From assembly GCA_020633415.1 (NCBI GenBank), contig JACKDQ010000001.1, positions 582,723 to 646,722 on the forward strand: a stretch of 64,000 nucleotides of DNA, written 5' to 3'. The notes beneath the pieces are model-generated. The model saw only the letters and a list, made by a program, of their open reading frames with translations, made no database searches and was not told where the DNA came from. This document shows, one piece after another, positions 1 to 64,000 of this stretch. Every line of letters starts with the position of its first letter. Positions within the stretch are counted from its first letter, which is position 1. The position numbers were made by a program, and so were the translations under genes. Origin of the DNA: Deltaproteobacteria bacterium (GTDB taxonomy: Bacteria > Myxococcota_A > Polyangia > GCA-2747355).

Positions 1-34
1 GTGGGTCGGCGTGCGGTGAGCGCGCGCTAACCTC

Positions 35-1525
35 TTGAAAAGCAATTGCTCAGCGGAGCGGCGGGCCGCTAAGATGGTGTCAGTCATGACCCCCGTTTTG
101 GTCCGCTTCATCGGTAGCGATGGTGCGGCGCGGTTGGCGCGCCTAAGGGCGAGCTGCGATCACGAACTCGAGCTGGTGTGCTCGGGACAACTGCCGCACA
201 TCCTGATCGTCAGCAGCGGGGTTAGCGATTGGCCCGAGCGCGTGGCTGCGGCGCGCGAGCTCCATCCTGCGCTGCGGGTGATCTTGGAGACCGACTCGCT
301 AGAAGCCGCCCGGGTGGCGATCAACGAAGTCGGTATCGACCAATTGGTGCTTACTGGCGATGAGCGCGCGCTGGCCGAGGCGATCACGGTACTTGGCAGT
401 CGGCCCAAGCGCGCCCAGTTGGCGATCGAGCGCCTGATCCAGGGACGTACGGCGGTCCTCGAGCAGGTTAAGCAACAGTGGGAGCAAAGCTTCGATGCGT
501 TGGCCGATCCGCTGGCCTTGCTCGACGAGGATTTCCGCATCGTGCGAGTGAATCGGGCCTACGCCGACGAGCTGGGTTACGACATCACAGCTGTCCCCGG
601 TCAGCTGTGTCATCAGCTCTGGCAGGCCCGCGCCGGCTTTCCGTCGACCAACGATGGACCTTGTCGAAGTTGCCCGATGCCGATCGCACGGAATTCGGCG
701 GCAAACGCCAGCGCGGTAATGACCGACGCGCGCCGTCGACGCTGGAGCGTGAGCTGCTATCCGACGCTGGGGCCCGGAGACGAGTCGCACGTGCTTTGTC
801 ACTATCGCAATATCAGCCGCGAAGCCAAGCGTCTCGATCAGTTGGCCCGCGCCGATAAGCTTTCTGCGGTCGGCAAACTCGCAGGCGCTGTGGCCCACGA
901 ACTGAACAGCCCGATGACTAGCATCATCGTCTTTGCTGAGGCGCTGGCCAAAAAGACCGACGCAGACTCGCCGCTGCACGAGCATGCGCGAGAGATCAAT
1001 GCCAGCGCGCTGCGTTGTCGCCGCCTGATCCAAGGGTTGCTGCGCTTCGCCCGGCGGAGCCGCCCGGAAAATCGCGAGGCGGTCGTGCTGCAGCAAGTTC
1101 TGGCGGACGTCAAGCCGCTGGTCGAGCACCGCCTCAACATGGGTGGCGTGCGCCTGGTCTACGACATTCCCGATTCGATCCCCGCTGTGCTTGCCCATGT
1201 CGCGGATGTTGAACACGTGCTGATCGACTTGATCACCAATGCAACCGAGGCCTGCGCACGAGGTGCGACGATTACCGTTTCGGCGAAAGTCGCAGGTGAT
1301 GAGCCAGCGGTCGAGATCACCGTTGCTGACACTGGTCGCGGAATGAGCGCCGACCAACTCAGTCGTGCCTTTGACCCGTTTTACAGCACACGAGAGGGTG
1401 AGCTCGCGGCCGGGTTGGGGCTAACGATCTGTGAGTCGATCATTTCTGAACTCGATGGCTCGATCGATCTGGTCTCCGAACTCAATGTCGGCACCAAAGC
1501 GATCGTGCGGCTACCGACCGCGTAG
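35..1525 (+). CDS. PAS-domain sensor histidine kinase
   Basis: 496-aa ORF with a PAS-like segment (LLDEDFRIVRVNRAYADELGY), an H-box (VAHELNSPMTSI), an N-box (DLITNATEA) and G-boxes (DTGRGM, GLGLTICES). Its stop lies 8 bp before the next gene. Confidence 0.85.
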   Translation: MKSNCSAERRAAKMVSVMTPVLVRFIGSDGAARLARLRASCDHELELVCSGQLPHILIVSSGVSDWPERVAAARELHPALRVILETDSLEAARVAINEVGIDQLVLTGDERALAEAITVLGSRPKRAQLAIERLIQGRTAVLEQVKQQWEQSFDALADPLALLDEDFRIVRVNRAYADELGYDITAVPGQLCHQLWQARAGFPSTNDGPCRSCPMPIARNSAANASAVMTDARRRRWSVSCYPTLGPGDESHVLCHYRNISREAKRLDQLARADKLSAVGKLAGAVAHELNSPMTSIIVFAEALAKKTDADSPLHEHAREINASALRCRRLIQGLLRFARRSRPENREAVVLQQVLADVKPLVEHRLNMGGVRLVYDIPDSIPAVLAHVADVEHVLIDLITNATEACARGATITVSAKVAGDEPAVEITVADTGRGMSADQLSRAFDPFYSTREGELAAGLGLTICESIISELDGSIDLVSELNVGTKAIVRLPTA

Positions 1526-1533
1526 GGGGCGCT

Positions 1534-2955
1534 GTGAGCCGAGGCGAGGATGCGATCGGGGTGCTGGTTGTCGACGACGACCCCAGCGTGCTGCGCTCCT
1601 GGCGAGAGATCCTCTCGGACGAACGCTATAGTGTGACGCTGCTCGGTGACCCGCTCGAAGCAGAGCGCGTTCTTGCCGGCGGAAGCTTTGATATCGCGGT
1701 GATCGACATCCGGATGCCCGAGCTCGATGGCATGGAGCTGCTCTCGCAGGTCAAATCTAAATACCCGGAAATCGAGGTGGTGATGATGACCGGGTTTGGT
1801 GGCGTTCAGGACGCCGTCGAAGCGATCAAACGCGGCGCCTACGACTTCCTCTCCAAACCCTTCGAGTCGATGGAAGCCGCGGAGTTGACCGTTCGCCGCG
1901 CCGCTGAGTTGCGTCGTTTAGAGCGTCGCTTGGCGCAGTTGGAGAGCGAGCGGCACGGCCCGAAGATCATCGGACAGAGCGAGCCGATCAAGCGCATGTT
2001 GGAGATGGTCGAGAGTGTGGCCGCGAGCCCCGCCACGGTGCTGGTCGTCGGCGAAAGTGGCACGGGTAAGGAGCTGCTGGCGCGGGCGATCCACGAAAAT
2101 AGCCCCAGACGGCAGCGCGCGCTGGTCACGCTCAACTGCTCGGCGCTCCCGCAGACCTTGCTGGAAAGCGAGCTGTTCGGTCACGTCAAGGGGGCCTTTA
2201 CCGGCGCGTCGCAAAATCACCCCGGTCTGTTTCGTAGCGCCGACGGTGGTACGATCTTTCTCGACGAGATCGGCGACATGGCTTTGCCGACTCAGGCGAC
2301 GCTGTTGCGCACATTGCAAGAGGGCGAGGTGCGCCCTGTCGGATCGACGCAGACCTACACCGTCGACGTTCGCGTGATCGCTGCGACTCACCTCGACCTC
2401 GAAAAGATGTGCGAGTCGGGTGCGTTTCGCGAAGACCTCTATTATCGACTCAACGTGATCCGCATCGAGGTGCCGCCGCTGCGCGACCGCGTCGAAGATA
2501 TCGAACTCTTGGCGCAGTTCTTTTTGCGCAAGCATCAGGCCGCGGTGGGTAAGCAGTTTGATGGGATCGATCCGACCGTGCTGCGCGCATTGCGAAGCCA
2601 TCCGTTTCGCGGAAATGTTCGCGAACTCGAAAACATCATCGAGCGCGCAGTGGCGATCTGTCGTGGAAAGCTGATCACCGTCGCCGATTTGCCACCGTCA
2701 GTCGGTGTCGGTGGCGGTGGTGGTGCTGCTGCTGCCGCGGATCCGTTGCAGCCAGCGTCAAGCGAGGTTGGTCATTTGAGCGACCTATCGTTTGCCGACG
2801 CGAAGGCTCAGCTGATCGAGCGCTTTGAACGTCAGTATCTCGAAGATGCGCTGGCCAACCACGGATCGGTCTCGGCGGCTGCGCGTGCGGTGGGACTCGA
2901 CCGGTCAAACTTCCGTCGGTTGCTGCGCCGGCACAACTTGCTTCGTCACAACTAA
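1534..2955 (+). CDS. Sigma-54-dependent response regulator (NtrC family enhancer-binding protein)
   Basis: GTG start. The N-terminal receiver domain (VLVVDDD...D) is followed by an AAA+ sigma-54 activator domain with Walker A (GESGTGKE), GAFTGA and ESELFGH motifs. A Gly/Ala linker precedes a C-terminal Fis-type HTH. Confidence 0.9.
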   Translation: MSRGEDAIGVLVVDDDPSVLRSWREILSDERYSVTLLGDPLEAERVLAGGSFDIAVIDIRMPELDGMELLSQVKSKYPEIEVVMMTGFGGVQDAVEAIKRGAYDFLSKPFESMEAAELTVRRAAELRRLERRLAQLESERHGPKIIGQSEPIKRMLEMVESVAASPATVLVVGESGTGKELLARAIHENSPRRQRALVTLNCSALPQTLLESELFGHVKGAFTGASQNHPGLFRSADGGTIFLDEIGDMALPTQATLLRTLQEGEVRPVGSTQTYTVDVRVIAATHLDLEKMCESGAFREDLYYRLNVIRIEVPPLRDRVEDIELLAQFFLRKHQAAVGKQFDGIDPTVLRALRSHPFRGNVRELENIIERAVAICRGKLITVADLPPSVGVGGGGGAAAAADPLQPASSEVGHLSDLSFADAKAQLIERFERQYLEDALANHGSVSAAARAVGLDRSNFRRLLRRHNLLRHN

Positions 2956-2964
2956 GCTATAGGG

Positions 2965-3453
2965 GTGCTGATGAGCTTAACGATTCCCAAACCGCTGGCG
3001 CTGCTGATGGACTTTGATGGGGTGTTGACCGACGACACGGTCTATGTCGATCAAGACGGCAAGGAGATGGTGCGCTGTCACCGCGGTGATGGGTTCGGCA
3101 TCGGCTTGCTGCGGTCGCTCGCACCGATCGCAGTGTTTTCCAAGGAGCGAAACCCCGTGGTCGCCCGCCGCTGCGAGAAGCTCCAGATCGACTGTCAGCA
3201 TGGCATCGACGACAAGTTGCCTGCGGTAACGCGCTATCTCGCCGAGCGCCAGCTAACGCTCGACAATGCGGTATTCGTCGGCAACGACCTCAATGACCTC
3301 GAGTGCGTCAAAGCGGCCGGCCTGGGTGTCGCCGTCGCCGATGCCCATCCCGATCTTTGCCTGGTGGCTGATCTCGTCTTGCGTCGCCCGGGTGGTCAGG
3401 GCGCGATTCGCGAGCTGATCGAACACTATCTGCTGCCGGCCTTGCGCCGCTGA
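2965..3453 (+). CDS. KdsC-like HAD-IIIA phosphatase (KDO-8-phosphate phosphatase family)
   Basis: 162-aa ORF with the DxD motif LLMDFDGVLTDD and a GNDLNDLECVKAAGLGVAVADA block. The length is typical of KdsC-type HAD phosphatases. Confidence 0.7.
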   Translation: MLMSLTIPKPLALLMDFDGVLTDDTVYVDQDGKEMVRCHRGDGFGIGLLRSLAPIAVFSKERNPVVARRCEKLQIDCQHGIDDKLPAVTRYLAERQLTLDNAVFVGNDLNDLECVKAAGLGVAVADAHPDLCLVADLVLRRPGGQGAIRELIEHYLLPALRR

Positions 3454-3717
3454 GCTGTTGGCATTCGCTCAAACTGCGGTTGCGCGATCTAGCGAAGGTG
3501 GTGGTCGTCGCCAACCGCGGCAAGTAATCCAGCCGTGTGTTCACGTTTTGATCCATGCTCGATTATTGTCACGCGCCTGACTGGCTTTGTTGCTCAGCCG
3601 CCGCATCAGCTGGCGATGGTTACGGTTTGGTATAGATTTCGGTAGCCTTAGGCCCGCTCCTGAATTGCTGTTGGCGGTACGTCGATTGCATCACTTCCGT
3701 GGTGGAGGATCGACAAA

Positions 3718-4113
3718 ATGAAACGACTGTTGACCTGTCTCGTTTTGCTGACCGCGGCGCTCAGCACTTTTTCTGCCGAGGCCCGCTCGACGCACCGTTT
3801 GCTATCCGCCAGGGTCCAGCGTGACGCTGTGAGCTTCTCGGTCGCCATTAGTCATCACGGCCAGCCCAGTCAGTTGAAGTTCCACCTGGGCAAGTCCACG
3901 CCGCGCGTCAACGTCGCGGTCAACGGCTGGCCGACGATCTGGAGCGGTCAGGTCACCGAGCAGAGTCCCAAGGTGATCAACTTCAGCGTTCCGCTGGCGA
4001 CGGTCAAACGCTGCGGCATCGGCGGAGCTGTTGGCGAGACGTTTTGCCTGGCCAGTTCTTGGACCGTTCCCGGCGGAATGCACTACGTTGGGGTGATCGA
4101 ATCCCTACGCTAA
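3718..4113 (+). CDS. Secreted hypothetical protein
   Basis: 131-aa ORF with a GGAGG RBS 7 nt upstream and a signal peptide MKRLLTCLVLLTAALSTFSAEA. No recognisable domain. Confidence 0.5.
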   Translation: MKRLLTCLVLLTAALSTFSAEARSTHRLLSARVQRDAVSFSVAISHHGQPSQLKFHLGKSTPRVNVAVNGWPTIWSGQVTEQSPKVINFSVPLATVKRCGIGGAVGETFCLASSWTVPGGMHYVGVIESLR

Positions 4114-4347
4114 GCTGCATCGCGGCGCAGGCATTGCGCTGAGGGGGCGATGATCTGCAGCGGACCTTGCCAAGATCGCGCTGCTCGCTGCGCGATCGAT
4201 CGTTAGCGCCCCAGGCCTGTTCAGCCAGCGCACAGCTGGCTGATCATCTTGCGCAACGCGGAGTGCTCCACGGAACTTCTCCAATCTTTTCAAGCGGCTT
4301 TTTGGGCATGATCTTCGCATCGACTGGTTTGAGGCGGGGAGGGCCGT

Positions 4348-5682
4348 ATGCAGCGAACGCGATGGTCTGTTGGACTGGCGGCAATTGGTGCAATCGCGAG
4401 TGCCGCCAGCCTGAGCGGCTGTGGCCCAACGATCAGCGACGCCGTAGCTCCCGAGGCAAGCGCCAAAGGCGAGCGTCCGAGCGCGCGGATTTGGCAGGAC
4501 AATCGGTGGCCGCGCGACGCGGACGGCAAGACGCGCGTTCCGGTCTGTTGGATCGGCGTTGATCCCGTGGCGCTGACCAACGGGCAGTTGCCGACGGCAA
4601 CGCTCGAGCAACGCATGGGTCACGTCGCCGAAAAGTGGCAAGCGCGTGTCGAACAGCAATTCGCTGGTGCCACCGAGAAGAACGGCGAAAGCTGGTTGAT
4701 CTTCGATTGGCGCGGGCGGTGTGATGCGCTGGCGTACGATGCGCAGGGGAGCGAAGCGATGATTCGCATCGAACCTCACACGCGCTACGTGACCAATGGC
4801 CTGGCCAACAGCCGAGTCGGGCCCTCGCGTGTGGCTGTGACGATGCGGTTGCCGCTGCGCATCGTCAGTTCGTGGGCGGTTGAAGCGTTGCGCCACCGCG
4901 CCGAGCGCTACCTTTTGCCCTGTCTGCGGGAAAAGCTCGACGCGGTTCTTGCCCCTGCACTCGCTCGAGGTGATCTTGCGCCGACCTGTCGCGACGGACT
5001 GTCGTGGGCGCTCTGGTATTCCTACAGCAAGGAGCTGTCCTACACGGTCGCCTCGCCGGAGACGATCTGGCGTCTTGTCGGTGCGCGGTTGACGGACCTC
5101 GTGACGGATCGCGGCGTGCGCAGCGAAGCGCTGTGGGAGCGCAACACCGACCAGGAGATCTACGATTGGTCGACCTGCCCAGACCTGTTTATTTCACGGC
5201 CGCAGCTCGACGAATGTCTGCTCGCGGCCGAGCAGCGCGTGTTGCGCAAGGAGGAACGCGACGCGATCGATGCGAGGACTGCGGAGCAGCTCAGCCGTAT
5301 GCTTGGCCGCGCCGAACACGATACCGTGCTGCACGAGTTTGGACACGGGCTTGGGTTTCTTCACGAGTTGCCCGCCGACGGTAGTTGTACGCGCGATGGG
5401 GACGACAGTTCGTGGCCCGGACAAGTGGTCAGCTTCGGCCCGTTCGATGACGCGTCGATTCTCTTCAACTGCAACAAAGATCAATCGCGCGAAACGATCT
5501 CGACCTGGGACGCGCGCGCGGTCAACTACTACTATGGGCGTACGCCAGGCTGCCCGCTCGAGGTCACGCTATCGAAGGCCGAGATCGCCGCCGGTTGCCG
5601 CTGTCCAAACGCACGCGGCGCGGCAACGGTTGCGCCAGCGCCTGGCGAGCAGTGTGCGATTCCCGCCGAGTGGCGGCGCTAA
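4348..5682 (+). CDS. Metzincin-type zinc metalloprotease lipoprotein
   Basis: Lipoprotein signal (AASLSGC) and an HEFGHGLGFLHE motif, which matches the HExxHxxGxxHE zinc site of astacin/serralysin-type metzincins. 444 aa. Confidence 0.65.
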   Translation: MQRTRWSVGLAAIGAIASAASLSGCGPTISDAVAPEASAKGERPSARIWQDNRWPRDADGKTRVPVCWIGVDPVALTNGQLPTATLEQRMGHVAEKWQARVEQQFAGATEKNGESWLIFDWRGRCDALAYDAQGSEAMIRIEPHTRYVTNGLANSRVGPSRVAVTMRLPLRIVSSWAVEALRHRAERYLLPCLREKLDAVLAPALARGDLAPTCRDGLSWALWYSYSKELSYTVASPETIWRLVGARLTDLVTDRGVRSEALWERNTDQEIYDWSTCPDLFISRPQLDECLLAAEQRVLRKEERDAIDARTAEQLSRMLGRAEHDTVLHEFGHGLGFLHELPADGSCTRDGDDSSWPGQVVSFGPFDDASILFNCNKDQSRETISTWDARAVNYYYGRTPGCPLEVTLSKAEIAAGCRCPNARGAATVAPAPGEQCAIPAEWRR

Positions 5683-5744
5683 GCAAGCGTTTCGAGACGC
5701 CCTGGTTTCGTGAAAAAACGTTGGCCCCGCTGGCGGCCTGGCCG

Positions 5745-5933
5745 CTAGTTGCCGTTACCCTGGGCGGACTCGGTTTGTTGCTCCGCTGCCGGTTCGGCCG
5801 GCGCGAACTTCGTGCTCAAGGCGTCGAGCAGGGCTGCGGTCGAATGCAACTGACGGGCTCCGGCGCGTAGTCCATCACAGACCCAACGTCTGCCTTCGCG
5901 CTCAAAATCTTTGATTAAATTAGAAGCATTCAT
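5745..5933 (-). CDS. Small hypothetical protein (62 aa)
   Basis: ATG preceded by GGAGGG with 5-nt spacing. An AT-rich imperfect palindrome lies upstream. No homology recognised. Confidence 0.3.
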   Translation of the reverse strand: MNASNLIKDFEREGRRWVCDGLRAGARQLHSTAALLDALSTKFAPAEPAAEQQTESAQGNGN

Positions 5934-6125
5934 CTGATCCCTCCACGCAACGCAGTGCGTTAGTGTTTACTAATAGCACTGTAACGCGCTGTGTCAATAG
6001 CCGCCATCGGTCCGCATGTTTGAAGAAACGGTGACCACGCGCCGATGATCGAGGGTTTGCGCAGGTCGCGAGATCGCTTTGGCATAAGACGTTTGGGGTG
6101 CATGCCGAGCGCGGCGTCGGTGTCG

Positions 6126-6641
6126 CTATGCTCGCCACTGGAGGTTTTCTTGCAGTCGCGCCCGGACCTCGGCGGGGGTTTGCGAATTCAGCTCGACGGG
6201 CCAGGGGTGATCAGCGTCGATCATTGCGTCGAGTAGCCGCTCGGCGTAAGGCCGATCGGCATCCCAGTGTTCGACGATCGCCGTCGGCAGCCGCCTGACA
6301 AGCGATGGGTAGCGCCAAAGAACGTAGGCGATTGTTTTCGCGACCGGCTCGACGTCATCGCGTAGCCGGCCCCACAACAGCTCGGGAATCTCAGCGTGGG
6401 TTGATCCGGCGAGCTGTCGACAGAGTTCGCTGCGCAGTTTCGCGAAGCCCTTGCCTTGGTTGTGCTCCGACTGAAGGGCTTGGCAGAGCACCTCCTCCCA
6501 GCCTGCGGGGAGATCCTCGATCAGTGCTTTGAGCGCGGCGCTGCGCTCCTTGGGCGTGCCGGTGGTTAGCGTAGTCAATAGATCTTCGCTGGCAGATCTT
6601 GTCATGGGACCGAAAATACTACCTCTTCGTTGAGCGCACAA
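6126..6641 (-). CDS. Hypothetical protein
   Basis: 171-aa ORF. A likely internal start (MTRSASEDLL) lies at about 6605. No recognisable domain. Confidence 0.4.
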   Translation of the reverse strand: MCAQRRGSIFGPMTRSASEDLLTTLTTGTPKERSAALKALIEDLPAGWEEVLCQALQSEHNQGKGFAKLRSELCRQLAGSTHAEIPELLWGRLRDDVEPVAKTIAYVLWRYPSLVRRLPTAIVEHWDADRPYAERLLDAMIDADHPWPVELNSQTPAEVRARLQENLQWRA

Positions 6642-6648
6642 AGTTCAC

Positions 6649-7338
6649 TTGCTGGCAAACGTTGCCCCTGGCGCCGATCTGGTCCAAAACCTCTGCGGGG
6701 GAATCGCGATGCGCTGTGCAGTTGTAGCTTTGGGCCAAAAAAAGTTCTGCGGCGGCCTGCGTGCGCGGCTGATCTTGATCGCCGGATTGCTGATCTTGAT
6801 CGCCGGATTATCGTTGCTAGCGACGGGGTGCTCCGGCAGCGAGCTGTTGAAAAAGGGAACGTCCGCGCCGGCGCTCTCGACGGTAGGTGCGCCAAAAGAT
6901 ATCGATGGTCGCGAGCTGAAGCTCGAGCAGCTGGCGCGTCGGGGACCGGTTGTCTTGGTCTTCTTGCGCGGCTTTTTCTGACCCTATTCGCGCAAGCATC
7001 TGGGTCAGATGCGTGACGACTACCAGCGGTTTGAGGCGCAGCGTGGACAGATCCTCGTCGTGACCCGCCACGACAGCGCGACGATGCGCGCCTATTGGCG
7101 CAAAGAAAAACTGCCCTTTCGCGGCATCGCTGACCCCGATGGCAAGATCACCGCAGCCTATGGCCAACAATGGAAACTCGTTTCGCTCGGCAGAATGCCC
7201 GCGCAGTTTGTCGTCGATTGCCAGGGAAAGATCGCGCTGAGCCACTACGGCAAGAGCATGGCCGACATTCCGCCGAACGACGAGGTCATCGCCACGCTGC
7301 GTCGACTCAAAGCCGCTTGCCCCGCCGCGGGCAGCTGA
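6649..7338 (+). CDS. Thioredoxin-fold (redoxin/AhpC-TSA-like) lipoprotein with an in-frame TGA at the redox-motif position; candidate selenoprotein
   Basis: ORFs 6649..6981 and 7009..7338 are in the same frame and separated only by TGA 6979-6981, with no other stop between them. The joined product reads VVLVFLRGFF-U-PYSRKHLGQMRDDYQRFEAQRGQILVV...FRGIADPDGKITAAYG, the layout of redoxins with a GxWCPYC motif. A lipoprotein signal is present (likely start at MRCAV, about 6709). A hairpin gcatc-tgggtca-gatgc (6996-7012) sits 15 nt after the TGA. Confidence 0.55.
6991..7015 (+). promoter_or_regulatory. SECIS-like stem-loop downstream of the in-frame UGA
   Basis: A 5-bp GC-rich stem (gcatc/gatgc) with a 7-nt loop containing GGUC. 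It is extendable by cgc/gcg with an AA bulge and starts 10-15 nt after UGA 6979-6981. Confidence 0.4.
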
Positions 7339-7400
7339 GTTGATCGCCCGACCTAGCGACAGCTCAGATCGAGCGATCGCTTAGATCGAGCGACTACCGC

Positions 7401-7979
7401 CTAGCCAAGATTCTTGGCGACAAAGCGCCAGTTGACGAGATTCCAGAACGCCTCGACGTACTTCGGCCGGGCGTTGCGGTAGTCGATGTAATAGGCGTGC
7501 TCCCAAACGTCGCAGGTCAAAAGCGGTTGCTTGCCCTGGCGCAGTGGGCACTCGGCGTTGGCGGTGGCAACGATCGCTAGCTTGCCGCTCGCTTCTTTGA
7601 CCAACCAGGCCCAGCCCGAGCCGAACTGCCCGACGGCTGCGTTGCTAAACTGCTCTTTGAAGGTCGCGAAGCTGCCAAAGTTTGCGTCGATCTGTTGGCG
7701 CACCGCGCCGCTCGGTTCGCCTCCCGCCTGGGGTGCGAGGCTGTTCCAGTAGAAAGTGTGGTTCCAGATCTGCGCGGCGTTATTGAAGACGCCTCCATCG
7801 GCGCCGCGAATGATCTCTTCGAGGCTCTTGCCCGCCCACGGCGAGCCGCCGACGAGCTCGTTGAGCTTGTTGACGTAGGCTTGGTGGTGCTTGCCGTAGT
7901 GGAACTCGAGGGTCTCCGCGGAAATGTGGGGCGCCAAAGCATCTTTGGCATAGGGAAGATTAGGTAGCTCAAACGTCAT
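7401..7979 (-). CDS. sodB: Fe/Mn-family superoxide dismutase
   Basis: MTFELPNLPYAKDALAPHISAETLEFHYGKHHQAYV ... WEHAYYIDYRN. These are canonical Fe/Mn SOD N- and C-terminal signatures. The true start is at MTFEL (cat at 7977-7979); the longer listed ORF runs into the upstream repeats. Confidence 0.92.
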   Translation of the reverse strand: MTFELPNLPYAKDALAPHISAETLEFHYGKHHQAYVNKLNELVGGSPWAGKSLEEIIRGADGGVFNNAAQIWNHTFYWNSLAPQAGGEPSGAVRQQIDANFGSFATFKEQFSNAAVGQFGSGWAWLVKEASGKLAIVATANAECPLRQGKQPLLTCDVWEHAYYIDYRNARPKYVEAFWNLVNWRFVAKNLG

Positions 7980-8058
7980 CTCGTCCTCCTCGCTCGCGCA
8001 AACGTGTTCGTGTGCCGCGATCTTCGGCCGCAGGGAGAAATTTGCAAGAGATGGTTGA

Positions 8059-8405
8059 CCGGCGTTGGCGGTTCCAACGCAGATCGGGGTGAGAGGATTC
8101 GCACTGTCTCTCAAGTCCGAATCCGCTGCGCATGCCGGCGTTGGCGGTTCCAACGCAGATCGGGGTGAGAGGATTCGCACTGTCTCTCAAGTCCGAATCC
8201 GCTGCGCATGCCGGCGTTGGCGGTTCCAACGCAGATCGGGGTGAGAGGATTCGCACTGTCTCTCAAGTCCGAATCCGCTGCGCATGCCGGCGTTGGCGGT
8301 TCCAACGCAGATCGGGGTGAGAGGATTCGCACTGTCTCTCAAGTCCGAATCCGCTGCGCATGCCGGCGTTGGCGGTTCCAACGCAGATCGGGGTGAGAGG
8401 ATTCG
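8059..8405. repeat. 76-bp tandem direct repeat array, about 4.5 copies, abutting tRNA-Pro
   Basis: The unit is ccggcgttggcggttccaacgcagatcggggtgagaggattcgcactgtctctcaagtccgaatccgctgcgcatg, repeated at 8059, 8135, 8211, 8287 and 8363. The last copy merges into the tRNA. Each unit contains the tRNA 3'-terminal 18 nt (tcggggtgagaggattcg) and a 7-bp hairpin (gcgttgg-cggtt-ccaacgc). Confidence 0.9.
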
Positions 8406-8462
8406 AACCTCCGACATCCTGCTCCCAAAGCAGGCGCGCTAGCCAGGCTGCGCTACACCCCG
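8388..8462 (-). tRNA. tRNA-Pro (anticodon TGG)
   Basis: Minus-strand sequence CGGGGTGTAGCGCAGCCTGGCTAGCGCGCCTGCTTTGGGAGCAGGATGTCGGAGGTTCGAATCCTCTCACCCCGA. Acceptor stem 7 bp, anticodon stem CCTGC/GCAGG, loop TTTGGGA giving anticodon UGG, T-loop GGTTCGAAT. CCA is not encoded. Confidence 0.9.
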
Positions 8463-8535
8463 TTTTGCCCCGTAAGGCCGACGTATTATGGCAGCAAAGT
8501 TTCTGATGGCAAGCGAAGATCGCGCGGCGTGAAAA

Positions 8536-9528
<993 letters not shown>

Positions 9529-9618
9529 TCCTCAGCTTTTTTGCGCAGCGCCGCCGTCAACGCCGCAGGATTGCCGTCGATGAGGGGCTGAAAGGCTGGC
9601 GCCCCTAGTCGCCCGGTT

Positions 9619-11052
9619 GTGACGAAAATGCGGCGTTTCTTTTACCTTTTTATCGCTGTGTCGATCATCGGCTGCAGTCACAGCGCCGCGGACCAAGCCG
9701 ACGGCGGGGCAAAGGCCGACCTAACCCGCGCTGACGGTGCCCAAGATGACGGTGGGCCCGCAGCCGATGCCGGCGCTGGGCGGATCTGTAGCGGTCTTTT
9801 CACCGTGCGCGATGCCAACGGCAAGCCGATCACGGCAAAAGAGACGCGCGGTGTTGAGTATCTGTTTGATCCGACCAAGTTGCACCAGTTGCAGATCGAC
9901 GTCGCGGCGCAGGACTGGGCCTGGCTCAAGGCGCACGCCCGTGATGAGAGCTATGTGCCGGCCGTGGTCGTCTTTGAGCAGCGACGCTACGAGGGTGCGG
10001 CGGTGCGTTTCAAGGGTGGCTGGACGACGATGTCGGCCTGTTTCGACGAAAGCGGCAAACAGATCTGCGCCAAGCTCAGCCTCAAGCTGCGCTTTAACAA
10101 ATACGATAGCTGCGGGCGCTTCTTTGGCCAGCGGCGTTTGGTGCTCAACTCGTCGGTGCGCGATCCAAGCTTGATGCGCGAGCGACTCGCCTACGACATC
10201 GCGCGGCGCGCCGGTGTTCCCGCGGGTCGCACATCTCACGTTACCGTCAAACTACCCGACCAGCCGACGGGCGTTTATCTACTGGTCGAAGCGATCGACA
10301 AGGAGTTCCTCGAAGACCGCTTCGCCGATGCCGAGGGTAACCTCTACAAACAGGTCTGGCCGATTCACGAGACCGCCGAGCCTTACCTAGCGGCGCTGCG
10401 GACCAATGAAGCGCTCGGTCAGGTGCAGGAAATGATCGACTTTGCCAAGGCGCTCAAGGCCAGCGATGAGGCCAGCTTCTCGACGGCGATGAGCGCCTGG
10501 ATCGACGTCGCGCAGATCGCTCGGCTGATGGCGGTCAGTCGGGTGATCAGCAGCGACGATGGCCCCGATCATTTCTACTGCTGGGATGGGGTCTGCGAAA
10601 ACGCCAACTTCTATTTCTATCGCCAGCCAGCGGGGCGCTTCACGTTGTTGCCGTGGGATCTGGACAACACCCTTTGGGATGTTGAGCCGAATTTCGCCTG
10701 GGACTGGTGGCGCAAGCCCGCGAGTTGCGCGGCGGTTTCGCTCTGCGAGTTTGATCAAATCTCCGACTGCACCGGAGAGATCGCGGCCCAGACGCTGATC
10801 CCGCCGCAATGTGATAGCTTGCTGGGGATGTCGGTGCGCCAGGCCAAAGAAGCCTATCAGCAAACGCTGAGCGCATTGGTTGGTCTGCTGCGCAAGGCGG
10901 CGAGCGACCAGACTGCCTTTCGGGCGCTGATCCGTTCGGCCGTCGGCGCTGATCCGGCTGCGCCCAAACTGAGCGACTTCGATGCCTACAACGACTGGCT
11001 AGCCAGCGTGTTGCTCAAGCAAGCTGATACCGTTGAGGCATCGCTCAAGTAG
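9619..11052 (+). CDS. CotH-family (atypical kinase) lipoprotein
   Basis: Lipoprotein signal (IIGCSHS). The block LVLNSSVRDPSLMRERLAYDIARRAGVPAGRTSHVTVKL...VYLLVEAIDKEFLEDRFADAEGNLYK matches the CotH kinase-like domain signature. Confidence 0.7.
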   Translation: MTKMRRFFYLFIAVSIIGCSHSAADQADGGAKADLTRADGAQDDGGPAADAGAGRICSGLFTVRDANGKPITAKETRGVEYLFDPTKLHQLQIDVAAQDWAWLKAHARDESYVPAVVVFEQRRYEGAAVRFKGGWTTMSACFDESGKQICAKLSLKLRFNKYDSCGRFFGQRRLVLNSSVRDPSLMRERLAYDIARRAGVPAGRTSHVTVKLPDQPTGVYLLVEAIDKEFLEDRFADAEGNLYKQVWPIHETAEPYLAALRTNEALGQVQEMIDFAKALKASDEASFSTAMSAWIDVAQIARLMAVSRVISSDDGPDHFYCWDGVCENANFYFYRQPAGRFTLLPWDLDNTLWDVEPNFAWDWWRKPASCAAVSLCEFDQISDCTGEIAAQTLIPPQCDSLLGMSVRQAKEAYQQTLSALVGLLRKAASDQTAFRALIRSAVGADPAAPKLSDFDAYNDWLASVLLKQADTVEASLK

Positions 11053-11054
11053 CC

Positions 11055-12041
11055 ATGCGCGCTGATGTCGATCGTCGCGCGACGCTGCTCGTCGTGCTGC
11101 TCGCGCTCTGCATTGGCGGTGGTTGTCAAAGCCACGCGACGAGCGAGCGGGACGGGCGCGTCGTTGTCGACCACGCCGTGGTCGATCTAGCGGACGACGC
11201 GGCGAGCAACTGTTTTGCTGCGGTCGAGGGTCGCGCGGCTGGCGCGCTGCGCTTCGCTGCGCTCGACGAAGCCTCTGGGATTGTCGCTAGCGCCAAAAAT
11301 CCAGGCGTGTTTTGGGCGCACAATGATGCTGGCAACGCCGCCGAGCTGTTTGCCTTCAATCGCTCAGGCGAACTGCTGGCGCGTTACGCATTGGCCGGTG
11401 TGGTCGGCATCGACATCGAAGACCTTGCCTTGGGTCCCAGCGAAGATGGTTTGGCCGAGGACTTGTTCATCGCCGACATCGGCGATAACGACCTGCTGCG
11501 CGGCACGGTCGTCGTCTACCGCTTTGCCGAGCCGATAGTAAAAAGTGACCAGGCGCCGATCACTGCGTCGCTCGCACCGCTCGCCGAGTATGTCTTGCGT
11601 TATCCCGACGGTGCCCATGACGCCGAGACGCTGATCGTCGATCCTGTGCGCGGCGATCTACTGATCGCCACCAAGACCAAACAGGCGCCGGCCAAACTGT
11701 TTGTCAGCACGGCGCCGCTCGATCCGCTCAACGCGCGTTTGCTCGTGCTCGCCGGCAGCTTGGCGATCGGTCAGCCGCCGCTCGAAGCGAGCGACCGTCG
11801 ACTGACCGCCGGCGATGCGCGCGACAACCAGATCATCCTCAGAACCTACAGCGGCGCGTTCCTTTGGCGCAGCGACGGCGTACCGCTGGCAGAGGCGCTG
11901 ACGACCACTCGCCCCTGCGCGCTTCCGGTTGATGATGCGCCGCAAGGCGAGGCGATCGCGCTCGATCCCGCTGGCGCGGGCTATTTCACGATCAGCGAGG
12001 CGCTGCGCGCGACGCTCTACCACTACCAATGGCGCGAGTAG
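11055..12041 (+). CDS. Lipoprotein, predicted beta-propeller (SdiA-regulated / phytase-like esterase family-like)
   Basis: Starts 2 bp after the CotH stop. Lipobox LALCIGGGC. Contains repeated Asp/Gly-rich strand motifs (FWAHNDAGN, FIADIGDND). Confidence 0.4.
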   Translation: MRADVDRRATLLVVLLALCIGGGCQSHATSERDGRVVVDHAVVDLADDAASNCFAAVEGRAAGALRFAALDEASGIVASAKNPGVFWAHNDAGNAAELFAFNRSGELLARYALAGVVGIDIEDLALGPSEDGLAEDLFIADIGDNDLLRGTVVVYRFAEPIVKSDQAPITASLAPLAEYVLRYPDGAHDAETLIVDPVRGDLLIATKTKQAPAKLFVSTAPLDPLNARLLVLAGSLAIGQPPLEASDRRLTAGDARDNQIILRTYSGAFLWRSDGVPLAEALTTTRPCALPVDDAPQGEAIALDPAGAGYFTISEALRATLYHYQWRE

Positions 12042-12189
12042 CGGCAGGGAAAGTCCAGACAAATCAGTCTGTTATTTGCGCGACCACGCCGGTGTTCGGC
12101 GGTGGCCCGTCGACAGCTGGCCGATTCAATGCGACAACGCTGCGTGGCGTTGCCCTAGATCGTGGCAACGTTTTGCAGGGGTATGAGTC

Positions 12190-13320
12190 GTGAGTTATCT
12201 GCGCTTATCGGTGGCGATTTTTCTGGTGGCCTGGGCCGGATGCGGCGCTCCGCACTCGGCGCGGCCGGTCGGTTGGGTGGCATCGTCGGGGGCCGATCGC
12301 GTCGGCGCTGAAGCGACGGCGGCGACGATGACGGCGCTGCCGCGTTGGATGTGTCACTACCGTTCCTCGCGCGTGCAAGGGTTGCTCCGTGATTTGCCGC
12401 TGCGGCTGCATTGGGATGGACCGGACGTTGCGAAGCTCAACTACTATGGGCGCAGTGCCGAGGCGTGGCTCTACCAAGGCGATCCGTTTCCCGGCGCGCG
12501 GCTGCGCTTTTACGGCGGGATTTTGCGGTTCACCGCCTACGCGCGACCGGCGCGGGCGACGATGGTTACCCCGTCGGCGCCGGTGCTCTGCAAAGCCGGC
12601 GTCGTTGCGCTCAACGGTGCACGTCTGACGGTGCTTTCTACCAATCGTACCTCGCTGCTGATGCAGTGTCCGCTGCCGACGGCCTACACGCCGACCAACT
12701 TGGTTTCCACCGTCGCGCTGCAATGCGAAGAGACCAAGCTTGGCCCCGATCAGCTGAGCGCCGAGCACCAGTGGCGCCGCTATGGTTTGCCCGACAAATA
12801 TGCCGATGGCTATTTGGCCAAGGACAAGCCGGTCGATGTCTATGCCGCGCCCAATGGCGAACAGCTCGGTACGTTGCGCGCCGCGTACACGCTCAAGCTG
12901 CGGCGGATCGAAGATCGCGGCGCCTTTACCCGGGTGATCTATCAAACCGGCAATTCGGCGATCGATGGCTGGATCAAAACCACAGCACTTCATGCGGAGC
13001 CGGCTGTGGGTGGAGGAGGACTCGGTGTCGGCAGCATCTTGGGCATGCTTTCCGGCGGAAAACGCCGCGACGGTTTTCGTTGCCCACAGTCGCTGGCGCT
13101 GCATATCAGCGGTCTGCACAGTGGCAAGGGGCGGCGCTACGCCTTGGGGCTGCTCTCTCCAGGCGTGTTCTTCGCGCCGAGCACCGGCGGGCTCGCGCGC
13201 TTTCGTTCGGTCGATGTTCCCCAGCTGAGTTGGCTCAAGCCGCTCGATGGCTGGCGTTTCGAAGTCGCCCAAGACGAGCTCGAGCAGGCCGGCTGCCAAC
13301 CGCAAAGCGCGTTGCAGTAG
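12190..13320 (+). CDS. Secreted hypothetical protein (lipoprotein signal)
   Basis: 376-aa ORF starting MSYLRLSVAIFLVAWAGC, in the same orientation as the CotH operon. No domain recognised. Confidence 0.45.
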   Translation: MSYLRLSVAIFLVAWAGCGAPHSARPVGWVASSGADRVGAEATAATMTALPRWMCHYRSSRVQGLLRDLPLRLHWDGPDVAKLNYYGRSAEAWLYQGDPFPGARLRFYGGILRFTAYARPARATMVTPSAPVLCKAGVVALNGARLTVLSTNRTSLLMQCPLPTAYTPTNLVSTVALQCEETKLGPDQLSAEHQWRRYGLPDKYADGYLAKDKPVDVYAAPNGEQLGTLRAAYTLKLRRIEDRGAFTRVIYQTGNSAIDGWIKTTALHAEPAVGGGGLGVGSILGMLSGGKRRDGFRCPQSLALHISGLHSGKGRRYALGLLSPGVFFAPSTGGLARFRSVDVPQLSWLKPLDGWRFEVAQDELEQAGCQPQSALQ

Positions 13321-13641
13321 CGCCGGTGATCTTTGAGAGATCCCCTGCGGTTGGCTTGCTTGCCACGCGCGCGCTGCGCTGTTGGCTCGCCCCGAGCGCG
13401 GGGTGCTGATTCAGGGTTGGCCGGAGCGCACGCGCGTCGCCCGATGACATCGCCCGGTTTTCGCCATTTGTGCTGCTGGTCTCGTCTGTTGTCGCGAGGC
13501 CAATCGACGCCGCCTTGGGTACTTTTGTCCCGGATCCTGGCGGCAAAGGGTGCTATTTCTCGCGTGCTGCGTCCCGCTGGGGCTGGCCGAGCAATTGCAT
13601 AATCTGCCGTCGCTCCTTCGAATGACGCAAGGCGATCTGCA

Positions 13642-14733
13642 ATGGCAAGGCAATCTCAACGCGATCCGCTGTTATCCCGCACCCTCCATGGGCGCTACCG
13701 TCTCGAAGAGATTCTTGAACGCGACAGTCTCGGTGTAGCCTTTCGCGCGCGGCACTTGCGGCTGAAAAGTTGGTTGGCGGTCAAGGCGTTCCATCGCGGT
13801 TTGCTTTCGCGCCTGGCGCCCGGCGAGCTGGAAAGCGAGCTGCGGACCGTTTCCAGCCTGCGCAGTCCGCATCTCGCGCGGATCATCGATCTCGGCGACG
13901 TCGACAATGGCCGGACTTTTGTCGTTCGTCCGCTGGCGATCGGCCAGCCATTGAGCGAACTGATCGCCCGCAGTGAGCCGCCGCCCGAGGCGTTGCTGCG
14001 GCTGCTGCTGCTGCAACTTTGCCAAGGTCTGGCCGAGGCGCACCAGGCCGGTCTGGTACACGGTCATCTGGCGCCGAACAAGATCAGCATTCGACAAACC
14101 AGCTGTGGCGTTCACGCCACGCTGCTCGGTCTGGGCGAACTCAAACTCGCGCAAGCCGCCGCGGTGACCTTGCCCTACGGCGTGATCGCCGATGCATGTC
14201 CGCAGACCGCCGATGTCTACGCGATAGCCAACATCGCGCATCGTTGGGCGACCGGCCTCGCACCCCAGCGCGATCGGCGACAGCCCGAGTATCCGCGCCC
14301 GATGGCGCGATTGGCGCGGCAGTTTTCGCCGCAGTTCTGTGAGGCGATCGACGCCGGCTTGCGTCGTGAGACGCAGAGCATCGAAGACTTCGTCGCGCTG
14401 ATGGGTGGCTGGCCACACAGTCGCGACAGTCGCGCGACGCTGCCGATGCGAGCCCAGCGGCCGGCCTGGCAGGTCCAAGTTGTCGCGCCCGGTTTCTCAC
14501 CCGCGGTTGTTCCGGCGCTGATGGCGATGTCGACCGAACAGCGACCGCTGTCGCGCATCCCGACGGAGCCGATGCAAACGCTGGCCATCGCGCCAACAAC
14601 GCGACCTGTGGCGGCGCGCCAAACGGTGCTCAGTCAGCGCCAAACCCAACCCGATGTCGATGTATCGGCTGACGGCGAGCTCGATCAGTTGTTCGAAGGT
14701 GGTGAGCTGGCCCACGTGCTTGGCGACCGCTAG
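13642..14733 (+). CDS. Ser/Thr protein kinase-like protein, predicted pseudokinase
   Basis: Kinase-like N-lobe (YRLEEILERDSLGVAFRARH, LAVKAF) but the catalytic HRDLKPxN is replaced by HGHLAPNK and the DFG by GLG. The C-terminal half is low-complexity. Confidence 0.55.
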   Translation: MARQSQRDPLLSRTLHGRYRLEEILERDSLGVAFRARHLRLKSWLAVKAFHRGLLSRLAPGELESELRTVSSLRSPHLARIIDLGDVDNGRTFVVRPLAIGQPLSELIARSEPPPEALLRLLLLQLCQGLAEAHQAGLVHGHLAPNKISIRQTSCGVHATLLGLGELKLAQAAAVTLPYGVIADACPQTADVYAIANIAHRWATGLAPQRDRRQPEYPRPMARLARQFSPQFCEAIDAGLRRETQSIEDFVALMGGWPHSRDSRATLPMRAQRPAWQVQVVAPGFSPAVVPALMAMSTEQRPLSRIPTEPMQTLAIAPTTRPVAARQTVLSQRQTQPDVDVSADGELDQLFEGGELAHVLGDR

Positions 14734-14847
14734 CTCGGCGGCCCTGGCCGGCCGCAAGTCGCGCGCGCCACTCGTAATTCGAATCAGTTAAATTGCTTTC
14801 CGTCGAACGATGTTCGCCGCGAGGCGTCGTATGCTCCTGCGAAGGAG

Positions 14848-15903
14848 ATGAACATGCTTGACCGATCGGACTGGCTGGCGCTTTTCTTTTTCGTCGTCTT
14901 GGCAACCGTTGCTGGTATGGGCTGCTCGGCAACGACCGACCAGCAGATCGACCCGATCAGGCGGACCGACGGCGGCTCTGTGCTAGATACGCGCAACGCC
15001 GATATTGGCACGCCGCCAAACGATAGCGCCACGAAGCGCGACAGCGGCGACGTTAGGCCAGATGTTGATGGCGCCACACCGGCGATCTGCGCCAACGGCG
15101 CTCGGCAGTGCAACAACCTACAGCTCAGAGTCTGTGCAAACGCGGCTTGGACCACCTTCGACTGCCAAGCTGTCTGCCAAGCGGAGGGCAAGGGCAATGC
15201 AGTTGGTTGTGGCCACGATGCTGCAAAAGGATTTGATGCTTGTCTTTGTGTCGGCGCGCCGACCTGTCAGGAAGGTGCGTTCAAATGCTTTGGCCTCAAG
15301 CTAGCCAAGTGCGTCAAGGGTCGATGGGACGAAGAGCCCTGTGCCACATTTTGCACCGCCGCAAAACTAGGTCCTCCCACGAGCTGCTCGTTCGACGCGA
15401 AGCTTGGTCACGAAATCTGCCAGTGTGCGCCACCAACGCCAGCCAAGTGCACCAATGGCAGCTACCAGTGCGCCAGCGCAACCGAAATCCAAAAATGCGC
15501 TGGCACGACCTGGTCAGCCCCGATCAAGTGCCAAGACCTCTGCGACATCAATCAACTCGGGCTTTCGCGCGGCTGCGGCATCGATCGATCCAGCGGCGCG
15601 CACAACTGCTTTTGCTGGCTCGGACGAATCGGCGATGAATGCGAAAAGGACAGCCACTGCGCTCAGGGCGTCTGCAACACCAAGGTCGGCTACTGTTCGC
15701 AAAGCTGCAGCAGCAACGCTCAATGTGGCACCAACGCCGATGGCTTAACAAACTGGTGTATTTCCAGCTTCCCTGGCGGCTCTTGTGCTGCGGGCTGCTA
15801 CAAAGACACGGACTGCAAGATGTTTAGCCGGGCGACGCGCTGCGCGCTGAAGTTAAACACCGTCGAGGGGACCACCGCACCCGGGGCCTGCTCGCTGCCC
15901 TAG
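14848..15903 (+). CDS. Cys-rich repeat lipoprotein
   Basis: Signal with lipobox (VAGMGC). Three ~60-aa repeats of the pattern C-x-G-x3-C...C...W...C-x3-C...C...C-x-C, then a C-terminal Cys-rich tail. Confidence 0.5.
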   Translation: MNMLDRSDWLALFFFVVLATVAGMGCSATTDQQIDPIRRTDGGSVLDTRNADIGTPPNDSATKRDSGDVRPDVDGATPAICANGARQCNNLQLRVCANAAWTTFDCQAVCQAEGKGNAVGCGHDAAKGFDACLCVGAPTCQEGAFKCFGLKLAKCVKGRWDEEPCATFCTAAKLGPPTSCSFDAKLGHEICQCAPPTPAKCTNGSYQCASATEIQKCAGTTWSAPIKCQDLCDINQLGLSRGCGIDRSSGAHNCFCWLGRIGDECEKDSHCAQGVCNTKVGYCSQSCSSNAQCGTNADGLTNWCISSFPGGSCAAGCYKDTDCKMFSRATRCALKLNTVEGTTAPGACSLP

Positions 15904-15991
15904 TCGTCATCGATGGTTGAGCGAAAAGACCGGTGGCCCGCTGATATCGGCTCACACCGCTGCACCGCCGTGCAGCAATCTGTGGAATCTT

Positions 15992-16624
15992 CTACGCCCT
16001 TTGGAGCGTGGTGCTCAACAGGCGCTCGGCGCTATCGGCGATGAAGTCTTCGATGATCTGATGAATTTCTTCGACGCTCCGAACCTCGCTGTTCCCGGCC
16101 AAAGCGACAAGGTCGCGGTCCGCCGCACTGCCATAGCGCAGGATCCAGAGCATCAGGCCGCGTAGGGCGACCGCCGCACGCAGGCGCAACACGTCGTCTT
16201 CGATCACCTGCTTCAGGAAGGGCACGAAGAATTCGCCATAGTCTTCCAGGTCGAAATCCCCACGACTGAGCGCATCGCGCAAGCGCATGCGTACCGCGCC
16301 CCGCCGACTGCGAACGAATCTATAGATATCGCGCGCGCAACGACCTAGCGACGTCGGATCGAACATCGCCGCCTGAACTTTGGGCAGCAGGCCGGCGTTG
16401 GTCTGCTCCGCGTCTCGCCGGAGCCGATCGAGGCACGCATCCCACAGCCCTTCGCGATTGCAGAAGTAGTGGTAGACGGTGCTCGGTGCGACGCCCGCAT
16501 CTCGGGCAATGTCGCTGATCTTGATCGCGTCGATATTTTTTTCGCCACAGAGCTGCTCTGTGGCATCCAGGATGGCGTTGATCGTCCGCTCAGAATCGGC
16601 CTGTGGTGGTCGCGCCATTCCCAT
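15992..16624 (-). CDS. TetR/AcrR-family transcriptional regulator
   Basis: N-terminal HTH (IKISDIARDAGVAPSTVYHYFCNREGLW), about 210 aa. Confidence 0.8.
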   Translation of the reverse strand: MGMARPPQADSERTINAILDATEQLCGEKNIDAIKISDIARDAGVAPSTVYHYFCNREGLWDACLDRLRRDAEQTNAGLLPKVQAAMFDPTSLGRCARDIYRFVRSRRGAVRMRLRDALSRGDFDLEDYGEFFVPFLKQVIEDDVLRLRAAVALRGLMLWILRYGSAADRDLVALAGNSEVRSVEEIHQIIEDFIADSAERLLSTTLQRA

Positions 16625-16867
16625 CTCCCCCCGTCGATGTTGCTGGTCAGTCTCGATCCAACAATCGTGCCAAACCGCTCAAGGGCGAAGGGTCCAGCAA
16701 AAGGCATCAAGTTCCTTTGGGGTGCCGATTGGGTCGGGGCTGCGATCCACACTAGGGGGCGTAGGGGTGGTCAAGGCTACCCACCTGGAAGCGCGTCGAA
16801 AGAATTGAGGTCAGTTCGAATTCGCCACGACCAACCCTGAGCTAGGCCGTAGCCCGAATCGATTCGC

Positions 16868-17776
16868 GTGGCTGCCTGTCGGCGCTGCGCAGGCTACGCT
16901 GGGGCGGACCGGTGGGACGCGGTCCAGATGATGAAACTTTGCCACTTAAGTGCTGCGCTACTGAGCCTTGTGGCGACCGGCTGCAGTTCGACGGAGCGGG
17001 TCGTTGATGGCGGCGGTTTGCTTGACCAGCGGACAGCTGCGGAAGGTGGGCAGGTTCGCATTGACAGCGCCCTGCGCGACGGTGCTGTTGCCGATCAGCG
17101 GACTGCAGATGCGCGGACCGTCGCTGATCTCGCTCGCGTCGATGGGGCTTTGGGCGACATCGGTATCGCGGTGCCCGCTTGCCTGACCAATTTCACTGCT
17201 CTTGCAGTCGGCGATACCTGCAATAACCAAGTTCCACTGGCGGGCGGCGTTGATTGCACGGGTAAGGGAACGGTGATCCAGAGTGCGCCGCAGCTCAATC
17301 GGCAGGGTTGGTCCGTTGGTTGTAGCACCCAGTCGGCCGGTGATCGGTCTGAGTTGGTTTGCGTTGATGGCCAGGGCGCGCTGACCTGGCGCAGCGCGTT
17401 GGGGATGGCAGATTGCCCGCCCGCTCTGGAGGTCATCTCCGGCGGCTGCGATTGTGGCGTGCACGATCTGATCGCCAGCAAACCCACGGCTCGCGGCTGG
17501 AGCTGTCGTTGCCATACCGGCCAGGGCACGGCGCACGTGCTCTGCATCGATACCGCTTGTGCGAGCCGCATCAAGTTGACTCGTGAGCAACAGTCGTTCA
17601 AAACCAGCGGCCAGACGTTGAACTGTAAGACCGGCCGGCTGCTCAGTGGCGGCTGCGAGGCTACCTGGCCGGCCGATAGTTTGCGCGCGATAGAGCACAA
17701 ATCCTCCGGTCAGTACTGTCAAACCACGTTTGGCGCCCAGGTCGACGTTTACGCGATTTGCGGCCAACTGCCTTGA
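16868..17776 (+). CDS. Hypothetical Cys-rich lipoprotein
   Basis: The likely start is MMKLCHLSAALLSLVATGC at about 16928. The protein is Cys-rich and Gly-rich with no recognised domain. Confidence 0.4.
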   Translation: MAACRRCAGYAGADRWDAVQMMKLCHLSAALLSLVATGCSSTERVVDGGGLLDQRTAAEGGQVRIDSALRDGAVADQRTADARTVADLARVDGALGDIGIAVPACLTNFTALAVGDTCNNQVPLAGGVDCTGKGTVIQSAPQLNRQGWSVGCSTQSAGDRSELVCVDGQGALTWRSALGMADCPPALEVISGGCDCGVHDLIASKPTARGWSCRCHTGQGTAHVLCIDTACASRIKLTREQQSFKTSGQTLNCKTGRLLSGGCEATWPADSLRAIEHKSSGQYCQTTFGAQVDVYAICGQLP

Positions 17777-18182
17777 AGCGCAATCAACGACAAGCGCCAA
17801 CGGCAGCGTCCGCATTGTGCTACTGACGTAAGACCCCACGGACCACCTCGTCCGCGCTATGGCGCCAACAACGCGGCCGTTTGCGGTGCGCCAAACGCTG
17901 TGGCGCTGATTTGTTACGCGGGACGGGCTTCAAGTCACGCTGCAGCTCGCAACAGATGGCAATCGCAACTTGCGCAGGCGACTGCGCCGCGCCAACAGCG
18001 GTGTGGATTTGACTGCGGTTGTCGAAGACGCGATGTAATCAAAGCGTACAGCGTTGAACGTGGAACATAGATTGGCGACGCTGAGATCATGGCTCAGCTT
18101 CCGAGCGCTCTGTCGATGCGTGAGAAGTCCGAGCCCAGGCCAGAACTGTCTCGTCGCGCTGTATTTTGTTATGCTGGGTGGC

Positions 18183-18539
18183 ATGAATACGTCAAAAGGT
18201 ATCCGGCAGCACGTCGATTTGCGGTTTAGCGCGATCAAGCTCCCACCGGTGCGCGATATACTTGTCCTTGGTCGTAAGCATCCCAACGGCAAGGCGGGGG
18301 TGATGGAGTGTTTCCGCTTCATCGCCCCGGACGAGTTTGAGATGATCGAGATCGGTGACGAGGACCCGGTTGTCGAAGCGGTACTGATCAACAAGCGGAT
18401 ACTCAAGCGAATGAATGCCGATGGCGTGCTCGGTGTGCTTCGCCAGCACGTGTTCCCCTTCATTTCCAGTGGTGAGGCGATCAATGTCGACTTTGAGGTA
18501 GCCACTGAGGTTGGTGGGATAGTGGTCGATAGGCCATGA
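18183..18539 (+). CDS. Small hypothetical protein translationally coupled to the CBS histidine kinase
   Basis: 118 aa from MNTSKG (RBS-like gggtgg upstream). Its stop TGA overlaps the ATG of the next gene (ATGA at 18536-18539). The region has noticeably lower GC than its flanks. Confidence 0.45.
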   Translation: MNTSKGIRQHVDLRFSAIKLPPVRDILVLGRKHPNGKAGVMECFRFIAPDEFEMIEIGDEDPVVEAVLINKRILKRMNADGVLGVLRQHVFPFISSGEAINVDFEVATEVGGIVVDRP

Positions 18540-19570
18540 ACGTCGCCGCCTTTGCTGTGCCACCGCGCAATCCCGTGTGGGCCTTTGCGGGGCTCGCCTC
18601 CGTCGAACGCCGTCTCGTCGAGGAGCGCTACCTTGTGGTCACGAATGAGGACGGCGTGTTTGCCGGGCTGTTGACCATCGACGACGCCATCAGGCGGCCT
18701 CGCAAACTGGTTGTCGACTGCGTTGGTCCCAAGCCGGTCTTGCCGCACGACCTCTCGGTTGACGACGCCATCGAGAGAATGGCCGGCGGATCGCATCAGT
18801 TCTTACCTGTGCTCGACTGCGAGCGTTGCATCGGCGTTGCGCACTATACCGACCTGATGGTGGCGCTAAATCCGCAGCGCGGGCCGCGGCGTCTGCATAC
18901 GCTGGCTGCCGGTATCGCTCACGACCTCAATAACTTGCTATTCGGCATTAGCGCGACCGTCGACGCGCTGGAAGACGATACGAGCCGTGAGGAGTATCGA
19001 ACCATCGCCGAGTGTACGCGCCGGGCGCGGGCGTTGACACGTTCGCTGATGGATCGCGTCAGTGGTCAAGGACCCGTCTGGACATCGGATACCATCGCGA
19101 CGTGGATCAGCGACACCGTGCGCCTTTATTCCGCGGGGACCGGCGTCGCGGTGAGTTGCGATATTCCTGCGCAGCTGCCCAACGTCAATCTGTCACTTGC
19201 GGATCTCGATCGCGTTTTGGGAAACCTAGTCGTCAACGCAGTCCGCGCCTGCAAAACGTGCGGTGGATCGATCCGCGTCTCGGTCTCACGGGTGCTGCCC
19301 GGATCGGACTTCGCGGCCACCGGCGGTGTGGAAGTGGTCGTAGCCAGCGAGGGAGCTCCAATTTCTCCCGAGACGCGAGCGCGTCTATTCGAACCGCATT
19401 TTAGCACCGACATCGACGGCCACGGGCTCGGGCTGGCCATCGTCAAGTCGATCGTGACGGATGCTGGCGGTAGCGTGGCGGTAACGTGCGAGGGTGGGTG
19501 GAATGCTTTTGCGTTCCGTTTGCCGCTATCGGAGGCAGCTGCGGTGAACGTCGTGGGCGCACCCTCGTGA
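18536..19570 (+). CDS. CBS-domain sensor histidine kinase
   Basis: N-terminal CBS pair (VVTNEDGVFAGLLTIDDAI..., QFLPVLDCERCIGVAHYTDLM), H-box LAAGIAHDLNNLLFGI, G-box GHGLGLAIVKSIV. Confidence 0.75.
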   Translation: MNVAAFAVPPRNPVWAFAGLASVERRLVEERYLVVTNEDGVFAGLLTIDDAIRRPRKLVVDCVGPKPVLPHDLSVDDAIERMAGGSHQFLPVLDCERCIGVAHYTDLMVALNPQRGPRRLHTLAAGIAHDLNNLLFGISATVDALEDDTSREEYRTIAECTRRARALTRSLMDRVSGQGPVWTSDTIATWISDTVRLYSAGTGVAVSCDIPAQLPNVNLSLADLDRVLGNLVVNAVRACKTCGGSIRVSVSRVLPGSDFAATGGVEVVVASEGAPISPETRARLFEPHFSTDIDGHGLGLAIVKSIVTDAGGSVAVTCEGGWNAFAFRLPLSEAAAVNVVGAPS

Positions 19571-19583
19571 CCACGTTTTCCGA

Positions 19584-20603
19584 CTAACGGGGTTGGGCGA
19601 TCACGCCGAGGTGCACGATGCGTGCGCCGGCGCGCGCGACGGGGTTGGTAGCCATCCCGACGACGATCGCCGGCTCCGGCGCCGTGTAGGTTCGCAGCAG
19701 CTGTCCCCAGGGATCGATGAGGCGAGCGATTTCATCTCCTGCGCTGAGCTCTTGCCGAAGCGCGACGCGCAGCCGCAGGATCCCGCCGGTGTCGGTGTAG
19801 AGCCAATACGATCGTCCGCACTCGATAGCGGCGTGCTCGTTGCGCTCGCCGTCGGGATCGACCATGTTGAGGTCTTCGAGGAGGTCGCGCAGACCGATAC
19901 GAGACTTGCGTACTAGCGGTCTTTCGATGACCTGCGGATCGCCAACTTCGACGGTGATGGCGTGCACGCCGGCCGCTGCCGCCGCGGCTCGCAACGTGCC
20001 GTCCCCTCCGGGGTTGTGCACGATGATCTCAGCGCCGATTTGCCGGGCCATCATCGCCGTTAGCTCGTTGCTCATGTCGGCGCGCACATAGAGCGAGTTG
20101 ACGCGACCAAAACTCGCAGTGTGCAAGTCGACGAGGTAGTCGAAATGGCCGATCAGGCGTTGCATCAATAGATGGGCATAGAGCTGCGCTTCATTGCCAT
20201 TGGCGCGGCCGGGCATGATGCGATTGAGGTCCTGGCCGTCGGGATATTCGCGCTGATAGCGGATGTAGGCCGGGAGGTTGACGATAGGTGCGCCGATCAG
20301 CGTACCGCGCAGCTTTTTGGGGTCGATGTGCTCGAAGAGCGCTTGGATCACGCGGATGCCGTTGACTTCGTTGCCGTGGATGGCTGCGGTGACGCCAAAT
20401 GTTGGTCCTGCTGTGCTTCCGCGTGCGACCAGCAGAGGTAGTCGTATCGGTCGCGCAGCGGCGTTTTCCAGTAGTGTGAGCGCGAGCAGATGAGTTCGCC
20501 CGGCTTCCAAGGTGGATACCTCGAGGTCGTCGACCACCTTGGGTTGCATCACTTCGTGTCGACTGATCCAGGTATTCGAGGAGACGTCGTCAGCGTTGAT
20601 CAT
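19584..20603 (-). CDS. Succinylglutamate desuccinylase / aspartoacylase (AstE/AspA) family zinc hydrolase
   Basis: GPTFGVTAAIHGNEVNGIRVIQ (HxxE zinc motif), with a length and layout typical of the AstE_AspA family. Confidence 0.7.
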   Translation of the reverse strand: MINADDVSSNTWISRHEVMQPKVVDDLEVSTLEAGRTHLLALTLLENAAARPIRLPLLVARGSTAGPTFGVTAAIHGNEVNGIRVIQALFEHIDPKKLRGTLIGAPIVNLPAYIRYQREYPDGQDLNRIMPGRANGNEAQLYAHLLMQRLIGHFDYLVDLHTASFGRVNSLYVRADMSNELTAMMARQIGAEIIVHNPGGDGTLRAAAAAAGVHAITVEVGDPQVIERPLVRKSRIGLRDLLEDLNMVDPDGERNEHAAIECGRSYWLYTDTGGILRLRVALRQELSAGDEIARLIDPWGQLLRTYTAPEPAIVVGMATNPVARAGARIVHLGVIAQPR

Positions 20604-20737
20604 GCCGCCATCGTAGCAGAGCGCCGTAGGCTGGGGCCATCTGCTGCGACGTCCCGAGCAAACGGTGCGCTAAGGCGCGGTCTCGCAGTATCTAGGCCGG
20701 ATGCCATCCGAACTGGCCGTCCGACGTCGGTAGCGAG

Positions 20738-20920
20738 GGAGGGGACGTAGGTTGAATTTAGGGAATTAGGCAACAACGGTTGCCAGCCGACGATATCCTC
20801 GCCATGGCACGCCAGCATCGCGTCGTATCGCCGGGTTCGACACAGCACGTTGTTTCCAGGTTTCTCGACCGACGCTTCCGGCTCGTCGACCCGATCGACC
20901 GCGACAATTACTTGCAGGGT
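20738..20920 (+). mobile_element. Truncated left-end copy (183 bp) of the RAYT/IS200-like element
   Basis: Identical to 22972-23154: the left inverted repeat plus the first ~40 codons of the transposase (MARQHRVVSPGSTQHVVSRFLDRRFRLVDPIDRDNYLQ). The sequence then diverges. Confidence 0.85.
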
Positions 20921-21361
20921 TTTCGTTTTTGAAAATGGTGGTGGTGTCCTATCAGACGGAGCAGGCGATGTTGCTCTGTTCTGCACTCACGCCCTGATGG
21001 CGATGGAGAAGAAGATGCCGTTGAAGTCTGTTACTTGGATCACCGCCTTCGGCTTCTGTTGGATTGACTGCGGCGCAGGCGATACCTCGCAGTGGCCGAG
21101 TGATCTGGCGGTCACCGAGGGACCGAAGCAACGCCGACGGGCCGAACTGCGAGCAACCGTTTCCCCCGCTTGAATGCACGCCAAAGTTCATGCACCCTGC
21201 GCGTTGGGCGCGGCCGCCCCGGGTAGCGGTACGCGCTCATCGGCTGCTCGCTTGCGACGTCGGCACGTGCGCACGCAGAGCTTTTCGCGACAAAGCCGAA
21301 AAGCCTTCACCGGGCCGGCCCCACGGATACTCGAGCTGCCACCCCGCTTTCCGCTTTCTTC

Positions 21362-22969
21362 ATGCTATCGGTGTTGTCTTTGAAATGTTTGACTGTTTTG
21401 CTTGCAACGGTTGTCACGATTCTTGCTTTTTGGAGATCTATGAGCCGACGATGCGCGAACGCTTCATCCTTAACGCACGCGGCCCTCTGCCGGCGATTGT
21501 CGTGGGCGCTGCTGATGGTGCTTACCGCAACCATCGGCTGCGGAGCGGTAGCGCAGGACCTCTCATCGAGCAGCGATTCGCCTGGCAAGGGCGAGAGGAC
21601 CAGCGCTGCCGATGTTTGGCCGGGCGGACTGATCCCCTACTACTTCATCGACGCCGAACGCCGGGTCTACCCGCCGCCTACTGCGGGCGCTTGGCCAGGG
21701 AATTGGCTGGCGGTGCATTTTGGTGAGGCCTACTCCGTCCGTATCAGCGATTGCTTCCAGCAGCTCGAGAGCTTCACCGGTCTGCGCTTCGTTCCGACCC
21801 AGTACGTGCACAACATGGCGTTTTCCAACGCGCTGGAGATCCGGCTCTATCGAAACGATGGCACGAGCTTTGCCAATCACCTCGGCTTTCGCGGGATCCC
21901 CACCGACTACATCGATGTCTCCAATCCCAAGCATTTCTGTCACGAGGTGATGCACAAGCTGGGCTTCGACCACACCCAGCAACGAAGCGATCGCGATCGC
22001 TATGTTCGTGTGCGGATGCAACATGTGGGCGAAGGGTTCGAGAACGAGTTCATCAAGAGCAGCGACGCACCTGTTGGGGACTACGATTTTCGCTCGGCGA
22101 TGCACTACAACTCCTACACCTTCAGCAAAGACTACTGTCCGGTGATTGTGCGCGCGCCGACCAATCAACGGGAGACGACCGCTGTCAACGATGATTGTCT
22201 GAAGTACATCGCCCACGATAGCGATCCGTTGCATCATCTGTACATCGAAGGGGCGCTGACGCTGAGCGGCAACGATTTTTGGTTGATTCGTCGCGCCTAC
22301 TGCCACTCGAGAATTTGCGGCGCAAAGTGTTCGCCGGACATCGCCTGCAACGCAGCGGTGGCTTCGACGCTGTTCGCTCAGCAATATCTCGGTGTCGCTC
22401 AGCAGGGCGAGTCCGCGCCGGCGGCAGCCTACAACAAGTTGTACGACAACGCCGCGCTGCGCGACCGCGTGATCGATGCTGCACTCAAACAGCCCGCCGA
22501 GCGCCACAACGCCGATCACGACAAGGGCCTCAATCGCGCGGTGATGTGGCCCGCCGGACGACCGCGACTGATCTGGATCACGCAGGAGCGCTACACCGTG
22601 CCGTTGAACGTACATCCGATCTGGGGTGGCCAGAGTCGCGATTCGTATCGGTTGTCCTGCTACCTCAGCGGTGGGCACATCTTCGATGCCACGTGCTTTG
22701 CCGACTTCGACGAACACCAAGGCGCGTGGCAGCTCAAGGTCGACCTGCGCTGGGGCACCAGCCGGCCGGAGATCCTCGGCAGCGAAACCACGGTGTGGGT
22801 GCCGACGACCGATGATCGTCTCGTGGAAGTCCAGCCGATGGCCCAGGCCAGTTGGTCCTACAACAGCGAATACGACGCGATCCAACTGCACGTGCCCAAG
22901 GCGATCTCCGCCGGTGCCAACGGCCCGCCCGATCTGCCCGCAGGCACCTGGTTGCTTGACCTGCCCTAA
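21362..22969 (+). CDS. Astacin-like (M12A-type) zinc metalloprotease lipoprotein, paralog A
   Basis: Zinc site HEVMHKLGFDHTQQRSDRDRYV (HExxHxxGFxH..RxDRDxY), Met-turn SAMHY, and a likely lipoprotein signal starting near 21440 (LTATIGC). The stop is 2 bp before the element's left end. Confidence 0.75.
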   Translation: MLSVLSLKCLTVLLATVVTILAFWRSMSRRCANASSLTHAALCRRLSWALLMVLTATIGCGAVAQDLSSSSDSPGKGERTSAADVWPGGLIPYYFIDAERRVYPPPTAGAWPGNWLAVHFGEAYSVRISDCFQQLESFTGLRFVPTQYVHNMAFSNALEIRLYRNDGTSFANHLGFRGIPTDYIDVSNPKHFCHEVMHKLGFDHTQQRSDRDRYVRVRMQHVGEGFENEFIKSSDAPVGDYDFRSAMHYNSYTFSKDYCPVIVRAPTNQRETTAVNDDCLKYIAHDSDPLHHLYIEGALTLSGNDFWLIRRAYCHSRICGAKCSPDIACNAAVASTLFAQQYLGVAQQGESAPAAAYNKLYDNAALRDRVIDAALKQPAERHNADHDKGLNRAVMWPAGRPRLIWITQERYTVPLNVHPIWGGQSRDSYRLSCYLSGGHIFDATCFADFDEHQGAWQLKVDLRWGTSRPEILGSETTVWVPTTDDRLVEVQPMAQASWSYNSEYDAIQLHVPKAISAGANGPPDLPAGTWLLDLP

Positions 22970-22971
22970 AA

Positions 22972-23881
22972 GGAGGGGACGTAGGTTGAATTTAGGGAAT
23001 TAGGCAACAACGGTTGCCAGCCGACGATATCCTCGCCATGGCACGCCAGCATCGCGTCGTATCGCCGGGTTCGACACAGCACGTTGTTTCCAGGTTTCTC
23101 GACCGACGCTTCCGGCTCGTCGACCCGATCGACCGCGACAATTACTTGCAGTGCATCGCCAGGATCGCTGATCAGGTGGATGTCCGCTGGTGGTCGTACG
23201 CACTGATGTCCTCTCACGTACATCACGGACTCCGCCCCAGTGTGGTCCCGCACGCCAGAGTCTTTCAGCCGCTTCACACCCGCTTCGCCCTGCTTTGGCA
23301 TCGCCGACACGGTGGGTTGGGTCCGGTATTCGCCGACCGCCCGAAGAACTGGGCTGTGCCGCAGGCGCTTGTCCCCCGCATGATTGCCTATCATCATCGA
23401 AATCCCGTTTCCGCGGGCGTCGTGTCGCGCGCGCAGGATTGCCGATGGACGAGCCATCGTGCCTACCTGCGCCTCGAAGCGCCGCCGCTTTGGCTCGACG
23501 TCGAGCAAGGCTTGGCGATTTGTGGCTTCTCCGATACCGCTGGCGGTCGGACAGCCTTCGATGAGTTTGTTCACGATGTTGATCTCGACCAGAGATCGCT
23601 CGACTTGGAGACGGTCAAACCTGTCGAAGTCGAGTGCGAACCGAGTCACGAGACCATCAGGTTGTTGCTTTGTCGTTTCTGCGAGGCTCGCAAGATTGCC
23701 CCTTCAACGATCACCAGCCCCTCGCGTCCGATCCGCGCCGAGCGTCTAGCGTTTGTCGCGATCGCTTTGAATGCTGGGTTTTCGCGGGTCGAGATCGGAC
23801 GTTGCCTGGGCATTTCACGCTCAGCCGTTACAAAGCTGGCCAGTCGTCTTGCTTAATTCCCCTAAGTCAACATACGTCCCC
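22972..23881 (+). mobile_element. Compact insertion-sequence-like element: HuH-Y1 transposase gene flanked by ~35-bp imperfect terminal inverted repeats
   Basis: Left end ggggacgtaggttgaatttagggaattaggcaacaa (22975-). The right end reverse-complemented is ggggacgtatgttgacttaggggaattaagcaagac (-23881). About 28 of 36 positions match. A single internal ORF fills the element. Confidence 0.7.
23014..23856 (+). CDS. IS200/IS605-like (RAYT-like) HuH-Y1 transposase fused to a C-terminal DnaA-type HTH
   Basis: HuH motif YALMSSHVHHG, a catalytic Tyr motif IAYHHRNPVSAGVV (the Y-x-H-x-NP-V-x-A-G-L-V of RAYT/TnpA-IS200), and a C-terminal segment LAFVAIALNAGFSRVEIGRCLGISRSAVTK resembling the DnaA C-terminal HTH. 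Confidence 0.75.
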   Translation: MPADDILAMARQHRVVSPGSTQHVVSRFLDRRFRLVDPIDRDNYLQCIARIADQVDVRWWSYALMSSHVHHGLRPSVVPHARVFQPLHTRFALLWHRRHGGLGPVFADRPKNWAVPQALVPRMIAYHHRNPVSAGVVSRAQDCRWTSHRAYLRLEAPPLWLDVEQGLAICGFSDTAGGRTAFDEFVHDVDLDQRSLDLETVKPVEVECEPSHETIRLLLCRFCEARKIAPSTITSPSRPIRAERLAFVAIALNAGFSRVEIGRCLGISRSAVTKLASRLA

Positions 23882-23987
23882 GAATCTCCGGTCTCGCGGC
23901 TACCGTCTTGGCATCCACAGCCGATCGCCACCGGAAGCGTTCCGATGCGCTCGCTTCTTGAATAGGCGAGCGCCAAATCGGCGGCGG

Positions 23988-24860
23988 CTACTTTTGTGTC
24001 GCTTGAGTGTTCGAGGCAGCAGGCTTTGCAAGGAAGCGCTGCAGGCCGAGACTGTCAAACGGTTTGAGTTCGACCTTGCTGCCGCTGGGCAGCAGCAAGC
24101 CTTGTGCGAGCCACTTGTCGAGTAACAGCTGCCGTGGAAGGCCGCTGTAATCGGCGTCGTGCCTTTCGCGTAGACCGGGCGCCTGAGTGGGCGATTCGAT
24201 GACGATCCGCTGGTACCGTCCAGCGCGCTCGAACGCCTCGCCGCCGGTTTGGATCATCGCCGTGCGGCCGCCCAAATCGTCATTCTCATATTGGATTTGA
24301 AAGCCTTCGCCGCGATACAAGAGGGTCCGCGAGCGTGTGGGTGAGTTGGTGTCGCCCCTGCTGGGGCCCTCGAGACGATTGATCAGTGTTCTCGTGCCGC
24401 GGCTATGCGAGGTCGTCATCGAAAGCAGCGTTCCGTCGAGAATGTCGTAGCTGGTTGTGTAGCTTCCACCGGCTGTGGGTTCGCGCAGCGTGAGCAGCAG
24501 CGCGTTGGCCGAACCAAAAAACTCCATGCTGCGTCCCGTGCGATCGGTGACCTTGTTCGGCTCTAAGGTCAGTGAATCGCTCTGTAGTCCGAGTTGTTTG
24601 GTCGCGAGCTCGAATATCTTTCCCTGCCGAAAGAGAATCTCGAATCTTGCGGCGGCACTTTTTGCGGTCTGGAAGGCTGTGGTGTTGCGTTGCTGGCGCT
24701 GCCCCAAGCGGGCGTTGTGCGCCGCACGCCAGGCCCCTGGCGATGGTTTGCTTGCGTTTTTCGTGGCGGGCGACGGATCGGCGGCAAGCGCCGGCGTGGC
24801 GGCCAGAGAAAACAACACAAAGAGCACGGTGTGGCGCTTCATCTCTTCCTCCGACCGCAA
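23988..24860 (-). CDS. Secreted hypothetical protein
   Basis: Signal peptide MKRHTVLFVLFSLAATPALA (start at about 24842). No domain recognised. Confidence 0.45.
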   Translation of the reverse strand: MRSEEEMKRHTVLFVLFSLAATPALAADPSPATKNASKPSPGAWRAAHNARLGQRQQRNTTAFQTAKSAAARFEILFRQGKIFELATKQLGLQSDSLTLEPNKVTDRTGRSMEFFGSANALLLTLREPTAGGSYTTSYDILDGTLLSMTTSHSRGTRTLINRLEGPSRGDTNSPTRSRTLLYRGEGFQIQYENDDLGGRTAMIQTGGEAFERAGRYQRIVIESPTQAPGLRERHDADYSGLPRQLLLDKWLAQGLLLPSGSKVELKPFDSLGLQRFLAKPAASNTQATQK

Positions 24861-25129
24861 GAGATTTCAAGTCTCGTGCCAGTGATCGCCGATCCGACGC
24901 CCCGGAAACCCAAGACAAAGGCAGCGTGAGCGGCGCCGTCGGTCACAGCACACCGGCCGACGTTTGCCGTGTGGCGACTGATTCTTTGTGCAATCGCGAA
25001 TGCTCGGCGAGACCTGCGCGGTCAGGGGGCTCTTCGGTCGTTGCGCCCGTTTCTCCCCAGCGGCGGAGCAATCGACGCCAGCACAGGCGCCGATGTTTGC
25101 GCCGTGCGCTGAAGCCACGCCGCGCGCGG

Positions 25130-25666
25130 CTACGCGCTGGGTATCATCGTCGCGCCATCGATCGCAAAGGGCTGCGTGACGCGATAGGGGCAGGCATCCT
25201 GGACAAGAATCAGGTTCAGCTTCCCACGCTGCCCGATCGGCTGAATGCGATACACGCCAGAGTGGCGCCCACAGAGGTTTTCCATCGCTGTCTCGGGATG
25301 CTGCGAGGTGTTGTATGCAGCAGTATCTGTGAACGTGAGGTAACCCGTTTGCCGATCGTAGCGGTAGTTGCCTTCAAATCGGGCCGTTGGGTAGACGTAG
25401 GTGAAGTGCTCGGCGGAGAAATGGACGATGTGTCTCGTCATGGTCCTTGTTTCGATCGTCCAGCTTCCCTGCAACGACAGCGGAGCGATCGTCTCGCCGT
25501 CTGGGTCGAGAACGTTGGCCGTCGGCGCGTTGTCGGCGTTGCCACCGTCGCGCGTCGATTCGCCTTTACCCGCGATGCCGTCGGTGGGGTCGCCGTCGGG
25601 TACCCCGCAGCCCGCTATGGCGATGAGGCAACAAGTGACGAGCCACACGTTGATAGGTGATTTCAT
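25130..25666 (-). CDS. Hypothetical lipoprotein
   Basis: MKSPINVWLVTCCLIAIAGC lipobox. 178 aa. Confidence 0.45.
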   Translation of the reverse strand: MKSPINVWLVTCCLIAIAGCGVPDGDPTDGIAGKGESTRDGGNADNAPTANVLDPDGETIAPLSLQGSWTIETRTMTRHIVHFSAEHFTYVYPTARFEGNYRYDRQTGYLTFTDTAAYNTSQHPETAMENLCGRHSGVYRIQPIGQRGKLNLILVQDACPYRVTQPFAIDGATMIPSA

Positions 25667-25979
25667 TGCTCCCCCTTTCGTGGTGACGAGAGAGCAAGCT
25701 ACGTGCCACGCCGAAGTCGTCGAGTTTACGCGAGCGCGAGGTATTTGCGGTCACCAGCGACCGTCGGCTCGCTGCTGTTGCTGGCTTGAACAAGCTCTAT
25801 TGACGCGACCTTATCCGAGCGCGTTGAGCGCAGAACCAGAACGAATGTCAGTTCCGGGGCGGTGCCGCGGATGTCTTGAGGGCTTCCCAAATCGCGGTTT
25901 CTGCGAAAACGCTGCAATCCTCCCTAGCGCTTTTCGCTTCCCCTACGCCTCAGCCTAGGTACATGGTTGAAGCAGGGCG

Positions 25980-27590
25980 TTGACCACGGCCAAACAACGG
26001 AGCAGATCTAGGAGGCTCGGCGTGAAGTTGCCAGCTGCGAACCGAGTCTGGGGCACGGCTTGTATCCTCGCCCTCGGCTACCTCATCGCCACGCTGGTCA
26101 CCAATTTGTCCGCGTTTCCCGGCCTTCACGGGGATGAAGCTTGGCGCGGCCTAGATGCACTTAGACTGCTGGCTGGTGGCTCGATCTCGCCACACGCGAT
26201 GAACACGTACACCGGTCCGATCCACAGCATGTTGATCGCTGCAGGATTCGCTCTGATCAGCCCCGATGTGCTTGCGCTTCGCCTGCCCGGAGTCTTGGCA
26301 AACATCGCCGCCTTTCTGCTGTTGGCCCTGGTCCTCGCGAAACATCGTTCGAGCCGCGCGAGCTTCATCTTTGTCGCAGGCGTTCTGACCTCGATGCTGC
26401 TGGTCTACTACGCGCGGGTAGCCTGGGAAGTAACAGCGTTGCACACGCTACTGCTCGCCGTGTCTATCGCAGCCATCCACGAAGTTGCCGGATCGGATCG
26501 CGCCCCGCGCTGGACATCGGCACTGTTTCTCGGGTCGGCACTGATTGGCGGCCTGAGCCACTTCATCTACTTTTGCGTGTCGTTTTCCTTCGCACTCGCC
26601 GGCGCTTTTCTTTTCTTGCTTCGCCCAACTAGGCGAACAGCTCACCTGCTTTTCGTTAGCGGATCCGGTGCGCTGATCGCTGCGGTGCTGTACCTGGTCA
26701 AGCCGAAGATCACGGCGCTGCAATGGAACCAGCATTCGGTTGCGCTAACGCTGTCGGCCTGCGCGCTGCCCGTCGTGCTGACCATCGCACTACACCTGCG
26801 ACCGACTGAGTCTCTACGGGACTTGTTGGTACGGATCGTCGCACCGCGCTCAAAACCGGCAATCGTCGTCGGCATTGTGCTCGTAACAGGACTGCTGGGC
26901 GGACTGCAACTTACGCGAAACGGCTTTGTCGCGGGCTTCATCGAGACGATGGGCAATACCGTTCTCCATCAGCGGATCGCCTCATATCTGCCGCCGGCTT
27001 CGCTTTCCATGCTCAACACGCTCTTCGCCTGGCTGGCTTGCCTGGCGGCCTTCGTGGCGTCTTGTGCAAACCTGCTGCGTTGGAAGACCCGTAGCGACGG
27101 TCTCCTGGTTTTCTCTCTGGTCTTTGTGCTGCTTGGCCCCGGGTTCTGGCTGGCAGGCCTCGTCACGAGCTCGATCAGGTACTTCTTGGTGCCTTCGCTG
27201 CTGTTGATTTGGATTCTAACAATGACGATCGACGATCTGGCGAGGCCATGGCTGCGCCGATTCTCGCTCAGCGTGTTGCTGGTCATCGCAGCAACGAATG
27301 CCGTCGCCTGGATTCCGATCACCTCGTCTAATGCCCGGCCGCCCCTGACCTTCAAAATAGGCAATTTGAGTGAGACTTCCGCCCATTTCATGCCGCTAGC
27401 CTACCTACGGGAAAACGCAGAGAGGCACCAGGCCTGCCTTTTTACGGGTAATTTCTTTCTGAGGATGCCGCTCAAATTCTATCAAGCGACGAGAAGGTGG
27501 GCGTGCAAGAGAGGGCTCGCTTTCGCAGCGCGGTACTGCAGAACATGCACCGACTCGCAGTATCTGGCCTTCGAGCTTCGACAACGTTGA
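25980..27590 (+). CDS. GT-C fold glycosyltransferase (ArnT / PMT family 39/83-like) membrane protein
   Basis: Polytopic membrane protein with an N-terminal loop motif FPGLHGDEAWRG...NTYTGPIHSMLIAAGF, typical of ArnT/PMT-type GT-C transferases. 536 aa. Confidence 0.55.
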   Translation: MTTAKQRSRSRRLGVKLPAANRVWGTACILALGYLIATLVTNLSAFPGLHGDEAWRGLDALRLLAGGSISPHAMNTYTGPIHSMLIAAGFALISPDVLALRLPGVLANIAAFLLLALVLAKHRSSRASFIFVAGVLTSMLLVYYARVAWEVTALHTLLLAVSIAAIHEVAGSDRAPRWTSALFLGSALIGGLSHFIYFCVSFSFALAGAFLFLLRPTRRTAHLLFVSGSGALIAAVLYLVKPKITALQWNQHSVALTLSACALPVVLTIALHLRPTESLRDLLVRIVAPRSKPAIVVGIVLVTGLLGGLQLTRNGFVAGFIETMGNTVLHQRIASYLPPASLSMLNTLFAWLACLAAFVASCANLLRWKTRSDGLLVFSLVFVLLGPGFWLAGLVTSSIRYFLVPSLLLIWILTMTIDDLARPWLRRFSLSVLLVIAATNAVAWIPITSSNARPPLTFKIGNLSETSAHFMPLAYLRENAERHQACLFTGNFFLRMPLKFYQATRRWACKRGLAFAARYCRTCTDSQYLAFELRQR

Positions 27591-27796
27591 CACGCCCCGA
27601 GAACAAGAACGCGTTGGCGGCAACGTTGAGGTAGGAACTAGAAGAGCACCTTCTTCAGCTTCGACGATGGCTTTGGCGACCAGCGCGGCCTTGGTGCTGC
27701 CTGTCGTTGGCAACCAAAGTTCGTGAGGCGCCGATTCACTCGGCGGTCGATGTCGGCGCCGCTATAGGCTTCTGTCGCCTGTCGGCCAGGTGGCTA

Positions 27797-27834
27797 CTTG
27801 TCTTGCTTAATTCCCCAAACTCAACGTACGTCCC
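27797..27834. repeat. Solo copy of the element's right inverted repeat
   Basis: cttgcttaattccccaaactcaacgtacgtcccc closely matches 23847-23881 (cttgcttaattcccctaagtcaacatacgtcccc). It lies immediately 3' of the astacin paralog B stop. Confidence 0.7.
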
Positions 27835-27836
27835 CA

Positions 27837-29339
27837 TCACGGGCGATCGAAAGGTACGCTGACCCAGCTGGTTTCGGGCAAGGCAGGCAAGCCGTCGAGC
27901 TTGATGCCGCGCGTCGTCAACGTCATCCGCCGGCTCTCGCGATCGAATTGCCAGCTGACCTCGCCGTCGATCATCAGCGGCGGGCTGTTTAGTGCCCGGT
28001 GCGCATAGATTTCGCTTCCTAACTGTTCGACGCCACCTTCGCCATCCCAGCGGAAGCCACCGCGAACGATGTAATGTCCGTCGCTATCGGTGGCGTAGAA
28101 CGTGCACTCGAGCTCGAAGACGTGGCCGCCAAGGGTCGAGCAGAATGCTTGTCTAAACGCGTCGCATTTTTCCTCGCACGCGTCGTCGAACCGCAGGGAA
28201 ACAGTCGTTCCCTCTTTGCGCCAACTCAGCGGTCCTCCCAGAAAGTAAGGCGACAAGTCTTGCGCGCGGTTAGCGTTGTTGGTGGCTGCCGGTCGGGCCA
28301 ATGCCGCATCGATCAGCTGATCGATGTCGCTGCGCCGCGCCAGACGCCGGTAAATGCTATCGATGCCGCCCCCGAAGACCGCCTTGGCCAGCTGCGTGCC
28401 GGCGATCCCTTGGCGACAATAATCAAGCGGCGCGCAGCGCGATCCGCATGCCTTGGAATGGCAGTAGGCGTACCGCACCAACCAGAGGTCGTTGCCGGTC
28501 GGTAGCAAGCTTGGTGGGATGTGGAGCTGATTGTTTGGATCGGTGTAGCGCGTGCCATCTTCGGCGATTTTCTGCTCGTTGACGATTTGGTGGTAACACG
28601 GACGCGGATCGATCGCGGCATCTGGCGCTGGCCGCTTGAGGATCGTCGCACAGCCGTCCTTTGTCCCAGCGAAGGAACTGTAGTGCATCAGCGATGCGAC
28701 GTCGTATTGGCCAATATCGATCACCGAGGTCCCGCTGTACGGTTTGAAGGCGTAAAGCAGCTCAGTCTTGATGCGATCTTCGCGAATCAAAACGTAGCGG
28801 TCGCGATCTCGGCGCTGGTGGGTGTGAAGGAATCCCAGCTTGTGCATCAGCTCATGGCAAAACGTGCTCGAGTTGGCGATCGTCACAGCGTTGCCCTCGG
28901 GCGCCGCGCCGGGGCTGTCTGCGTAGCCGCCGATGTTTTCAGCTAGCTTGGTGAACTTGATCGCCAGAGCAGCGGGCGAAGGGCGTGTCTGCGGTACGAA
29001 TCGCAGGCCGGTGGTGCTCAGGCGCTTAAAGCATTCCCCCAGGCGATAGCCCAGCTGATCGTGGTCAGCGGGAAACTGTCGCTTGAGCCGCGCCGCCACC
29101 CAGCTGGCCGGCCAGTAGCGTAGCGTGCCCGGCGGCTCGATCAGTTGACCCGCATCATCGACCAGGTAGTAGGGCACGATGCCGTTGGCCCAGCGCCGTG
29201 TCGGCGAACCGACCAGCGGGTTCTCGCCTTTGCGCCACTCGTCGTTGCGCCTCTGCGCTGCGTCGCTCCCCGGCTCAGGCTGGAGTCCGCAGGCCGAACA
29301 GAGCATTAACATCGCGGCTAACAAGCGAAACATCGACAA
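27837..29339 (-). CDS. Astacin-like (M12A-type) zinc metalloprotease lipoprotein, paralog B
   Basis: HELMHKLGFLHTHQRRDRDRYV, Met-turn SLMHY, lipobox (LMLCSAC). It shares a C-terminal Cys module with paralog A (NDLWLVRYAYCHSKACGSRCAP versus NDFWLIRRAYCHSRICGAKCSP). Confidence 0.75.
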   Translation of the reverse strand: MSMFRLLAAMLMLCSACGLQPEPGSDAAQRRNDEWRKGENPLVGSPTRRWANGIVPYYLVDDAGQLIEPPGTLRYWPASWVAARLKRQFPADHDQLGYRLGECFKRLSTTGLRFVPQTRPSPAALAIKFTKLAENIGGYADSPGAAPEGNAVTIANSSTFCHELMHKLGFLHTHQRRDRDRYVLIREDRIKTELLYAFKPYSGTSVIDIGQYDVASLMHYSSFAGTKDGCATILKRPAPDAAIDPRPCYHQIVNEQKIAEDGTRYTDPNNQLHIPPSLLPTGNDLWLVRYAYCHSKACGSRCAPLDYCRQGIAGTQLAKAVFGGGIDSIYRRLARRSDIDQLIDAALARPAATNNANRAQDLSPYFLGGPLSWRKEGTTVSLRFDDACEEKCDAFRQAFCSTLGGHVFELECTFYATDSDGHYIVRGGFRWDGEGGVEQLGSEIYAHRALNSPPLMIDGEVSWQFDRESRRMTLTTRGIKLDGLPALPETSWVSVPFDRP

Positions 29340-29522
29340 CCTCTGGTCTGTCGACGATTCACTTTTCGTACCAAGCGACCACGGCGAAAATACTTGGCGA
29401 AACAGCTGGCAGCTTGAGCAAGCGCTCTGCGAGACGGCAGTTGGCTGGCTCTGTGGAATCGTGCGTCGTGCGATTTGTCGCTGGCGATAGAGGGTGTCCC
29501 CGCAGGGCGAGCGCTCGGCAGC

Positions 29523-30350
29523 TTACTCAGCACCCGATGCGGTGGGCAGTGTCGCCGGCAGGGCAGCGAGCACACGGCGCTCCAGATCGATCACGTACTG
29601 GATTTGATCGTCGGGGATCTCGGTGCAAGCGTTGAGCACAGCGAGATAATCAGCCTTGTCAGGCATCGTCGTGTTGCTGCTGCCGTAGATCGTTTGGCGC
29701 AAGTGCTTGACGTAGGCAAGCTCGTATTTCTTGGCAGGGATCAGCACCGCCGAGCGAGAGGCGAGGTACAGTCGCGTGAAGGCCGAACTGCGATCGCCGA
29801 TGTGCTCGGCTTGGAAGGTCTCGATCCGCTCGTGGCGGTCTTTGAGCGAGGTGTAGCTCGCGCCGTCTTCGGGCGTTGTACTCATCGCGACGTTGTGGTT
29901 GTGAGCCATTCCGAGATAGCTATAGCTGAAATAGTAGGTTAGCTCGGGTGTGCCGTCTTTATTGGAATCGACTGGGATGCTGAAGCGATATTCACGCTTG
30001 CCATCTTTGTCTGAGCCCGACATGCCGGCGAATAGGTAACGTAAGGCGGTTTGTCCGCCGGACAGATCGGCAAACAGCCAAAAGCCGGTGTCGTCGAAAA
30101 GCATCAGCAGACGACCTTGCATCGTGGGGTGGGTTGCCCAGAGTGCATCGAACATCTTCCCGTCGCCGTATGTGGGCCGCGTGGCGTCGTTGGCCAGCAC
30201 GGCGTCGACGCACTTGATGTAGGGCGCATAGCCGGTCGGCGTTTGGGCGCTCGTCGCCTTGTGCCGCTCGGCGCGGTTGTCGACGCCTTCTAGCGGCGGC
30301 TGGCCACAGGCAAGCAAGGTAAAGCTGGCGATGATCATGAAGTAGCGCAT
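29523..30350 (-). CDS. Hypothetical lipoprotein
   Basis: Start at MRYFMIIASFTLLAC. Same strand and directly downstream of the ArsA-like pair. Confidence 0.45.
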   Translation of the reverse strand: MRYFMIIASFTLLACGQPPLEGVDNRAERHKATSAQTPTGYAPYIKCVDAVLANDATRPTYGDGKMFDALWATHPTMQGRLLMLFDDTGFWLFADLSGGQTALRYLFAGMSGSDKDGKREYRFSIPVDSNKDGTPELTYYFSYSYLGMAHNHNVAMSTTPEDGASYTSLKDRHERIETFQAEHIGDRSSAFTRLYLASRSAVLIPAKKYELAYVKHLRQTIYGSSNTTMPDKADYLAVLNACTEIPDDQIQYVIDLERRVLAALPATLPTASGAE

Positions 30351-30519
30351 GGGATCCTCCGCCGATGAATTCAGCAAGACACGTGCCGCAGCGCTGGCGC
30401 AAAATGCGCAACGGTTCTGCATAATCGAACAGTGATCAGTGGCGAGAGTTGCTTCCGCAGCTGTGTTTCAGGAGGGTCGCTGTGGCGTGTGGCGCGGGGG
30501 CCCTGCCCGTGGCGTGACG

Positions 30520-31665
30520 CTATGCCGTCTGCTGCGGCGCCGCGCGATGGTGGCTGTCGAGCAACAGCGTGGTCAGATGCGCGAGTCCTGCGAGACCATC
30601 TGCAAGATCACCGAGTAGCGGAAGATCGCAGACGCAGGCGTCGCCAGCTTCCTGCCGCAATCGATCAAGCGCCGCGACGTCGCGCATCGCGTGCGCCTGT
30701 TCCGCCTCAGCCAAAGGTCGAAGGCGCGCGACGAGCTCGGCCGAAAGCTCGTGCCCGTTGGTGTCAATCAGTCGGTCGGGTACGCTCCAGTCGGCGAAGC
30801 GAGCCCGGCTTTGATTGAGGATGTAGCCACAAAATGGCAAGCCGCGCGCGACAACCTGCTGACGGAAGAGCATCGCTTCTTGAAGTAGTTCCTCGACAGG
30901 AGAGGTCACCATAAGAAACGCCGATTCGCGACTCGCCAGCACGCGGCGCATCTCGGTCACGTCGCTTTCGAACGTGCTGAACACGCCGGTGAACTGAGCG
31001 AGAAAGGCCATCAAGTTGGTGGCGAAGCGCTTGCCGGCCAGGGTCCTGAGGACAAAGCCGACGAGGCGGGCGGCGGCACCACGCAACACGCCACGACGCG
31101 CTGGCGCAAACGCGCTAAACACGCGGCTTTCGAAAAACGCCACCATCCGCGCCGGTGCGTCGAGGAAATCGAGCGCATGTCGTGCGGGCGGCGTGTCGAC
31201 GATCACCAGATCGTATCGTCGTTCGTTGACGAAGCCGAATAGCGCTTTCATCGCGGTGTATTCGTGCATCCCGGCAGCCATCGCACTGAGTTGCCGGTAG
31301 ATCGGATTTTCCAGAAACGACTGAGCAAGCCGTTCGTCGGCGATGACTGACCGGACCGTATCGTCGGCCACGCGCATCGGGTCGAGCATCCAGGCCTCAA
31401 CGCGGGCCGTGGGCGGCAACTGCAAGGCTTCGAGAGCCGCCGCGGGTAGTGGCACAGGACAACGCGGGCCCTGGTCGACCCCCAATACTTCTGCCAAACG
31501 GCGGGAGGGATCGATCGTCATCACCAAGACGCGTCGTCCGAGCCGGGCAGCCGCCAGCGCCAACGCCACGGAGACCGTCGTCTTGCCAACGCCACCTGTG
31601 CCGCAGCTGACGATCACCTGTCGGCTGGCTAGCAGCTCCGCTATCGAGTCCACGTCAACCGTCAC
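30520..31665 (-). CDS. ArsA/Get3-family P-loop ATPase (copy 1)
   Basis: Deviant Walker A SCGTGGVGKTTVSVALA and a DTPPARHALDFL switch region. Its start overlaps the upstream gene's stop by 4 bp. Confidence 0.75.
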   Translation of the reverse strand: MTVDVDSIAELLASRQVIVSCGTGGVGKTTVSVALALAAARLGRRVLVMTIDPSRRLAEVLGVDQGPRCPVPLPAAALEALQLPPTARVEAWMLDPMRVADDTVRSVIADERLAQSFLENPIYRQLSAMAAGMHEYTAMKALFGFVNERRYDLVIVDTPPARHALDFLDAPARMVAFFESRVFSAFAPARRGVLRGAAARLVGFVLRTLAGKRFATNLMAFLAQFTGVFSTFESDVTEMRRVLASRESAFLMVTSPVEELLQEAMLFRQQVVARGLPFCGYILNQSRARFADWSVPDRLIDTNGHELSAELVARLRPLAEAEQAHAMRDVAALDRLRQEAGDACVCDLPLLGDLADGLAGLAHLTTLLLDSHHRAAPQQTA

Positions 31666-32651
31666 GCTGTCGGCTCGCCGTCGATCGCCGCTGCGATCTG
31701 GGCAACGAGGTCTGCCGTTGCGAATTCCGGCACCACGCGGATCGGATAGCGTGTATCTGCACGCAGTCGCGCGATGGCGCGGCTCGCTTTGCCGATTCGG
31801 TCCAAAGTCTCGGCGCCGAGCAGCTGTCCGTTGCTGAGCGCGGCGCGCAAAAGCTCTGCTTCCTGGTGCGTGAACAGATTTTCTGTCACTCGATTGACAA
31901 AGATGCCGCCGACAGCCGTGTCGCTTTGCTCGAGGCCAGCGATCAGTTCGATCGTCTCGCTAACCGGGAGCTGATCGGCAAGGGTCACCACCAGTGCGCG
32001 GGTCATCTGTGGGTCGTTGAAGCAGCGCTGCCCTTCTTCGATCACGCGTGCGATGGGGCCGCGCTGAAAGAGTTTCTTGATCACCTTCGGCAGGCTGGTG
32101 AGCGCCAGTGCGTGACCGGTAGCCGGCATGTCGACGATGATCTTGTCGTATCGGGCACGCCCGCTATCGTCTTGCTTTTGCACCAGGCTGAGCAAGTGAT
32201 AATAGATGCCGAGCTCTCGACAAGACGGCGCGAAGCGGAGAAACCCCTGGATGGCGTCGCTATCGAAGATGCGCCGAACGAGGCGCTTGCTTCGCAGGGT
32301 CCGCGCGGCGAACAGCTCCTGACCGACTTGCGCCAAGAGGATCACGCCGTGGATATTCGGCAGCAACAGCGTCTCCTCGCGCGGTAGTTGGTGTCTGCCG
32401 AACAGGCCGGCGAGCGGAGAGTAGTCGTCGCCGGGGATCCCGATCTCGGTGACCAGCGCCCTATGCCCTCGAGCGGCGATAGCACGCGCTAGCGCTGCCA
32501 CGACGGTGGTCTTACCGACACCGCCTTTGCCGGTGACGAAGATCACGCGTGCAGCTAGCGCAAAATCGAGCACAGTTGAGGATACGGAGATTTTCGCCGC
32601 AGGTAAACGTTTGTCGACGCGCTTGAGCGGCGCGTCGATCGAGCGACGCAC
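31662..32651 (-). CDS. ArsA/Get3-family P-loop ATPase (copy 2)
   Basis: Walker A VTGKGGVGKTTVVAALA and DMPATGHALALTSL, in tandem with copy 1 on the same strand. Confidence 0.75.
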   Translation of the reverse strand: MRRSIDAPLKRVDKRLPAAKISVSSTVLDFALAARVIFVTGKGGVGKTTVVAALARAIAARGHRALVTEIGIPGDDYSPLAGLFGRHQLPREETLLLPNIHGVILLAQVGQELFAARTLRSKRLVRRIFDSDAIQGFLRFAPSCRELGIYYHLLSLVQKQDDSGRARYDKIIVDMPATGHALALTSLPKVIKKLFQRGPIARVIEEGQRCFNDPQMTRALVVTLADQLPVSETIELIAGLEQSDTAVGGIFVNRVTENLFTHQEAELLRAALSNGQLLGAETLDRIGKASRAIARLRADTRYPIRVVPEFATADLVAQIAAAIDGEPTA

Positions 32652-32853
32652 CGAGGGCTTCAGATATGCTTGGCGCGGGCGATCTCGTCGCGACTACTCG
32701 ACCGGTGTGACCTCGGATGCGCGCAAGCCCTCGCGCGCGTAGCTGAGCTGTTGATCGCGGACGATTTTCAGATACGCTTGTGTCGGCGATCATCGCCGCA
32801 GCTCAACGAGGATTGAAACAATCGCCGGCCCCAACGAGACATACGACGTAGCG

Positions 32854-34317
32854 GTGATCGGCAGCGGGATGGGCGGATCGTCCGCCGCAGCGGTTCTCGC
32901 TCACGCGGGTCTGCGGGTACTGCTGCTCGAAAAGAATCCTCGCCTCGGCGGGTCGTGCTCGTACTATCAAAAGCATGGCTTTCGCATCGACTTTGGCACG
33001 CACATGTTCAGCCGTGGTCCACGTGGACCGATCGGCGAGGTGCAGCGCCGGATCGGTCTGTCGGCTGAGCAGCAAGTGCGTTTCGTTCGCGCGCCAACTA
33101 TCTGTCAAGTGCGTGGGCTGCCCAAGCCGCTGGTGGTCCCGGCGTCGCCCTGGCGTCTGCCGGCCTTTGCCATCGATCTGATCCGCACGCTCAGACTGAG
33201 TCCACGCGAGGTCTTCGATAGCGGCCGGCTGTTCGCCGCGATGTTTACGATGACGGAGGCCGAAATCGCAGTCTGGGATCGGCGGACCATCGAACAATTC
33301 ATCTTGCGCTACACCGACAACCCACGGCTGATTGGGCTGCTGGGCTTACTTTTGGGCCTATACTTCGTGCTGCCGTTTTGGACGGTCTCCGCCGGCGAAG
33401 CGATCTGGTGCTTCAGACAGATGGTGCGCGACAACTACGTCTCCTACCCGCTCGGTGGATCGTCGGCGATTCCGCAGCGCTTGTGCGACGCCGCGGTGAG
33501 TCACGGCGCAACGATCCGATGCAACGCTGAGGTGGTCCGCATCGAACCTGCTGGCGGCGATCGACGGGCCCGTATCGCGACGCGCCAGGGCGCACAATAC
33601 CAAGCGCGCGCGGTGGTCTGCACAACATCGCTCAAAGACCTGGTGCAGCGCTTGATCGGCGCGGAGCATTTCCCAGCGCGCTTTGCTAGCCGGGTCGACG
33701 GACTGCGCAGCTCTTACGTAGCGGTACAGTGCAAGATCGCCTTGCGCCGCAACTGTATCTCCCATGGATGCATCGTTGGTGCGGCCTCACGCGTGCCCGG
33801 TCTGAAGCCCCACCTGCTTTCGCTTGCCGACTACCGTCGGATCTTTGGCGAGCTCGAGCAGGGCTGTGTGCCATCGGTGATGCCACTCTACTGTCAGGTG
33901 CCGACTTTTTTCGATCCGTCCCTCGCACCAGTGGGGAGACAGCTGCTCAGCGTGTGCGGCGTGGCGCCAACGCTAGACGTTAGCTTGCAGCAACCGGAGC
34001 GGGTCTGGGCCGAGACGCTCTTGCAGGCGATCGATCAGCTGTTGCCCGAGACGCGGGGCGAGCGGCTGTTTATCGACACCATCAGCGTGAGATCGCTCGG
34101 CAGTTGGATCGGCAAGGTCAATGCGCCGGCGATCTCCACCGCGCAGACCACCGACCAAGTCGGTGCTCGGCGCCCAAGCGTGCGGCTACCCGTGCAGGGG
34201 ATTTACGCGGCGGGAGATGGCGCAGGCGGGCGAGGCGTGGGAACCGAGCTGGCGGTGGCCAGCGGGATGCTCGCCGCCGATGCCGTGCTCGAGGATCTGG
34301 CTCGGGCGCTGATCTGA
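32854..34317 (+). CDS. FAD-dependent oxidoreductase (phytoene-desaturase/CrtI-like family)
   Basis: N-terminal dinucleotide-binding motif IGSGMGGSSAAAVLAHAGLRVLLLEKNPRLGG and C-terminal GIYAAGDGAGGRGVG. The annotated GTG start truncates the beta1 strand (see findings). Confidence 0.7.
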   Translation: MIGSGMGGSSAAAVLAHAGLRVLLLEKNPRLGGSCSYYQKHGFRIDFGTHMFSRGPRGPIGEVQRRIGLSAEQQVRFVRAPTICQVRGLPKPLVVPASPWRLPAFAIDLIRTLRLSPREVFDSGRLFAAMFTMTEAEIAVWDRRTIEQFILRYTDNPRLIGLLGLLLGLYFVLPFWTVSAGEAIWCFRQMVRDNYVSYPLGGSSAIPQRLCDAAVSHGATIRCNAEVVRIEPAGGDRRARIATRQGAQYQARAVVCTTSLKDLVQRLIGAEHFPARFASRVDGLRSSYVAVQCKIALRRNCISHGCIVGAASRVPGLKPHLLSLADYRRIFGELEQGCVPSVMPLYCQVPTFFDPSLAPVGRQLLSVCGVAPTLDVSLQQPERVWAETLLQAIDQLLPETRGERLFIDTISVRSLGSWIGKVNAPAISTAQTTDQVGARRPSVRLPVQGIYAAGDGAGGRGVGTELAVASGMLAADAVLEDLARALI

Positions 34318-34330
34318 GCTGCGTCTCGAG

Positions 34331-35500
34331 TTAGCGCACTTGCTCGGCCGGCGTTGCATCGACGAGCAGCGCTTCGATGCGATCGCGCTGACGCCAGGCG
34401 TCGGCCTGGCCAAGCGCGATTAGCGCCCTGCAATAGTCGGGGACGAACATCAGATACGAGGCCAGCGCGCTGGTCGATTCCTCGGAACCCAAGCCGTGCA
34501 GCAGATGGCGCACCGTGCGCGGGATGCGATGAACATGGGAAGCGGCCAGTTCCCCGAGGTCCACCGAGGGGCTGATCCACACGGCGTCGATCGGCGAAAA
34601 CGCCGCCGCCGGCGCGTCGGTGGGCGACGCCGCGATGAAGCGATTGACGCGCTCGATGCGTTCAACATCGATCTCGATCGCGTCGAGCAGCACGGTATTG
34701 ACGAGCACGCCGGCGACTTGGCCGATCGACGGCGGCCCAGCTGCGCGGTGACGGGCTTCCTCAGCGGCACCCTTTTCGCGGCGCACCCCGACCGCGAGGA
34801 TCCGTCGCGCGCCCAACTGGATCGCTGGGCGCAGCGGCGCGGTGTTGCGAATCCCTCCGTCGGAGAAATAGCGTTCGCCGATCCGCACGGCGGGAAAGAA
34901 GATCGGAATCGCGCCCGAGGCCAAGACATGGTCGGCGCCGATCGTCGCCCGCTCGCTCACCCAAAGCGGCCGCTGCCAGAGCTTGAGGCTCGGGCCTGCC
35001 TGTACGAAGGTTACGCCGTTGGCCGTGTGCATATTTGTTGCCGAAACCGCCAACGCCTTGACCTGGCCAGCGTCGATCATCTCGCCGATCCGCGCAAAGG
35101 GCAGCTCGGTCTGAATCAACGCTCTCAACGGCGACGTGTCGAGCAACGACTGCACGCGGTTCGCCCGCATTAGGCCACCCAGCGAGAGGTCACGTACCCA
35201 GCGCAGTCCGATCGCCCCATAGGAGCGCAGATCGACGCGAAAGATTTGGCTGGTGGTCACCGATGACCAAAGCTCGACCAATTTGGTCACGGCGCCGGCA
35301 AAATCATCGGCGAAGGCAGTCAGCGCCGCGCAGTTGAGCGCGCCGGCGCTGGTGCCGGCGAAGATCGAAAACGGGCAGCGCTGACCCGACAGCTTGCCGA
35401 TCTCCACCACGCCGCGCAGCACGCCGGCTTGGTAGGCACCGCGTGCACCACCGGCCGAGAGCACCAGGGCGTTTTGATCGGCGCCAGGTAGGCGATCCAT
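34331..35500 (-). CDS. Patatin-like phospholipase
   Basis: Oxyanion/G-rich LVLSAGGARGAYQAGVL and the nucleophile elbow GTSAG. 389 aa. Confidence 0.8.
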   Translation of the reverse strand: MDRLPGADQNALVLSAGGARGAYQAGVLRGVVEIGKLSGQRCPFSIFAGTSAGALNCAALTAFADDFAGAVTKLVELWSSVTTSQIFRVDLRSYGAIGLRWVRDLSLGGLMRANRVQSLLDTSPLRALIQTELPFARIGEMIDAGQVKALAVSATNMHTANGVTFVQAGPSLKLWQRPLWVSERATIGADHVLASGAIPIFFPAVRIGERYFSDGGIRNTAPLRPAIQLGARRILAVGVRREKGAAEEARHRAAGPPSIGQVAGVLVNTVLLDAIEIDVERIERVNRFIAASPTDAPAAAFSPIDAVWISPSVDLGELAASHVHRIPRTVRHLLHGLGSEESTSALASYLMFVPDYCRALIALGQADAWRQRDRIEALLVDATPAEQVR

Positions 35501-35897
35501 GCAACCCTCCGCGGGCAGTGTATCGGCGTTTCGCTGTTGGCGCTAATGCGCATCAACGGCTGCGCGGCGAGCGGCAGCCAGCTCCCGCCCTTCACGTGGT
35601 GCGCAAGCTGCGATCGCATCCTAACCGCCAGCTCCGTCTGCGGGGCAGGCTGCAGCGCCTGCCTCGAGCAGACGACGCTCGGAGGGCATTGCGCCGCCCA
35701 GGCCATGCCGATACGCGGCGCGCGAACTGAGCTCAGTTCTCGTCGCTTTGCGATGGTGGCACTGACCGAAGCCGTTGACCGGGCCGCCGCATCGAAACGC
35801 TTTCGCTTTTTCGTTGGCTCGGAGCCAGCTATTCCCACGGTCAGTTGGCGCGCGATTTGCTCTGCAGGCGGCCTAGGGCCGAACAACGGAGGACGCC

Positions 35898-36638
35898 ATG
35901 GATCGATTCCGTCGCTTTAGTAACCGCACCGCAGGAGCGATTCCCTGTGTAACCATCATTGCGCTGTTGACGATGCCGGCCTGTGGAGCCCTCGAGCAAG
36001 ACGAGACCACCAAACAGAGCTCCGGCAAGACGGAAGCAGCTGCGACCCTCAAGCAGGCCGCCGAACAGCTGATCACCAGCATCGCGGAGCTGCGTTCACA
36101 CGACGCGTTCAAAGACATCACCGGGTTAAAACCGCTCGCTGCCGCCGAAGCCGAGGCGCTGACGCTCAATACCCTCGGCCAGCAGATGCAGGTCGTCGCC
36201 GCTGCCGCGCGCAGTACCAAGCCCGCCCTCGACGCGTTCAAGCGCTTTGAGCGGGCCGCAAAGGCGTTCGCACGGCTTCTCGAGACCAACGCTGACCAGA
36301 CGCTGGAAGGGGCAAGAGGCCGCTACGTCGACCTCAAATCGTGGATTGTCAAAGGCGACGTGGCTGCGTTGCCCCCGGAGTTCGACTCCGTCGAAGGCAT
36401 CTATCAGGCCTTCCAAGGCCGGAGCGCGCGGGCGCAGATCGACTGGGAAAATGTATTGCTCGATTTCTGCGGAACCATCGGGGCGGTCGCCGTGGTCACC
36501 GTCGGCGTATTGATCGTCGTCACCGCTATTCAGCTCATCTCACCCGAGGCGCACCCGCCGTCTGGAAACTACATTGCCATGGCCGCCGCCGGCGCGGTTC
36601 TCTGGGGAAGCATCACCTGCATCGCGCGGCGCGCCTGA
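35898..36638 (+). CDS. Hypothetical lipoprotein with a C-terminal membrane helix
   Basis: Lipobox LLTMPAC, an Ala-rich helical middle, and a C-terminal hydrophobic stretch. Confidence 0.4.
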   Translation: MDRFRRFSNRTAGAIPCVTIIALLTMPACGALEQDETTKQSSGKTEAAATLKQAAEQLITSIAELRSHDAFKDITGLKPLAAAEAEALTLNTLGQQMQVVAAAARSTKPALDAFKRFERAAKAFARLLETNADQTLEGARGRYVDLKSWIVKGDVAALPPEFDSVEGIYQAFQGRSARAQIDWENVLLDFCGTIGAVAVVTVGVLIVVTAIQLISPEAHPPSGNYIAMAAAGAVLWGSITCIARRA

Positions 36639-36766
36639 CGCGCGACGCCTCGGCCAGCCGCAGCGCCAGCCGAAAATGAACATCGCAGCCGCCTAGGGCA
36701 ACGCAGGTGTTGAACGCGAATTGCCCGACAAATAGCGCGCCGGTAGTGCACAAGATTCAAAATGAC

Positions 36767-38050
36767 TTACTTGTCGCTGAGCACGTCGCGCACGGCACGT
36801 TCGACGTCAGCCGGCGCGACACCTGCTTGTCGAACCACATGCTTGCCGCGGCGGTTGTAGATCCAAATCGCCGGTAGCTGGTTGACCCCGCTGAGATACG
36901 CTTGTGCCACGGGCGCGTCGAAACTTGGCACTTCGACGCGGTAGACCGCCAGCGGCTCCGTCTTCGCCAGACGGCGAAGCATTTTGTCGATCACCTTGCA
37001 CGGCGCACACCACTCGGCCCAAAAGTCGATCACCGCAACCCGCCCACCGGGGCGGATCTTGGCGAGCGAAAAGCTCTGTCCACCGCGTGCCAGGTCCCGG
37101 ACAAAGCCCGTTTGCGGTTGCGTCGGTGGTGCGGGTGTCGTCCCTTTGCGCTGCGCGATTGGCGTGCCCGTCGGTGCCGCGGCTGTCTCGTGTCGGACGG
37201 TCGCAGCGCCAGCTGGCAGCGATGTGGGGCTATTGCCTTGCCGCGAGCGCTTGCTCTTGTTTGGTTCGCCGAACCTGATGCTGACGGCAGCAAAGAGTGA
37301 AAAGCTCTGGGTAAGCTGCGTTCCATCGACGCTGGCAAAAAGCGGTAACCTGCCGCCCAAAGATAGCGCGACCCGCCCGAAATGAGCGGTCGCCTCGAGC
37401 TGACCATCAAGCCAATGTCCGCCCGAGTTAAGGAGTTGTCCCATGCCGAGCTCGTTGGCACGATCCTGATAGCGTGCAGCGAGGCGCGCGGCGAACAAAT
37501 AGCGTCGATACTGTGCGGCTAGTCCGAGCGAATATCCCAGCGAAAGACCGTAATTGACGCCCCCCGGCGAACGCGACAAGGGCAGCACCAGCGATAGATC
37601 GCCAAACAGGCTGAGGTAGCGCCAAAGGTGCTGGGAAACGCCGACCCGTGGCTGCAGGCTGAACGTCCCGAGACCGATCGTCAGCAGGTGCGGCGATACG
37701 GTGGCCGTGGCAGCTGGCGCGGTCGCTTGAGCGGCACCACTTGGTAGCCCAAGCCCGAGATCGAGGTCGACGCGCGGCCCCGCGGCAAGACGTCGTTGCC
37801 ACAGCCGAGAGAGGCGAAATCGACCCGAGAGCGAGAGATCGCCAATGCCGCTGATGTATTGCGCGACTTGGCCCGCTTCGCGGAAGCGGATCAGCGCGAT
37901 CGGCAAATCGATACTCGCCGAAAGGTCGTCGCTAAAATAGTGGCTTAGCTGGAACGCCGAGCGAAACAACTGCAGTTCGCTGTTTCCCGCTACGCGCTGA
38001 CTGCCGCTGAGGTGTCGCCCGGCGGCGAACACGCGCATGCTGTAGCTCAA
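36767..38050 (-). CDS. Thioredoxin-domain protein with an N-terminal beta-rich (OMP-like) domain
   Basis: C-terminal Trx fold with VIDFWAEWCAPCKVIDKML (WCxPC). The N-terminal ~280 aa are rich in alternating hydrophobic strands. No signal peptide at the annotated start (see finding). Confidence 0.6.
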   Translation of the reverse strand: MSYSMRVFAAGRHLSGSQRVAGNSELQLFRSAFQLSHYFSDDLSASIDLPIALIRFREAGQVAQYISGIGDLSLSGRFRLSRLWQRRLAAGPRVDLDLGLGLPSGAAQATAPAATATVSPHLLTIGLGTFSLQPRVGVSQHLWRYLSLFGDLSLVLPLSRSPGGVNYGLSLGYSLGLAAQYRRYLFAARLAARYQDRANELGMGQLLNSGGHWLDGQLEATAHFGRVALSLGGRLPLFASVDGTQLTQSFSLFAAVSIRFGEPNKSKRSRQGNSPTSLPAGAATVRHETAAAPTGTPIAQRKGTTPAPPTQPQTGFVRDLARGGQSFSLAKIRPGGRVAVIDFWAEWCAPCKVIDKMLRRLAKTEPLAVYRVEVPSFDAPVAQAYLSGVNQLPAIWIYNRRGKHVVRQAGVAPADVERAVRDVLSDK

Positions 38051-38603
38051 GTGCGTCGTTCCGGCTAAGGCGCCGTTACCGAGGCTGAGGTTTAGTGCTG
38101 ACCCTCCAACTGGAAGGTTAGGGCGAACTCAGGCCGTTCACAACGCACTGGCCGGTTGCGGGTTCCAAGAAAGTAGGGCCAATGCGAGCGGAAATATCAA
38201 GCGTGGGTTCATCAGCGGCAACCTAGCGAGTGGCGCGGGGCGATGCAACTCGATTCTCCACGCTGATCAAGACTGTCGTTGCCGCAGAGTCACGGACGAA
38301 CCTGCGAACATTGCCGCCGATCATCGCGCTGATACAGCTCTTCGACGATCTCTTGCTGATTGTCGAAAGGGTAGGTGATCACTCCGCAGCTCAGTGGCCA
38401 GGCGCGCGGCCGTTGCTTGGGGGCATTTGGCGAGACCTTACCGCAAACGCAGCGTGGACCACAGCTGCTCAACTGCGGCGCGCCATTCTTTCGGTAGCGG
38501 GAGGTTGTGCAGATCGTCGCGCAACTGAAACGGCGCTGACGCTCGGTAGCACGGTGGTAGGCGGCGGCCGACCGATGGCCGGCACGCCGTAGGTGTTGGG
38601 GGC

Positions 38604-39932
38604 CTAGGGCAGCAGCACTTTGTCGATCAGGTGGATCACGCCGTTGGTCACGTGAATGTCCGCCGGGCCGATTTTTGCGCCGTTGGTGCCTGGGCTGCTC
38701 ACTGTCGGCCCTGTCGTGTCGAAGGTGAGCTGCTTTTGCGCAAGCAGTGTATCGACAGGTGCCGCGGGCAGGTTGGAAGAGGTCACCGGAGCCGCTGCTT
38801 TGACCACATGCAGCAGTAAGACGTCGCGCAAGACCGCCGTGTCGCTCGGGGCGGAGATCGCCTCGAACGCTGCGGTCGTCGGTGCGAAGATCGTGTAGGG
38901 CTCGTCCGCTGAGAGCGCGTCTGCGATCGCCGTGCCGTTTAGATCGGCCGCCTGCGAGACGGCGTTAAGCAAGCCCGAGAGGTTTGCGATGCGGGCCATT
39001 TCGACGACGTTCGGCGGCAGTAAGACCTTGTCGATCGCGTGAACGATGCCGTTGGTACATTTGATGTCGGCGATCTTGACGTTTGCTGCGTTGACCTTTA
39101 CGCCCGCTTGGGTGTCGAACAGCAAGGACAGCGGGTTGTCCCAGCGATTGGTCAGCAAGCTGGGCGCGAGGGCCGGGATCGCCGAGGACGCGGTCGCACC
39201 GGCAACGACGTGGTAGAGCAACACGTCGCGCAGTTGCTCAGCGCTCGGCGTGGCGTTCAGCGCAGCGAACGCTTCGTTGGTCGGCGCAAAGACGGTGTAT
39301 GGTCCGGGTCCCTTCAGCGCGTCGAGCACCGGCGTTCCATCGCTGAGCTGAGCTGCAGCGGCCACCGCGCCCGACAGCCCAGTCAGGTTGCCGTAGGTCG
39401 CGCAGCCGACGATATCCGGCGGCAGTAGCACGCGATCAATGATGTGAATCACACCGTTTCGGGCTTCGATGTCGGTCGTTACCACCGCCGCACCGCCGGT
39501 CACGCCCGAGCCACCGTTGAGCGAGACACCGCTCTGCGTGCCGACAAAAAGCGTCAAGTCCGCGGCGCTGAGCACCGTCCCCGCTTGAACATCCTTGGCC
39601 ATCACCCGGGCCGGGACAACGTGGTAGAGCAGGATTTGCTTGAGCTGATCGACGCTGAAGCTGTCGAGGCTGGTGATGCCCGCTGCGGCGAACGCCTGAT
39701 TGTCGGGCGCGAACACAGTAAACGGTCCGTTACCCGCGAGGGTCTCGACCAAGCCCGCTTTGGTCAGCGCGGCGGTCAGGATCGAAAACTGCGGATCGCC
39801 GGCGGCGATTTGAGCAATGCTCTGGTCCTTGTTGGCAACCGACGCGTCGTCGGAACATCCAGTGGCGGCAAGCAAGCTGCCCATTGCGATCAGTAATTTC
39901 AATGTATGACTGGTCTTTCTCATTTGAGCCAC
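38604..39932 (-). CDS. Fasciclin (FAS1) repeat lipoprotein, four FAS1 domains
   Basis: Repeated FTVFAPDNQAF / YTVFAPTNEAF / YTIFAPTTAAF motifs, each followed by an H-box (LLYHVV). Lipobox LLAATGC. Confidence 0.85.
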   Translation of the reverse strand: MAQMRKTSHTLKLLIAMGSLLAATGCSDDASVANKDQSIAQIAAGDPQFSILTAALTKAGLVETLAGNGPFTVFAPDNQAFAAAGITSLDSFSVDQLKQILLYHVVPARVMAKDVQAGTVLSAADLTLFVGTQSGVSLNGGSGVTGGAAVVTTDIEARNGVIHIIDRVLLPPDIVGCATYGNLTGLSGAVAAAAQLSDGTPVLDALKGPGPYTVFAPTNEAFAALNATPSAEQLRDVLLYHVVAGATASSAIPALAPSLLTNRWDNPLSLLFDTQAGVKVNAANVKIADIKCTNGIVHAIDKVLLPPNVVEMARIANLSGLLNAVSQAADLNGTAIADALSADEPYTIFAPTTAAFEAISAPSDTAVLRDVLLLHVVKAAAPVTSSNLPAAPVDTLLAQKQLTFDTTGPTVSSPGTNGAKIGPADIHVTNGVIHLIDKVLLP

Positions 39933-40033
39933 TCTCCTGTGGTTGAGGGTCGATTTAGTCGTTTGTGGATACGCGAAATCGACTAAACCGTTACGCGAGC
40001 GACGGCGGAAATCATCGCTGGCGGGCGATCTTT

Positions 40034-40062
40034 TTGACCCGTGATTGAAATCCTATAATTAT
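40034..40062 (+). promoter_or_regulatory. AT-rich promoter-like region with an 8-bp palindrome (ATAATTAT) upstream of the DtxR-feo locus
   Basis: TTGACC (40034-40039), a 14-nt spacer, then TATAAT (40054-40059) overlapping the palindrome ATAATTAT (40055-40062). Sharply AT-rich in a GC-rich genome. Confidence 0.35.
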
Positions 40063-40140
40063 TGAATAGTTGCGCTGACGCGCTGCTGCATGTAGTTAAA
40101 TCGTTTGATTTATCTCTAATACAGTTGTATTGATCGCTTA

Positions 40141-40656
40141 ATGCAAGGCCAGTCCATCAGCCACGCCGTCGCCCACCATCTGCTCGCTATCGCCGAGCTT
40201 CACGATGATCTCGGCTACGCGCGGGTGAGCGATGTCGCGCGCAAGCTTTCGATTACCCGCGGTGCGGCATCGTTGACCTTGCGCAGTCTCAAGCAACGCG
40301 GTCTGGTCGAGGCCGATCACAACCGCTTCATCCGTCTGAGCGACGAGGGGCAAGCGATCGCCCGTGGTTTGCGGGCGAAGAAGGGCCTGCTGCACGCGTT
40401 CTTTGCCGGTCTGCTCGGTGTCGACGAGGCGGTTGCCGAAGAAGATGCCTGCCGGATCGAGCATCTACTGAGCGACCAAAGCGCCACACAGCTGGTCAAG
40501 CTGATGCGTTTTTTGACGGTGCAACAGAGCGAAGCGGGGGAAAAGCGGCTCTACGGTTGGCTCGCTGCGCGCGAAGGTTGCGAGGCAACGCCCGAGCGCT
40601 GCGCTGTCTGCGAGAAGGACTGTCTCTGCAAGCTCTTTGGAGAGGACCATGACTGA
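40141..40656 (+). CDS. DtxR/MntR-family metal-dependent transcriptional regulator
   Basis: N-terminal HTH (YARVSDVARKLSITRGAASLTLRSLKQRGLV) and a dimerisation region. 171 aa. Confidence 0.75.
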   Translation: MQGQSISHAVAHHLLAIAELHDDLGYARVSDVARKLSITRGAASLTLRSLKQRGLVEADHNRFIRLSDEGQAIARGLRAKKGLLHAFFAGLLGVDEAVAEEDACRIEHLLSDQSATQLVKLMRFLTVQQSEAGEKRLYGWLAAREGCEATPERCAVCEKDCLCKLFGEDHD

Positions 40657-40810
40657 CGAACTGCGCTGCTGCTGCGGAAACCTGCTTGCTCGCTGGCTGG
40701 AACGGGAACTCGAGCTGAAATGCCGACGCTGCAAACGGGTGATCCGACTGCCCTATCCGGAAAAGCAACAGCCCGAACGCGTGAACATCGAACCGACGCA
40801 AACGCGCTAA
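40649..40810 (+). CDS. Com-like zinc-ribbon small protein (53 aa)
   Basis: MTDELRCCCGNLLARW...LKCRRCKRVIRL: two Cys pairs in a phage Mu Com-like C-x2-C...C-x2-C layout. Its ATG overlaps the DtxR stop (ATGACTGA). It is not in the supplied ORF track because it is under 60 aa. Confidence 0.5.
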   Translation: MTDELRCCCGNLLARWLERELELKCRRCKRVIRLPYPEKQQPERVNIEPTQTR

Positions 40811-40893
40811 CAATTTAGACCCAGCGGCCAGCGGCCGGCACCTTCGTCAGGTGCCCAACGAGCCCAGAGTCCCATCATCTCGGAGCAACGAAG

Positions 40894-41172
40894 GTGGGAC
40901 TTCCGATCAACATCCAAAGCAAAACTGTCATTTCGCTGACCGAGCTAAAGCCCGGACAGGCGGCGCGGATCTGTCATATCCCGAGCGACACGCCCGTCGG
41001 TGTGGGGCTCTACGACCGCGGCGTTGCCGAGGGCCAGCGTGTTGTCCTCGAACGCATTGCACCCTTTGGTTCGCCGCTGTGGTTTCGCTTTGATGAGTTG
41101 CCGATGCTGCTTCGTCGCGATGAGGCGGCCGCTGTACGTGCGCACTACGACGACGAGCGGGAGGCGAAGTGA
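40894..41172 (+). CDS. feoA: FeoA family protein
   Basis: SH3-like FeoA domain (LTELKPGQAARICHI...GLYDRGVAEGQRVVLERIAPFGSPLWFRFD). The stop overlaps the feoB start. Confidence 0.8.
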   Translation: MGLPINIQSKTVISLTELKPGQAARICHIPSDTPVGVGLYDRGVAEGQRVVLERIAPFGSPLWFRFDELPMLLRRDEAAAVRAHYDDEREAK

Positions 41173-43010
41173 TGAGCAGCGCAGTCCTTCGTATTGCCCT
41201 ATTCGGCAATCCCAATTGCGGCAAGACTTCGCTGTTCAATGCGCTCACCGGCCACCGCCAGCGCGTTGGCAACTACGCAGGGGTCACCGTCGAGCGCCGC
41301 AGCGGAACCGTGCGACTCGGTCAACGCACCGTCGAGGTGATCGACCTTCCCGGCAGCTACGGACTGACCAATCAAAGTCCCGAGGCACTGATCGCCCAGC
41401 GCGAATTGCGGGAGGGCGAGATCGATGCGCTGGTCTTCGTCGTCGACGCAACGCTGCTTCGCCAAAGCCTGGTGCACTTTTCGGCGATGGCTGACTTGGC
41501 GTTGCCGATGGTGCTCTGTCTCAATATGGCTGATCAAGCGCAGGCCAGCGGTCAAGAGCTCGACCTTGGCCAACTTGAACGTGAGCTTGGCGTTCCGGTG
41601 ATCGAGACTGTCGGACACCGCCGACTCGGTGTTGAGCAGCTCAAGAATGCGTTGCTGCGCGCGACGGCACCACGTTCCGTTGGACAGGATATCGCGGCAA
41701 TACTTGCGCGAGCGCTTCGCACGCCGGCGCAGCGCAGCGTCTTCGCCGCATCGCAGAGGATCGATCGCATCGTTGCGCACCGGATCTATGGCTGGCCGAT
41801 CTTTCTGCTGCTGATGTACGGCATCTTCTGGCTGGCCTTTGCCGTCGGCGAGATTCCGATGGGCTGGATCGAAGCGGGCATTGCCAGGCTCTCGGCAACC
41901 ATTGCTGCGCACTGGTCGGTGGCAACGCTTCCACAGCTGCGCTCGCTGATCCTCGATGGCGTGATCGCCGGCGTCGGTGGGGTGTTGGTCTTCGTCCCCA
42001 ACATCGTGCTGCTCTTTCTCGCGCTGGCCCTGCTTGAGGACAGCGGCTACTTGGCGCGCGCCAGCTATTTGCTCGATGCCGTGATGCAGCGCTTTGGCCT
42101 GCCTGGCAAGGGATTCATTCCGCTGGTCACCGGCTTCGGCTGCAGCGTGCCCGGGATCATGGCCACCCGCCTGCTTGAGGACGAGCGCGACCGCAAGCTG
42201 ACGATGTTTGTTCTGCCCTTGATGTCCTGCGGCGCGCGGCTACCGATCTGGATGCTGCTCGTTCCGGCGTTCTTTCCGCGGCAGTGGCAAGCCACCGCGC
42301 TGTTTGGCATATACAGCTTGGGCATTGCACTTGCGCTGCTCTTACCGCGGTTGTTACGGCGCACGCTGCTCAAGGGTCCGCCGAGTGAGCTACTGATGGT
42401 GCTGCCGCCCTATCGACGGCCCACGCTGCGCCAGTTAAGCCACAAGGTTAGTGAAAGGGCTTGGCTCTACCTCAAGAAGGCCGGAACGGTGATCTTAGCG
42501 ATCTCGATCGTGATGTGGTTTATCTCGTCGTTTCCGGCCCAGCTGCCCCAGCGCCCAGCGCAAGAGAGCTCGATCGCGCAAAGTGGTCGCCAGCATCAGC
42601 TGGCGCGCGATCGACTGGCGAACTCCTTTGCCGGTAAGCTGGGTCGTAGCATCGAGCCGCTGTTTGCTCCCGCCGGGTACGACTGGCGGATCGTTACGGC
42701 GCTGATCGGTGCCTTCGCCGCCAAAGAAGTCTTCGTTTCTCAGATGAGCATCGTCTACGCCATCGACGGTGCGGACGAGGACAATCGGCCGCTGCGCGAG
42801 AAATTGCGCGCGCGCTACGGGTTGCCAACCGCTTTGTCGCTGATCGTCTTTTTGCTGATCGCAACACCCTGCATGGCAACGCTAGCGATGACCCGGCGCG
42901 AAGCGGGCAGTTGGCGCTGGGCGCTGTTTCAGTTCTTTGGCCTGACCGCGTTGGGCTACGTGTTGGCCGTGCTGACTTTTCAACTAAGTCGCATCGTTCT
43001 CGGAGGATAG
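41169..43010 (+). CDS. feoB: Ferrous iron transporter FeoB
   Basis: N-terminal G-domain (IALFGNPNCGKTSLFNALTG, DLPGSYG), a gate/membrane domain and 613 aa. Confidence 0.92.
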   Translation: MMSSAVLRIALFGNPNCGKTSLFNALTGHRQRVGNYAGVTVERRSGTVRLGQRTVEVIDLPGSYGLTNQSPEALIAQRELREGEIDALVFVVDATLLRQSLVHFSAMADLALPMVLCLNMADQAQASGQELDLGQLERELGVPVIETVGHRRLGVEQLKNALLRATAPRSVGQDIAAILARALRTPAQRSVFAASQRIDRIVAHRIYGWPIFLLLMYGIFWLAFAVGEIPMGWIEAGIARLSATIAAHWSVATLPQLRSLILDGVIAGVGGVLVFVPNIVLLFLALALLEDSGYLARASYLLDAVMQRFGLPGKGFIPLVTGFGCSVPGIMATRLLEDERDRKLTMFVLPLMSCGARLPIWMLLVPAFFPRQWQATALFGIYSLGIALALLLPRLLRRTLLKGPPSELLMVLPPYRRPTLRQLSHKVSERAWLYLKKAGTVILAISIVMWFISSFPAQLPQRPAQESSIAQSGRQHQLARDRLANSFAGKLGRSIEPLFAPAGYDWRIVTALIGAFAAKEVFVSQMSIVYAIDGADEDNRPLREKLRARYGLPTALSLIVFLLIATPCMATLAMTRREAGSWRWALFQFFGLTALGYVLAVLTFQLSRIVLGG

Positions 43011-43014
43011 CAAC

Positions 43015-43908
43015 GTGGACACGCTGATCGTTTCTGTTATTGCTGCTATCGCTTTGCTGCTGCTGGTCCGGGCGCGTCTTTATCGCAATCGTCGCCGGCC
43101 CAAACGTCCTGCCGGCGGCTGCGGTAGTAGTTGTCCTGGCTGCTGCCTGCTCGAAAAGAAGGACCTCTCGAGCAGCTCTTTGTTGGTCGTGGGGATGTCC
43201 ATGCTGTTGATCGCCTCGACGGCTCGCGCAGCGGATACCACCGACGTCTGGGCGCAAGGTCAATTCGATATCGATCTCTACATGGGCGTGAGCGGACTCG
43301 GCCAAGCTGCCCAGGCGCGAACGGTCAACGGCGAGCTGATGCTCGGCTACGGCATTCACCATCGGCTGTCGAGCTATCTCCGCGTTGGTCTGGAGGGCAG
43401 TGATTCGCTCTCCGTTGGCACGGCGAGCATCGGCTTCGGCTTGATGGTCGCTGCGTATGCGAGCGAGCACTTCGATATCGATCTGTTTTTTGAAATCTGC
43501 GCCGAAGAACACCTGCGCATCCAGCCGAGCCTCGAGATCAACGTCGATAGCGATGACGATCTCTCGGGCTACGGCAGCTACCTTCGCACCGGCGTTGCCA
43601 TCAACGGCCACCGTCGCAGCGAGGCACTGGGCCAGGCGCGCAGCGATGTCGACTATCACATCAACAGCGAAGTCGGCGTCTACTATACGCTCGCGCGTCG
43701 GCATCAGCTGCTCGTTGAGTTTTCATGGGACGTGCACCCGCAAGCACAAGCTCAGAAAGGGGAGATCGGTGGCGTCTCATTAGGCTACAACGTCGCGCTT
43801 GGCCGGGCCATCGAGCTGATCAGCGAAATCGCCATCGATATTCCCGGCAAAAATGAGCAGACCGCTGCGAGTCTGATGCTGGGTCTGATCAGCACGTTTG
43901 GCCCCTAG
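43015..43908 (+). CDS. FeoB-associated Cys-rich membrane peptide fused in-frame to a signal-peptide-bearing beta-rich domain
   Basis: The N-terminal 45 aa (MDTLIVSVIAAIALLLLVRARLYRNRRRPKRPAGGCGSSCPGCC) match the FeoB-associated Cys-rich membrane protein family. With no intervening stop they continue into MSMLLIASTARA plus a ~230-aa beta-strand-rich domain. An internal ATG lies at about 43195. Confidence 0.5.
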   Translation: MDTLIVSVIAAIALLLLVRARLYRNRRRPKRPAGGCGSSCPGCCLLEKKDLSSSSLLVVGMSMLLIASTARAADTTDVWAQGQFDIDLYMGVSGLGQAAQARTVNGELMLGYGIHHRLSSYLRVGLEGSDSLSVGTASIGFGLMVAAYASEHFDIDLFFEICAEEHLRIQPSLEINVDSDDDLSGYGSYLRTGVAINGHRRSEALGQARSDVDYHINSEVGVYYTLARRHQLLVEFSWDVHPQAQAQKGEIGGVSLGYNVALGRAIELISEIAIDIPGKNEQTAASLMLGLISTFGP

Positions 43909-44147
43909 GCCCCGCGCGCAACCCTTCAATGTCAGCGCGAGCGCTCGGCCCAGGGCAGCGAGCGGGGCGTCGGCTGGACCAAGAGCTCAGAGCGAAGCGG
44001 GCTCTTCGCATCGCGGTCGACGCTCTGTGCGATGGCGCGCTTTTGCACACGGATGTCGGTAGCAGCCACCGGGCCGGAGAGAACGCGCATCACGCGGATT
44101 TTGAAACGGCCGCAGATCAGACGTTTTGGCCGAAACCAACGCCGGCG

Positions 44148-45323
44148 CTAATCGACGGCGATCGCCTGGCCCAGGGCAGAGATGATCCGGCGCTGGGTCT
44201 GGTATTGATCGGTTCGATCGTCGATGTTGGCGAGAACGACGATCGTCAGGTCGTTGGCGAAGCGATGTGCGATCGCGCTGGAATGACCGTGGATGCCCGA
44301 CCCGAGATGACCCCAAAAATCCCCCCAGTCAGCGAAACGAAAGACACCTAGCCCAACCTCGCCGATCGCACTCGTTGTTGGTGATGCGACCATCGCTTGG
44401 CGACTTGCCTCAGAGAAGAAAGACTCGTCGGTGAACACGCGTTGGCCGAAGTTGAGCAGATCGCAGACGCCCGAATAGTGAATGCCGCCGAAGCCGCTGG
44501 AAAAGGCCATCGTGTTCGCATCGTCATCGGTGGCATCGAAGCGCGTCTTCTTGTCGACATAACCCGCGGAAAGATCTTGCGGCCGCGGCTCGAACCCTAC
44601 GTACGTTGTGTGCTGCATGCCGATCGGCTCGAAAACACGTTGCCGCAAGAGGGTGCGGATGTTGATACCAGTGAGCTCCTGGGCGACGCGTCCCAAGATC
44701 AGCGGACCGTGACTGGAATAGCGAAAGCCCGTACCGAGCGTGAAGTTGGTCTGCAATCCGTTGGCAAAGGCTCCGCCGTTGGGCCCTGCCGGTCCGCTGG
44801 ACTTGAGCAGAAAGGTGATCACCTCATCGTAGCTATATTCCTTCTTGAGGTTCTTTTGTGCGTCCGCAAAAAACTGCGAGTCAGGGATATCGATCATTCC
44901 CGAGCTGTGTTGAAGCAAATGGGTCAAGGTGCGCTGATCGAGCTTTGGAAGATCGATGTGCTTATTGAGCAGGTCGTCGACCGACAGCTCTTTCGCTTGC
45001 TGTAGCTTGAAGACCAGCACGGCGCGAAAGAGCTTCATGACGCTGCCGATGTCGAAAAGATGATCGGTGCGCATCGGTGTTGCCGGATCCAGGCGCGCAT
45101 CACCTGCCGCGTAGACGCTGAAGCCATGGACTGGCGACGCGACGCCGACGACGATCCCCGGTGCATTGCCGACCGACATCCATTGCTGATCGATCACAGC
45201 TCGCCACTCGGCCGGCATCGCCTGCTCGCAACGCTGATAGGAAGCCCCCGCTGCTGAGCTATCGCCACAGCCGCTCAAGACGAATCCCAAGCAAACCAAG
45301 ACCGCAAAAGAAATGGCACGCAT
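44148..45323 (-). CDS. Serine hydrolase (class C beta-lactamase / esterase family) lipoprotein
   Basis: SxxK motif FDIGSVMKLF, lipobox VLSGC. 391 aa. Confidence 0.75.
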   Translation of the reverse strand: MRAISFAVLVCLGFVLSGCGDSSAAGASYQRCEQAMPAEWRAVIDQQWMSVGNAPGIVVGVASPVHGFSVYAAGDARLDPATPMRTDHLFDIGSVMKLFRAVLVFKLQQAKELSVDDLLNKHIDLPKLDQRTLTHLLQHSSGMIDIPDSQFFADAQKNLKKEYSYDEVITFLLKSSGPAGPNGGAFANGLQTNFTLGTGFRYSSHGPLILGRVAQELTGINIRTLLRQRVFEPIGMQHTTYVGFEPRPQDLSAGYVDKKTRFDATDDDANTMAFSSGFGGIHYSGVCDLLNFGQRVFTDESFFSEASRQAMVASPTTSAIGEVGLGVFRFADWGDFWGHLGSGIHGHSSAIAHRFANDLTIVVLANIDDRTDQYQTQRRIISALGQAIAVD

Positions 45324-45517
45324 TACCTACCCTCCCACCTTTGGGTGACGTTGCCTACCCCCGAGCTTTCGCCACTTGGGCCGAGTTGGTTATCGCCTGG
45401 CAATCCATTGCAGGCCCGCCGAAGGCCCCGCTGCGCCAAGCTAACCCGACAATACCGGCTCACACGCTGTTCGATATTACGTGGCATGTATACCGAGGGA
45501 TGTGATATGTAAGGTAT

Positions 45518-46354
45518 GTGTCAGCCTCAGCCACGCAGATCGTTCTCGACCTGATGTCCGCTGCTCACCCGCAAGCGGCGGATGCGGACAGCCTGGTTCG
45601 GGCTGCGGCGCTACTGGGTTGCAGTGAGACGGCGACGCGTGCGGCGCTCTCGCGGCTCAAGACGTCGGGGCATCTGGCCCATCACGCGCGTGGTGTCTAT
45701 CGGCTTGGTCAGCGCGCGCAGCCGCAGCGTGCACAGCTCGAGTTGTTTCAACCCGGTGGCGATCAGCTGCTCAGTTGCTGGTCAGGGGCATGGATCGCCG
45801 TGCACACCAGCCCACTTTCCGCGGCGCCGCGTCAGCTGCAACGCCAAAGCGTGCGTGCGCTTTACTGGCTAGGCTTTCGCGCCTTCGCTCAGCAGATGCA
45901 TCTGCGACCGGACAACCTCAAAGGTGGCGTCGAGGGACTGCGTGCGTTGCTGATCGCTCGCGGTGCCGACGAACGGCTGTTTTTGGGTCGACTGAGTGAT
46001 CTCGGCGTGGCCGAATCGGCGCAGCTGGTCGCGCTATGGGACACGCAGGCCTTGCAGCGCGCCTATCGCAAGCGAATCGCCGAACTACAAGCCGCTCGTC
46101 GACAGTTGGCGAAGCGCTCAGCAGAGGCTGCGGCATCAGCAGCATTTCCGCTCGGGCGGGCGGCGATCCGCGATGTTGTGCTCGATCCGCTGCTGCCCGA
46201 TCCGTTGGTCGATGCCGCTCTGCGCCAGGCGTTCTTCGATGAGGCGCGCCGTTTCGTGCGCTTTGGCCGCTCAGTTTGGCGCCAGGTACTCTCCGATCGC
46301 GCCGTGACGCTGCTGTCCGAGGACGAAGATGACACGTTGGACGCGCGCGTCTGA
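45518..46354 (+). CDS. PaaX-like transcriptional regulator
   Basis: GTG start. N-terminal winged helix (LVRAAALLGCSETATRAALSRLKTSGHL) and a PaaX-type C-terminal domain. Confidence 0.55.
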   Translation: MSASATQIVLDLMSAAHPQAADADSLVRAAALLGCSETATRAALSRLKTSGHLAHHARGVYRLGQRAQPQRAQLELFQPGGDQLLSCWSGAWIAVHTSPLSAAPRQLQRQSVRALYWLGFRAFAQQMHLRPDNLKGGVEGLRALLIARGADERLFLGRLSDLGVAESAQLVALWDTQALQRAYRKRIAELQAARRQLAKRSAEAAASAAFPLGRAAIRDVVLDPLLPDPLVDAALRQAFFDEARRFVRFGRSVWRQVLSDRAVTLLSEDEDDTLDARV

Positions 46355-47288
46355 TCTGTTGACGCGTGAGCAGATCAAAGCGCTGGTGCGCCCCTCGAAT
46401 TTGCGCGGCGTTTGGGCGGTGCTGTTCGATTGGCTGGTGATCGTCGGATCGATCGCGCTTGTCGCTTGGCGACCGGCGATCTGGTCGGTGGCCATCGCCC
46501 TGATCCTGATCGGCGGTCGGCAACTCGGCCTAGCGATCCTGATGCACGAGTGTTCCCACTATTCGCTATTTCGGGGGCGTCGCCTCAACGACGTTGTTGG
46601 CCAATGGCTCTGCGCTGCACCGATTTGGCAAAACCTGCCCAAGTATCGCGTGCACCACCTGGCGCACCACAATTACGTCGGTAGCGATCGTGACACCGAC
46701 CTGGGGCTGGTTGCGCCGTTTCCCGTGAGTGGTCGCTCGTTGGTGCGCAAGCTGCTCCGCGACATCAGCGGTTTGTCCGCGCTTCGTCGCGTTGCCGCGC
46801 TGCTGTTGATGGATCTGGGGTATCTGAGCTACAGCGCCTCGGTGGGCACGGCGCGCATCCGCGACGGTCGGTCGGTCGCGGCGCATCTCGCTCAGGGCTT
46901 GGGCAATTTCGCCCCGACACTGCTCACCAATGCAGCGCTGTTTCTTCCGCTGTGGTTGATCGGACGACCGATGCTCTACTTGCTCTGGTTGGGCGCCTAC
47001 GCCACGACGTTTAGTCTGTTCGTGCGCGTGCGCTCGATCGCCGAGCACGCCTGCACCGAGATGACGCGCGATCCACTGCGCAATACGCGGACGACCTTGG
47101 CCAACCCGCTTGCACGGGCAACGGTCGCGCCACACCGGGTCAACTTCCATCTGGAGCACCATCTGTTGATGACCGTGCCGTATTTCCGCTTGCCCGTGCT
47201 GCATCGCGCGCTCAGAGCGCGAGGGACGTTCAACACCGCGCCGTTCGCCCGTGGATACGTGGACGTTGTGCGAAGCGCGGTGCGCTAG
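46329..47288 (+). CDS. Membrane fatty-acid desaturase family protein
   Basis: Three His boxes (HECSH, HHLAHH, HLEHH) with transmembrane segments. Overlaps the PaaX-like gene by 26 bp. Confidence 0.8.
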   Translation: MTRWTRASDLLTREQIKALVRPSNLRGVWAVLFDWLVIVGSIALVAWRPAIWSVAIALILIGGRQLGLAILMHECSHYSLFRGRRLNDVVGQWLCAAPIWQNLPKYRVHHLAHHNYVGSDRDTDLGLVAPFPVSGRSLVRKLLRDISGLSALRRVAALLLMDLGYLSYSASVGTARIRDGRSVAAHLAQGLGNFAPTLLTNAALFLPLWLIGRPMLYLLWLGAYATTFSLFVRVRSIAEHACTEMTRDPLRNTRTTLANPLARATVAPHRVNFHLEHHLLMTVPYFRLPVLHRALRARGTFNTAPFARGYVDVVRSAVR

Positions 47289-48001
47289 CCTGCCGGTCGC
47301 TCGAATTCGAGCATGTTGAGAAAGCAGATGTCGGGCAGAGCGAACAAGCGATTGACGAGCTTGTGTAGCGGCAAGGCGTGGCGCGGAGAGAGCGCAGTGA
47401 CGGCAGATGTCACGGGCAGCGTCGGAAAGATCCCTTTGCGCGAGACCAGGCGCAGGCCGGCGGCCCGCGTTAGCTTGAGGTACTCCGCGATCGGCCGATC
47501 GCCCGGATGACGGTTGGCCTCCGACGTACGGATTAGCCGTCCCAAGGCGAAGAAGGCGACGCGTGAGGCGAGGTGCGCCAAGTTGGGAACGGAGATCAGC
47601 GCTCGCCCACCTGGCCGTAGGATGCGATAAATCTCGCCGATCGCCGCCTCTTGCTGCTCGAACTGCAGGTGCTCGATCACGTCGAGCGCCATGACGCAGT
47701 CGTAGCTCCGATCGGCGTGGCTGAGCTTGGTAATGCTACCGCGCTCAACACAGTCCGAGCTGTAGTGGGCGTCGACGCCGCGAATGTCGAAACCCTTGGC
47801 GCGGTACTCCTCGACCAGTAGGCCCTCTCCGCAGCCAAGGTCGATGATGCGCGCGCTGGTCCCGACGCGATCAAGATAGCGACGGACGAAGGCCATCTTC
47901 TCGACGTAGACGGGATAGTAGTGCCAGTTGCGATCGATCTTGCGGTGATAATCGCCGCGCGCCTCGTACTCGCCGAACCTTGCTTTGTCGTCGTGATTCA
48001 T
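47285..48001 (-). CDS. Class I SAM-dependent methyltransferase
   Basis: Motif I IIDLGCGEGLL. Start at MNHDD (cat at 47999-48001) with a GGAGAG RBS. The longer listed ORF is an upstream extension. Confidence 0.7.
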   Translation of the reverse strand: MNHDDKARFGEYEARGDYHRKIDRNWHYYPVYVEKMAFVRRYLDRVGTSARIIDLGCGEGLLVEEYRAKGFDIRGVDAHYSSDCVERGSITKLSHADRSYDCVMALDVIEHLQFEQQEAAIGEIYRILRPGGRALISVPNLAHLASRVAFFALGRLIRTSEANRHPGDRPIAEYLKLTRAAGLRLVSRKGIFPTLPVTSAVTALSPRHALPLHKLVNRLFALPDICFLNMLEFERPAG

Positions 48002-48535
48002 TGATCTCTCCGCGGGCCGATCGCAGGCGACCGCCCGATCCGAGGAAAGGCTCGCAAGGGCACCGATAGCGTTGCCGGATCGATCGCTGGCAGCGCCTGC
48101 CGTTTGGGCTGGTCTCTGCGCTTTGGGTTTGCCTTGCGCCGATAGCGCATAAAGCGATCGGCGTACGCCTGTGGTGTGCTGGGCGCGAGGCTGTCGACGC
48201 ACGGCGCCTTGCCGCGCAGCGACGGTGGCGATGAATCACCGAATCGGTCAGGTGCGGGAGATGCTAGGTGGTTTGGCGCTGTCATCGTCTCGCTGCGGTC
48301 GCGCGCAAACATCGGGCATTCTCGTCGCGTTGTCAACCGATGCACCGACCGCGATTCGTGGACGTCTGCCGCTGAAACATTAAAGACTAGGTGGCAATTT
48401 CAAGCAGCGCGATCGACCAGCTGTGGCCGCGATGTACGAGGACCGATCGACGTTGTCATGCGCCAGGAGCTGCGCAATTCGCGCAGCGTAGGCCGAGCCG
48501 GCGACGGTCGGTAGCTGCCGCTCTATCACCGAACG

Positions 48536-49279
48536 CTATTTCTTGGGGTGGCGTTTTGTCTTGCGACGCGAGGCAAGTTCCTCGAGTGCGGCTTGGTAAA
48601 GCGCTTCAAGCTCGCTGGTCGCGGTGTTGCTGACGACGTTCTCGGGGATTGCGCGTGCCGCCCGTGCCGGTGTGTGGCGCGGCGCGCGGCTGGTGACCGA
48701 TCGATGTGGCCCGGTGGTTGTGCGCCCCGCGTCGATCTGTTGCCGTCTCGCATCGGCCAGCGTGCGCGATAGATCGGGTTCGGTGTCGCGACCCACGCCG
48801 ATTTGCGGGTCGCTATCAGCTCCAACGCGCTGACCGATTGCCGGTGCCGGGCTGGCTGGTCGCCGTGCGACGGTGCGCACGGCCGGCGGTTGCGCCTGCG
48901 CTTGGGCACCCAACTGATCGCCATGGGTCTTTTTGTGTAGCGCTGCCCAACGAACGTAGGTGCGAATCAGCGTTTCGCTGTGACCGGGGATTTCGTGGAA
49001 GCGAACGGCGACCGCGTAGCGCCGACCAAACGCGCCATCGTGTGTGGAAAATGCGTCGAGGTCTAGCACTTCATTGGTATGGGGTAGCTCGAGATTCAGA
49101 CGCAAGAACGTGTTCGGTGGGATCTCGACCGGAGGAAAGATCAGCATCCCGGTCCCTGACAAATTGGCGACCTGGCAGACGAAGTGCTCGCTGCCCATAA
49201 ACACCAGCACCTGGGCGGCGTGGGGCACACTGGTGGTCTTTTGCTGATCCAACAGCTTGAGTATACGGGGGAGCCGCAC
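48536..49279 (-). CDS. PilZ-domain protein
   Basis: LSGTGML (D/NxSxxG-type) in the N-terminal ~110 aa. The C-terminal half is low-complexity. Confidence 0.5.
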   Translation of the reverse strand: MRLPRILKLLDQQKTTSVPHAAQVLVFMGSEHFVCQVANLSGTGMLIFPPVEIPPNTFLRLNLELPHTNEVLDLDAFSTHDGAFGRRYAVAVRFHEIPGHSETLIRTYVRWAALHKKTHGDQLGAQAQAQPPAVRTVARRPASPAPAIGQRVGADSDPQIGVGRDTEPDLSRTLADARRQQIDAGRTTTGPHRSVTSRAPRHTPARAARAIPENVVSNTATSELEALYQAALEELASRRKTKRHPKK

Positions 49280-49348
49280 CGATCCGACGTACGCCAGATT
49301 ACTCGTTTGGTTAAAGCGTTGGACAGCCCGAGAGCAGTGAACAAACGC

Positions 49349-49933
49349 TCATGATTCGAGCAGTTTGACCAGTTGGCGCAGCGCGCGGCCGCGGTGGCTG
49401 AGCTGATTTTTCAAGCTGGCTTCGGCTTCGGCGAAGGTGCAGCCGAGCTCTGGGACGAAAAACAGTGGATCGTAGCCAAAGCCACCGGTGCCGGCGGGGG
49501 CTTCGAGGATCTGTCCGCGGCACTCGTCCTCAACCACTACGTGGCGACCGTCGGGGTAGACCAGGGCGATCGCACAGACGAATCGCGCGCCGCGCTCGAC
49601 CTCACCAAGCTCAGCCAACTCGCCGAGCAGCTTTTCATTGCGCTGTTGGTCGGTGGCATTCGGACCGGCGTAGCGCGCTGAGTGCACGCCGGGGCGTCCG
49701 CCGAGCGCATCGACTTGCAGGCCACTGTCGTCGGCGATCGCTGGGTAGCCGGTTTGCTCGGCGGCGGCGCGTGCTTTCTTGAGCGCGTTTTCGGCGAAGC
49801 TGGTACCGTCTTCTTCGACTGGCGCTAGGCCGCCGACATCGTCACTGCTCAATAGTTCGATCGCGCTCTTGGCGAGCAGCTGCTTGAGCTCGCGAACCTT
49901 GTTGGCATTGGCGGTAGCGAACAGCAGCTTCAT
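49349..49933 (-). CDS. rdgB: Non-canonical purine NTP pyrophosphatase (RdgB/HAM1)
   Basis: [20 protein letters not shown] and FGYDPLF motifs. Overlaps rph by 4 bp. Confidence 0.9.
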
Positions 49934-50631
49934 CGCTCGAGCGCTTGGCGCTGCAGCTTGCAGAGTTGGGAAACGCCCGCTGTGCCGAGGTCGAGCAACT
50001 CGAGCAGTTGTTCCCGCGAAAACGGCGCGCCTTCGGCTGCGCCTTGGACCTCGATCAGTTTCTCGTCGGCGGTCATCACTAGGTTCATGTCGACCTCGGC
50101 CTGACTATCCTCGCTGTAGGGAAGATCGAGTAGGCATTGCCCGTCTACGATGCCGACGCTTACCGCAGCAACCGGCGAGAGCAGCGGATCCTGTGTCAAC
50201 TGGCCGCGCTCGCGTAGTTTGTTGATCGCAAGCATCGCGGCAACGAAGCCGCCGGTGATCGACGCAACACGAGTACCGCCATCGGCGGCGATCACATCGC
50301 AGTCGATCGTCAACGTGCGCGGACCCAGCCGGTCCAAATTAAATGCCGCGCGCAGGGAGCGACCGATCAGCCGCTGGATTTCCGTTTCCCGACCACCGGT
50401 GCGGCGTCGTTTGCGCGGGCTGGTCGATCCCGGCAGCATGTTGTATTCGGCGGTCAGCCAGCCTCCGCCCGAGTCCAGGCGAAAGGGCGGTACGCTTTCG
50501 TCGATCGAGGCGGCGCAGAGCACCACGGTTTGTCCCCATTTGATCAAGGCCGAGCCATCGGCACTGGCCTGAAAACCGGTCTCGATCTCGATTGGTCGCA
50601 GTTGGTCGGTTGTTCGTCCGTCGCTTCGCAT
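49930..50631 (-). CDS. rph: Ribonuclease PH
   Basis: [20 protein letters not shown] and the [14 protein letters not shown] phosphate-binding region. Confidence 0.9.
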
Positions 50632-50662
50632 GGCCGTTGGCTACGACGAAGCATCGCGCCTG

Positions 50663-51442
50663 TCAATCGCCCAGCTTGGCGTAGCGCGCGATCCCCTTGG
50701 CCAGCGCGCCAGCAAGTGCTTCTTGGACCGCGGTGCTGGTCAGTTCAGCACCCTCGCGCAGATGGTCGATGAAGCCGAGCTCGACCAGCGCAGCAGGCAT
50801 TTGCAGGCCAAGCAAGACGTCGAACGGCGCCGACATCAAGCCGCGATCGGCGTCCGCTCCACGAGCGTCACGCAGTGCGCGGCGTAGTTCGCGTGCCAAT
50901 TGGATCGACGCCATCCGATGACCGCTTTGTCGGAGCTGATTGAGGATCTGCTGCGGCGCGCTATCGCTGAGTGGAGCAGCGACTTTGCCGTCGTTCTCGC
51001 GTAGCGCGAGTCGTGCGGCGTTTTGACCCGACGCCTGCTTGGCGAGCACGTAGACTTCGAAGCCGCGTTGAGAACGGCTCGGGCTGGCGTTTAGGTGAAT
51101 GCTGAGAAAGAGCGCTCGAGCAGCGCGCGAGCGTTTGAGCAATGAATTGGCAAGCCGAGTGCGTGCGGCGAGCGTCAGGTAGCGGTCGCTTTGGCGGGTC
51201 AGCACGACCCGCAGCTGGCGGCGTCGCGCAAGCTTTGCGGCGACCAATTGGGCGATCTTCAGCGAGAGCTGCTTTTCGTAGGCGCGGGTGTGTTTGCCGA
51301 TAGCGCCGTTGTTGCTGCCGCCGTGTCCTGGGTCGAGGATGACCAACAGCGGCCACGACCTGGCTGCAGCCGCTGGTTGCGTCCAGCCGTGAATCGGTAG
51401 CAGCGATAGCGCGATCAAAGCGATCGACAAGGGGAATCGCAT
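50663..51442 (-). CDS. N-acetylmuramoyl-L-alanine amidase (Amidase_3 family)
   Basis: Signal peptide and LVILDPGHGGSNNGAIG...EKQLSLKIAQ, typical of AmiA/B/C-type amidases. Confidence 0.8.
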   Translation of the reverse strand: MRFPLSIALIALSLLPIHGWTQPAAAARSWPLLVILDPGHGGSNNGAIGKHTRAYEKQLSLKIAQLVAAKLARRRQLRVVLTRQSDRYLTLAARTRLANSLLKRSRAARALFLSIHLNASPSRSQRGFEVYVLAKQASGQNAARLALRENDGKVAAPLSDSAPQQILNQLRQSGHRMASIQLARELRRALRDARGADADRGLMSAPFDVLLGLQMPAALVELGFIDHLREGAELTSTAVQEALAGALAKGIARYAKLGD

Positions 51443-51503
51443 AGCATCTCTTTTACGTCAGCCGCTTGAGGCGGTTTTCGCACCGGGCAAAGCTCGACCT
51501 GGC

Positions 51504-53120
51504 GTGGCGCTAGGTTTAAGATGCCACAGACGCGAAAAACTGAGTACTTTGTTCGACGAGATAGAACGACCATCTATGCTATCCGCTTTCCGCCGCCCAT
51601 CGCTGACGCTGATCCTGCTCTTCGGCGTGTCGCTGGAAATGCTGCTGCACCGCCTGGCGACCAATTTGGTTAGCAAGCGGTTCGTGCTAGCCGATCCGCT
51701 GACCCTTGGTGGCAACTTCGCCCATCACTTTGTCGCTGTGCTCGCGCTGGCGATGGCCGCCTGGGCGACCTTCGCGCTGATTCGCGAGCGCGAGACCTTT
51801 CCGCTCTACGGGCGTTTGGCGCTGTTGGTCTCGTCGGCGGTGTTCATTCCGTTGGCGACGATCGGCAGCTTCGTTCCTTTGGCGGCCTCACTGCGACCGC
51901 ACATCAACACTTCCTTCGCGCTGTTGCTCGTCGCTTTGGTCGTCGGGTTCGTCGCGCGGCCCGCGCCGCTGCGCGCTAAGGTCGGTGTGCTCTATCTCGT
52001 CACGCCGCTGTTTCTCCATTGTTATTGGCTGGCAGCCCAACAGATTCCCGGTCTCGGACCGATCGGTGACGCTGCCGGTCTGCCCAGTCGGCTATTCGAG
52101 GCTGGCGAGCATATGGTCGTCGTCGGCGCGTTTTCGGTGTTCTTGTTCTTCGCACCTCATCCGCGGTTGGTCGCGCTGACTCAGCCACTGCCACTCGCTC
52201 TCGGCTTGCTCGTCACCGGGACAGCGGCGGTGTTGATGATCAACGCTTACCCGCTCGCACATCAAGCGGCCTATCACGGTCTGGGGATCAATCTGCCGCC
52301 GTTTTCGTTGCAGGGGGCGATTCACCTGGTCGCGCTGTTCTTTTTCGTGGTGACCATCGTCGCTCTCGCACTGCGCCCGGGCTTGGCGCGCGCCACCGCA
52401 GCGGGACTAGCGCTGATCGGCGCTTCGGGGTTCCAGCTGACCCAACCGTATCAGTTTCTGGTTACCGCGATCGGCATCATCGTGCTGATGCGCGCGGCGA
52501 TGGCCGAGCAACAGGAAGTCCAGCTTCTGCGTCGTCAGGCCGAGGCCTCGACACCGTCAGAAGAACAGTTGAGCCGCTACCTCGAGCGGTGCGCGGATGC
52601 GTTGAGTCTTCAAGACGCTGATATCGTCGCCTTGGACAGCGCGTCGCAAAAGCTCGTGCACCTGCGGGCTGTCCGGCACGGGCAGGCCGTGATCGTCAGA
52701 CTCGCCGTCGGTGCAGGCACAATCGACGAGCTGGAGATCATCGTCGGTGAGCCGCCCAAAGATCATCCCGAAGCTAGCTTGCTACGCACGCGCGCGCGAC
52801 GCGGCAAGCGCATAGGCGGTTATCGCGGTCGCAAGAGCGAGTACGACCCTCATTTTGTGTTGCGGGATGGTGGCGAACGGATCAGCGAGCGGCTGACCGA
52901 TGCGGCGCTACGCAACCAACTGTTGCGGTCGATGCACGGGTTGTTGGCGATTTGGCCCGATGAAAGCGTCGTGTATTTGGCGCGACCGGTGGGTGATGGC
53001 TGGCCGGTTCCCTTGGCCGAGATCGCTTTCGACGCCGAAGGTGCGACCCTCGACGATCTCAAAGCGACGGTGGAGATGGTCTTGGCGGCTTATCAAGCGA
53101 CGCGAGCCGGCGAAGGTTAG
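51504..53120 (+). CDS. Polytopic membrane protein, hypothetical
   Basis: About 10 hydrophobic segments followed by a ~200-aa soluble C-terminal domain. The likely start is near 51576 (MLSAFRRPSL). Confidence 0.45.
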   Translation: MALGLRCHRREKLSTLFDEIERPSMLSAFRRPSLTLILLFGVSLEMLLHRLATNLVSKRFVLADPLTLGGNFAHHFVAVLALAMAAWATFALIRERETFPLYGRLALLVSSAVFIPLATIGSFVPLAASLRPHINTSFALLLVALVVGFVARPAPLRAKVGVLYLVTPLFLHCYWLAAQQIPGLGPIGDAAGLPSRLFEAGEHMVVVGAFSVFLFFAPHPRLVALTQPLPLALGLLVTGTAAVLMINAYPLAHQAAYHGLGINLPPFSLQGAIHLVALFFFVVTIVALALRPGLARATAAGLALIGASGFQLTQPYQFLVTAIGIIVLMRAAMAEQQEVQLLRRQAEASTPSEEQLSRYLERCADALSLQDADIVALDSASQKLVHLRAVRHGQAVIVRLAVGAGTIDELEIIVGEPPKDHPEASLLRTRARRGKRIGGYRGRKSEYDPHFVLRDGGERISERLTDAALRNQLLRSMHGLLAIWPDESVVYLARPVGDGWPVPLAEIAFDAEGATLDDLKATVEMVLAAYQATRAGEG

Positions 53121-53179
53121 CAGCGTTGTTTGGCAATCGCCGTGGCTGCCGAAGTCTGCTGCTGCCTTTGCGCTAGCGG

Positions 53180-55297
53180 CTATTGATGGCCGAGCGCCCT
53201 TTCGTAGAAGTTGCCTTGGACCGACGGTACGCTGGGCTGGCCTTGGGCGCCACCTTGTTGGTTGGTCTGGTAGACGACGTTGAGCAGGTTGATCGCCTGG
53301 CGGGCACTGGCCGGTACCGTCGAGTAGCGCATGTGTCTGAGCTCGGCGCGCGAGAGGAATACCCGCTTGCCGGCGAGCTGGGCTACCGGGGTGAGTAGCG
53401 CGTCGGCAACCGGGGCGATCTGGTCGTAGGTCGGGATTAGCAGCGCTTCTTTGGCCATGTTGCCGAGGAAACGGCCGACGTTGCGCGCCAGACGGCTCGG
53501 ACTGAAGCGTTTACCCCGCGCCGCGCGCTCGACTTGGCTCGCCAGACTGAGCAGCTGGCCATCTTTGCCGGTATTGCCGAGCATCGAGTTGGCCTGCTGG
53601 GCGATCGCGAGCAAGGCCTGCGCCTCGTTGAGCGTTAGCTGGGCGATTTGCTCAGCGCGCTTCGGCTGGTCGAGAATAAAGCGGATCGTCTTTTTAGCGA
53701 TCGTGATGCGATTGCGTACCGCCTGCTCCAATTGGCGCTGCTGCCTGGCCTGGGGAATGCCCTTGTACTCGACGCCGAGCGCCTGAGCCATCTCCTGCTC
53801 TTTGGCGTTGATGTGGAATTGGTAGTGGGCAACTTCGTTGACCATTCCGGAGGCGACGGCCTTGTTGACGCTCTTTTCCATCTCGGCCAAGGCTTTTTGG
53901 CCCCACTTCTTGTAGACGGCTTGGGCGCGGTTCAGCTCACGGCCCTGCAAAGTTGAGTTCAGTGCCGCACGTTCACGCAGCATCAGCCGCGCCATCTGCG
54001 CGCCGACCGGACCTTGTCGGCCCAAGTTGACCATCGCTTTGTAGTACATCGCCTCGAGCGGATTGGTCGGATTGTTGCGCATGCGACGGAAGAGATTGCC
54101 TAACTTGGTGTTGCCGCTGCCGACGTCGCCGAGGATTTGTGCGCCGAGCACGAAGTCACTCTGATCGCGGTCTTTCTGCGCGGTCGCGATGTCGGTGGAG
54201 AGCTTGTCGACGTCCAGTTTGCGTTGCTCGACGTAGGTCTGGGTCTCGGCGAAGTCTTTGTCGGCGGGCTTGAGCTTTTTAAGGTCCGCTTGGGCACCAG
54301 CGAGGTCCTCTTGTGCCGCTGCCAAGCTGCCTTTGAGCGCTTCAATGCGCTCGGCGGCAGCGATCGGCTCGCCGCGCTCGAGGGATTGACCGGCCAGTGC
54401 TTTGGCGCGTTTGCGCAAGATCAGTTTGGCGCGGTAGCGCAGGGCGAGTTTGCGAATGCCGCGCAGCACGCGGCTTTTGGTGTTGATGGTCGTCTGGTCG
54501 ATCTCAGCGTAGATCTCGCGGGCGTTTGTTAGGTCGCCGTTGGCCAGCGCGTGGCGCAAGCGGGCGATCGGCCGGCTACGCAGCCAAGCGCGCACTGCTC
54601 GAAACGGCGTACCTGCGCGGTTGATGATGCGACGCACGAGGCTATCGGGGCGGATCTTGACGCCGGCGCCACCGGCTCCCGGACCTGGGCCGTCGCCGAG
54701 GTCTTTGCTGATGTCGGAAAGCGAGACGGAGCTGGCCGCGGCTTCGGCCTTGGCCAACTCGACGTCGGCCTTGCGCTGCAATTTGCGCCCCAAACGGAAG
54801 GCCTTGGTTGCCGCGCGACGCGAGCGGTTGGCGCCGCGGGTGTCGCCCTTTTTGGTCAGGCGGTCGGCCCGCTTCATCGCCGCGTCGGCGATCTGGAACT
54901 GTCCACCGGCCTCGCTGGCCAGTCGGCCGGCCTCGCTGAAGCCTTTGACCCCGGGATGTCGCGCCTGGCCCTCGCTGGCCGCTTTGATGATCGCCTTATT
55001 ACCGGTGCTGCGTTGGTCCAGATAACTCTTGGCGTACTTGGACTGGGTCTGGTTGATCTTGGCCTGCTGGGCCCGTCTATTGAAGCCGCGCTTGCCACTG
55101 TTGTCTCGCAAGGATTGGCGCAGTCCAACAAGCTGTTGGCCGAATGTGCGCTTGACGTTCTTGCCGATCTCACGGGCTTTCTGCTTGTAAAAGGCCGGAC
55201 TCTTGCCAAGGCCGCCGCCGGCGAGGGCCGGGCTGCAAAGCGCAGTGGTGATCAGCAAAGCAAAACAAAGGCTGGTTAGGCGGCTGGGTCGGTTCAT
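53180..55297 (-). CDS. Large secreted coiled-coil protein, hypothetical
   Basis: Signal peptide MNRPSRLTSLCFALLITTALCSPALA, then ~650 aa that are Ala/Lys/Arg/Gln-rich and heptad-like. Confidence 0.45.
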   Translation of the reverse strand: MNRPSRLTSLCFALLITTALCSPALAGGGLGKSPAFYKQKAREIGKNVKRTFGQQLVGLRQSLRDNSGKRGFNRRAQQAKINQTQSKYAKSYLDQRSTGNKAIIKAASEGQARHPGVKGFSEAGRLASEAGGQFQIADAAMKRADRLTKKGDTRGANRSRRAATKAFRLGRKLQRKADVELAKAEAAASSVSLSDISKDLGDGPGPGAGGAGVKIRPDSLVRRIINRAGTPFRAVRAWLRSRPIARLRHALANGDLTNAREIYAEIDQTTINTKSRVLRGIRKLALRYRAKLILRKRAKALAGQSLERGEPIAAAERIEALKGSLAAAQEDLAGAQADLKKLKPADKDFAETQTYVEQRKLDVDKLSTDIATAQKDRDQSDFVLGAQILGDVGSGNTKLGNLFRRMRNNPTNPLEAMYYKAMVNLGRQGPVGAQMARLMLRERAALNSTLQGRELNRAQAVYKKWGQKALAEMEKSVNKAVASGMVNEVAHYQFHINAKEQEMAQALGVEYKGIPQARQQRQLEQAVRNRITIAKKTIRFILDQPKRAEQIAQLTLNEAQALLAIAQQANSMLGNTGKDGQLLSLASQVERAARGKRFSPSRLARNVGRFLGNMAKEALLIPTYDQIAPVADALLTPVAQLAGKRVFLSRAELRHMRYSTVPASARQAINLLNVVYQTNQQGGAQGQPSVPSVQGNFYERALGHQ

Positions 55298-55551
55298 TAG
55301 ATGCACTCCACGAGACAGCGGGATTATGAGCAAGCCGTATGCCATAAATCGAGTAGTTTCCACCCTGTGTTTTCAAATAGTTGCCGTCGCTGTGCAGCGC
55401 ACTTGCCGGCTACTGGACTAGCGCAGAATCCAGTCGGTCTTGACCGTCAGGTTAAGACCAGCCTGATCGGGACGCGCAGATGGCGGCGAGTTGGGCCGAG
55501 GCAGGTGGGCCGAGCCGACGGCGGGGCAGCGCGAGCGGAGGTAAGCCCCAG

Positions 55552-55666
55552 CACCGCGGGCCGGCCCGGTCCGACGGTCAGCGTTAGCGGTCGCCGGACT
55601 TGACCTACTTGAGCTGGGTGCCGAACCAGCCGCTGGTCAGTGCATCGATGTTGGCGGTGATCTCGC
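55552..55666. repeat. 115-bp direct repeat, copy A (duplicate of the 3' end of gene 57444..58097)
   Basis: Matches 57412-57526 with 2 mismatches. Contains the palindrome cgggccggcccg. Copy A then continues into ~30 bp resembling 58265-58297. Confidence 0.85.
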
Positions 55667-55781
55667 GACGCAGCCAAGCCAGGTGGAGCTATGGGACCGC
55701 CTCACATCTCGGTCGTTTGGGCGTCCGTTTTGCTCGAGCGCGCTATCTTGATAAGCTGCCTGTTTCCCGGGGAGCGAACGC

Positions 55782-57410
55782 ATGGCCGATACGCCGAGAA
55801 AGGGGCGCGTGGCAAAGAAAACGCCGCGTGCCAAAACCCGACGGGTAAAGCGCAAGCAACCGCTGGCGCTCAAGGACTTCGAACGCCAGCTGACGGTGCG
55901 CAATTTGCGCATGGAGGATTTCCCTGCCCTGATCGAAATGCAGCTCCTGAGTTTTCCCACAATGAAGCCCTGGAGTGAGGAGCAGATTCGCAGTCAGCTG
56001 GCGATCTTTCCGCAAGGTCAATTTTGTATCGAAATTGCCGGCCGCATTGTCGGCTCGGCGAGTAGCCTGATCGTCGACTTCGCCCAGTATTCAGCCTGGC
56101 ACGACTGGAAGGAGATCGCAGACAGCGGCTTTATCCGCAACCACGATCCCGAAGGGGACACGCTCTACGGTATCGAGATCATGGTGCACCCGGAGTTTCG
56201 CGGCATGAAACTCAGTCGACGGCTCTACCAAGCGCGCAAAGAGCTGGTGCGTCAGCTGAACCTTCAGCGGATCATCATCGCGGGGCGCATCCCCGGCTAC
56301 CATCTCCATGCCGAAAACATGACAGCGCGCGAGTACACCGAGTACGTCGTCTACAAAGATCTCTTTGACCCCGTGCTTACGCCGCAACTCTCCAACGGCT
56401 TTGTCCTGCGCGGATTGATTCCAAACTATCTCGTCGCTGATCAGGAGTCCAAAGGCTACGCCACGCACCTCTCTTGGACCAATGTCGACCACGTACCCAA
56501 AGGACCCAAGCGCCTGACGACGGTCTCGACGGTGCGCGTCTGCTCGGTGCAGTGGCAGATGCGGCGCATTTCGTCCTTCGATGATTTTGCCACTCAAGCG
56601 GAGTTTTACGTCGACGTCGCGTCCGATTACCGCTCCGACTTCGTGCTCTTTCCCGAGTTGTTCACCCTCGAGCTGCTCTCGCTGATCGAAGCCCATGGGC
56701 CCGGACACGCAGCCCGCGCTCTTTGCGATTTCACGCCGCAGTATCTCAATCTCTTTCGCGACCTAGCGCTGCGCTATCACGTCAATATCATCGGTGGCTC
56801 GCAGTTTACGCTCGAGGACGATGAGCTGTTCAACATTGCCTATCTCTTCCGGCGCGATGGTACACTCGGCAAGCAGTACAAGATCCACGTTACGCCCAAC
56901 GAACGGCGCTGGTGGGGTATCAGCGCCGGCTCGTCGCAGGAGATCTTTGAGACCGACCGCGGCAAGATCGCGATTAACATTTGCTACGACGTCGAGTTCC
57001 CCGAGTTGGCCCGGTTTGCTGCAGCTAAGGGCGTTGGCCTACTCTTCGTGCCCTACAACACCGATGAGCAAAACGGTCACAATCGCGTGCGCTACTGTGC
57101 GCAGGCGCGCTGCATCGAAAACCACATGTACGTGGTTACGGCAGGCTGCGTGGGGAATTTGCCGTTTGTAGAGAATGCCGACATACACTACGCGCAGTCC
57201 GCCGTACTTTCACCTTGCGACATTCCCTTTAGTCGCAACGGCGTTGCTAGTAGTGCCAGTGCCAACATCGGTCAAGTGGTGATGCACGACGTCGATCTCG
57301 AGCTTGTTCGTCGTCACCGCCTCTCGGGTACTACCCAGAATTGGCGCGATCGCCGCACCGACCTATACCGCTGCGTCTTCAAGACGTCTGAGGGTGACGT
57401 AGAAGTTTGA
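55782..57410 (+). CDS. Bifunctional GNAT acetyltransferase / carbon-nitrogen hydrolase (nitrilase superfamily) protein
   Basis: N-terminal GNAT fold ([21 protein letters not shown]). The C-terminal CN-hydrolase has the catalytic triad region (FPELF...; [14 protein letters not shown]; catalytic Cys in NICYD). Confidence 0.75.
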
Positions 57411-57411
57411 T

Positions 57412-57526
57412 CACCGCGGGCCGGCCCGGTCCGACGGTCAGCGTTAGCGGTCGCCGGACTTGACCTTCTTGAGCTGGGTGCCGAACCAGCCGCCGGTCAG
57501 TGCATCGATGTTGGCGGTGATCTCGT
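57412..57526. repeat. 115-bp direct repeat, copy B (native 3' end of gene 57444..58097 and the convergent terminator region)
   Basis: See copy A. It starts 1 bp after the GNAT/CN-hydrolase stop. Confidence 0.85.
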
Positions 57527-58097
57527 CGAGACGAATCGACTCGGTGATCTGCTCACCGGGGTCCTGTGGCGGATTGAGCGCAAAGATCGTCAGCAGCCGG
57601 CGTCGCGTGAAATACAGCGAGGTGATCTCGCGCAGCAGACCTTCTTGCACACCGACCAACGACGAGACGTCGAGCGTTTCGGCGTTGAAGACCAGCCGGT
57701 CGAGGGACCAGTGGGCTTGCACGCCGACGCTGTAGCCGCTGTTCTTGGTGTCTTCGAAGTCTTTGCCCTCGCGAAAGCGCGGGTTTTCGAAGTAGATCAT
57801 GTCGATCAAACGCCGGTTGGCGGTGGCGCGGTTGTAATTGAAGTTGGCCTGGAGCTCGGGCATCAGCGCTTTCCATTCGGCGCCGTTGCGGTAGGTGTTG
57901 ACCCGCCCCGGGTCGACTTTGAAAAAGCGCAGCGCTGCCTGCTGAGCTTCTTGCACCGACGGCTCGTGCTCGAATTGTAGACGCAATTTGCGCAGCGCTG
58001 CGCGACTCGGTGGCTTGCGCTGAGGCTGAGGCTGAGGCTGCGCCCAGACCGGCAAGGCGATCAGCGTGATCAACAACGTGGTAATCCAAACTCTCAT
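57444..58097 (-). CDS. Secreted hypothetical protein with a C-terminal ALNPP...GGW module
   Basis: Signal peptide MRVWITTLLITLIALPVWA. The C-terminus FALNPPQDPGEQITESIRLDEITANIDALTGGWFGTQLKK is homologous to the C-terminus of the upstream BNR protein. Confidence 0.5.
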   Translation of the reverse strand: MRVWITTLLITLIALPVWAQPQPQPQRKPPSRAALRKLRLQFEHEPSVQEAQQAALRFFKVDPGRVNTYRNGAEWKALMPELQANFNYNRATANRRLIDMIYFENPRFREGKDFEDTKNSGYSVGVQAHWSLDRLVFNAETLDVSSLVGVQEGLLREITSLYFTRRRLLTIFALNPPQDPGEQITESIRLDEITANIDALTGGWFGTQLKKVKSGDR

Positions 58098-59833
58098 CGG
58101 ATGCCTCCGCTCTTCTTGCTCCAGTACCCACCCGAGATGCCGTCAAAATAGCCGGCGATCTCTTGCAGGCGAATGCGCATGAACTCTCGTGCCAGCGGCT
58201 CAGCTGGCGGGTTGAGCGCCAAGCGCGTCGCGACCTCGCGATAGACGCGATAGAGCCGATTGACGCGCTCAGTGATGTCGCGACGCAGCCAAGCTAGGTT
58301 GCGCTCGATGCGACCGAAGTGTGGCAGTTCACGACGGTCAAAGATCAAGCGCGACAGCTCCCAGTAGGCCCATGCCTCGACAACGTGCTCGTTGGTGCGC
58401 TGTCGGTTGTAGTAGAGAAAATCGTAGTGAAGATAGGGAAAGGCGCGCAGCTTGAGCGCGTCTACCGTTGGTGAGTAGAAATAGTAGAGGGACAGGCGTG
58501 GAAGAAGTGCTGCGTAAGGTGCGCGCTGCTTGTACGCGATCACGTCATCAAAGTAGAGCAGCTTTTTCTTCAGCAGCACCTTCCAAAACTGATGCAGGTC
58601 CGGAAAGTCGAGCAGGCGCGGCTCGCGTCGTGGGCGCGGCGCTGGGCGCAACGCTTTTGGCTCACCAACGCGGTAGAGCTGGCGATTGGTCAGCAGCCAG
58701 AGCTTGCTTGCATCGCCGTCGTAGGCGTGTACCCAGCGCGGGGACTCGGAGCCACCGAGCTGAAACACTTTGTACCAGCTCTCGCCGGCGTCTTTGGTTT
58801 CCCAAAGCGCGAGCTCTGTGGTCGCGTACCATTGCCCGGGCGTCTTGGTTGCCAATACGGTGTTGACCACGTTGTTGACGAAGCGCATGCCGCGGCGCTG
58901 CCAGGAGCCCATTTCGCCGCCCTGGGCCGAGGCCCACACGCCATCGCCGGTGCCCATCACGCGGACGTTTTCCGGCCCGAGGGAAATCCATTGCACGTCG
59001 CCGCGCGGCGACCAGAGGCTCCAGTGCGTGGTGATCCAGTTTTCACCGCCGTCGGGCGAGGCCATCGACGCGCCGCCCATCGCCATGTGCAGCAGTCCCT
59101 TTTGCTCACGCGAAAAATAAAGCGCGCGGATGTAGGAATCGCGGATGTAAAAATCCATCTCTTTGCGCATCGTGGTGCCGGCATTGGTCGAATAAAAGAG
59201 ACCTTGAGCGGTGCCGACGATCAGTCGGTTGGGCGTGGCCGGATCAGTGACGACGGTGTTGACCACGCGTTCGCGTATTCCTGTGCGGCCCTGCCAGATG
59301 CGCAAAAAGTTTCGGCCGCCGTCGGTGGAGCGGTAGAGGCCGTCGGTTGTGCCGACGAAGATGCGTTGCTCGTCGTGCCAGTCGACCTCGATCCAATTGA
59401 TCGTCGTTGACTTGTCGCCCTTGAGCACCAGCAGTTGCTGGAGGTTGAGCCCGGCGGTGCGAGCGCCCTTGCTGCGCAACCAGCTCTGCAGGTGCGGTGA
59501 TTTGCCGGGAAGTCCCAGCGCGTATTCGAGGCGTGGATCGGGGCTGCGCTCGCGGCCATAAAACAGCGAGCGCTGCGGGGTGACGAGGACTTGTTGCCAG
59601 GTGGCGCCAGCGTCGTCGGTGCGATAGATCGCGCCGGTCGCTGTGCCGATAAAGACCAGCTTGTGGTTGCGGTGCGAGACGCCGAGGCAGGTCAGTTCTT
59701 CACCGAGTCCCGCCATCGCTACGGCGCGCAGGCCGATGTTGCGCGCTGAAAGTGGCGCAGCGTTGATCGAGAGCATCGCGCAGCAGCCCAGCAGCCAAGG
59801 CAGTCGCCGTCGGTGGCGCGCGCGGGCGGTCAT
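58094..59833 (-). CDS. BNR/Asp-box repeat beta-propeller protein (Ycf48/sortilin-like)
   Basis: Repeated S/T-x-D-x-G-x-T/N-W motifs (YRTDDAGATWQQV, YRSTDGGRNFLRI, ASPDGGENWITT, WETKDAGESWYKV). Start at MTARARHRRRLPWLLGCCAMLS. The Arg-rich 5' extension of the listed ORF is spurious. Confidence 0.65.
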   Translation of the reverse strand: MTARARHRRRLPWLLGCCAMLSINAAPLSARNIGLRAVAMAGLGEELTCLGVSHRNHKLVFIGTATGAIYRTDDAGATWQQVLVTPQRSLFYGRERSPDPRLEYALGLPGKSPHLQSWLRSKGARTAGLNLQQLLVLKGDKSTTINWIEVDWHDEQRIFVGTTDGLYRSTDGGRNFLRIWQGRTGIRERVVNTVVTDPATPNRLIVGTAQGLFYSTNAGTTMRKEMDFYIRDSYIRALYFSREQKGLLHMAMGGASMASPDGGENWITTHWSLWSPRGDVQWISLGPENVRVMGTGDGVWASAQGGEMGSWQRRGMRFVNNVVNTVLATKTPGQWYATTELALWETKDAGESWYKVFQLGGSESPRWVHAYDGDASKLWLLTNRQLYRVGEPKALRPAPRPRREPRLLDFPDLHQFWKVLLKKKLLYFDDVIAYKQRAPYAALLPRLSLYYFYSPTVDALKLRAFPYLHYDFLYYNRQRTNEHVVEAWAYWELSRLIFDRRELPHFGRIERNLAWLRRDITERVNRLYRVYREVATRLALNPPAEPLAREFMRIRLQEIAGYFDGISGGYWSKKSGGIR

Positions 59834-60435
59834 TTCTCGAGACAAGCGCTGGCCTGTAGCGCGTCGAGGGTCGCCGACGCTGCCGGCTGACCGGTGATGC
59901 GCACGAAGCGAGCTGCGTTGACGCTGTGGCAACCGAGGTCGAATTCGGCGTTGAGTGCGGTCCAGATGCCGACGAGTGCCCAGTCGAGACCGTCGGGGCT
60001 GACCTCGACGGAGAAGGCGCCGCGACCGAGGCTGCTTTGCGGACATTGACCACCGGCAGCGGTGGAACTGCTGGTTACGGTGCCGATTAGGCTAAAGTCA
60101 GCGGCCCCGGCGGTTTCGCCGTCGAAGATCTGTCGACCGACGGCGAGAATCAGCGAGGTGTTTTCGGTTAGCGCCGCCGACTTCCCGTCGCTGGGACCGA
60201 GGGCGAGGTTGGCGTCGTCGATACCCGACGAGCCCTCGCTACTTGCTGCGTTGCAGCAGCTACAGTCCTCAGGGCAGATCTGACAGTCCTCGTCGGCGAT
60301 CTCGCACGTGCCGTTGCCACAGCTGGCCGGTTTGTTGGGCAGCCGGATCAGCGGATCTCCCTGGTCGAGGCAACTCGCCAACAAACCGCAGATCGCTAAC
60401 AGCGCTAAGCAACGCGTCTTCACAATAGCAGCCAA
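59830..60435 (-). CDS. Cys-rich lipoprotein, hypothetical
   Basis: Lipobox LLASC, then a Cys-rich N-terminal region (CGNGTCEIADEDCQICPEDCSCC). Its stop overlaps the start of the BNR gene. Confidence 0.45.
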   Translation of the reverse strand: MAAIVKTRCLALLAICGLLASCLDQGDPLIRLPNKPASCGNGTCEIADEDCQICPEDCSCCNAASSEGSSGIDDANLALGPSDGKSAALTENTSLILAVGRQIFDGETAGAADFSLIGTVTSSSTAAGGQCPQSSLGRGAFSVEVSPDGLDWALVGIWTALNAEFDLGCHSVNAARFVRITGQPAASATLDALQASACLEK

Positions 60436-60565
60436 GGATATCTGGCTGGCGCGTGCCGCGCAACTTCCCCAAACTGCGTCGTCTTGGCGAGGCGTCGTCG
60501 AGACGGGCGATCGGGGGCATTCTTGCGCCGTTTGCAGTTATCCGTCGGTGCGTTAGGGTTAGCAC

Positions 60566-61474
60566 ATGCATCGCGCTTTTCGGCTGCCTGCTGCTGCATT
60601 GGTGTTCGTCGTCTACTGGGTCAGCGGTGATTTGGCCGACGCTGGCCGTACGCGGGCCGAGGCGGCCAAGCCTTGGGCGTCGGTCAAGGGGCCGGCACCG
60701 GGAAAAGCCGAGTCGATCGGCAGCTACGGCAACGGCTGTTTGCGTGGCGGGAAAGCCCTCCCGCTCAAAGGCCTCGGCTACCAGGTTGCCCGGCCGTGGC
60801 GACGACGGCACTTTGCTCATCCGCAGCTGATCGCCGTGATCGAGCGCCTGGGCAAGAAGCTGGCTGCTGGCGCTGAAGGTCTGCTGCTCGTCGCCGACCT
60901 CGGCCAACCGCGCGGCGGCCCGGCACCGTCGGGCCACGCTAGTCATCAGTCGGGCCTCGACGCCGATATCTGGTTTTGGACGCCGCAAAAAGCCACTAGC
61001 CACCTGACGAATAGCGCGCTGCGCAAATTGCAGCCTCGGCCAGTGGTTGCGCACGGGCGGCCGACGCCAGCGTGGTCGGCGCGGGTCGGCAAGCTGCTGC
61101 GCTGGGCGGCCAGCGATCAGCGGGTGGCGCGGATCTTCGTCAATCCGCACATCAAGCGACAGCTCTGCCAGAGCGTTTCCGGCGAGCGCGGCTGGCTCGG
61201 CAAACTGCGGGTTTGGTGGGGCCATGACGCGCATTTCCACATCCGGCTAAGTTGCCCGGTTGGTAGTCCAGACTGCAAGGATCAGGAGAAGTTACCGGCT
61301 GGTGATGGTTGCGATCAGGTGGCGCACTGGCTCAGCGCAGCCTCGGCCAAGGCCCGACAGAGCACGCTTTCGCGCTATCGTCAGCGGCTTGAGGGCTGGC
61401 CGGAACTGCCAACACGCTGTGCTGGGCTACTGGCTGGACCAGCGCGGCTTCCGCCACAAAAAGCCGAGAAATAG
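60566..61474 (+). CDS. mepA: Penicillin-insensitive murein endopeptidase (peptidase M74)
   Basis: Signal peptide and metal-site segments ASHQSGLDADIW and HFHIRLSCP, matching MepA H-x6-D...H ligands. Confidence 0.8.
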   Translation: MHRAFRLPAAALVFVVYWVSGDLADAGRTRAEAAKPWASVKGPAPGKAESIGSYGNGCLRGGKALPLKGLGYQVARPWRRRHFAHPQLIAVIERLGKKLAAGAEGLLLVADLGQPRGGPAPSGHASHQSGLDADIWFWTPQKATSHLTNSALRKLQPRPVVAHGRPTPAWSARVGKLLRWAASDQRVARIFVNPHIKRQLCQSVSGERGWLGKLRVWWGHDAHFHIRLSCPVGSPDCKDQEKLPAGDGCDQVAHWLSAASAKARQSTLSRYRQRLEGWPELPTRCAGLLAGPARLPPQKAEK

Positions 61475-61613
61475 AGTGGATTTATCAACAGGCGGCTAGA
61501 GCTGTCGCTGAAGTGGCCACGCTAGCCCCCCCTTGCTCCGAAAATCAAAGGTTATCACGGCCTAATTGCTGGCATGCGCCTTGCTCATAACTGGGTCGTT
61601 GGAGCACTTGGAG

Positions 61614-63038
61614 ATGCGCATGCGCTTTTTTCTCATCAGCTTGGCTTGTTCGATCTTCGCCGCGTGTGGCACGTCGACCAGCTTGCCCGATCCGCAGATC
61701 AATCCGCCGACCAAGCCAAAACCCTGGGTCAACCGTGCGCCAACGTTGATGGCTGCATCGCCGGCCAAACTGGCGGTGGGCGAGCAACTGACGATTATCG
61801 GCGACGATTTCATCTCGAGCGACTACGGCGTACCGTACATCAAGTTCGTCGGGACGTTTACCGACGATCAGGGGGCGAGCTATCCGGTCGATCTGCAGAT
61901 CGAGACCAAACGCACCAACAGCGGCAAACTGACCTGGTCATTGTGGCCGAACATCGTTTTCCATCCGCAAGGCGACCGTCTGGGGACGTTTGTCGGCGAC
62001 ATTCAGGTGCTCAACGTCGGCAACGACGGCAGCCAGAAGCTGTCGGACCCGCTGCCGACGACGGTCGAGATCGGCCCATCGTTGATCCCGCTGCTGGCCC
62101 AGCCGAAAAAGGGCGGCTGCCAGCCGGTGGTTACCTCGACGCTCGGCGACACCGGCTATCAGTTCCAGCTGCGCGCCGTCGGGCTGCGTGCCGCGACGCA
62201 AAGCGCGCCGTTGGTGTTCAGCTGGACGTTTCTCGCTGAGCAGTGGGTGGTCGGGCCGCATGGGTTGCTGGACTATGAAAAAGTCTTTCCCAAGAGCGGT
62301 GGCATCGGCGTCGAGCAGGTTGTGACCAGCGGCACCGAGACCAGCTTGTCTGACGATTCCGATGCGTCGGCGTTGGTCAAGATCGGTCGTGAGATCATGG
62401 GCGACAAGGGCGTCGCCGAGTTGAAGCTCCGCGCCGTTGAGGGCGAGGGCAATGGTTATCAGGCGACGGTCTTTGTGTCGGCGGTTGACGGCGGCGGCAA
62501 GCGCGCCACGCTACGGATCCCGATCGACGTGCATCGGCAGGCCGAGATGTTCTACAACGGCGAGAGCAAGGTTGCCCAAAGGTGGGAATCGTACCGTGTC
62601 ACCGATTGCCTGGCGGGCGCCGATATCGGTCGCCAAGTGACCTATCGCGAGGATAAGACCGAGCAAAAGTCGCGCGCCATCGCTTTTCAGTACAATGCCT
62701 CGCTGGGCGTAGGCTTGGGATTGCCGAGCAACCCCTTCGCCTTGAGCATCAACCCGTCCGTCGGCTTCGGCGTCGACGTTCAAGGCGTCGTCAGCACGCA
62801 GAAGATGACCGGGATCGATCTCGGTGGACAGCTGCTGGCGGGCAACTTTGGTGTGTTCTATCGCCAGCTGACCAAGGTCTATAAGATCGGCAAGCTGCGC
62901 GGTTACGGTGTCTGCGGTGAGAGCGTCGACCTCGGCGAGGTTGTGCTGACCGACTGGATCTACACCCCGGAGTTCGCGCAAGGGCAGAGCTGTCCACCGC
63001 CGAGCAATCTCGCCCCCGCGGTCAAATACCTCGACTAG
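61614..63038 (+). CDS. Secreted hypothetical lipoprotein
   Basis: MRMRFFLISLACSIFAAC lipobox (the listed ORF starts 48 nt upstream). About 470 aa, beta-rich, no domain recognised. Confidence 0.45.
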   Translation: MRMRFFLISLACSIFAACGTSTSLPDPQINPPTKPKPWVNRAPTLMAASPAKLAVGEQLTIIGDDFISSDYGVPYIKFVGTFTDDQGASYPVDLQIETKRTNSGKLTWSLWPNIVFHPQGDRLGTFVGDIQVLNVGNDGSQKLSDPLPTTVEIGPSLIPLLAQPKKGGCQPVVTSTLGDTGYQFQLRAVGLRAATQSAPLVFSWTFLAEQWVVGPHGLLDYEKVFPKSGGIGVEQVVTSGTETSLSDDSDASALVKIGREIMGDKGVAELKLRAVEGEGNGYQATVFVSAVDGGGKRATLRIPIDVHRQAEMFYNGESKVAQRWESYRVTDCLAGADIGRQVTYREDKTEQKSRAIAFQYNASLGVGLGLPSNPFALSINPSVGFGVDVQGVVSTQKMTGIDLGGQLLAGNFGVFYRQLTKVYKIGKLRGYGVCGESVDLGEVVLTDWIYTPEFAQGQSCPPPSNLAPAVKYLD

Positions 63039-63312
63039 GGTGCCGACTCGGCGCGCCAACGCCGCGCCTGGCGCGAGCAATGCGATCTAGCTTACTCATC
63101 TGGCGCTTTATCTGGCCACCTAGCTCTTCACAAACCGGCTAGGTCTGGTCGTCCAATCGACAAGAAAAGCAAATCAAATCAGCGATGCAAGGTAGTCCGC
63201 TGGCTGGACTGGCTTTTGCTTTATCGATGGACGGTCCTTCGGCTGAGTCTCCCTTCGGTGCGTCAGCGTCGAACAGGTCAGACCCATCCGTCGTGGCAGA
63301 CAGAGGTAGGCA

Positions 63313-64000
63313 TGGAGCGCGTTTCAGAATCCCTCTCGCAGCCAACAGCGGTCGACATTGTCGCTGAGGCGCGACGTTTGTTCGCCAGCCGCTCCTACGA
63401 CGACGCGATCATGTTGCTGACGCGGGTTGAGGAATTGGAATGGCGCCCCGACGCGCTGCTGCTGTTGGCCAAGGCGCTGGTGCTCGACGCGCGTTACGAA
63501 CGCGCCCGCGTGACCTTGCACACCCTGCTCAGCCTTGTGCAAAGCCGCGAGGCCTACCGGCTGCTGATCCGCGTTTGCCTGGCGCTCGACGACTTGAGCG
63601 GTGCGGCTTCGGCCTTGTCGGGGGCGATCGAGCGCTTTCCCGACGACGATGCGCTACTCAGGCTCGACCGCAGGGTCAAGGCGCGGCTCGACCGCACCGA
63701 CCAAACGCCACGCGAGCCGCTCGATCCGGAAGATGAGCCGACGGCGATCGAGATCCCTCAGGCATTGCTCAATACCGGTGAGCGCCTTGCGGACGAGCAC
63801 CACGCCGACGAGTTGCCGATCTTCGATGGTCCGCCCTCGCCGCGCAGCATCGATCCGGAGGATGCCGAGGAAGCTTTCTTTCGTGCAAATCACACCGTCG
63901 AAGTCGACTCGGAGCTGATCGATGATGTCGTTTCGGCCCTCGGCGACGATTTTCTGCCCGAGGAGCAGGACAGCGACTTGTTTGGTGAAGGTACGCGATC
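63313..64000 (+). CDS. TPR-like repeat protein (5' partial; continues beyond the window)
   Basis: ATG at 63313 opens a frame running to the window end (MERVSESLSQPTAVDIVAEARRLFASRSYDDAIMLLTRVEELEWRPDALLLLAKALVLDARYERARVTL...), a helical-repeat TPR-like composition. Confidence 0.4.

What the first reader, a model, noticed from the sequence alone, without database searches (positions are those of the whole stretch)
6649..7338. Candidate selenoprotein: a redoxin-fold lipoprotein with UGA at the CxxC position and a SECIS-like hairpin
Two adjacent same-frame ORFs (6649..6981 and 7009..7338) are separated only by TGA 6979-6981. The junction reads VVLVFLRGFF-[TGA]-PYSRKHLGQM. Thioredoxin-fold redoxins carry GxWCPYCR..L at exactly this place, so the TGA occupies the first, nucleophilic Cys position and the second Cys is replaced by Ser. 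A U-x-x-S/T arrangement is known for several selenoprotein redoxins.

The downstream half keeps the family layout (spacer helix, then VV...D...FRGIADPDGKITAAYG). A stem-loop begins 15 nt after the UGA: stem gcatc/gatgc, loop uggguca containing GGUC, with lower pairs cgc/gcg and an AA bulge. This resembles bacterial SECIS elements, which lie immediately 3' of the UGA and expose a G-rich apical loop.

The N-terminus has a lipoprotein signal, consistent with a periplasmic or extracytoplasmic thiol peroxidase or oxidoreductase.
Basis: partly seen in the sequence, partly recalled or inferred. Interest (0 to 1): 0.72.

Follow-up and report, generated by a model that had tools for sequence, protein, structure and literature searches.

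The report
Split-annotated selenocysteine redoxin lipoprotein gene
The apparent stop codon in the middle of this gene is almost certainly read as selenocysteine, giving one 209-residue lipid-anchored redox enzyme of an already known kind, which public annotation wrongly splits into two proteins.

Summary
Window 6709-7338 (+) is one reading frame with a single TGA (6979-6981), and an AhpC/TSA-Redoxin domain spans that TGA.

The selenocysteine reading is strongly supported:
- All 128 homologous loci I recovered from genomes and metagenomes have TGA at this codon, never TAA or TAG. That count is biased towards Sec forms, because the scan patterns encode the hairpin.
- Cys-containing homologues place Cys in the same column.
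- A hairpin 21 nt downstream (GCAUCUG-GGU-CAGAUGC) meets the published bacterial SECIS model.
- Its stem has frozen synonymous sites, while the rest of the gene varies freely.
- TGA is otherwise an ordinary stop in this window.
- Independent assemblies carry the same TGA.

NCBI lists the halves as two proteins (MCB9554938.1 and MCB9554939.1).

The protein belongs to the long-known class of "Prx-like" thioredoxin-fold selenoproteins. Its sub-clade is distinctive: U-x-x-S/A instead of UxxC, a lipobox, and two extra conserved Cys (C171, C204). Sec aligns with the Thr of the peroxiredoxin TxxC motif, so it is not a canonical peroxiredoxin.

Two things remain open. I could not test whether this genome has selA/B/C/D. 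The exact chemistry (peroxidase versus thiol-disulfide exchange) is inferred.

This is a correct catch of an ordinary but mis-annotated selenoprotein, of modest novelty.

The parts
6709..7338 (+). Complete selenoprotein gene: 209 codons including Sec, plus stop TGA 7336-7338. It encodes a Prx-like (AhpC/TSA-Redoxin fold) lipoprotein.
   Evidence: One frame. The Pfam domain spans the internal TGA. NCBI splits it into MCB9554938.1 (90 aa) and MCB9554939.1 (109 aa).
6697..6702 (+). Shine-Dalgarno-like GGGGGA, 6 nt upstream of ATG 6709.
   Evidence: Read directly from the sequence. Not tested further.
6709..6831 (+). Lipoprotein signal peptide ending in the lipobox L-A-T-G-C. The lipidated Cys41 codon is 6829-6831.
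   Evidence: PROSITE-type lipobox pattern is matched. The lipobox Cys lies 50-52 residues before Sec in 9 of the 10 sub-clade A proteins with complete N-termini; in L003 the script returned an upstream match at 59 residues and 52 is my by-eye reading. 0/4 match in the sister clade.
6768..6809 (+). Exact 21-bp tandem duplication inside the signal-peptide hydrophobic core (LILIAGL x2).
   Evidence: Tandem Repeats Finder: period 21, 2.0 copies, 100% matches.
6979..6981 (+). Sec codon UGA (U91), at the N-terminal nucleophilic position of the CxxC-type motif. The motif here is U-P-Y-S.
   Evidence: TGA in 128/128 homologous loci. Cys in the same column in Cys forms. The equivalent Cys66 of P0001 sits at the N-terminus of helix 67-78 in the AlphaFold model. 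It aligns with the Thr of the Prx TxxC motif.
6988..7019 (+). SECIS-like hairpin. Upper stem 6996-7002/7006-7012 (7 bp), apical loop GGU 7003-7005, AA bulge 6994-6995, lower stem 6988-6993/7013-7019.
   Evidence: -13.3 kcal/mol, z = -2.4. Meets the bSECIS model: spacing 21 nt, 3-nt loop starting GG, 7-bp stem. The stem is 95.8% paired in 17 clade members. Stem codons AAG, CAT and CAG have zero synonymous variation.
7219..7221 (+). Cys171 codon (motif FVVDCQG). Conserved only in the window's sub-clade.
   Evidence: Invariant in alignment A2. Present in 12/12 sub-clade A sequences and absent from sister clade B and the UxxC clade. It maps to the beta-hairpin turn (E146 of P0001) in the model.
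7318..7320 (+). Cys204 codon in the C-terminal tail. Conserved only in the window's sub-clade.
   Evidence: A C-terminal Cys is present in 12/12 sub-clade A sequences and in none of clade B. Numbering.
7401..7979 (-). Context: Fe/Mn superoxide dismutase gene (192 aa), convergent, with 62 nt between the two stop codons.
   Evidence: Pfam Sod_Fe_N and Sod_Fe_C. Coordinates. Ni-SOD lies directly upstream on the same strand in orthologous loci L005 and L007.

Best explanation
Window 6709-7338 is a single selenoprotein gene.

**How it is decoded (inferred by analogy with E. coli fdhF).** During translation, the hairpin at 6988-7019 lies 21 nt 3' of UGA 6979-6981 and has a GGU apical loop. It acts as a bacterial SECIS element. 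It would recruit SelB-GTP-Sec-tRNA(Sec), so the UGA is read as selenocysteine (U91) instead of stop.

**What the product is.** It is a 209-residue Prx-like, thioredoxin-fold protein. Its lipoprotein signal peptide directs export and lipidation at Cys41, so the mature enzyme is tethered to a membrane on the extracytoplasmic side.

**How it probably works.** U91 occupies the exposed nucleophilic position at the N-terminus of helix alpha1. That is the first Cys of a CxxC motif, and the Thr of the peroxiredoxin TxxC. The second position is Ser, so the site is a single-selenol centre.

The most likely chemistry (inferred, about 45%) is GPx-like peroxide reduction:
1. The selenolate attacks the peroxide and forms a selenenic acid.
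2. A thiol resolves it to a selenenylsulfide.
3. An envelope reductant regenerates the selenol.

The resolving thiol would be either the sub-clade-specific C204/C171 pair or an external partner.

The alternative chemistry (about 40%) is thiol-disulfide exchange on a partner protein, as in ResA or TlpA.

**Shown computationally:** one frame, the Sec/Cys column, UGA conservation, the RNA-level constraint, the lipobox and the fold.

**Inferred:** actual Sec insertion in this organism, export, the substrate, and the role of C171/C204.
For: **Frame and domain**
1. One frame with one domain across the TGA.

**Conservation of the UGA**
2. TGA is found at the homologous codon in 128/128 loci, never TAA or TAG. 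The loci come from Chloroflexota, Desulfobacterota/Syntrophia, Spirochaetota and unclassified MAGs and metagenomes. Protein sequence is conserved on both sides, and across the 9 codons between the TGA and the next ATG.
3. Cys occupies the same column in P0001, P0009, L013 and L129, and in many full-length representatives.

**RNA-level constraint**
4. In 16 sequences of the window's clade, 3 of the 4 codon columns with zero synonymous entropy (+5 AAG, +6 CAT, +9 CAG) form the stem.
5. In the 102-sequence UxxC clade, the only zero-entropy columns among 77 tested are +9 CAG and +10 TTG, with +8 GCG at 97/99. These form a different hairpin (UGGCGC-AGUU-GCGCCA) at the same distance. Median normalised entropy elsewhere is 0.88. 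Arg +11 uses only CGC or CGU, which keeps a G-C or G-U pair.
6. The peptide encoded by the hairpin is near-invariant in Sec forms but variable in Cys forms. The distant Cys form L010 has a degraded stem.
7. The hairpin meets all four criteria of the published bSECIS model.

**Controls**
8. TGA is a normal stop in 16 of 50 window ORFs, so there is no genome-wide reassignment.
9. The same TGA appears in independent assemblies from two other sequencing runs, one of which differs by 2 nt elsewhere.

**Structure and localisation**
10. In the AlphaFold model of the 51%-identical Cys form (pLDDT 88.7), the residue sits at the N-terminus of helix alpha1. The nearest folds are PrxQ/BCP, AhpE and ResA.
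11. The lipobox is conserved in 10/10 sub-clade relatives.

**Functional hint**
12. A SOD gene is adjacent in 3 of 12 sub-clade loci.
Against: - No selA, selB or selD and no tRNA-Sec occur in the 64-kb window. The rest of the genome could not be examined, so the Sec trait of this organism is unproven.
- There is no compensatory covariation in the stem. It is simply invariant, with one U-A to U-G change.
- A hairpin of this quality follows 8.5% of random TGAs in the window.
- The 128:4 Sec:Cys count is biased, because the scan patterns encode the hairpin peptide. In the unbiased search, Sec-type and Cys-type representatives are roughly equal, about 14 versus 18 by eye among the top ~35 hits.
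- On function: the canonical peroxiredoxin peroxidatic-Cys column is Ser or Ala and the Prx Pro is Arg.
- There is no conserved operon partner.
- A fusion of a CxxC relative with a PrxQ domain (P0049) suggests that the ancestral role is as a reductant rather than a peroxidase.
- C171 maps to a beta-hairpin turn at the far end of the strand from the active site. This favours a structural C171-C204 disulfide over a resolving role.
Confidence: 0.86

Rival explanations
1. The TGA is a true stop. The locus is either two separate small genes (a 90-aa lipoprotein and a 109-aa half-redoxin starting at ATG 7009) or a pseudogene broken by a nonsense mutation.
For: Public annotation treats it this way, as do gene callers for every homologue. 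An ATG lies 9 codons after the stop.
Against: - Half a thioredoxin fold cannot fold alone, and the Pfam domain spans the stop.
- The stop is always TGA at the same codon in 128 loci across phyla, with purifying selection on both halves.
- The 9 codons between the TGA and the ATG are conserved as protein. They include the second redox Cys in the UxxC clade.
- The restart Met sits at different positions in the two clades.
- Full-length Cys forms are single proteins.
Confidence: 0.03
2. The gene is a genuine selenoprotein gene by descent, but this organism has lost the Sec machinery. Here the UGA terminates and the gene is a recent relic.
For: No sel genes or tRNA-Sec in the window. Loss of the Sec trait is common in bacterial evolution (PMC1794560).
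Against: - Both halves, the lipobox, the hairpin and all family-invariant residues are intact.
- Near-identical copies occur in three assemblies.
- Lineages that leave Sec usually convert TGA to TGC/TGT, as L009 did by one nucleotide, rather than keep a dead gene.
- 64 kb is only a few percent of a genome, so the absence of sel genes here is uninformative.
Confidence: 0.07
3. The in-frame TGA is a sequencing or assembly error in a Cys (TGC/TGT) codon.
For: The source is a metagenome-assembled genome, and a single-base error would be enough.
Against: The identical TGA occurs in two independent Logan assemblies from different runs, SRR17907852 and SRR12358676. It also occurs in 127 other homologous loci.
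Confidence: 0.01
4. This rival concerns function and assumes the gene is a selenoprotein. The protein is not a peroxidase. It is an extracytoplasmic thiol-disulfide oxidoreductase, or a reductant for a partner such as a peroxiredoxin, methionine sulfoxide reductase or cytochrome-maturation client. U91 forms a mixed selenenylsulfide with the partner, which is then resolved by C204/C171 or by a second protein.
For: - The closest named selenoprotein family is called a thiol:disulfide oxidoreductase.
- Sec is at the CxxC N-terminal position rather than the Prx peroxidatic position.
- ResA-type oxidoreductases are among the best sequence and structure matches.
- P0049 fuses a CPYC relative to a PrxQ-type domain.
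Against: - The second redox Cys is lost (Ser or Ala), so a classical dithiol mechanism is impossible within the motif.
- U-x-x-S/T is the arrangement found in glutathione peroxidases (established knowledge; UxxT is listed).
- A SOD gene is adjacent in 3/12 loci.
Confidence: 0.4

Closest known systems
Prx-like thiol:disulfide oxidoreductase selenoprotein family (pfam00578; UxxC/UxxU; first predicted by Kryukov & Gladyshev 2004; listed in PMC9312934 and PMC13188914)
   Same: - Same Pfam domain (AhpC-TSA/Redoxin), with Sec at the first position of the CxxC-type motif and a bSECIS immediately downstream.
- The UxxC clade I recovered has 102 distinct sequences and is about 42% identical to the window protein. 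It occurs in Syntrophia, Desulfobacterota and related groups, where this family was reported.
   Different: - The window's clade has U-x-x-S/A rather than UxxC/UxxU.
- It carries a lipoprotein signal and two extra conserved Cys (C171, C204).
- It uses a different SECIS sequence, GCAUCUG-GGU-CAGAUGC versus UGGCGC-AGUU-GCGCCA.
- I could not fetch the published reference sequence (WP_010940744.1), so I have not proved that it is identical to my UxxC clade.
AhpC/TSA family (peroxiredoxin-like) selenoprotein with UxxS motif (pfam13911 / cd02970; Zhang & Gladyshev 2007, as listed in PMC9312934 and PMC13188914)
   Same: A Prx-like fold selenoprotein with the same U-x-x-S motif.
   Different: That family is defined by pfam13911 (AhpC-TSA_2). 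The window protein scores only 15.6 bits against a 27-bit cutoff for PF13911, but 75 bits for PF00578. The reference sequences were not retrievable, so identity or non-identity is unresolved.
SelL / NCBIfam NF040769 'SelL-related redox protein'
   Same: This is the best NCBIfam hit (1.7e-17). It is a Prx-like redox family that includes selenoproteins.
   Different: The score is 63.6 bits (64-80 for relatives) against a cutoff of 120. Only the N-terminal 99 of 173 profile positions align.
PrxQ/BCP and AhpE peroxiredoxins (e.g. PDB 5epf, 3drn, 2ywn, 1xvw)
   Same: These are the closest solved folds: TM 0.73-0.79, 18-26% identity. They are also the best PDB profile hits.
   Different: In the profile alignment, Sec aligns with the Thr of the Prx P-x-x-x-T-x-x-C motif. 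The peroxidatic-Cys column is Ser and the Pro is Arg.
Glutathione peroxidase (U-x-x-T active site)
   Same: A selenol nucleophile at the N-terminus of helix alpha1 of a thioredoxin fold, followed at +3 by a hydroxyl residue. This is the only well-characterised single-selenol peroxidase arrangement (established knowledge; the motif is listed).
   Different: There is no sequence membership, because PF00255 was not hit. The GPx Gln/Trp/Asn catalytic residues were not identified here.
ResA/TlpA-type membrane-anchored extracytoplasmic thiol-disulfide oxidoreductases
   Same: Same fold, extracytoplasmic tethering, and the nucleophile at the same position.
   Different: Those proteins have a complete CxxC with Cys. 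The window protein has Sec and lacks the second Cys.
Bacterial SECIS elements (E. coli fdhF type; consensus model of Zhang & Gladyshev 2005, as given in PMC13188914 Fig. 2)
   Same: The hairpin lies in the coding region directly 3' of the UGA. [quoted passage not shown]
   Different: The sequence is unrelated to the fdhF element. SelB binding has not been tested.

Membership tests
Bacterial selenoprotein gene (Sec-UGA + bSECIS) | An in-frame UGA aligned with Cys in homologues (a Sec/Cys pair). | tested here: met
   P0001 (CPYS), P0009 (CPFC), L013 and L129 (CPFS), and many full-length representatives have Cys in this column.
Bacterial selenoprotein gene (Sec-UGA + bSECIS) | The UGA (not UAA or UAG) is conserved in orthologues, with coding conservation on both sides. 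| tested here: met
   128/128 loci have TGA. Flanking protein conservation is shown.
Bacterial selenoprotein gene (Sec-UGA + bSECIS) | [quoted passage not shown] | tested here: met
   Loop GGU, 7 bp, spacing 21 nt. Energy is -7.8 kcal/mol for the upper stem alone and -13.3 with the lower stem. The hairpin is conserved and its synonymous sites are frozen. Caveat: 8.5% of random TGAs in the window also pass.
Bacterial selenoprotein gene (Sec-UGA + bSECIS) | selA, selB, selC (tRNA-Sec) and selD are present in the same genome. | not testable with these tools
   None in the 64-kb window. The remainder of the 947-kb contig and of the MAG could not be fetched.
Bacterial selenoprotein gene (Sec-UGA + bSECIS) | Selenium is incorporated into the protein (75Se labelling or mass spectrometry). 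| not testable with these tools
   This requires an experiment.
Prx-like thiol:disulfide oxidoreductase selenoproteins (pfam00578, UxxC/UxxU) | A pfam00578 (AhpC-TSA) domain. | tested here: met
   74-75 bits against a cutoff of 26.
Prx-like thiol:disulfide oxidoreductase selenoproteins (pfam00578, UxxC/UxxU) | A UxxC or UxxU redox motif. | tested here: not met
   The window has U-P-Y-S. Its clade has UxxS or UxxA in 16/16 sequences. Relatives about 42% identical do have UxxC.
AhpC/TSA family selenoprotein, UxxS (pfam13911 / cd02970) | A pfam13911 (AhpC-TSA_2) domain. | tested here: not met
   15.6 bits against a cutoff of 27. cd02970 could not be tested.
AhpC/TSA family selenoprotein, UxxS (pfam13911 / cd02970) | A UxxS motif. 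| tested here: met
   U-P-Y-S.
NCBIfam NF040769 SelL-related redox protein | Whole-protein score at or above the curated cutoff (120 bits). | tested here: not met
   63.6 bits for the window protein and 64-80 bits for relatives. Only profile positions 1-99 of 173 align.
Canonical peroxiredoxin (PxxxTxxC) | A peroxidatic Cys/Sec at the C position of the P-x-x-x-T-x-x-C motif. | tested here: not met
   In the profile alignment to PrxQ 2ywn, U aligns with T, S with the peroxidatic C, and R with P.
Canonical peroxiredoxin (PxxxTxxC) | A Prx/thioredoxin-like fold. | tested here: met
   The AlphaFold model of the Cys homologue has pLDDT 88.7. Top Foldseek hits are BCP/PrxQ and AhpE.
Bacterial lipoprotein | An N-terminal signal peptide ending in a lipobox [LVI..][ASTG..][AGS]-C. 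| tested here: met
   IAGLSLLATGC matches the PROSITE-type pattern, and the lipobox is conserved in 10/10 sub-clade relatives. Processing by Lgt and Lsp is not testable here.
Glutathione peroxidase | A PF00255 domain with the Sec/Gln/Trp/Asn catalytic tetrad. | tested here: not met
   PF00255 is not among the Pfam hits, even at E <= 10. Only the U-x-x-[ST] arrangement is shared.

The most novel reading that the evidence does not exclude
The window's sub-clade (12 sequences, monophyletic) would be an undescribed family of lipid-anchored cell-envelope selenoenzymes.

Its defining features are:
- a single-selenol U-x-x-S/A centre on a PF00578 scaffold;
- a lineage-specific Cys171/Cys204 pair that acts as a resolving relay;
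- no Cys-containing orthologue recovered among the loci and database hits I examined.

In this reading it would work as a selenium-dependent peroxide scavenger alongside superoxide dismutase in high-GC, probably aerobic bacteria. That would be a bacterial, extracytoplasmic functional analogue of GPx.
Probability: 0.25. Interest if true: 0.5.

Novelty: new member of a known kind. Interest (0 to 1): 0.33.

Why it matters
**Annotation.** Two adjacent NCBI proteins (MCB9554938.1 and MCB9554939.1) should be merged into one selenoprotein. The same applies to more than a hundred homologous loci. No NCBIfam model reaches its cutoff for this family, so pipelines will keep splitting these genes.

**Biology.** The gene adds a lipid-anchored, extracytoplasmic member with a single-selenol U-x-x-S/A site to the Prx-like selenoproteins. 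The best-known members of that group are cytoplasmic UxxC proteins of anaerobes.

**A clean example of RNA constraining protein.** The peptide encoded by the SECIS (KHLGQMR or HMAQLRQ) is nearly invariant in Sec forms and free to vary in Cys forms. One consequence is practical: peptide-pattern searches for such families are biased towards Sec forms.

None of this would surprise a selenoprotein specialist.

Tried and rejected
- **Whole-region MFE fold.** It pairs CUGACCC with GGGUCAG, sequestering the UGA. The pairing is not conserved in orthologues such as L005 and L007, so I rejected it in favour of the conserved hairpin.
- **Covariation test.** Uninformative, because the stem is invariant. 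I replaced it with a gene-wide synonymous-entropy test.
- **Rfam.** No relevant family. Only a meaningless weak lncRNA hit at E = 2.5.
- **Sec machinery.** I found nothing. I searched the window with ARAGORN, Rfam and Pfam on 40 of about 50 ORFs. I also ran ARAGORN on 1.48 Mb of homologous loci.
- **A second selenoprotein in the window.** The best candidates, TGA 46305 and TGA 24869, translate to junk on one side. Rejected.
- **Structure prediction of the joined window protein.** I modelled the Cys homologue P0001 instead. Coordinates are not exposed, so U91-C171-C204 distances could not be measured.
- **Conserved gene neighbourhood.** None beyond a SOD gene in 3/12 sub-clade loci. The most frequent neighbour is a protein I read by eye as an SDR-type dehydrogenase, found in 11/59 loci.
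- **"The family is almost always Sec" (128:4).** I considered this claim and rejected it as biased, because the scan patterns encode the SECIS peptide. The exhaustive search shows many Cys forms.
- **Ni-SOD and Fe/Mn-SOD motif regexes.** They missed the Ni-SODs that the precomputed Pfam calls report. I relied on the Pfam calls.
Full report
**1. Observation**

Window 6649-7338 (+) is one reading frame with a single internal stop, TGA 6979-6981. The junction reads VVLVFLRGFF*PYSRKHLGQM. With the stop replaced by Cys, Pfam AhpC-TSA (1.2e-20) and Redoxin (7e-17) each match as a single stretch across the stop.

The likely start is ATG 6709, with GGGGGA 6 nt upstream. That gives a 209-residue product with these key residues:

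| Residue | Role | Codon |
|---|---|---|
| C41 | lipobox Cys | 6829-6831 |
| U91 | Sec | 6979-6981 |
| C171 | sub-clade-specific Cys | 7219-7221 |
| C204 | sub-clade-specific Cys | 7318-7320 |

The hairpin exists. Read fully, it is a 7-bp stem GCAUCUG/CAGAUGC (6996-7002 and 7006-7012) with a GGU loop. An AA bulge and a lower stem extend it over 6988-7019. Energy is -13.3 kcal/mol and z = -2.4.

A hairpin meeting a simplified SECIS model follows 8.5% of all TGA triplets in this 62%-GC window. The single hairpin is therefore not beyond chance. Its conservation across loci is.

**2. Comparative evidence that the UGA is decoded**

A protein search with the joined sequence returned three kinds of hit:
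- one close full-length homologue with Cys at the TGA column (P0001, ...LRGFGCPYSRKHLGQMRDDY);
- one CPFC form (P0009);
- seven proteins of 114-129 aa (P0002-P0008) that all begin at MRDDY, which is what gene callers produce when an upstream in-frame stop splits the gene; an eighth fragment, P0010 (127 aa), begins at MAQLRQDY and belongs to the UxxC clade.

Fetching their DNA confirmed the split in every case. A small upstream ORF ends exactly 27 nt before the ATG, and the separating codon is TGA in 9 of 9 loci.

Scans of one genome per species and of metagenome contigs raised the total to 128 loci. All 128 have TGA at the homologous codon.

Most of them are a large clade with RGFx-U-P[FY]C-R[RAK]HMAQLRQDY. 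This UxxC clade occurs in Chloroflexota, Desulfobacterota/Syntrophia, Spirochaetota and others. The window belongs to a smaller U-x-x-S/A clade.

Four Cys forms were found: L009 (TGC), L010, L013 and L129.

TGA is an ordinary stop in 16 of 50 window ORFs, so there is no code reassignment. The same gene, with its TGA, was assembled independently from two other sequencing runs. One of those assemblies differs from the window by two bases elsewhere. This excludes sequencing error, pseudogene and split-gene readings for practical purposes.

**3. RNA-level constraint**

In 17 aligned members of the window's clade, the stem is 95.8% paired but almost invariant. There is only one U-A to U-G change, so a classical covariation test has nothing to work on.

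I therefore measured synonymous-codon entropy in every conserved codon column of the gene.

| Clade | Sequences | Columns tested | Median normalised entropy | Zero-entropy columns |
|---|---|---|---|---|
| UxxC | 102 | 77 | 0.88 | +9 CAG, +10 TTG (+8 GCG is 97/99) |
| UxxS/A | 16 | 75 | 0.65 | +5 AAG, +6 CAT, +9 CAG, +75 |

- In the UxxC clade the frozen codons are the hairpin UGGCGC-AGUU-GCGCCA. Arg +11 uses only CGC or CGU, which keeps a G-C or G-U pair.
- In the UxxS/A clade three of the four frozen columns form the stem GCAUCUG/CAGAUGC.
- The two clades thus hold different hairpin sequences at the same place. Spacing from the UGA is 25 nt and 21 nt respectively.

Both hairpins satisfy the published bacterial SECIS model. 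[quoted passage not shown]

The encoded peptide (HMAQLRQDY or KHLGQMRDDY) is near-invariant in Sec forms. It varies in Cys forms, for example CPFCRQHMALLRRDF and CPHSRRHLGRLTTDY. The distant Cys form L010 has a broken stem. L009, which is one nucleotide from TGA, still keeps the stem.

**4. What the protein is**

An AlphaFold model of P0001 (51% identical, pLDDT 88.7) gives these placements:
- The Sec-equivalent Cys66 lies at the N-terminus of helix 67-78, after strand 56-60. This is the canonical thioredoxin-fold redox position.
- The C171 equivalent (E146) lies in the turn of the last beta-hairpin.

The nearest solved folds are PrxQ/BCP, AhpE and ResA, at 18-26% identity.

In the profile alignment to PrxQ 2ywn, the motif RGF-x-U-P-Y-S lines up with P-A-A-F-T-Q-V-C. 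Sec corresponds to the Prx Thr, which is the first Cys of a CxxC. The peroxidatic-Cys column is Ser and the Prx Pro is Arg. The protein is therefore not a canonical peroxiredoxin.

The best NCBIfam hit is "SelL-related redox protein". It stays below cutoff, at 63.6-80 bits against 120, and aligns only over the N-terminal half of the profile. PF13911 is also below threshold, at 15.6 bits against 27.

**5. Sub-clade anatomy**

A neighbour-joining tree gives three nested groups:
- **Sub-clade A:** the window plus 11 metagenome sequences, monophyletic.
- **Sister clade B:** six sequences, including the Cys forms L009 and L013, monophyletic.
- **A+B together:** monophyletic, set apart from the UxxC group.

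All of sub-clade A has UxxS or UxxA, the Cys in the DCxG motif (C171) and a C-terminal Cys (C204). All ten members with a complete N-terminus also match the lipobox pattern; in nine the Cys lies 50-52 residues before Sec (L003's reported match is 59 residues upstream). Clade B has type-I signal peptides or none, and neither extra Cys.

The window's own signal peptide contains an exact 21-bp duplication, LILIAGL x2.

**6. Context**

No gene partner is conserved. A superoxide dismutase gene is adjacent in 3 of 12 sub-clade loci:
- Fe/Mn-SOD, convergent and 62 nt away, in the window;
- Ni-SOD directly upstream on the same strand in L005 and L007.

Two sequences exactly identical to the window's two halves are separate NCBI proteins with consecutive accessions. 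The N-half is MCB9554938.1, "hypothetical protein H6707_02460". The C-half is MCB9554939.1, "redoxin domain-containing protein". Both come from a MAG labelled Deltaproteobacteria bacterium, and the longest contig carrying them is 947 kb.

**7. Mechanism**

*Shown computationally:* one frame, the Sec/Cys column, UGA conservation, a conserved hairpin under RNA-level selection, the fold and the lipobox.

*Inferred:*
- SelB and Sec-tRNA(Sec) recognise the hairpin and insert Sec at U91.
- The protein is exported and lipidated at C41.
- U91 is a lone selenol nucleophile.

I favour GPx-like peroxide reduction, at about 45%. The reasons are the U-x-x-S/T arrangement and the SOD neighbours.

Thiol-disulfide exchange with a partner is nearly as likely, at about 40%. 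The family is named as an oxidoreductase. ResA is among the best matches. P0049 fuses a CPYC relative to a PrxQ-type domain.

C171 and C204 are either a structural disulfide or a resolving relay. The position of C171, far along the strand from the active site, favours the structural reading.

**8. Relation to what is known**

Prx-like thioredoxin-fold selenoproteins have been known since 2004. Reviews list three relevant families:
- "UGC-containing Prx-like protein";
- an "AhpC/TSA family protein" (pfam13911/cd02970, UxxS).

The UxxC clade found here matches the first family in domain, motif and taxa. The window's clade combines the pfam00578 domain with UxxS/A, a combination not listed there. 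I could not retrieve the reference sequences, so I cannot prove whether it is the same as or different from the pfam13911 UxxS family.

**9. Caveats**

- The Sec machinery of this genome is untested. The window has none.
- The 128:4 Sec:Cys count is biased, because the scan patterns encode the SECIS peptide. The exhaustive search shows roughly equal numbers of Sec-type and Cys-type representatives, by my by-eye count of the top hits.
- Function is inferred.

**10. Verdict**

It is a mis-annotated member of a known class of bacterial selenoproteins. It has some sub-family peculiarities and modest novelty.

Noticed in passing
window 8059-8405 (next to tRNA-Pro(tgg) at 8388-8462, minus strand): A 76-bp tandem repeat with 4.6 copies at 100% identity. 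Each unit carries a copy of the last ~20 nt of the tRNA-Pro 3' end (GCGAATCCTCTCACCCCGA) plus about 55 nt. It looks like reiterated integrase att sites at a tRNA gene, or an assembly artefact. It also inflates the apparent SOD ORF to 259 aa.
   Followed up: partly
window 6768-6809: An exact 21-bp tandem duplication (GCTGATCTTGATCGCCGGATT x2) inside the signal peptide of the selenoprotein. It doubles LILIAGL in the hydrophobic core and is not present in the orthologues.
   Followed up: partly
database proteins P0046, P0058, P0079: These homologues have Trp at the Sec column (RGFVWPFC, RGLYWKHC, RGFIWPYC). I suspect their TGA was translated with genetic code 4, so selenoprotein genes may be hidden as 'W' proteins in public protein sets. 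Their DNA was not checked.
   Followed up: no
database protein P0049 (309 aa): A natural fusion of a CPYC member of this family with what I recognise by eye as a PrxQ/BCP-type peroxiredoxin domain (…FYPKDMTPGCT…). This is a Rosetta-stone hint that the CxxC/UxxC forms act as the reductant of a peroxiredoxin.
   Followed up: no
database proteins P0051, P0060: Lipoprotein homologues (LLAGCGG and LIACGC lipoboxes) in which the redox motif is replaced by G-D-R-D. They appear to be non-redox descendants of the same envelope lineage.
   Followed up: no
all loci; scan patterns: The peptide encoded by the SECIS hairpin (HMAQLRQDY or KHLGQMRDDY) is the most conserved stretch of the Sec forms, so it was chosen automatically as the scan pattern. 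This biases retrieval towards Sec forms (128 Sec versus 4 Cys). It is a general pitfall for pattern-based searches of selenoprotein families.
   Followed up: yes
L135:1617-1618 = window 5625-5626: An independent assembly from run SRR17907852 differs from the window only by GG versus AA at two adjacent positions inside the 444-aa HExxH-motif gene (4348-5682). This is evidence of a second, nearly identical population.
   Followed up: partly
L009 (ENA contig k119_639097) versus L011/L096: The Cys form L009 (TGC) keeps exactly the hairpin sequence of its Sec-form relative L011 (GCAUCUCGGGCAGAUGC). This looks like a very recent single-nucleotide Sec-to-Cys conversion caught before the SECIS decayed.
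   Followed up: partly

What the first reader, a model, noticed from the sequence alone, without database searches (positions are those of the whole stretch)
22972..23881. Compact element encoding a RAYT/IS200-like HuH-Y1 transposase fused to a DnaA-type HTH, bounded by 35-bp imperfect inverted repeats
The 280-aa ORF has the HuH motif (SSHVHHG) and the Y-x-H-x-NP-V-x-A-G-V-V tyrosine motif. These are diagnostic of IS200/IS605 TnpA and REP-associated tyrosine transposases. It also has a C-terminal ~60 aa resembling the DnaA C-terminal DNA-binding domain.

Classical IS200/IS605 elements lack terminal inverted repeats. Here the gene is bracketed by ~35-bp imperfect inverted repeats (28 of 36 identical), and the left one contains its own hairpin (ggcaacaacggttgcc). 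That is the architecture of RAYTs flanked by inverted REP-like sequences.

Two further partial copies occur in the window: a 183-bp left end with the transposase N-terminus at 20738-20920, and a solo right-end repeat at 27797-27834. The family has therefore been active or recombining here.
Basis: partly seen in the sequence, partly recalled or inferred. Interest (0 to 1): 0.55.

Follow-up and report, generated by a model that had tools for sequence, protein, structure and literature searches.

The report
RAYT-like transposase gene with inverted-repeat ends
This is a real, intact copy of a rarely studied but already named kind of bacterial element, a "TIRtron": a RAYT-like single-strand DNA nuclease fused to a DnaA-type DNA-binding domain and framed by inverted repeats, so it is a new member of a known class, not a new class.

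Summary
A 907-bp unit (22975-23881) carries one gene, 23014/23038-23856. The HuH histidines and the catalytic tyrosine are invariant across 30 homologues. The predicted fold is closest to the E. coli REP-associated transposase (4ER8). The C-terminal domain is closest to the DnaA DNA-binding domain (3PVP). The 47-nt inverted repeats, the 100 % identical 180-bp left-end copy (20738-20917) and a solo right-end copy (27788-27835) are all real.

This class is already described. It is the TIRYT/"TIRtron" of Di Nocera et al. 2013, which is subclass 2.1 of Quentin et al. 2018. No biochemistry was found in the literature search.

Eighty related loci, nearly all from Myxococcota MAGs, add three points:
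- The repeat tip GGGGAC(G) is nearly invariant.
- The tip is followed by two 8-9-bp direct boxes that differ between paralogues (GAATT boxes here).
- The ~28-nt units also occur as solo copies and tip-out dimers.

The units are not REP-like hairpins, and I saw no target duplication.

The likely mechanism is inferred, not shown: the HTH reads the boxes and the HuH domain nicks at the tip.

A genome-wide copy count was not possible, because the repeat is absent from the searchable collections.

Verdict: correct reading, new member of a known kind, moderate interest.

The parts
22975..23021 (+). Left terminal inverted repeat (LE). The core unit is about 22975-23004: tip GGGGACG (22975-22981) and two GAATT boxes 9 bp apart (22988-22992 and 22997-23001).
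   Evidence: for the repeat. for the family-wide tip and the 8-9-bp box periodicity.
23003..23018 (+). 6-bp stem hairpin (GGCAAC AACG GTTGCC) in the inner part of LE. It is not mirrored in RE or the solo copy. Its role is unknown; it may be regulatory.
   Evidence: LE z = -2.8; RE and solo not structured.
23038..23856 (+). TIRYT gene, 272 aa from ATG 23038. The mechanical ORF starts at TTG 23014 (280 aa). Residue numbers below count from the TTG. The HuH-Y1 catalytic domain is about aa 12-190, with H68 and H70 at nt 23215-23223 and Y126 at nt 23389-23391. A linker follows. The DnaA-domain-IV-like HTH is about aa 212-280 (nt 23647-23853).
23835..23881 (-). Right terminal inverted repeat (RE). 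The tip is at 23881. It overlaps the last 22 nt of the gene.
20738..20917 (+). Truncated second copy: LE plus the first 46 codons, 100 % identical to 22972-23151. It starts at the tip (plus a shared GGA) and ends at an unmarked breakpoint.
   Evidence: An independent assembly confirms it.
27788..27835 (-). Solo RE-type repeat, 85 % identical to RE. It keeps the last few codons and the stop of a TIRYT gene (VATCLA* against LASRLA*). Its tip lies 1 nt from the stop codon of astacin paralogue B.

Best explanation
What it is. This is a TIRtron. It consists of one gene for a TIR-associated tyrosine transposase (TIRYT; TnpA_REP-like subclass 2.1), framed by two 47-nt terminal inverted repeats.

The protein has two modules:
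- an N-terminal HuH-Y1 single-strand DNA nuclease/ligase of the RAYT type;
- a C-terminal DnaA-domain-IV-like helix-turn-helix.

Each repeat has two modules as well:
- an outer tip, GGGGACG, which is almost invariant across the family;
- two direct 8-9-bp boxes (GAATT-type here) that differ between paralogues.

Proposed mechanism (inferred, not shown). The HTH docks on the two boxes of a repeat. This places the HuH domain about one helical turn away at the tip. There Tyr126 nicks the strand just outside GGGG. The resulting strand transfer or copying spreads the ends as solo units, tip-out dimers and occasional partial copies, while the gene itself mostly stays in place, as with RAYT and REPIN.

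What is shown: the domain identities, the repeat anatomy, the precise unit boundary at the tip, the dispersal of units in relatives, and the recent duplication here.
For: Catalytic domain:
- H68, H70, Y126, H128 and P131 are invariant in 30 homologues.
- NCBIfam REP_Tyr_transpos matches residues 12-145 end to end, and 27 of 30 members match it, best E = 4.8e-11.
- The AF2 model has pLDDT 87.9. Its top PDB match is 4ER8 (RAYT with a REP hairpin), E = 4.6e-6, TM 0.73, followed by the IS608, ISDra2 and IS200 TnpA structures.

HTH domain:
- The family profile hits only DnaA domain IV in the PDB (E = 0.0075).
- Bac_DnaA_C matches 6 of 30 members, best E = 2.5e-8.
- hhalign against E. coli DnaA domain IV gives E = 7.5e-5.
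- The domain model's top hit is 3PVP, the DnaA DNA-binding domain on box DNA, TM 0.68 and rmsd 2.4 A over 73 columns.

Repeats across the family:
- At least 45 of 68 testable homologous loci have flanking inverted repeats with z = 8.7-51.
- 39 of those 45 carry (G)GGGAC at the tip.
- Positions 10-30 of the unit autocorrelate at lag 8 and lag 9, z = 6.9 and 8.2.
- The flank outside the tip is unconserved, and I saw no target duplication in the copies inspected by eye.

Dispersal in relatives:
- L001 has 8 units in 10.8 kb, including two 65-68-bp tip-out dimers and a singleton.
- L004, L011, L015, L023, L040 and L066 carry further solo or dimer units.
- The L002-type unit occurs inside L001, which is from the same MAG.

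Modularity: the paralogues L001 and L002 share the tip (100 %) but not the boxes (39 %). Their N-terminal domains are 66 % identical and their C-terminal domains 49 %.

Residency: eight Kofleriaceae/Haliangiales loci share flanks 80-89 % identical up to the tips. Plasmid homologues are very rare.

Literature: PMC3733652 and PMC6006769 describe the same class.
Against: - No biochemistry exists for any TIRYT in the literature I could search, so the nick site, the strand and the DNA form (single- or double-stranded) are all inferred.
- The window protein passes no curated family threshold by itself.
- A global test for box/HTH covariation was inconclusive. It is confounded by phylogeny: Spearman rho is 0.27 for the C-terminus and 0.33 for the N-terminus.
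- HuH enzymes need single-stranded DNA, and the units are not hairpins. How the tip becomes single-stranded is therefore open.
- The 180-bp partial copy includes coding sequence. That fits movement or copying of the gene-bearing element better than spread of the ends alone.
- The genome-wide repeat count for this organism is unknown.
- The published motif GGGGWSAS is matched at only 6 of 8 positions.
Confidence: 0.6

Rival explanations
1. It is an autonomous insertion sequence. The whole 907-bp unit moves as one piece, with the transposase acting on its own inverted-repeat ends. Solo and partial copies are debris of whole-element transposition followed by deletion.
For: - The layout is compact: repeat, gene, repeat.
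- The second copy is 100 % identical and includes 138 nt of coding sequence.
- The solo copy keeps the last codons and the stop of a TIRYT gene.
- The tip-out dimers in L001 join LE-type and RE-type halves, as in an internally deleted element.
Against: - There is only one full copy in 64 kb.
- In relatives, paralogues within one genome are 30-50 % identical and each has its own repeats. No near-identical full gene copies appeared among the 80 loci.
- Orthologous chromosomal positions are conserved across genera.
- Plasmid homologues are almost absent.
- Many 28-nt singleton units carry no gene remnant.
Confidence: 0.25
2. It is a domesticated, no longer mobile DNA-binding protein or nuclease. 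The inverted repeats are operator or regulatory sites, for example for autoregulation. The extra copies arose by ordinary recombination or duplication.
For: - The HTH domain could bind repeats that overlap the region just upstream of the start codon and the 3' end of the gene.
- The locus is syntenic in relatives.
- Composition is fully ameliorated, GC about 0.60 throughout.
Against: - The catalytic HuH and Tyr residues are invariant.
- Dispersed units in relatives start exactly at the tip and have unrelated flanks.
- The partial copy here also begins at the tip.
- The solo copy is 85 % identical to RE, although the adjacent astacin paralogues are only 31 % identical. It is therefore not a relic of that old duplication.
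Confidence: 0.12
3. The inverted repeat and the motifs are chance features of a GC-rich sequence, and the ORF is spurious.
For: - An antisense ORF of 227 aa (22966..23649) exists, and a gene caller chose it in one public assembly.
- The curated HMM hits are weak.
Against: - 133 homologues were found, with E-values down to 1e-70.
- 14,039 library representatives match the family profile at E <= 1e-10.
- The fold is predicted with high confidence.
- The repeat statistics exceed chance.
Confidence: 0.01

Closest known systems
TIRYT / TIRtron (Di Nocera, De Gregorio and Rocco 2013, PMC3733652), which corresponds to TnpA_REP-like subclass 2.1, especially 2.1.2 (Quentin et al. 2018, PMC6006769)
   Same: - A RAYT-like HuH-Y1 protein that is longer than RAYTs.
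- A C-terminal Bac_DnaA_C / HTH_23-type extension.
- The gene is flanked by terminal inverted repeats instead of REP hairpins.
- The repeats begin with a GGGG motif.
- The repeats can form small families of singles, dimers and groups.
- Several divergent genes can sit in one genome, each with its own repeats.
   Different: - The tip here, and in the Myxococcota clade, is GGGGACG(N). The published consensus is GGGGWSAS, matched at 6 of 8 positions.
- Neither paper names myxobacteria: 'Myxococc' gave no hit in either text.
- The two 8-9-bp direct boxes behind the tip, the tip-exact unit boundary and the syntenic but fast-diverging loci are not mentioned in the passages I read.
- Phylogenetic placement within subclass 2.1 was not tested.
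RAYT / TnpA_REP with REP and REPIN sequences (E. coli YafM, PDB 4ER8; PMC8266576)
   Same: - It is the closest solved fold and the closest curated HMM.
- It has the HuH motif, a single catalytic Tyr and the Y-x-x-NP-V-x-AG-V and W-[ST]-S motifs.
- The gene is resident and low-copy, flanked by inverted copies of a short repeat.
- That repeat is also dispersed as singles and inverted dimers (in relatives).
   Different: - The repeats are not palindromic hairpins and lack the GTAG tag.
- The protein carries an extra ~70-aa HTH domain plus a linker.
- It scores far below the equivalog cut-off (17.9 against 80 bits).
IS200/IS605 TnpA (IS608, ISDra2, IS200)
   Same: It has the HuH-Y1 fold (ranks 2-17), a very small single-gene element, and no target-site duplication.
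   Different: - IS200/IS605 elements have subterminal hairpins and no inverted repeats.
- Those elements insert next to a fixed tetra- or pentanucleotide. Here the flanks are unconserved apart from a pyrimidine preference at position -1.
- Pfam Y1_Tnp scores below its gathering threshold.
DnaA domain IV (Bac_DnaA_C; PDB 3PVP, 1J1V, 2HCB)
   Same: It is the best fold and profile match for the C-terminal ~70 aa. DnaA domain IV reads 9-bp boxes as a monomer, and the repeats here carry two boxes 9 bp apart.
   Different: There is no AAA+ module. The boxes (GAATT / AACTT-like) do not resemble the DnaA box TTATCCACA. The window protein itself does not reach any Pfam Bac_DnaA_C score.

Membership tests
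TIRYT / TIRtron (TnpA_REP-like subclass 2.1) | RAYT-like HuH-Y1 catalytic domain with the HuH motif and one catalytic tyrosine | tested here: met
   H68, H70 and Y126 are invariant. REP_Tyr_transpos matches end to end, in 27 of 30 members. 4ER8 is the top fold match.
TIRYT / TIRtron (TnpA_REP-like subclass 2.1) | C-terminal HTH extension (Bac_DnaA_C, HTH_23 or HTH_28) | tested here: met
   HTH_23 gives E = 0.0017 on the window protein, below the gathering score. Bac_DnaA_C matches 6 of 30 relatives and HTH_23 matches 6 of 30. DnaA domain IV is the best hit by profile and by fold.
TIRYT / TIRtron (TnpA_REP-like subclass 2.1) | Gene flanked by terminal inverted repeats rather than REP hairpins | tested here: met
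   47-nt inverted repeat, z = 9.8. RE and the solo copy are not self-structured. At least 45 of 68 homologous loci show the same arrangement.
TIRYT / TIRtron (TnpA_REP-like subclass 2.1) | Repeat motif GGGGWSAS (GGGG[AT][CG]A[CG]) | tested here: inconclusive
   The window has GGGGACGT, 6 of 8 positions. The clade consensus is GGGGACG. The papers say the motif holds for 'some' or 'the majority' of repeats, so it is not an absolute criterion.
TIRYT / TIRtron (TnpA_REP-like subclass 2.1) | Phylogenetic placement inside subclass 2.1 | not tested
RAYT / TnpA_REP sensu stricto | Score above the NCBIfam equivalog cut-off (NF047646, 80 bits) | tested here: not met
   17.9 bits for the window protein. 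All 30 members fall below the cut-off.
RAYT / TnpA_REP sensu stricto | Flanked by palindromic REP sequences carrying a GTAG tag | tested here: not met
   The units are non-palindromic and have no GTAG.
RAYT / TnpA_REP sensu stricto | Cognate repeat dispersed through the genome | not testable with these tools
   There are four copies in 64 kb, all within 7.1 kb. The repeat pattern is absent from both public collections. Dispersal is seen in relatives.
IS200/IS605 TnpA | Pfam Y1_Tnp above its gathering score | tested here: not met
   13.3 bits against 23, E = 0.092. 10 of 30 relatives reach E <= 0.01.
IS200/IS605 TnpA | Subterminal hairpins at both ends, no inverted repeats, fixed target tetra- or pentanucleotide 5' of the left end | tested here: not met
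   Inverted repeats are present. Only LE has a hairpin. The flanks are unconserved.
DnaA domain IV | Pfam Bac_DnaA_C hit on the protein itself | tested here: not met
   No hit at E <= 1 for the window protein. The fold and the family profile do match.

The most novel reading that the evidence does not exclude
TIRYTs use a mode of HuH transposition that has not been described. It is guided by the ends, not by hairpins. A DnaA-like HTH reads two paralogue-specific 9-bp boxes on duplex DNA. This delivers the HuH-Y1 domain to a universal GGGGACG nick site, so that ~28-nt non-palindromic units, tip-out dimers and the gene cassette are copied or moved. Specificity would then be set modularly by the boxes and the HTH. 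This would explain why several families coexist in one genome, and why the cassette diverges much faster than its syntenic flanks.
Probability: 0.3. Interest if true: 0.6.

Novelty: new member of a known kind. Interest (0 to 1): 0.36.

Why it matters
TIRYTs are a large family: 14,039 cluster representatives match the family profile at E <= 1e-10. They are almost unstudied, and I found no experimental work on them.

This locus and its relatives give a clean substrate definition for a first biochemical test: the tip, the two boxes and the exact unit boundary. They also give natural examples of every product class: a full cassette, a partial copy, a solo unit and, in relatives, tip-out dimers.

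If the modular recognition model holds, it would show how a single-strand nuclease can be retargeted by a duplex-binding domain. It would also show how REP-like repeat families can arise without hairpins.

For genome annotation, the lesson is practical. The gene escapes the curated HMM thresholds, and in at least one public assembly it was called on the wrong strand.

Tried and rejected
- Genome-wide repeat count. The pattern GGGGACGTANGTTGANTTNNGGGAATTA gave 0 hits in genome contigs and in metagenome contigs. The source MAG is not searchable as DNA.
- Exact-protein look-ups. Neither the 272-aa nor the 280-aa product is on record. In one Logan assembly the caller took the antisense ORF.
- Presence/absence polymorphism. 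All other assemblies of this organism agree with the window, or break inside the 180-bp repeat.
- Covariation of box sequence with the HTH domain against the catalytic domain, over 666 locus pairs. It was not discriminating.
- Target-site duplications and a conserved target. I saw no duplication in the copies inspected by eye. Position -1 is a pyrimidine in 88 of 115 units, but this is partly inflated by how the G-run was anchored and by non-independent copies.
- The solo repeat as a relic of the astacin gene duplication. Rejected: the paralogues are only 31 % identical and the repeat is 85 % identical to RE.
- Remnants of a second TIRYT gene near the solo copy. None beyond the last ~7 codons.
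- Synteny between the window and the related loci. The only shared neighbour is an AstE/AspA-like gene near L006, and it is not colinear.
- Rfam and promoter/terminator consensus scans. Nothing found.
- Compositional anomaly. None.
- The family profile against PDB sequences did not reach RAYT for the N-terminal domain. The link needed the fold comparison.
Full report

Yes, at essentially the stated coordinates.
- The ORF 23014..23856 (+) encodes 280 aa from a TTG. Homologues begin at the position of the ATG at 23038 (MARQHR... aligned with MPRxxR...), so 272 aa is the likelier product.
- SSHVHHG (H68-V-H70) and Y126-HHRNPVSAGVV are present.
- The repeat finder reports arms 22975-23021 and 23835-23881, 47 nt and 77 % complementary. 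The best ungapped core is 33 nt with 28 matches, z = 9.8 against shuffles.
- The copy at 20738-20917 is 180 bp and 100 % identical to 22972-23151. It holds the left end plus 46 codons.
- The solo copy at 27788-27835 is 85 % identical to the right end.
- A repeat 28-mer has 3 matches against 0.00 expected. An nhmmer profile finds exactly four copies in the 64 kb, all within 7.1 kb.
- An independent ENA assembly (L086) is 100 % identical over window 19428-22266 and spans the truncated copy. Short-read Logan contigs break inside the 180-bp repeat, as expected for a true repeat.

**2. What the protein is**

Curated models barely see the window protein. Pfam Y1_Tnp gives E = 0.092 (13.3 bits against 23). 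HTH_23 and MarR_2 give E about 0.002. NCBIfam REP_Tyr_transpos gives E = 0.0022 (17.9 bits against 80), although that match runs end to end, residues 12-145 on model positions 2-145 of 146.

The family context settles the question.
- 133 homologues were found, with E-values down to 1e-70, mostly from Myxococcota MAGs. JGI names several of them 'REP element-mobilizing transposase RayT'.
- In a 30-sequence alignment, M65, S66, H68, H70, Y126, H128, P131, W145, S147, H148 and R149 are invariant.
- 27 of 30 members hit REP_Tyr_transpos (best 4.8e-11). 10 of 30 hit Y1_Tnp, 6 of 30 hit Bac_DnaA_C (best 2.5e-8) and 6 of 30 hit HTH_23.
- The AlphaFold model (pLDDT 87.9) matches the E. coli REP-associated transposase bound to a REP hairpin best (4ER8_A, E = 4.6e-6, TM 0.73). 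The IS608, ISDra2 and IS200 TnpA structures follow.
- The family profile's only PDB sequence hits are DnaA domain IV (2HCB, 1L8Q, 1J1V; E = 0.0075-0.022) for profile positions 204-294.
- hhalign against E. coli DnaA domain IV gives E = 7.5e-5, probability 62 %.
- A separate model of the last 78 residues (pLDDT 88.8) has the M. tuberculosis DnaA DNA-binding domain on box DNA as its top fold match (3PVP, TM 0.68, rmsd 2.4 A over 73 columns, probability 1.0; E-value weak at 0.21, as expected for a small domain).

**3. What the repeats are**

I fetched 80 homologous loci from GTDB genomes. Nearly all are Myxococcota MAGs; one is Eisenbacteria and one Thermoanaerobaculia.
- Of 68 loci with enough flank, at least 45 have strong inverted repeats bracketing the gene (z = 8.7-51). 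This is a lower bound, because some ORF starts were mis-set in GC-rich DNA.
- In 39 of those 45, the arm contains (G)GGGAC. Aligned on it, positions 2-6 are invariant and position 7 is G in 85 %. The six bases outside are unconserved.
- Positions 10-30 autocorrelate at lag 8 and lag 9 only (z = 6.9 and 8.2). This means two direct 8-9-bp boxes follow the tip, for example GTGAAATA GTGAAATA in L001 and TCGTCTTT TCGTCTTT in L006.
- In the window the boxes are GAATT at 22988-22992 and 22997-23001. RE has GACTT and GAATT. The solo copy has GAGTT and GAATT.
- Folding as single-stranded DNA shows only the LE-specific 6-bp hairpin (z = -2.8). RE and the solo copy are unstructured (z -0.5 to +1.1). These are not REPs.

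**4. Behaviour in relatives**

The ~28-nt unit recurs away from the gene.
- L001 has eight units in 10.8 kb. Two are tip-out dimers of 68 and 65 bp that join an LE-type half to an RE-type half. One is a singleton, and the right end is doubled.
- L004 and L040 have distant dimers. L011, L015, L023, L040 and L066 have solo units.
- The unit of paralogue L002 occurs inside L001, which is from the same MAG.
- In 33 loci there are 45 units beyond the expected two per locus.
- Every copy starts exactly at GGGG and has unrelated DNA outside. I saw no target duplication in the copies inspected by eye.

The gene itself looks resident.
- Several genomes hold 3-4 paralogues that are 30-50 % identical, each with its own boxes.
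- Eight Kofleriaceae/Haliangiales loci share flanks 80-89 % identical right up to the tips. Their TIRYT proteins are only 43-52 % identical, and the cassette DNA is 62 % identical.
- Plasmid homologues are nearly absent: 4 records at 21-29 % identity.

**5. The local history in the window**

The truncated copy starts at the tip, plus a shared GGA, and stops at an unmarked breakpoint (20917/20918). It lies 2.2 kb upstream, with the astacin-like gene A (21362-22969) in between.

Its 100 % identity implies a recent event. Two scenarios remain open: a partial or aborted copy initiated at the left tip, or a second full insertion followed by deletion. I cannot tell them apart.

The solo copy is RE-type and retains 'VATCLA*' where RE encodes 'LASRLA*'. 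No other gene remnant is present.

Both LE (5 nt) and the solo copy (1 nt) abut the stop codons of two convergent astacin paralogues. These paralogues are only 31 % identical. The repeat is therefore too well conserved to be a relic of that duplication, and the coincidence remains unexplained.

**6. Mechanism**

Shown:
- the catalytic residues and the folds;
- the bipartite repeat (tip plus boxes);
- the tip-exact boundaries of all copies;
- dispersal of units in relatives;
- the recent partial duplication here.

Inferred:
- The HTH reads the two boxes. DnaA domain IV reads 9-bp boxes as a monomer (established knowledge).
- The HuH domain nicks at the invariant tip, and Tyr126 forms the covalent link.
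- The products are copies of the ends, and sometimes of part of the cassette.

The paralogue pair L001/L002 fits a modular reading. The tip is 100 % identical and the boxes 39 %. The catalytic domain is 66 % identical and the C-terminal domain 49 %. A global covariation test was not discriminating.

How the tip becomes single-stranded is open. Candidates are local melting, the replication fork, or an LE/RE panhandle.

**7. Comparison with what is known**

The class is published.
- Di Nocera et al. 2013 (PMC3733652) named RAYT-like genes flanked by inverted repeats 'TIRtrons' and their proteins 'TIRYTs'. They reported a GGGGWSAS motif in some repeats and small repeat families of singles, dimers and groups.
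- Quentin et al. 2018 (PMC6006769) equated most TIRYTs with their subclass 2.1, whose members carry Bac_DnaA_C, HTH_23 or HTH_28 C-termini. They noted that the GGGG motif does not resemble a DnaA box.
- I found no experimental work on TIRYTs.

The present element meets the defining features, apart from a variant tip motif (GGGGACGT). It fails the stricter tests for RAYT sensu stricto and for IS200/IS605.

**8. Source and scope**

The window's FeoB is 100 % identical to a protein of an NCBI 'MAG: Deltaproteobacteria bacterium', on a contig of up to 947 kb. The TIRYT homologues point to Myxococcota. The family is large: 32,787 representatives at E <= 1e-3, 14,039 at 1e-10 and 1,545 at 1e-30.

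**9. Verdict**

The reading is correct and the feature is well supported. It is a new member of a known but uncharacterised kind.

The added value lies in the refined repeat anatomy, the evidence for unit dispersal and for a resident but fast-evolving cassette in Myxococcota, and a concrete, testable mechanism. Interest is moderate.

Noticed in passing
window 21362-22969 (+) and 27837-29339 (-): Two convergent astacin-family (PF01400) metalloprotease paralogues, only 31 % identical. Each has a repeat tip directly after its stop codon, 5 nt and 1 nt away. The repeat is too similar to RE (85 %) to be a relic of the gene duplication. This is either a coincidence or a target preference, and it remains unexplained.
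   Followed up: partly
window 20738-20740 and 22972-22974: The three bases outside both left-end copies are identical (GGA). This could be chance (1 in 64), part of the duplicated segment, or a target-site signature. Relatives show no conserved flank beyond a pyrimidine preference at -1: 88 of 115 units, partly an anchoring artefact.
   Followed up: partly
window 22966-23649 (-): A 227-aa antisense ORF overlaps the TIRYT gene. A gene caller chose it in one public assembly (L088 genes 11854-12021 and 12018-12545). This probably explains why the real protein is absent from the gene index.
   Followed up: yes
window 8059-8405: A perfect tandem repeat: period 76 nt, 4.6 copies, 100 % matches, TRF score 694. 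It lies between ORFs 7401..8180 (-) and 8536..9528 (+). It is unrelated to the finding.
   Followed up: no
L011, L020, L023, L038, L040, L054, L060, L066 (for example L020:3025-4156 against L066:4899-6044): The chromosomal site is the same in different Kofleriaceae/Haliangiales MAGs. The flanks are 80-89 % identical up to the repeat tips. The cassette between the tips is about 62 % identical, and the TIRYT proteins are 43-52 % identical. The insert either evolves fast or is repeatedly replaced at a fixed site.
   Followed up: partly
L001:313-380, L001:2042-2106, L004:10416-10528, L040:1627-1846: Tip-out inverted dimers of the repeat unit without a gene, 65-220 bp. They resemble REPINs or MITEs. 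The L001 dimers would fold into perfect 28-bp hairpins as single strands.
   Followed up: partly
L001 and L002 (same Sandaracinaceae MAG, JADJQN01): Two paralogues with the identical tip (GGGACGATCG) but different boxes (GTGAAATA x2 against TTAGTTAAC / AAAGTTAAC). Their catalytic domains are 66 % identical and their C-terminal domains 49 %. A unit of the L002 type lies inside L001 at about 2884.
   Followed up: partly
L018, L020, L044, L048, L050, L069: Some relatives carry two or three tandem copies of the repeat unit at each end, about 60 nt apart. This is reminiscent of the multi-site ends of complex transposons or of REP clusters.
   Followed up: no
window 19584-20603 (-) and L006:7190-8044: An AstE/AspA-family gene lies next to the truncated copy in the window. 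A 46 % identical homologue lies about 1.3 kb from the TIRYT cassette in Polyangiales locus L006, in a different orientation. This may be a remnant of a shared neighbourhood.
   Followed up: partly
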